From positions 2,790,001 to 2,854,000 of the forward strand of contig OZ024762.1 of assembly GCA_964016885.1 (NCBI GenBank): a DNA stretch of 64,000 bases. Reading direction: 5' to 3'. Below, piece after piece: positions 1 to 64,000 of the stretch. The position numbers and the translations under genes were made by a program. The stretch is from Eledone cirrhosa (taxonomy: Eukaryota). How positions within the stretch are numbered: position 1 is the first letter of the stretch; the number at the start of each line of letters is the position of its first letter. A model generated the notes under the pieces. That model did no database searches, was not told the DNA's origin, and saw only the letters and a list, made by a program, of their open reading frames with translations.

Positions 1-271
1 ACATGGTGTATTTCGTCATGGCACCAGCACTACCACCTTACAGGGTGGACTGGGTGTATTTCGTCTTGGCACCAGAACTACCACCTTACAGGGTGGACTG
101 GGTGTATTTCGTCTTGGCACCAACACTACCCCCTTACAGGGTGGACTGGGTGTATTTCGTCTTGGCACCAACACTACCCCCTTACAGGGTGGACTGGGTG
201 TATTTCGTCTTGGCTCCAACACTACCCCCTTACAGGGTGGACTGGGTGTATTTCGTCATGGCACCAACACT
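1..271. repeat. 48-bp minisatellite, ~5.5 copies
   Basis: Unit GGTGTATTTCGTCTTGGCACCAACACTACCCCCTTACAGGGTGGACTG. Confidence 0.95.
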
Positions 272-311
272 ATATTCTGAAAACTATGATATATTTAAAT
301 TGTGAACTTAC

Positions 312-488
312 GAGGACAAACTGCATTATTTTCACAGACTTTTGTCTCAGATGATGGCCCTTCACAGTCTTTCCCTTCATAGCTAGGGTACGGGGCTGAG
401 CAGAGTCTCACTCGCCTCTGTGTCCCCTCTGGACCACAGATCCTGTTACATACTGACCAGCCACTCCATAATGTCCAGTTTCCATCAA
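312..488 (-). CDS. Coding exon: thrombospondin type-1 (TSP1) repeat 2 of a secreted/surface protein; gene continues beyond the left window edge
   Basis: Translates (V)DGNWTLWSGWSVCNRICGPEGTQRRVRLCSAPYPSYEGKDCEGPSSETKVCENNAVCP: WxxWxxW, CxxxC, RxRxC, six Cys. Acceptor TTTGACAG (AG at 490-489), donor GTAAGT (GT at 311-310), 177 nt, phase 1-1. Confidence 0.95.
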
Positions 489-870
489 CTGTCAAATAAA
501 ACAAAACACATTATTGCAAGGATCACTTCAACAACAACAGCAGCAATAATAAGTACAACAGCAGCAGCAGCAACAACAACAACAGCAGCAATAAGTACAA
601 AAGCAACAACAACAACAACAGCAGCAGCAATAATAAGTACAAAAGCAGCAACAACAACAACAACACCTACAATAAATCTTCAGCATAAAATCTGTTGTGT
701 TCTTAGCCAACTAAACTATCATCATCATCATTGCTGGTTCTATATGGTATTAAGGGTGGAGAGAACTGTCTGTCTGTCTGTCTGTCTGTCAGTCCATCTG
801 TCTGTCTGTCTGTCAGTCCATCTGTCTGTCTGTCTGTCTGTCAGTCAACACAACCTGTTCCAGGAATTGA

Positions 871-2132
871 ACCCACACCATCACCATCAGCCCCACACCA
901 TCACCATCAGCCCCACACCACCACCATCAGCCCCACACCATCACCATCAGCCCCACACCATCACCATCAGCCCCACACCACCACCATCAGCCCCACACCA
1001 TCACCATCAGCCCCACACCATCACCATCAGCCCCACACCACCACCATCAGCCCCACACCATCACCATCAGCCCCACACCACCACCATCAGCCCCACACCA
1101 TCACCATCAGCCCCACACCTTTACCACCAGCCCCACACCACCACCATCAGCCCCACACCATCACCATCAGCCCCACACCTTTACCACCAGCCCCACACCA
1201 CCACCATCAGCCCCACACCATCACCACCAGCCCCACACCATCACCATCAGCCCCACACCTTTACCACCAGCCCCACACCACCACCATCAGCCCCACACCA
1301 TCACCACCAGCCCCACACCATCACCATCAGCCCCACACCTTTACCACCAGCCCCACACCACCACCACCATCAGCCCAACACCATCACCACCAGCCCCACA
1401 CCATCACCATCAGCCCCACACCTTTACCACCAGCCCCACACCACCACCATCAGCCCCACACCACCACCATCAGCCCCACACCTTTACCACCAGCCCCACA
1501 CCACCACCATCAGCCCCACACCATCACCACCAGCCCCACACCATCACCATCAGCCCCACACCTTTACCACCAGCCCCACACCACCACCATCAGCCCCACA
1601 CCATCACCACCAGCCCCACACCATCACCATCAGCCCCACACCTTTACCACCAGCCCCACACCACCACCACCAGCCCAACACCATCACCACCAGCCCCACA
1701 CCATCACCATCAGCCCCACACCTTTACCACCAGCCCCACACCACCACCATCAGCCCCACACCATCACCACCAGCCCCACACCATCACCACCAGCCCCACA
1801 CCATCACCACCAGCCCCACACCACCACCATCAGCCCCACACCATCACCACCAGCCCCACACCATCACCATCAGCCCCACACCATCACCACCAGCCCCACA
1901 CCATCACCATCAGCCCAACACCACCACCACCAGCCCCACACCACCACCATCAGCCCCACACCACCACCATCAGCCCCACACCATCACCACCAGCCCCACA
2001 CCATCACCATCAGCCCCACACCATCACCACCAGCCCCACACCACCACCACCAGCCCCACACCATCACCATCAGCCCAACACCTTTACCACCAGCCCCACA
2101 CCATCACCATCAGCCCAACACCTTTACCACCA
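871..2132. repeat. 20-bp minisatellite, ~63 copies
   Basis: Unit CCCCACACCATCACCATCAG with CTTTA/CCACC variants. Confidence 0.95.
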
Positions 2133-2202
2133 GGATTAATATAGGAATTCTTTAATTTACCAAAATATCCCAAATTACTGCCAGAACTTTAACAAGAATG
2201 AA

Positions 2203-3030
2203 GTGGTAGTGGTGGTAGTGGTGGTGGTGGTGGTGGTGGTGTAGTGGTGGTGGTGTTGGTAGTAGTGGTGGTGGTAGTGGTGGTGGTGGTGGTGGTGGTG
2301 GTGTTGGTAGTAGTGGTGGTGGTAGTGGTGGTGGTGGTAGTGGTGGTGGTGGTAGTGGTGGTGGTGGTGGTGGTGGTGGTGGTGGTGGTGGTGGTGGTGG
2401 TGGTGTTGGTAGTAGTGGTGGTGGTAGTGGTGGTGGTGGTAGTGGTGGTGGTGGTGGTGGTGGTGGTGGTGGTGGTGGTGGTGTAGTGGTGGTGGTGTAG
2501 TGGTGGTGGTGGTAGTGGTGGTGGTGGTAGTAGTGGCGGTGGTGGTGGTGTAGTGGTGGTGGTGTAGTGGTGGTGGTGGTGGTGGTGGTGTAGTGGTGGT
2601 GGTGGTAGTAGTGGTGGTGGTAGTGGTGGTGGTGGTAGTGGTGGTGGTGGTGGTGGTGGTGTAGTGGTGGTGGTGTAGTGGTGGTAGTGGTGGTGTTGGT
2701 AGTAGTGGTGGTGGTGGTAGTGGTGGTGGTGGTGGTGGTGGTAGTAGTGGCAGTGGTGGTGTAGTGGTGGTGTAGTGGTGGTGGTGGTAGTGGTGGTGGT
2801 GGTAGTAGTGGCGGTGGTGGTGGTGGTAGTAGTGGCAGCGGTAGTGGTGGTGGTAGTAGAGGCGGCGGTGGTGGTGGTGGTAGTAGTGGCGGCGGTGGTG
2901 GTGGTAGTAGTGGCAGCGGTGGTGGTAGTGGTGGTGGCGGTGGTGGTGGTAGTAGTGGTGGTTGTAGTGGCGGCGGTGGTGGTGGTGGTAGTAGTAGTGG
3001 TGGTGGTACTAGCAGTAGTAGTGGTAGTGG
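2203..3030. repeat. (GGT/AGT)n compound microsatellite; similar tracts at 4600-5340, 5935-6180, 10490-11075, 16675-18055, 36555-37275, 39450-39790, 42125-42370, 63180-63385
   Basis: Direct inspection. Confidence 0.95.
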
Positions 3031-3109
3031 AATCATTACATTGCCACACCTGTGAGAAACTCTCAGTAATAAGTAGTAGTGGTAGTAGTAGTAGGGGTGG
3101 TGGTAGTAT

Positions 3110-3540
3110 ATGACAGCAGGGCTGTGGTGTAGGTGACAAAAGGCAGCGGGGGTGTGGTTTAGGTATAAGACAGTGGGGGGGTGTAGGTGACATAAGACAG
3201 TGGGGCTGGGGTGTAGGTATAAGACAGCGGGGGTGGGGTGTAGGTGACAAAAGACAGCAGGGGTGTGGTTTAGGTATAAGACAGCAGGGGTGTGGTGTTG
3301 GTATAAGACAGCGGTGTGTGGTGTAGGTGACATAAGACAGCAGGGGTGTGGTGTAGGTATAAGACAGCGGGGCTGTGGTGTACGTGACATAAGACAGCGG
3401 TGGTGGGGTTTAGGTATAAGACAGTGGGGGTGTGGTGTAGGTGACATAAGACAGCGGGGATGTGGTGTAGGTGACATAAGACAGCTGGGGTGTGGTTTAG
3501 GTATAAGACAGCGGGGCTGTGGTGTAGGTGACATAAGACA
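3110..3540. repeat. 27/30-bp minisatellite
   Basis: Unit GTGTGGTGTAGGT(GAC)ATAAGACAGCGGGG. Confidence 0.92.
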
Positions 3541-3548
3541 TTACTCAC

Positions 3549-3716
3549 CAGGACAGTGTGACAGGTAACACTGCGTTATTTGTGTTTCTTTTTTCTCCTG
3601 GTCCTCGTTGCCATCGACGACGATATAGCGCGTTCTTTCTTCAGTGCCAAATCCGCAGGTCTTTGAGCAACCAGAAAGAGATCCCCAGGGACCCCATGTC
3701 ATCACAACCGACAGCA
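3549..3716 (-). CDS. Coding exon: end of signal peptide plus TSP1 repeat 1 (absent from the ORF track)
   Basis: Translates (V)LSVVMTWGPWGSLSGCSKTCGFGTEERTRYIVVDGNEDQEKKETQITQCYLSHCP. Acceptor ATTTTCAG (3718-3717), donor GTGAGT (3548-3543), 168 nt, phase 1-1. Joins the next exon as G|TT = Val, giving CPVDGNW. Confidence 0.93.
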
Positions 3717-3845
3717 CTGAAAATACAACAAACAGACTTCAGATCATTTAGTACCGGGACCTCCCAGAAATTATTTTGTCAAAGAACCCTTACAAAATTA
3801 TAAAGAAATCTTGGAACCTTTCTATGATTTTTTTCATAAATCTCG

Positions 3846-4280
3846 TAGAGATGTAAACTTGTAGACATGTAGAGGTGTAGACATGTAGAGATGTAGACAT
3901 GTAGAGATGTAGAGATGTAGACATGTAGAGGTGTAGACATGTAGAGGTGTAGACATGTAGAGGTGTAGACATGTAGAGATGTAGACATGTAGAGATGTAG
4001 ACAGACGTGTAGAGGTGTAGACATGTAGAGGTGTAGACATGTAGAGGTGTAGACATGTAGCGATGTAGACAGACGTGTAGAGATGTAGACATGTAGAGAT
4101 GTAGACATGTAGAGATGTAGACAGACGTGTAGAGATGTAGACATGTAGAGATGTAGACATGTAGAGATATAGAGATGTAGACATGTATATAGACATGTAG
4201 AGATGTAGACAGACATGTAGACATGTATATAGACATGTAGAGATGTAGACAGACATGTAGAAATGTAGAGATGTAGATGT
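3846..4280. repeat. 8/16-bp tandem repeat
   Basis: TGTAGACA/TGTAGAGA units. Confidence 0.92.
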
Positions 4281-4291
4281 AATGTACTTAC

Positions 4292-4350
4292 CAGGATGGA
4301 TTAAAAGAAGTAGGAAGAATAGAAATTTGGTATCCATTTGGTAAGTGGTT
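4292..4350 (-). CDS. Signal-peptide exon of the TSP1 gene
   Basis: ATG at 4337-4335 gives MDTKFLFFLLLLIHP, then phase-1 donor GTAAGT (4291-4286). Spliced product MDTKFLFFLLLLIHPVLS-VVMTW is a typical signal peptide. Acceptor CTCTTTCAG (4352-4351). Confidence 0.88.
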
Positions 4351-5515
4351 CTGAAAGAGAAGATAACAGTGAAAATAACATTTAGAAGATACCAAGATAT
4401 CATCATCGTCATCATCATTATTATCATGATGATGATGATGATGATCTACCACCACCACCACCAACACCAACACCACAACCACCATTACCACCATCACCAC
4501 TACCATCTCTCAGTTGTTGTTACTGTTGTTGTTGTTGATACTATTATTGTTCCTGTCCATTACAGATTATCAATAATTCTTTACATTTGTTTCTGTTGAT
4601 GGTGGTGTTGGTGGTAGTAGTGGTGGTGTTGGTGGTAGTAGTGGTGGTGTTTGTGGTAGTAGTAGTGGTGGTGTTGGTGGTAGTAGTGGTGGTGTTGGTG
4701 GTAGTAGTGGTGGTGTTTGTGGTAGTAGTGGTGGTGTTGGTGGTGCTAGTAGTGGTAGTGTTGGTGGTAGTAGTGGTGGTGTTGGTGGTGGTAGTAGTGG
4801 TGGTGTTGGTGGTGCTAGTAGTGGTGGTGTTGGTGGTGCTAGTAGTGGTGGTGTTGGTGGTGCTAGTAGTGGTGGTGTTGGTGGTAGTAGTGGTGGTATT
4901 GGTGGTAGTAGTGGTGGTGTTGGTGGTGCTAGTAGTGGTGGTGTTGGTGGTGCTAGTAGTGGTGGTGTTGGTGGTAGTAGTGGTGGTGTTGGTGGTGCTA
5001 GTAGTGGTGGTGTTGGTGGTAGTAGTGGTGGTGTTGGTGGTAGTAGTGGTGGTGTTGGTGGTAGTAGTGGTGGTGTTGTTGGTGGTAGTAGTGGTGGTGT
5101 TGGTGGTAGTAGTGTTGTTGGTGTTGGTGCTAGTAGTGGTGGTGGTGGTGTTGGTGGTAGTAGTGGTGGTGTTGGTGGTAGTAGTGGTGTTGTTGGTGCT
5201 AGTAGTAGTGGTGGTGTTGGTGGTGGTGGTGTTGTTGTTGGTAGTGGTGGTGGTGTTGGTGGTGGTAGTAGTGGTGGTGTTGGTGGTGGTAGTAGTGATA
5301 GTGTTGTTGTTGGTAGTGGTGTTAATACTGTTGTTATTGCTGTTGTTTCTGTTGCTGTTTTTCCCTGTGTTTCTGTTACAAATTGCTCAGTTCCAGATCT
5401 TCCCTGAAGCAGAACAGCTTTGAAGGATTCCAAAATAAAATTATAAAATTCATCCAAAGAACTTTGCTAGATATTGGCAGCAGTCTCCATTGGCCCCCCC
5501 CCCCTCTCTCTCTCT

Positions 5516-5715
5516 NNNNNNNNNNNNNNNNNNNNNNNNNNNNNNNNNNNNNNNNNNNNNNNNNNNNNNNNNNNNNNNNNNNNNNNNNNNNNNNNNNNNN
5601 NNNNNNNNNNNNNNNNNNNNNNNNNNNNNNNNNNNNNNNNNNNNNNNNNNNNNNNNNNNNNNNNNNNNNNNNNNNNNNNNNNNNNNNNNNNNNNNNNNNN
5701 NNNNNNNNNNNNNNN
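5516..5715. other. Assembly gap (200 N)
   Basis: Run of exactly 200 N between (CT)n and (CA)n tracts, probably a placeholder length. Confidence 0.99.
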
Positions 5716-5759
<44 letters not shown>

Positions 5760-6989
5760 AGAGAGAGAAAGTGAGAAAGAGAGAGTGTTTGATTGTGTGA
5801 ATCTTCCAGTCCATTGCAACAAAAAGTAGCTTCACCGCTCTAACTGAGGATGCTCTCCTCATCTGTCTAACTTCAGAGTTAATGGATAGAAAATAACAAT
5901 GTTACAGGTATGGGGAGTGAAGTGGTGTATGATGGGTGGTAGTAGTAGTGGTGTGGTGGTGGTAGTGATGGTGGTGTGGTGGTAGCGATGGTGGTGGTTG
6001 TAGTAGTGGTGTGGTGGTAGTGATGGTTGTGTGGTTGTAGTAATGGTGGTGGTGTGATGGTGGTGTGGTGGTTGTAATAGTGGTGTGGTGGTTGTAGTGA
6101 TGGTTGTAGTAGTGGTGGTGTGGTGGTAGTAGTAGTGATGGTGGTGGTGGTGTGGTGATGGTGTGGTGGTGGTGGTGGGACTGCTGGAGTATAAAAAATA
6201 AACACTTAATAGAAAAATTGTGAAAGTTAATAATAAAAGGAATATGAAGGAATATGTTTAAAGAAGGAAATATTTTTTGAATGAAAACATTCATAAAATA
6301 AAATATAAATAAATCAAAGAAAAACTTTAGAAAAAAAATGAAATAAAACCTTTTGAGGAAATAAAAATAAAATAAAATATACAACGATAGGTGGTGGTGG
6401 TGGGTAGTGAAGGTATGGTGGTGGTGGTGGTGGTGGGGGGGGGGGGGGGGGGGGGTAGTGGAGGTCTGGTTTGTTTGTTTGATAAAATTCAGAACACTTG
6501 TTAACAGTGCATCTTTCGATATAAAGTTTTGGAGAAAACATTTTTGAATAACACTTTTGAAGAAAACACTTTTGAATAACACTTTTGACAAAGATTTTTG
6601 CAATAACACTTTTAATGAAAAAAGTTTTAATTAACACTTTAAACGATGATAATTTTGAAGAGAACTCTTTTGGATTACATTTTCTGAGGAAACTTTTCAA
6701 GTACGTTTTTTTTTTATTAAAGATTTTCAGAGAAAACTTTTGAAATGTATTTTGATTCTTCACTGTTAATGTCTTAATGTTACAGTTTCATGAGACAGTG
6801 GCACTGGGGCTTGGTGAGACAGTGGCATGATGGCACAGCTGTTACAGTGACACATCTGTCACAGTGTCACCATGTTACAGTGACACTACAGCAGTTACTG
6901 TGCCACAATAAGGTTAAAGTGACATCACACGGTTATAGTAACCTAACAAGGTCAGTGACCCAACAAAGTCACCATGACACAGTAAGGTC

Positions 6990-7327
6990 ACAGTAACAGC
7001 AGTCACGGTGACACAACAAAGTCGCAGTGACACAGCAAAGTCACGGTGACACAACAAAGTCACGGTGACACAACAAAGTCACAATGTCACAACAAAGTCA
7101 TGGTGTCAACAAAGTCACAGTGACACAACAAAATCATGGTGTCACAACAAAGTCACAGTGACACAACAAAATCATGGTGTCACAACAAAGTCACAGTGAC
7201 ACAACAAAGTCATGGTGTCACAACAAAGTCACAGTGACACAACAAAATCATGGTGTCACAACAAAGTCACAGTGACACAACAAAATCATGGTGTCACAAC
7301 AAAGTCACAGTGACACAACAAAGTCAG
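6990..7327. repeat. 20-bp minisatellite with 40-bp dimer structure
   Basis: Alternating CACAGTGACACAACAAAAT / CATGGTGTCACAACAAAGT units. Confidence 0.9.
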
Positions 7328-7589
7328 TTTAAGAGTAAAGTGTTTAATATTTAATGTGATGCAATAATATTGTTGTTTTGTATTGTTCGGGAATGACTTG
7401 CTAGTGTGCTTTCCTCTGGTTTGTTAATTCAAATGTCTAAACTACCTCTATTAGTGAACAGATTGTTGTGACAATTTGAAGTTTTAGTGTAAAGACCTTG
7501 ATTTTCAATGTGATGCAGTCATTGTGTTGTTTTATATTTGTATGTATAGCTAAGACATTAATAGTTAAAAACAATAATTTCCTACTCAC

Positions 7590-7721
7590 CGAATTTGATT
7601 TTTCATTGAAAGAAGTTTAAGGTAAAAACTAAAAAAAAACTTTATATTTCCTCTCGTAATTTTCCACACGTGTGTAGACTATTTCCACCTGTATCCCTTC
7701 TACACAGCCTTGTTTAATTTC
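7590..7721 (-). CDS. Upstream, mostly 5'UTR exon of the TSP1 gene with an in-frame ATG in its last 17 nt (7606-7590)
   Basis: Strong acceptor TTTCTCTCTATTTCCACAG (7723-7722) and donor CG|GTGAGT (7589-7584). ATG AAA AAT CAA ATT CG|A ACC ACT TAC CAA ATG reads MKNQIRTTYQM in frame with the signal peptide. Confidence 0.7.
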
Positions 7722-7792
7722 CTGTGGAAATAGAGAGAAAATAATATGTAAAAACAAACATACAACAACATAAACAATATGTAAACAATATA

Positions 7793-7823
<31 letters not shown>

Positions 7824-7886
7824 GGAGAAAGTATTTTGTTAGAGGTGCCTACTGACTGTAGGTTTCGCTTTGTTATACATATATAT

Positions 7887-8221
7887 AGGCACATGGCTTC
7901 GTGGTTAGAGCATTGGCCTTGCAATCGAAAGGTTGTGAGTTCAATTCTCAGACTGGGTGATGTGTTGTTCCCTTGAGCAAGACACTTTATTTCACATTGC
8001 TCCAGTTTACTCAGCTGTAGAAATGAGATGATAGGGACTGGGGTCCATATCATTCCATTGTAAAGTGGACGTGGAGGTGCCACGACACAAAAGCACCCAG
8101 CACTCACTGTAAATGAGGTTGGTGTTAGGAAGGGTATCCAGCTGTAGAAATCAAGCCAGCATCAATTCCCGTCCCACCCATGCAAGCAGGGAAAAACGGA
8201 CGTAAAATGATGATGATGATG

Positions 8222-8223
<2 letters not shown>
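7887..8223 (+). mobile_element. Full-length tRNA-derived SINE with RTE-type tail
   Basis: A box TGGCTTCGTGG, B box GAGTTCAATTC, body similar to 24711-25037, 3' end CCCACCCATGCAAGCAGGGAAAAACGGACGTAAA(ATG)n. Confidence 0.9.
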
Positions 8224-8266
<43 letters not shown>

Positions 8267-8271
<5 letters not shown>

Positions 8272-8444
8272 AAAACTCCATTATATCAAATACCATTATA
8301 ACAAATTTTTCAGTATAACAAAATGTTTTTCAATCCCCGGCCACACGTTCGATGTGTTGGGTTGATCTCATTATAAAGAATTTTTCATTACAACAAATTT
8401 TTTTTTATACCTCGTGAATTTCATTATAACAGAATTTCACTGTA
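8267..8444. mobile_element. Tc1/mariner-pogo-type MITE
   Basis: Imperfect TIRs CAGGTAAAACTCCATTATA / TATAACAGAATTTCACTG-TA with repeated TTATAAC motifs. Confidence 0.6.
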
Positions 8445-9002
8445 TATAAATATGTGTGTGTGTGTGTGTGTAAATAATAATTCCATATCCTTGAATGTTA
8501 AATGCTCTACTACCTGAACTGCCCTTAACAAGATATTTTAACTGTCAATAACTTAATCATCCAGTCTTGTATTCCCAAGAAACTGCGGTCTGTAATGTGT
8601 AGAGAGCTTCTCTCTTCTTACCAAAGAAAATTGTGAAGTACTACACTATAACCATATATAACCGTATACATACATACATACATACATACATACATGCAAG
8701 TGTGGAAACCCTGAACATAAGAACGGTGATGGTGATGGTGATGATATATATAAACGTCAGTGGGGGGAGGGATCCAAAATAAAATAAAATTAGAATAAAC
8801 AAGAAAGGAAGAATTAGATGACAAAGTTTGTGACATTTTCTCAGAATTGTCACAGAAAAAACATTCCATTTCTACTATCACATCATTTGTATATATATGT
8901 GTGTGTATATATATATATATATGTATACGCCCATAACACGTGTGCGTGTGTGTGTGTATATATATATATATATATTATATATAAATATATATATATATAT
9001 AT

Positions 9003-9033
<31 letters not shown>

Positions 9034-9107
9034 TATATATATAAATGAATACACACATATATATATGTATTCATTTATATGTATATATATATATAATATA
9101 TATATAT

Positions 9108-9152
<45 letters not shown>

Positions 9153-9544
9153 CACATGCACACACATGTGTTATGGGCGTATACATATGTGTGTGTGTTT
9201 TGTAAATGGGTTGTGTATTTACATGGATGTCTGTCTACATACACACACATACATATATGTTACATAGATACACACACACACATACACATACAGACAGACA
9301 CACACACACACACACATACAAACAGACACACACACATACAAACAGACACACACACATATATCTATGTTGGCCCCTCCCATCAAGAATGTATGAGCAACTG
9401 TGTGTTGAATCAACTAAATGACTTCCTCATTAAATTAGCATGCAAGTGACTGAGCATTCCACAGTCACATGTAGCAGTAACCTAATTCTAGTGCAACACA
9501 GCATGTGACACAGTTGCACATTTGAATATCAGACACAATCCACT

Positions 9545-9972
9545 AAACAGGCTTACACACAGTTTCTGCCTACCCACATTTTCTCACAAGGCTCGGATTA
9601 ACTGTAGGCTTTGGTAAAATGCCACTTAATAGAAATGTTACAGTTGAAGTAACCCAAGTACCTTGTGGTTGTAAAATGATCTTTATAACCCTGACTCAAC
9701 TGTGTCAGTAAACAATGGGTTTCCACATAGTTCCTGCCTACCAACATTTTCTCTCAATGCTCAGATTAACTGGAGAGTATGGAAAAAGGCAGTGAAAATG
9801 TTACAGTTGAAGCAACGCAGGTACCTTGTGGTTGTGAAGCAAACTTTAGGGCTTCCATACAGACCCTGTCTAGACAAATCCCTCACGGTGAAGATAGTTC
9901 TCCAGTATAGCACACTGTTGGATATAAGCCATGTGGCTGGGAATTGAATTTCTCAACCACGCAACCATATCT
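9545..9972 (-). mobile_element. Tandem of two to three degenerate SINE-like fragments of a second family
   Basis: 9545-9680 and 9710-9845 are diverged direct repeats (CTGCCTACC...AAATGTTACAGTTGAAG..GTACCTTGTGGTTGT). An A-box-like TGGTTGCGTGG lies on the minus strand near 9960. Confidence 0.55.
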
Positions 9973-11238
9973 AGGCTATATTACCAATACACATATATAT
10001 ACACACACACACATACATACATACATACATACACACACACATATATACATACACACACACATGCATACACATACACACATACGTACACACATACATACAT
10101 ACACATACACACATACATACACATACATACACATATATATACATACATATATATATACACACACACATACATATACACATACATACACACAAACATATGC
10201 ACATACATATACGCACACTCACACACACACATACCTACACACACATATTTTAAGAGAAAGACAACAAATTTCAGTAGTAATTTCTGGAGGAGGAGGTAGT
10301 GCTACTGAGTGTGTCTCCATGTATGTCTGTGGTGTGTGTGTGTGAGTGTGTGTTTGTGTGAGTGTTTGTGTGAGTGTGTGTGTGTGTGTTTGTGTGTTTG
10401 TGTGAGTGTGTGTTTGTGTGAGTGTGTGTGAGTGTGTGTTTGTGTGAGTGCCTTCAGCTAATAAATGACTGTAAACAATAAGTTCCCACACCACCACCAC
10501 ACCAGCACCACCACTACAACACCACCACAGCACCACTACACCACCACCACTACCATCACAACACCACTACACCACCACCACTACCATCATCATCACTATC
10601 ATCACCAACCACCACCACTACCACTACACCACCACCACTACCATCACCACCACTATCATCACCAACCAACACCACTACACCACCACCACACCACCACCAC
10701 CACCACTACCACACCACCACCACCACTACACCACCACCACTACCATCACCACCACTATCATCACCAACCAACACCACTACACCACCACCAAACCACCATC
10801 ATCACCACCACCACTACCACACCACCACCACCACTACACCACCACCACTACCATCACCACCACTATCATCACCAACCAACACCACTACACCACCACCACA
10901 CCACCATCATCACCACCACCACCACCACCACCACACCACCACCACACCACCATCATCACCACCACCACCACCACACCACCACCACACCACCATCATCACC
11001 ACCACCACCACCACACCACCACCACACCACCACCACACCACCACCACACCACCATCATCACCACCACCACCACCATTCCATCATCAATCTCCCTCAGTCC
11101 TTATTACTTTTTGTGACATTTTAACTGGGGTTGACATTCTCTATCTGAAATGACTAAGGGACTGCAAACATATAATTAGGGACACCCTTGTCTGTCTGTG
11201 TGGTTGCCCCTTCCTCAAATCTACTCCGGTATATAACC

Positions 11239-11304
<66 letters not shown>

Positions 11305-11579
11305 CAGCCTCTCTCTCTCTTATATATATAATTGTTTCTACTTTTGGCACAAGGCCAGCAATTATCCCAGTGTATTACTGGTACTTTATTTTACCGATCC
11401 CATAAGGATGAAAGGCAAAGTTAACTTCGGCGGGATATAATAACTAACAAAAAGTTTACATGCCAACACAAGAGCAAGAATGAGGGGGTCATTCTACTGA
11501 CATGGCTTTAAAGAGGCTGTTTGCATAATTGCAAAGGAATCGAATATTATTATTAATATTCGAAAATCTCAGATTACAT

Positions 11580-11582
11580 TTA

Positions 11583-11632
<50 letters not shown>

Positions 11633-11653
11633 TACATATATATACATATATAC

Positions 11654-11704
<51 letters not shown>

Positions 11705-11761
11705 CATATATATACATATATATACATATATATACATATATATACATATATATACATATAT

Positions 11762-11794
<33 letters not shown>

Positions 11795-11875
11795 TATATA
11801 TACATATATACATATATATACATATATATACATATATACATATATATACATATATACATATATATACATATATAC

Positions 11876-11918
<43 letters not shown>

Positions 11919-11919
11919 T

Positions 11920-12006
<87 letters not shown>

Positions 12007-12145
12007 TATACATATATATACATATATATACATATATATACATATATATACATATATATACATATATATACATATATATATATATATACATATATATACA
12101 TATATATACATATATATACATATATATACATATATACATATATAC

Positions 12146-12190
<45 letters not shown>

Positions 12191-12211
12191 TACATATATA
12201 TACATATATAC

Positions 12212-12244
<33 letters not shown>

Positions 12245-12245
12245 A
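11580..12245. repeat. Long (TA)n/(TACA) microsatellite; comparable tracts at 19030-19330, 45970-46520, 49395-49660, 50830-51632, 59945-60758 and many shorter sites
   Basis: Direct inspection. Confidence 0.95.
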
Positions 12246-12377
12246 ATTAAGAAAAACAATGAATAAAAACAAAGAACAAGTTCCTTATATTAAAAAAATT
12301 CATCATTTTAAGATCGTTTCTAGGATATATATGTGTGTTGGTATGTATATCATATAGATCTATGTAAATATATATAT

Positions 12378-12515
12378 ATATAACAAAGGAATTGTGGTAA
12401 GGAACCAAGTGGACCATAATGCACCAGAGTACTCAATACTTAGGGTAGTAGAGTGGGAAATAGGAAAAGGTATGACCCCAACGGCAGAGCTCAAGCCGTT
12501 TCGACGGCTATTTCT
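12378..12515 (-). mobile_element. Dispersed TA-flanked repeat family B, partial copy (Penelope-like terminus)
   Basis: Similar to 31668-31790 and to the reverse complement of 35795-35930 (GTACTCAATACTTAGGGTAGTAGAGTGGG; GAGCTCAAGCCGTTTCGACGGCTA). Confidence 0.7.
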
Positions 12516-12585
12516 TACATGATGGCTGCAACTCGATTTCAAGTAATGCCATTGCTTGATATAGATGTGGCTTTTTAGTCCTGCT

Positions 12586-15500
12586 AGTTACTTGCCTATG
12601 ACCAGTAATACTTGCCTAGGACCAGTAATACTTGCCTAGAACCAGTAATACTTGCCTAGAACCAGTAATACTTGCCTAGAACCAGTAATACTTGCCTAGG
12701 ACCAGTAATACTTGCCTAGAACCAGTAATACTTGCCTAGAACCAGTAATACTTGCCTAGGACCAGTAATACTTGCCTAGAACCAGTAATACTTGCCTAGA
12801 ACCAGTAATACTTGCCTAGAACCAGTAATACTTGCCTAGAACCAGTAATACTTGCCTAGAACCAGTAATACTTGCCTAGGACCAGTAATACTTGCCTAGG
12901 ACCAGTAATACTTGCCTAGGACCAGTAATACTTGCCTAGGACCAGTAATACTTGCCTAGGACCAGTAATACTTGCCTAGAACCAGTAATACTTGCCTAGG
13001 ACCAGTAATACTTGCCTAGGACCAGTAATACTTGCCTAGGACCAGTAATACTTGCCTAGAACCAGTAATACTTGCCTATGACCAGTAATACTTGCCTAGG
13101 ACCAGTAATACTTGCCTATGACCAGTAATACTTGCCTATGGCCAGTAATACTTGCCTAGAACCAGTAATACTTGCCTAGGACCAGTAATACTTGCCTAGA
13201 ACCAGTAATACTTGCCTAGGACCAGTAATACTTGCCTAGGACCAGTAATACTTGCCTAGGACCAGTAATACTTGCCTAGAACCAGTAATACTTGCCTATG
13301 ACCAGTAATACTTGCCTAGGACCAGTAATACTTGCCTATGACCAGTAATACTTGCCTATGGCCAGTAATACTTGCCTAGAACCAGTAATACTTGCCTAGG
13401 ACCAGTAATACTTGCCTAGGACCAGTAATACTTGCCTATGGCCAGTAATACTTGCCTATGGCCAGTAATACTTGCCTAGGACCAGTAATACTTGCCTAGG
13501 ACCAGTAATACTTGCCTATGGCCAGTAATACTTGCCTATGACCAGTAATACTTGCCTATGGCCAGTAATACTTGCCTATGGCCAGTAATACTTGCCTAGG
13601 ACCAGTAATACTTGCCTATGGCCAGTAATACTTGCCTAGGACCAGTAATACTTGCCTATGGCCAGTAATACTTGCCTATGACCAGTAATACTTGCCTAGG
13701 ACCAGTAATACTTGCCTAGGACCAGTAATACTTGCCTATGGCCAGTAATACTTGCCTAGGACCAGTAATACTTGCCTAGGACCAGTAATACTTGCCTATG
13801 GCCAGTAATACTTGCCTATGGCCAGTAATACTTGCCTAGGACCAGTAATACTTGCCTATGACCAGTAATACTTGCCTAGGACCAGTAATACTTGCCTATG
13901 GCCAGTAATACTTGCCTATGGCCAGTAATACTTGCCTATGGCCAGTAATACTTGCCTAGGACCAGTAATACTTGCCTATGGCCAGTAATACTTGCCTAGG
14001 ACCAGTAATACTTGCCTATGGCCAGTAATACTTGCCTATGACCAGTAATACTTGCCTATGGCCAGTAATACTTGCCTAGGACCAGTAATACTTGCCTATG
14101 ACCAGTAATACTTGCCTAGGACCAGTAATACTTGCCTAGGACCAGTAATACTTGCCTATGACCAGTAATACTTGCCTAGGACCAGTAATACTTGCCTATG
14201 ACCAGTAATACTTGCCTATGACCAGTAATACTTGCCTATGACCAGTAATACTTGCCTAGGACCAGTAATACTTGCCTATGACCAGTAATACTTGCCTATG
14301 ACCAGTAATACTTGCCTATGACCAGTAATACTTGCCTAGGACCAGTAATACTTGCCTATGACCAGTAATACTTGCCTATGACCAGTAATACTTGCCTAGG
14401 ACCAGTAATACTTGCCTATGACCAGTAATACTTGCCTATGGCCAGTAATACTTGCCTATGGCCAGTAATACTTGCCTATGGCCAGTAATACTTGCCTATG
14501 GCCAGTAATACTTGCCTAGAACCAGTAATACTTGCCTATGACCAGTAATACTTGCCTATGACCAGTAATACTTGCCTAGGACCAGTAATACTTGCCTATG
14601 ACCAGTAATACTTGCCTATGGCCAGTAATACTTGCCTATGGCCAGTAATACTTGCCTATGGCCAGTAATACTTGCCTATGGCCAGTAATACTTGCCTATG
14701 ACCAGTAATACTTGCCTAGGACCAGTAATACTTGCCTATGACCAGTAATACTTGCCTATGGCCAGTAATACTTGCCTATGGCCAGTAATACTTGCCTATG
14801 GCCAGTAATACTTGCCTATGGCCAGTAATACTTGCCTATGACCAATAATACTTGCTTAGGACCAATAATACTTGCCTATGACCAGTAATACTTGCCTATG
14901 GCCAGTAATACTTGCCTATGACCAATAATACTTGCTTAGGACCAGTAATACTTGCCTATGACCAGTAATACTTGCCTATGGCCAGTAATACTTGCCTATG
15001 GCCAGTAATACTTGCCTATGGCCAGTAATACTTGCCTATGGCCAGTAATACTTGCCTATGGCCAGTAATACTTGCCTATGACCAATAATACTTGCTTAGG
15101 ACCAATAATACTTGCCTAGAACCAGTAATACTTGCCTATGGCCAGTAATACTTGCCTATGGCCAGTAATACTTGCCTATGACCAATAATACTTGCTTAGG
15201 ACCAATAATACTTGCCTATGACCAGTAATACTTGCCTATGGCCAGTAATACTTGCCTAGAACCAGTAATACTTGCCTATGGCCAGTAATACTTGCCTATG
15301 GCCAGTAATACTTGCCTATGGCCAGTAATACTTGCCTATGGCCAGTAATACTTGCCTAGAACCAGTAATACTTGCCTAGGACCAATAATACTTGCCTAGG
15401 ACCAGTAATACTTGCCTATGACCAGTAATACTTGCCTATGGCCAGTAATACTTGCCTATGGCCAGTAATACTTGCCTAGAACCAGTAATACTTGCCTAGG

Positions 15501-16131
15501 ACCAGTAATACTTGCCTAGGACCAGTAATACTTGCCTAGAACCAGTAATACTTGCCTATGGCCAGTAATACTTGCCTATGGCCAGTAATACTTGCCTATG
15601 GCCAGTAATACTTGCCTAGGACCAATAATACTTGCCTAGGACCAGTAATACTTGCCTAGGACCAGTAATACTTGCCTAGGACCAGTAATACTTGCCTATG
15701 ACCAGTAATACTTGCCTATGGCCAGTAATACTTGCCTATGGCCAGTAATACTTGCCTATGGCCAGTAATACTTGCCTAGGACCAGTAATACTTGCCTATG
15801 ACCAGTAATACTTGCCTAGGACCAGTAATACTTGCCTATGGCCAGTAATACTTGCCTATGGCCAGTAATACTTGCATAGGACCAATAATACTTGCCTAGG
15901 ACCAGTAATACTTGCCTAGAACCAGTAATACTTGCCTATGACCAATAATACTTGCCTATGACCAGTAATACTTGCCTAGGACCAGTAATACTTGCCTATG
16001 GCCAGTAATACTTGCCTATGGCCAGTAATACTTGCCTAGAACCAGTAATACTTGCCTATGGCCAGTAATACTTGCCTATGGCCAGTAATACTTGCCTAGA
16101 ACCAGTAATACTTGCCTATGGCCAGTAATAC
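12586..16131. repeat. 20-bp minisatellite, ~177 copies
   Basis: Unit RCCAGTAATACTTGCCTA(GG/GA/TG), constant length across 3.5 kb. Confidence 0.98.
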
Positions 16132-18243
16132 CATCAGAAAAAATGTCACATATCAAGCAATGCCTGTGCTTGAAGATTTTTCACAGAACCAATCCCACTC
16201 TCTGAACATGGAATACATTTACCCGAAAAGAAGGTCTACATATATGAGAGAGAGGCTGATATAAATATATACAGGGTTATATACCAGAGTGACCTTCTCC
16301 TAGAGAGATATCTTAAGACTAGGAGTCGCTCCACAAGTATAATCTTTATTGGATGTTGACTCTACTCAGTTCCCCCGCCCTTTCACAGGGTTTTCTTCCC
16401 ACATTTACATACTCACACGCACTCACATGTGAACACACAGACTTCAATATATGTTAAATGATGATGATGATGATAACCATTATGAATGGTAAACAAAGTT
16501 TAATATATATTCCCTCTCTTCTGTCTCCTCTCTCCCTCACCTCACTCTCCCCCCTCTCTCTCTCTCCCCCACTCACCCCACCCCCCACACTAAAGTCAAC
16601 ACACTGACCTCAATTCAGTCACATTTTTACTTCAGGTTGAATTTATTAACACAAAACAATTCATACCTGAAATACAACACCACCACTACCATCACCACCA
16701 ACACCACTACCACTATCACCACCACCACTATCACCACCACCACTACCATCACCACCACCACTACCATCACCACCACCACCACTACCACCACCACTACCAT
16801 CACCATTACCACCACCACTATCACCACCACCACTACCATTACCACCACCGCTACATCACCACCACCACTACTATCACCATTACCACCACCACCACCACCA
16901 CCACCATCACCATCACCACCAGCACTACCACTACCATCACCACCACCATAACAACCACTACCATCACCACCACTACCCCCCCCCCCCCCCCACAACCACT
17001 ACCACCACCACACCAAATTTCTTTTTCCCATTTATTCATTGTTTGAAAGGGGCCTTGCTTAGTGAGGTGTGGAGAGGAAGAGGGGTAACTACCATGACTG
17101 ACCCCTCCAACACCCCAACAACACCACACCACCACCTCCACTCCTCCAACATCACTCCTCCAACACCACTCCTCCAACACCACTCCTCCAACACCACCAC
17201 CCCAACAACACCACACCACCACTCCTCCAACACCACACCACCACCACCCCAACAACACCACACCACCACTACCACCACTCCTCCAACACCACCACCTCAA
17301 CAACACACCACCACTAACACCACCACACCACCACCTCAACAACCCCACACCACCATCACTACCTCAACAACACCACACCACCACTCCTTCAACACCACCA
17401 CCCCAACAACACACCTCCACCACCACTCCTCCAACACCCCAACAACACCACCACTCCAACACCACCACGCCACCACCACCCCAACAACACCATGCCACCA
17501 CCACCACTCCTCCAACACCCCAACAACACCACCACTCCAACACCACCACGCCACCACCACCCCAACAACACCATGCCACCACCACCACTCCTCCAACACC
17601 ACCACCACCACACCACCACTCCTACAACACGCCACCACCACCCAACAACACCATGCCACCACCACCACTCCTCCAACACCCCAACAACACCACCACTCCA
17701 ACACCACCACGCCACCACCACCCCAACAACACCATGCCACCACCACCACTCCTCCAACACCACCACCACCACACCACCACTCCTACAACACGCCACCACC
17801 ACCCCAACAACACCATGCCACCACCACCACTCCTCCAACACCCCAACAACACCACCACTCCAACACCACCACGCCACCACCACCCCAACAACACCATGCC
17901 ACCACCACCACTCCTCCAACACCACCACCACCACACCACCACTCCTACAACACGCCACCACCACCCAACAACACCATGCCACCACCACCACTCCTCCACC
18001 ACCACTACACCACTACCCCACCACCAACACCACCACTACACCACCACCACCACCATTAATTTCTGGGTTACCTCAGAGATTTCCTGTGAGAAACAAACAA
18101 TGATATTCTCAGACTTCAGATGTCATAAAGTCCTGCTTTATCTCTTTCCTTAATATTTAGAAAATGTTTTGTTTTTGCCAGTTGTCAGATTCAACCAAGA
18201 TAAAATATATAAATTGATGTATGACATACCTCAACATCAATTT

Positions 18244-18315
18244 ATATATTTTATCTGATGAGGACGTACTGAAAAAACAACACAGTACCTCCGAAATGTA
18301 TATAATAAAATATAT
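18244..18315 (+). ncRNA. Minimal type I hammerhead ribozyme motif (copy 1)
   Basis: Stem I ATATATTTTAT/ATAAAATATAT (11 bp); CTGATGA 18255-18261; stem II GGACGTACTG/CAGTACCTCC; GAAA 18293-18296; short stem III TGTATA; predicted cleavage after ATA at 18304. Confidence 0.85.
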
Positions 18316-18331
18316 TTATTAATATTTTGAA

Positions 18332-18370
<39 letters not shown>

Positions 18371-18466
18371 CTATATATATATATGACTATCCGGATGGCT
18401 TCCAAAAACAATGGTTGCATTTTAAAAGGGTATGTCAAAGCTTATTTGTAAAACTGTTATATATTG

Positions 18467-18531
18467 TATTTTGTCTGATGAAGGCATACCATAATTTAAT
18501 TTGGTATCCCTGAAATATGTATAATGAAATA
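18467..18531 (+). ncRNA. Minimal type I hammerhead ribozyme motif (copy 2)
   Basis: Stem I TATTTTGT/ATGAAATA (two G-U pairs); CTGATGA 18475-18481; stem II AGGCATACCA/TGGTATCCCT; GAAA 18512-18515; TATGTA; predicted cleavage after ATA at 18523. Confidence 0.8.
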
Positions 18532-18673
18532 AATATGGTTTTATAAATATAGTTTCCATTTATTAATATCGTATATCTACTCCAAAAACTTGTCGAGTGC
18601 TTTATATCAGTTATAAAAATATTTACTTGTTGTATCCCAACAATTTTAAATAGAACTTTTGCATATATATATA

Positions 18674-18716
<43 letters not shown>

Positions 18717-19034
18717 TTATTTATATAAAGTCAACCCCCTCCTGTCAAATAAAGGCTACCCATACTAAGTCACACCCTCCAAACAAAACCTGTTGTCAAC
18801 AAAACATACCAACTTCCTCTCCACCCCTCCATGAAAACTCCCACAAAAACATACCATGGTCAAATTCATTGAACCATAACAAGAATGTGTGGCGGGGGGG
18901 GGGGGGGGGGGGGGCAACACACTCATACCACACAAAATATAGATATAGTCTTTATGGTGTATATATTATAATGACATTGGTGTTAAAGTGTATCAGCCTT
19001 AACTTTTCTCTGGGACTACATTAGTTATAGTGTG

Positions 19035-19065
<31 letters not shown>

Positions 19066-19080
19066 ATGTATGTATGTATA

Positions 19081-19116
<36 letters not shown>

Positions 19117-19214
19117 TGTATGTATGTATATATGTATGTATGTATATATATATATGTATGTATATATATATATGTATGTATGTATATATGTATGTATGTA
19201 TGTATATATGTATG

Positions 19215-19245
<31 letters not shown>

Positions 19246-19334
19246 ATATGTATGTATGTATATATATATGTATGTATGTATATATATATATATGTATGTA
19301 TATATATATAATATATATATATATCTATATAGTC

Positions 19335-19511
19335 GTGTAGGTGTCACAAGAGAAAGTACCCAGTACTCACTGTATATGTAGTTGGCATTAGGAAGGACAT
19401 CCAGCTATAGAAACCAAGCCACAGTCAGTTCTGTGTGAGCAAGACACGATCAAGTGATCCAACCTGCTTCAAATGGGACAACCCGTCTAACCCATGCTAG
19501 CGTGATGATGA
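19335..19511 (+). mobile_element. 5'-truncated diverged SINE (3' half)
   Basis: CCCAGTACTCACTGTA..TTAGGAAGGACATCCAGCTATAGAAACCAAGCC...CTAACCCATGCTAGCGTGATGATG, similar to 59540-59725. Confidence 0.75.
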
Positions 19512-20517
19512 AGTGAAGGTTGCACCATAAATGAACTTTACTGTTTATCACAATTGTTTCAATATCAGCTCAGGGTTTGATTATATTGTTTTCAAACTTT
19601 ACACATGTAATACTTATGGTGCTGTGAGTGTTTTGAGCAAAAAATATTTCAAATTTTCCATGCCCTAGGGGCCGCATTAGGCGATTTAGCGATCTCTCTC
19701 TCTCTCTTAGTCTTTCTCTTTTTAGATAGATACATAGATATAACGTTGCGCCCTTATAATATCTGTCTTTATGCCTGGCTGTCTGCATTACGACATTATG
19801 ACGTAGCTGTGTGTGTGTATATATGTATATATAGTGTGTATATATATGTATAGAGTGTAACGTTTTTCTGTGTTCACAGATTGATTTTTTTAATTTTAGT
19901 TTCAGAAGATCCCATTAAGGGTGAAAGCAGCAATTCTTTAATAGTATATATATGGAGTAATGTAAATAAAGGGTTAACCAGGATTTAAATTAAATCCTTT
20001 AATTAATTCCTGCTATATTGATCTCCTCAGAATCTATTAAATAACAATATTTACCAATACATGTCCATAAAACGATCACAGAAGTCAGAAAATGGAACCA
20101 AATTCAAAAACTATTGAGAAAAATGTTAACATTTTATGGAAGGCTAAATATGCAATTAAAATTTTATTAGTAATAAAGATGTAATGTGCAGTAACTAAAG
20201 ATATTATACTAAACTATTACACACTAATTCACATACTAACTAAATAATGTTATAGGTATACAAGAGCATATAAGTTTAATAATACTTATCAATTGGAGTG
20301 ATAAAAATTATAAAATTAATATTAATAGAATATATTAAGTAAAAACAAAAATTATACAAACTTATTATACAAAAATTATACAAACTTAATTCAGTAAATA
20401 TATCAATATATCAATAACTCAGAGAAGGTTTAGTTACTAAGAAACTTACAATATATTAATAGGAAATAGAATGAATAGAGATAAGTATTTTAGAATGAAT
20501 AGTGATAAGTATTAGGG

Positions 20518-20577
<60 letters not shown>

Positions 20578-20724
20578 TATAAGTATTAATAAAATAGATG
20601 TTCTTTTATTAATACTTATATTTTAATATTAATAACTCCAGAAAATTATTTTTTTTACTGTTGAGTGCTTCCAATCTACTGTAAAACTCATTCTTTGACA
20701 TAATCATTGAATATTGTTTAACAC

Positions 20725-20786
<62 letters not shown>

Positions 20787-20885
20787 AGAGGATGATTTGT
20801 TATGTCTTCATTACGTTTATTGAGTATTGACGCGTGTTTTGCCATTGATCAGCTCAAGATATATATATATATATATATATATATA

Positions 20886-20933
<48 letters not shown>

Positions 20934-20973
20934 TATATATATATATATATATATAAATATAATATATATATAG

Positions 20974-21005
<32 letters not shown>

Positions 21006-21011
21006 TAATAT

Positions 21012-21224
21012 AATGACCGCTGGGTGAAGAAGTGCCAAGATATCCCGATGGAAGGAAGACGCAGTAGAGGAAGACCACGAAAGAAATGGGCAGAGGTGGT
21101 GAGAGCTGACCTCAGATCATTGAAGCTCACAGAGGAAGGGCCATGACAAATGGAGAGAAGTTGTGCTAAAGGGGACCCATCCCACCCTTGAAAGCAGGGA
21201 AAAGCAGATGTAAAATGATGATGA
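21012..21224 (+). mobile_element. RTE LINE 3' fragment, same family as 53160-53394
   Basis: DRWVKKCQDIPMEGRRSRGRPRKKWAEVVRADLRSLKLT; (ATG)n tail; (TA)n flanks. Confidence 0.88.
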
Positions 21225-21546
21225 GATATATATATATATATATATGTGTCAGTGTGTATGTATATATTTGTGTTTATGTATATATGTGTGTATATATATG
21301 TATGTATGTGGGTGTATATGTGTTTATATATACATAGATGTGTGTGTGTGTGTGTGATAATGTTAGTCTCCAGTCAGTAATTACTTTCCTCATTTCCTCC
21401 AGTCACAGGGAAATGGAGGAAAGACAGACAGACAGACAGACAGACTGACAACTTCCTCTCTCTCCACCCACGCCAACCACTCCTGGAAAAGGTTTTACAA
21501 ACTCTTCTTAACCTCTGCTAAACTTTTACACAACTCTCATTCTTTT

Positions 21547-22004
<458 letters not shown>

Positions 22005-22127
22005 CTCTCTCTCTATATATATATATAGAGAGAGAGACAGGAATGACGTAGAATGTGTGTATATATATATACAGAGGACTAATGTAGAATGTGTGTATAT
22101 ATATATATACAGAGGAGTGATGTAGAA

Positions 22128-22159
<32 letters not shown>

Positions 22160-22649
22160 CAGAGGAATGACGTAGAATGTGTGTATATATATATACAGAG
22201 GACTGATGTAGAATGTGTGTATATATATATATATATATACACAGAGGAATGACGTAGAATGTATATAAATATACAGAGGACTGATGTAGGATGTGTGTAT
22301 ATAAATACAGAGGAATGACGTATATACCTGTCTTACAAAGAATGTACTTATATCATATTCAAATGAAGTGAGAAGCTTAAGATGCAAAGACAGGTATGTG
22401 GTGAGAAAGCTAACCCACCTTCAGTTGGTGTAAATACTCTGTCATCATGTCGTGCTCGTTAATCCTTTCATTAAAGTATTTCTAATTAAAGACTGTCTAT
22501 GGTTTTAAAATAATTTTGAATATTATCAGGATTTTGGAGAAATTTAATTATATACCTAGCTTTTGAATTAAGTTAGTGTTCGGAACATAACTTAGCAAAG
22601 GTTGTTATTTAAATCTTTTTAATAATAATTGTTTCTACAATCTTTTTAA

Positions 22650-23060
22650 TAATAATAATAATAATTATTATTATTATTATTATTATTGTGTACAGTGCTC
22701 AGGTGCACTACAACTCATCAAAGGTGCATGTATAGTACATAGAGTAATGTATAAATGTCAGGAAAGTAAACAGTGCATCAGTCATGATATACAGACACCA
22801 CACACATAGACATATAGACACACACACCACACCACAGACATACACACACCACACATAGACACACACACGACACCACAGACATACACACACCACACATAGA
22901 CACACACACCACACCACAGACATACACACACCACACCACAGACACACACACAACACACATACCACACCACACCACAGACATATCAGGTGTAGTGTTGGTG
23001 AATTTCAGGAAACATGGAAGTTTTGAAGGATGCAGTTGTCCTGACAACAACTGATGCAGG
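22650..23060 (-). mobile_element. CR1/L2-like LINE 3' end with (AAT)n tail, interrupted by a CA-rich tract; short second copy at 32560-32615 (+)
   Basis: GTAGTGCACCTGAGCACTGTACACAATAAT is shared by both loci. Upstream residues PASVVVRTTASFKTS resemble a CR1 ORF2 terminus. Confidence 0.55.
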
Positions 23061-24150
23061 TCTACATGTCAGAGAAGGTCAGGTGTAACAATTAGCAAGT
23101 CTACATGTTACTCTCAGCAACTCAGGTGTAACACTTAGTCCTCAAGTTACTCTCAACAACTCAGGTGTAATAATTAGACATCTACATGTTGCTGTTAGCA
23201 TTCTCAGGTATAACACTTAGTAAGTCTTACATGCTGCTCTCAGCGGCTCAGGTGAGACAATTAGCAACTCAGGTGTGACAGCTAGTCAGTCAGGCGTGAC
23301 AACTAGTAAATGTACATGTTGCCATTAGCAGGTGAGGTAAGAGGGTGTAGGGGTATTGATTGTCAGATAGTTAGAGCTCTCATCACAGGTGGATACCAAT
23401 CAAACCATCAACCATCCCAGGGAAGTGACACCTGAGATATATATCTCACCTGTTAACTCACTTTATTGATCACCTTCTCTCATTTACATACACACACAGA
23501 CATAGACATAGACATACACATACACATACACAGATAGACACACACACACATACACACACCTGTGCATACACACATACATACACACGCCCATACACATAGA
23601 CATACACATACACATGCACACACACATACACAGATAGACACACACACACATACACACACCTGTGCATACACACATACATACACACGCCCATACACATAGA
23701 CACACACATACATGCACAGACACGCATACACATAAACACACACATACATACACCACACATACACATGCATGCATACACATAGGTTGACACATGCATACAC
23801 ACAGACAGATACACACTGCCATCCCCACACATACATAGACACACACACACACCCACACACACATATAGACACACACACACACCCACACACACATATAGAC
23901 ACACACACACACACACACACACATATAGACACACACTCAACGTGAGTGTTCTACAAATGTTCAAGTAGAAACTTCCTTCTCACCCCTCCACCCCCACTCT
24001 ATATCCCCACCCCCACTCCACCCCACTCTATATCCCCACCCCCACTCCACCCCACTCTATATCCCCACCCCCACTGCACCGCCCTCTATATATAACAAGG
24101 ACATCTGATTAGCATCTTAAATGTTTAGACATTTATATATATACATATAC

Positions 24151-24187
<37 letters not shown>

Positions 24188-24269
24188 CATATATATATAC
24201 ATATATATATATATGTATATGTATATATGTATATATATGTATATATATGTATATATATGTATATATATG

Positions 24270-24320
<51 letters not shown>

Positions 24321-24378
24321 GTGTGTGCCTGTGAGGTGTGTGTATATATATATAAATATATATAGATTTATATATATA

Positions 24379-24710
24379 TCATCTCATTTTACGTCCACTT
24401 TTCCCTGCTTGCAAGGGTGGGACGGGAACTGATTCTGGCTTGATTTCTACAGCTGGATGCCCTTCCTAACACCAACCTCATTTACAGTGAGTGCTGGGTG
24501 CTTTTTTGCCGTGGCACCTCCACGACCACTTTACAGTGGAATGATAGGGACCCCAGTCCCTATCATCTCATTTCTACAGCTGAGTAAACTGGAGCAATGT
24601 GAAATAAAGTGCCTTGCTCAAGGAAACAACACATCACCCGGTCTGAGAATTGAACTCACAACCTTTTGATTGCAAGGCCAATGCTCTAACCACTAAGCCA
24701 TGTGCCTCCA
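24379..24710 (-). mobile_element. Full-length SINE, left arm of a palindrome
   Basis: Reverse complement of 24711-25037 apart from three substitutions and a 7-nt indel counted by eye. Confidence 0.92.
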
Positions 24711-25037
24711 TGGAGGCACATGGCTTAGTGGTTAGAGCATTGGCCTTGCAATCAAAAGGTTGGGAGTTCAATTCTCAGACCGGGTGATGTGTTGTTTCCT
24801 TGAGCAAGACACTTTATTTCACATTGCTCCAGTTTACTCAGCTGTAGAAATGAGATGATAGGGTCCCTATCATTCCACTGCAAAGTGGTCGTGGAGGTGC
24901 CACGGCAAAAAAGCACCCAGCACTCACTGTAAATGAGGTTGGTGTTAGGAAGGGCATCCAGCTGTAGAAATCAAGCCAGAATCAGTTCCCGTCCCACCCT
25001 TGCAAGCAGGGAAAAGTGGACGTAAAATGATGATGAT
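24711..25037 (+). mobile_element. Full-length SINE, right arm of a palindrome
   Basis: GGAGGCACATGGCTTAGTGGTTAGAGC (A box), GAGTTCAATTC (B box), (ATG)n tail. Confidence 0.92.
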
Positions 25038-25264
25038 ATATGTATATATATGTATATATATTTATGTATATACACAACCAGGCACACATTCACACAAATC
25101 TATATATATATACATACATACATACACATATATATATATATATATACATACATACATGCACCTATATATATACATACATACACCTATATATATATACATA
25201 CATACATACATGCACCTATATATATATGTATATACATACATATATACATACATACATACATGCA

Positions 25265-25306
<42 letters not shown>

Positions 25307-64000: not shown

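Follow-up and report, generated by a model that had tools for sequence, protein, structure and literature searches.

The two hammerhead ribozyme (HHR) motifs at this locus very probably sit in pLTR pieces from two separate Hydra-type Penelope-like element (PLE) families of high copy number, the second of which likely inserted into a (TA)n tract flanking the older first. The locus lies in a 64,000-nt stretch of the Eledone cirrhosa genome, referred to below as the window. The family labels E1 (HHR-A type) and E2 (HHR-B type) were coined in this analysis. The two motifs belong to separate families, each with thousands of genomic cores and TA flanks; the pLTR–tail–ORF–pLTR architecture is present in E2 copies, and the junction between the two pieces occurs once in the genome. 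The parts of the locus are collected in Table 1.

Table 1. Parts of the HHR locus, in window coordinates
Feature	Position	Strand	Remarks
Inverted remnant of E1 pLTR, short	18198..18235	-	38 nt; 97–100% identity with the inverted arms in E1 copies L034, L043 and L044
5'-truncated pLTR end, family E1, without tail	18234..18334	+	93–96% identical to best copies over 91–100 nt
Hammerhead A (HHR-A), type I	18244..18315	+	predicted cleavage after 18304
Predicted 219-nt inter-cleavage fragment	18305..18523	+	chimera of E1 3' end, (TA)n and E2 5' part; single copy
(TA)n microsatellite	18335..18384		TRF: 25 copies of AT, 50 nt
5'-truncated pLTR, Hydra-type PLE family E2	18386..18576	+	aligns with the two pLTRs in each of the full-length copies L170 and L172
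Hammerhead B (HHR-B), type I	18465..18534	+	predicted cleavage after 18523
E2 'tail', about 85 nt	18577..18663	+	in full-length copies, 5' leader between pLTR and ORF start
(TA)n flank 3' of E2	18663..18727		TRF

When the window was scanned on both strands with a descriptor, three hammerheads of type I emerged; their cores lie at 18255, 18475 and 44155. HHR-A has CTGATGA at 18255 and GAAA at 18293, with a stem I of 11 bp. HHR-B has its core at 18475 and GAAA at 18512, with a stem I of 8–9 bp. Stem II comprises 9 bp in both motifs, including one C.C mismatch. Both thus contain the CUGANGA, GAAA and UH core elements together with stems I and II, and both cores are intact. To determine the chance level, the surrounding 600 nt were dinucleotide-shuffled 20,000 times, which gave 40,000 strands. 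One loose core appeared in 4 of the 40,000, while two cores or a strict core appeared in none; the pair is therefore far above the chance expectation. The descriptor scan and the shuffle control agree with the initial annotation, which had described two complete type I cores on the same strand with predicted cuts after 18304 and 18523. The Rfam search that it had proposed as a check was negative, returning no hammerhead family at E ≤ 1 for 7 kb or at E ≤ 10 for 336 nt. The miRNA and other Rfam matches in the region were rejected as low-complexity artefacts of the AT repeats. The third hammerhead, with its core at 44155 and a cut after 44204, lies in a piece at 43998–44266 that belongs to a related PLE family. 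This piece carries an inverted tail on its 5' side, is preceded by (TA)n, and is 92% identical to a copy in L024 and 78–81% identical to the E2 pLTR.

Exact core matches in the animal's own genome (3.0 Gb) numbered 3,739 for E2 and 2,402 for E1, whose core pattern shares its prefix with several subfamilies; reversed controls gave 0. Genome searches separated the two halves of the locus. The query 18060–18660 retrieved copies of the 18373–18660 part at 97–99% identity, and HHR-A was absent from these copies (40 of 2,720 candidates scored). The query 18056–18334 retrieved a separate family matching 18198–18334 (40 of 346 candidates scored). Most E2 copies carry an HHR identical to HHR-B, and the E2 piece at 18386–18660 (275 nt) is 99.3% identical to L005–L007 and L011. 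The layout of the copies is of the PLE type, with (TA)n, an inverted pLTR arm with tail, a truncated body, a sense pLTR and again (TA)n. Copies L008, L044, L062, L128 and L170–L172 have pLTRs with HHR, inverted arms and a tail at one end. At least four TA repeats were found within 400 nt 3' of the core in 27 of 30 E1 loci and in all 30 E2 loci (57 of 60, taken in order of position). A tail read-through search yielded 18 atypical tail ends, all of which reached TA runs nearby.

The origin of the tail was recognised through the protein search. In L170, L171 and L172, the pLTR with its HHR is followed by the tail, and the ATG of the ORF comes about 45 nt further on; 3' pLTRs that enter (TA)n directly have no tail. 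L170 and L172 also have a long 3' UTR (1.6–1.7 kb in E2) and a second pLTR, which places their HHRs 4,297 and 3,951 nt apart; the 5' HHR core of L170 is mutated. The full span of E2 is about 4.5 kb (L170:1960–6450). Apparently intact Hydra-type ORFs of 742–745 aa, accompanied by pLTRs, are located at L170:2284–4509, L171:2175–4400 and L172:3348–5585. The 99%-identical pLTR copies and these apparently intact ORFs suggest that E2 is a young, recently active family. E1-type HHRs are found at the ends of the ORF-bearing copies L124, L125, L185, L186 and L187. Repeats with HHRs abound in this genome: many further HHR families whose stem II is unrelated in sequence were seen within 1.5 kb of E1 or E2 copies at L006:713, L011:915/887, L034:91, L036:1209, L038:827/2846, L045:1040 and L046:1009. 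At L027:905–1507 (minus strand), an E2 insertion adjoins a 201-aa frame that resembles a genuine membrane-protein exon, perhaps a TMEM229-like one.

Long frames of 743–781 aa were obtained from six E2 loci. The 742-aa ORF of E2 contains the YRDD (RT) and VVY...YVG (C-terminal GIY-YIG) motifs, and DKT, CxCX5C, CxxC and CxH (as CRH) occur in all six long frames. DKT in place of DKG was also found in the E1-flanked ORFs L185 and L186. In E1, the CxCX5C linker before the endonuclease is present in L124, L125, L186 and L187 and mutated in L185, and L125 has CNLC and CLH around the conserved E and N. The N-terminal RWK position is occupied by RWR, a conservative variant, in four of the six E2 frames (one of the others is mutated and one truncated) and in L186. 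Judged by eye at its usual position, CCHH appears to be absent from the E1 and E2 proteins. The L185 ORF is 54.9% identical to the E2 ORF over 730 aa. Pfam gave no RT or GIY-YIG match in any scanned E1 or E2 ORF, and a PDB sequence search with ORFs of these types returned nothing significant. Pfam GIY-YIG matches near two copies (L044 and L022) were discarded, as they belong to other, neighbouring elements. ESM Atlas look-alikes at 0.96–0.98 carry HTH_animal, GIY-YIG and RVT_1. The RT and GIY-YIG assignments of the E1 and E2 ORFs are accordingly putative, drawn from the motifs and these look-alikes.

The Hydra clade, as characterised in the available part of Craig et al. 2021 (PMC8557442), has a C-terminal GIY-YIG, RWK, DKT, a CxCX5C linker, CxxC and CxH and no CCHH, together with canonical HHRs, (TA)n targets and a length generally below 3 kb. 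E1 and E2 share DKT, CxCX5C, CxxC/CxH and (TA)n with members such as Hydra-1_Obim, Hydra-1_Amil and Penelope-n_HM. They differ from the clade as described there in having RWR instead of RWK and a 9-bp stem II with a C.C mismatch. E2, at about 4.5 kb with its long 3' UTR, also exceeds the 1.1–3.0 kb of the Hydra elements in the published table, the limit of 3 kb being a tendency in PMC8557442 and no strict criterion. The E2 tail is longer than the 30–40 nt given there for PLEs generally. By motifs, layout and (TA)n targets, E1 and E2 appear to be autonomous Hydra-type PLE families. The initial annotation was right to link the pair to Penelope-like pLTRs. The E1 and E2 HHR sequences are in none of the HHRs in the accessible part of File S2 of PMC8557442. 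Our literature search returned no description of either family or of mixed-family HHR pairs; the families may already be catalogued in Repbase or Dfam.

Conservation of the helices was evaluated on an alignment of 16 natural HHRs, hand-picked from 43 variants plus the third motif of the window and chosen to span families. Helix pairing was 89–99% over these rows, with 98% of cells paired in stem II, 89% in stem I and 97% in the stem III palindrome. The motifs do have the short self-complementary stem III proposed earlier. Stem II showed changes on both sides in seven of its nine pairs, and this covariation is between families. Both-side changes affected more cells than in any of the 500 shuffles, but the number of pairs showing them did not stand out in this way (179 of 500). 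The 16 rows are related and were selected via the core motif, so the conservation of the core in this alignment is by construction. Columns 21 and 54 of alignment A2 form an internal mismatch after the third stem II pair in most families, C.C in both HHRs of the pair, and the stem II pairs flanking it covary. This mismatch is possibly a conserved tertiary or protein contact.

Inspection of the locus revealed two elements with an internal (TA)n between them, instead of the one TA-flanked element described earlier. The short remnant upstream of HHR-A is, judging by its sequence, part of the inverted arm usual for PLE insertions. The E1 piece has lost 23 nt after stem I, between two 7-nt direct repeats (23 gaps relative to L044). 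The intervening (TA)n tract is the 3' flank of E1 and likely also the target site of E2. With regard to mechanism, the GIY-YIG endonuclease would nick (TA)n, reverse transcription would begin from the end of either the pLTR or the tail, and its early halt would leave short truncated copies. As every insertion would leave TA flanks, later insertions could stack beside earlier ones. E1, being the more diverged piece and the one with the deletion, was presumably inserted first; the 99.3% identity of the E2 piece makes E2 the probable later arrival. No allele with an empty site was encountered. In a full-length transcript, the HHRs of its two pLTRs, about 4.0–4.3 kb apart in E2, would normally work together as a dimer. 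The 219-nt spacing at the locus is incidental; if the plus strand were read through, the pair could form a double hammerhead, though it would have no selected role.

To our searches, the E1-(TA)n-E2 arrangement appeared once. Among 76 E1 and 115 E2 de-duplicated contexts from all retrieved loci, this locus alone had an E2 piece within about 500 nt after E1, and the (TA)n–E2 junction had the window as its sole match even when one mismatch was allowed. For the 5' end of the 219-nt unit, the genome gave two matches, the second being an E1 copy whose core is broken and which lacks E2. At the locus, TRF lists (AT)n alone and no tandem 219-nt unit. Elsewhere in the window, a 20-bp minisatellite of 177 copies occupies 12589–16131, one among 322 tandem-repeat rows. 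BLAST matches that spanned the greater part of the 219-nt unit at 84–88% (L004, L012, L140 and L142) proved to be AT-repeat alignment plus E2, and they were rejected because there is no E1 core upstream. An apparent pair at 456 nt in L115 passed a loose regex only, failed the structure scan and was left out of the counts.

The genome-wide co-location test used samples out of the 6,141 cores. Under uniform placement alone, 0.37 E1-then-E2 pairs at 150–400 nt would be expected in a genome, and the figure should be higher with a preference for TA targets common to both families. In C1:1–126 Mb, with 56 and 100 copies, the nearest E1–E2 distances were 784, 1,821 and 3,932 nt. Among the first 100 copies listed for each family, there were 8 opposite-strand pairs in E1 and 12 in E2. 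Other same-strand HHR pairs, mostly of different families, were spaced 205, 284, 339, 364, 387, 449, 458 and 496 nt apart. The 205-nt pair is at L068 (G000:C1:13820836–13823853, minus strand), where two diverged E1-type pLTRs lie on one strand with (TA)n between them. Its pLTR, (TA)n and truncated pLTR have the same anatomy as our locus and both cores are intact, which makes it a second natural case of a mixed pair. A nested, near-palindromic cluster at L040:800–1800 holds five hammerheads of two families, three on the plus and two on the minus strand, spaced 284–339 nt.

The initial annotation had called the pair retrozyme-like. A non-LTR retrozyme would here consist of two 219-nt units joined head to tail, with the unit as a whole undergoing cleavage, circularisation and retrotransposition. 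The locus does have type I HHRs on the same strand, at a spacing inside the 170–400 nt range of metazoan retrozymes, and the 20.5% GC of the interval (50 of whose 219 nt are (AT)25) is below the 45% criterion, both as given in the available text of Cervera and de la Pena 2020 (PMC7229834). A pLTR ancestry is likewise common to both; the PLE ancestry of retrozymes is argued from phylogeny in the accessible part of Li et al. (bioRxiv 10.64898/2026.07.22.740005), with mainly vertebrate sampling. However, the retrozymes covered by these two sources are amplified tandems of one unit, whereas HHR-A and HHR-B, only 70% alike over 69 nt, and their flanks do not repeat a single unit, and each HHR comes from its own ORF-bearing family. 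No same-strand neighbour within 500 nt was present among the first 100 listed copies of E1 or of E2. With a single-copy junction, separate families and no head-to-tail arrays in the samples, the 219-nt unit is a single-copy chimera and not a retrozyme; we consider the retrozyme reading scarcely credible here. The locus also resembles the metazoan PLE hammerheads of Cervera and de la Pena 2014 (PMC4209133), which, in the text available, share with E1 and E2 the massive dispersed copies, for the most part single or in opposite-strand pairs 100–700 bp apart, the long stem II, the palindromic stem III and the predicted dimeric activity. Our locus differs from these in that two different families stand on the same strand, 220 nt apart. 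Both pieces might also have arrived in one event, if a Hydra RT switched templates between the RNAs of the two families and (TA)n was added at the join. Their same orientation and close spacing fit such an event, the families are paralogous, and nested mixed insertions exist (L040). Yet the 99.3% identity of E2 against 93–96% and a deletion in E1 points to different ages, and the intervening TA tract is the normal flank of both families, which makes a single event very unlikely.

Sequential insertion leaves room for a version in which the origin is incidental, yet the locus produces a transcript whose mixed HHR pair cleaves in cis, giving a 219-nt linear or circular by-product. We regard this as unlikely. 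On paper, the nested cis double-hammerhead is fully pairable, with 8 bp between the A5' and B3' segments, 10 bp between A3' and B5', and 8 of 8 stem III pairs including two G-U; the mutual pairing of the stem III segments foreseen in the initial annotation thus holds. Intact cores and the both-side changes in stem II also speak for activity. The secondary-structure model gave −61.3 kcal/mol for the double-hammerhead and −56.3 kcal/mol for two monomers, a predicted advantage of 5 kcal/mol, but −71.0 kcal/mol for the free ensemble; the active fold is therefore 9.7 kcal/mol above the latter in a model that ignores tertiary contacts. Known systems argue for caution as well. As far as the available texts go, even the dimers of PLE HHRs show weak cleavage (PMC4209133), the Poseidon HHR required protein and showed no RNA-seq ends at its site (PMC11167929), and only one of nine Xenopus retrozyme dimers cleaved, the other eight showing no cleavage (bioRxiv 10.64898/2026.07.22.740005). 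The E1 and E2 pLTR pieces are, moreover, both 5'-truncated. Of the contigs from four sequencing runs, those of two runs presumed to be RNA gave no match, and those of two unlabelled runs included parts of the families but did not reach across the locus, a result that bears in neither direction on expression. A broader proposal, quite doubtful in our view, is that stacking in shared (TA)n recurrently makes mixed same-strand HHR pairs about 200 nt apart, which, their stems I and III being interchangeable, complement each other and give rise to small circular RNAs of chimeric sequence. Besides this locus, 1 of 60 sampled loci held a mixed pair, an estimate of roughly 100 genome-wide with a range of about 3–550. 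If the proposal were true, the locus would be a snapshot of the birth of a retrozyme from two Penelope families, and not by local tandem duplication of one pLTR.

Our preferred reading remains that of successive insertions. The locus contains real ribozyme motifs in ordinary retrotransposon debris, from new families of known Hydra-type PLEs, and their tandem arrangement is incidental. It calls for caution, since target-site stacking of Penelope fragments can yield same-strand hammerhead pairs at retrozyme spacing. For annotation, the gain is over 6,000 exact HHR cores and several long open ORFs that Rfam and Pfam did not detect, and E2 could become a model for the Hydra clade. The portions of the literature that we searched hold no observation of the first step from pLTR to retrozyme; if mixed pairs cleave and circularise, they would offer a testable route for it.
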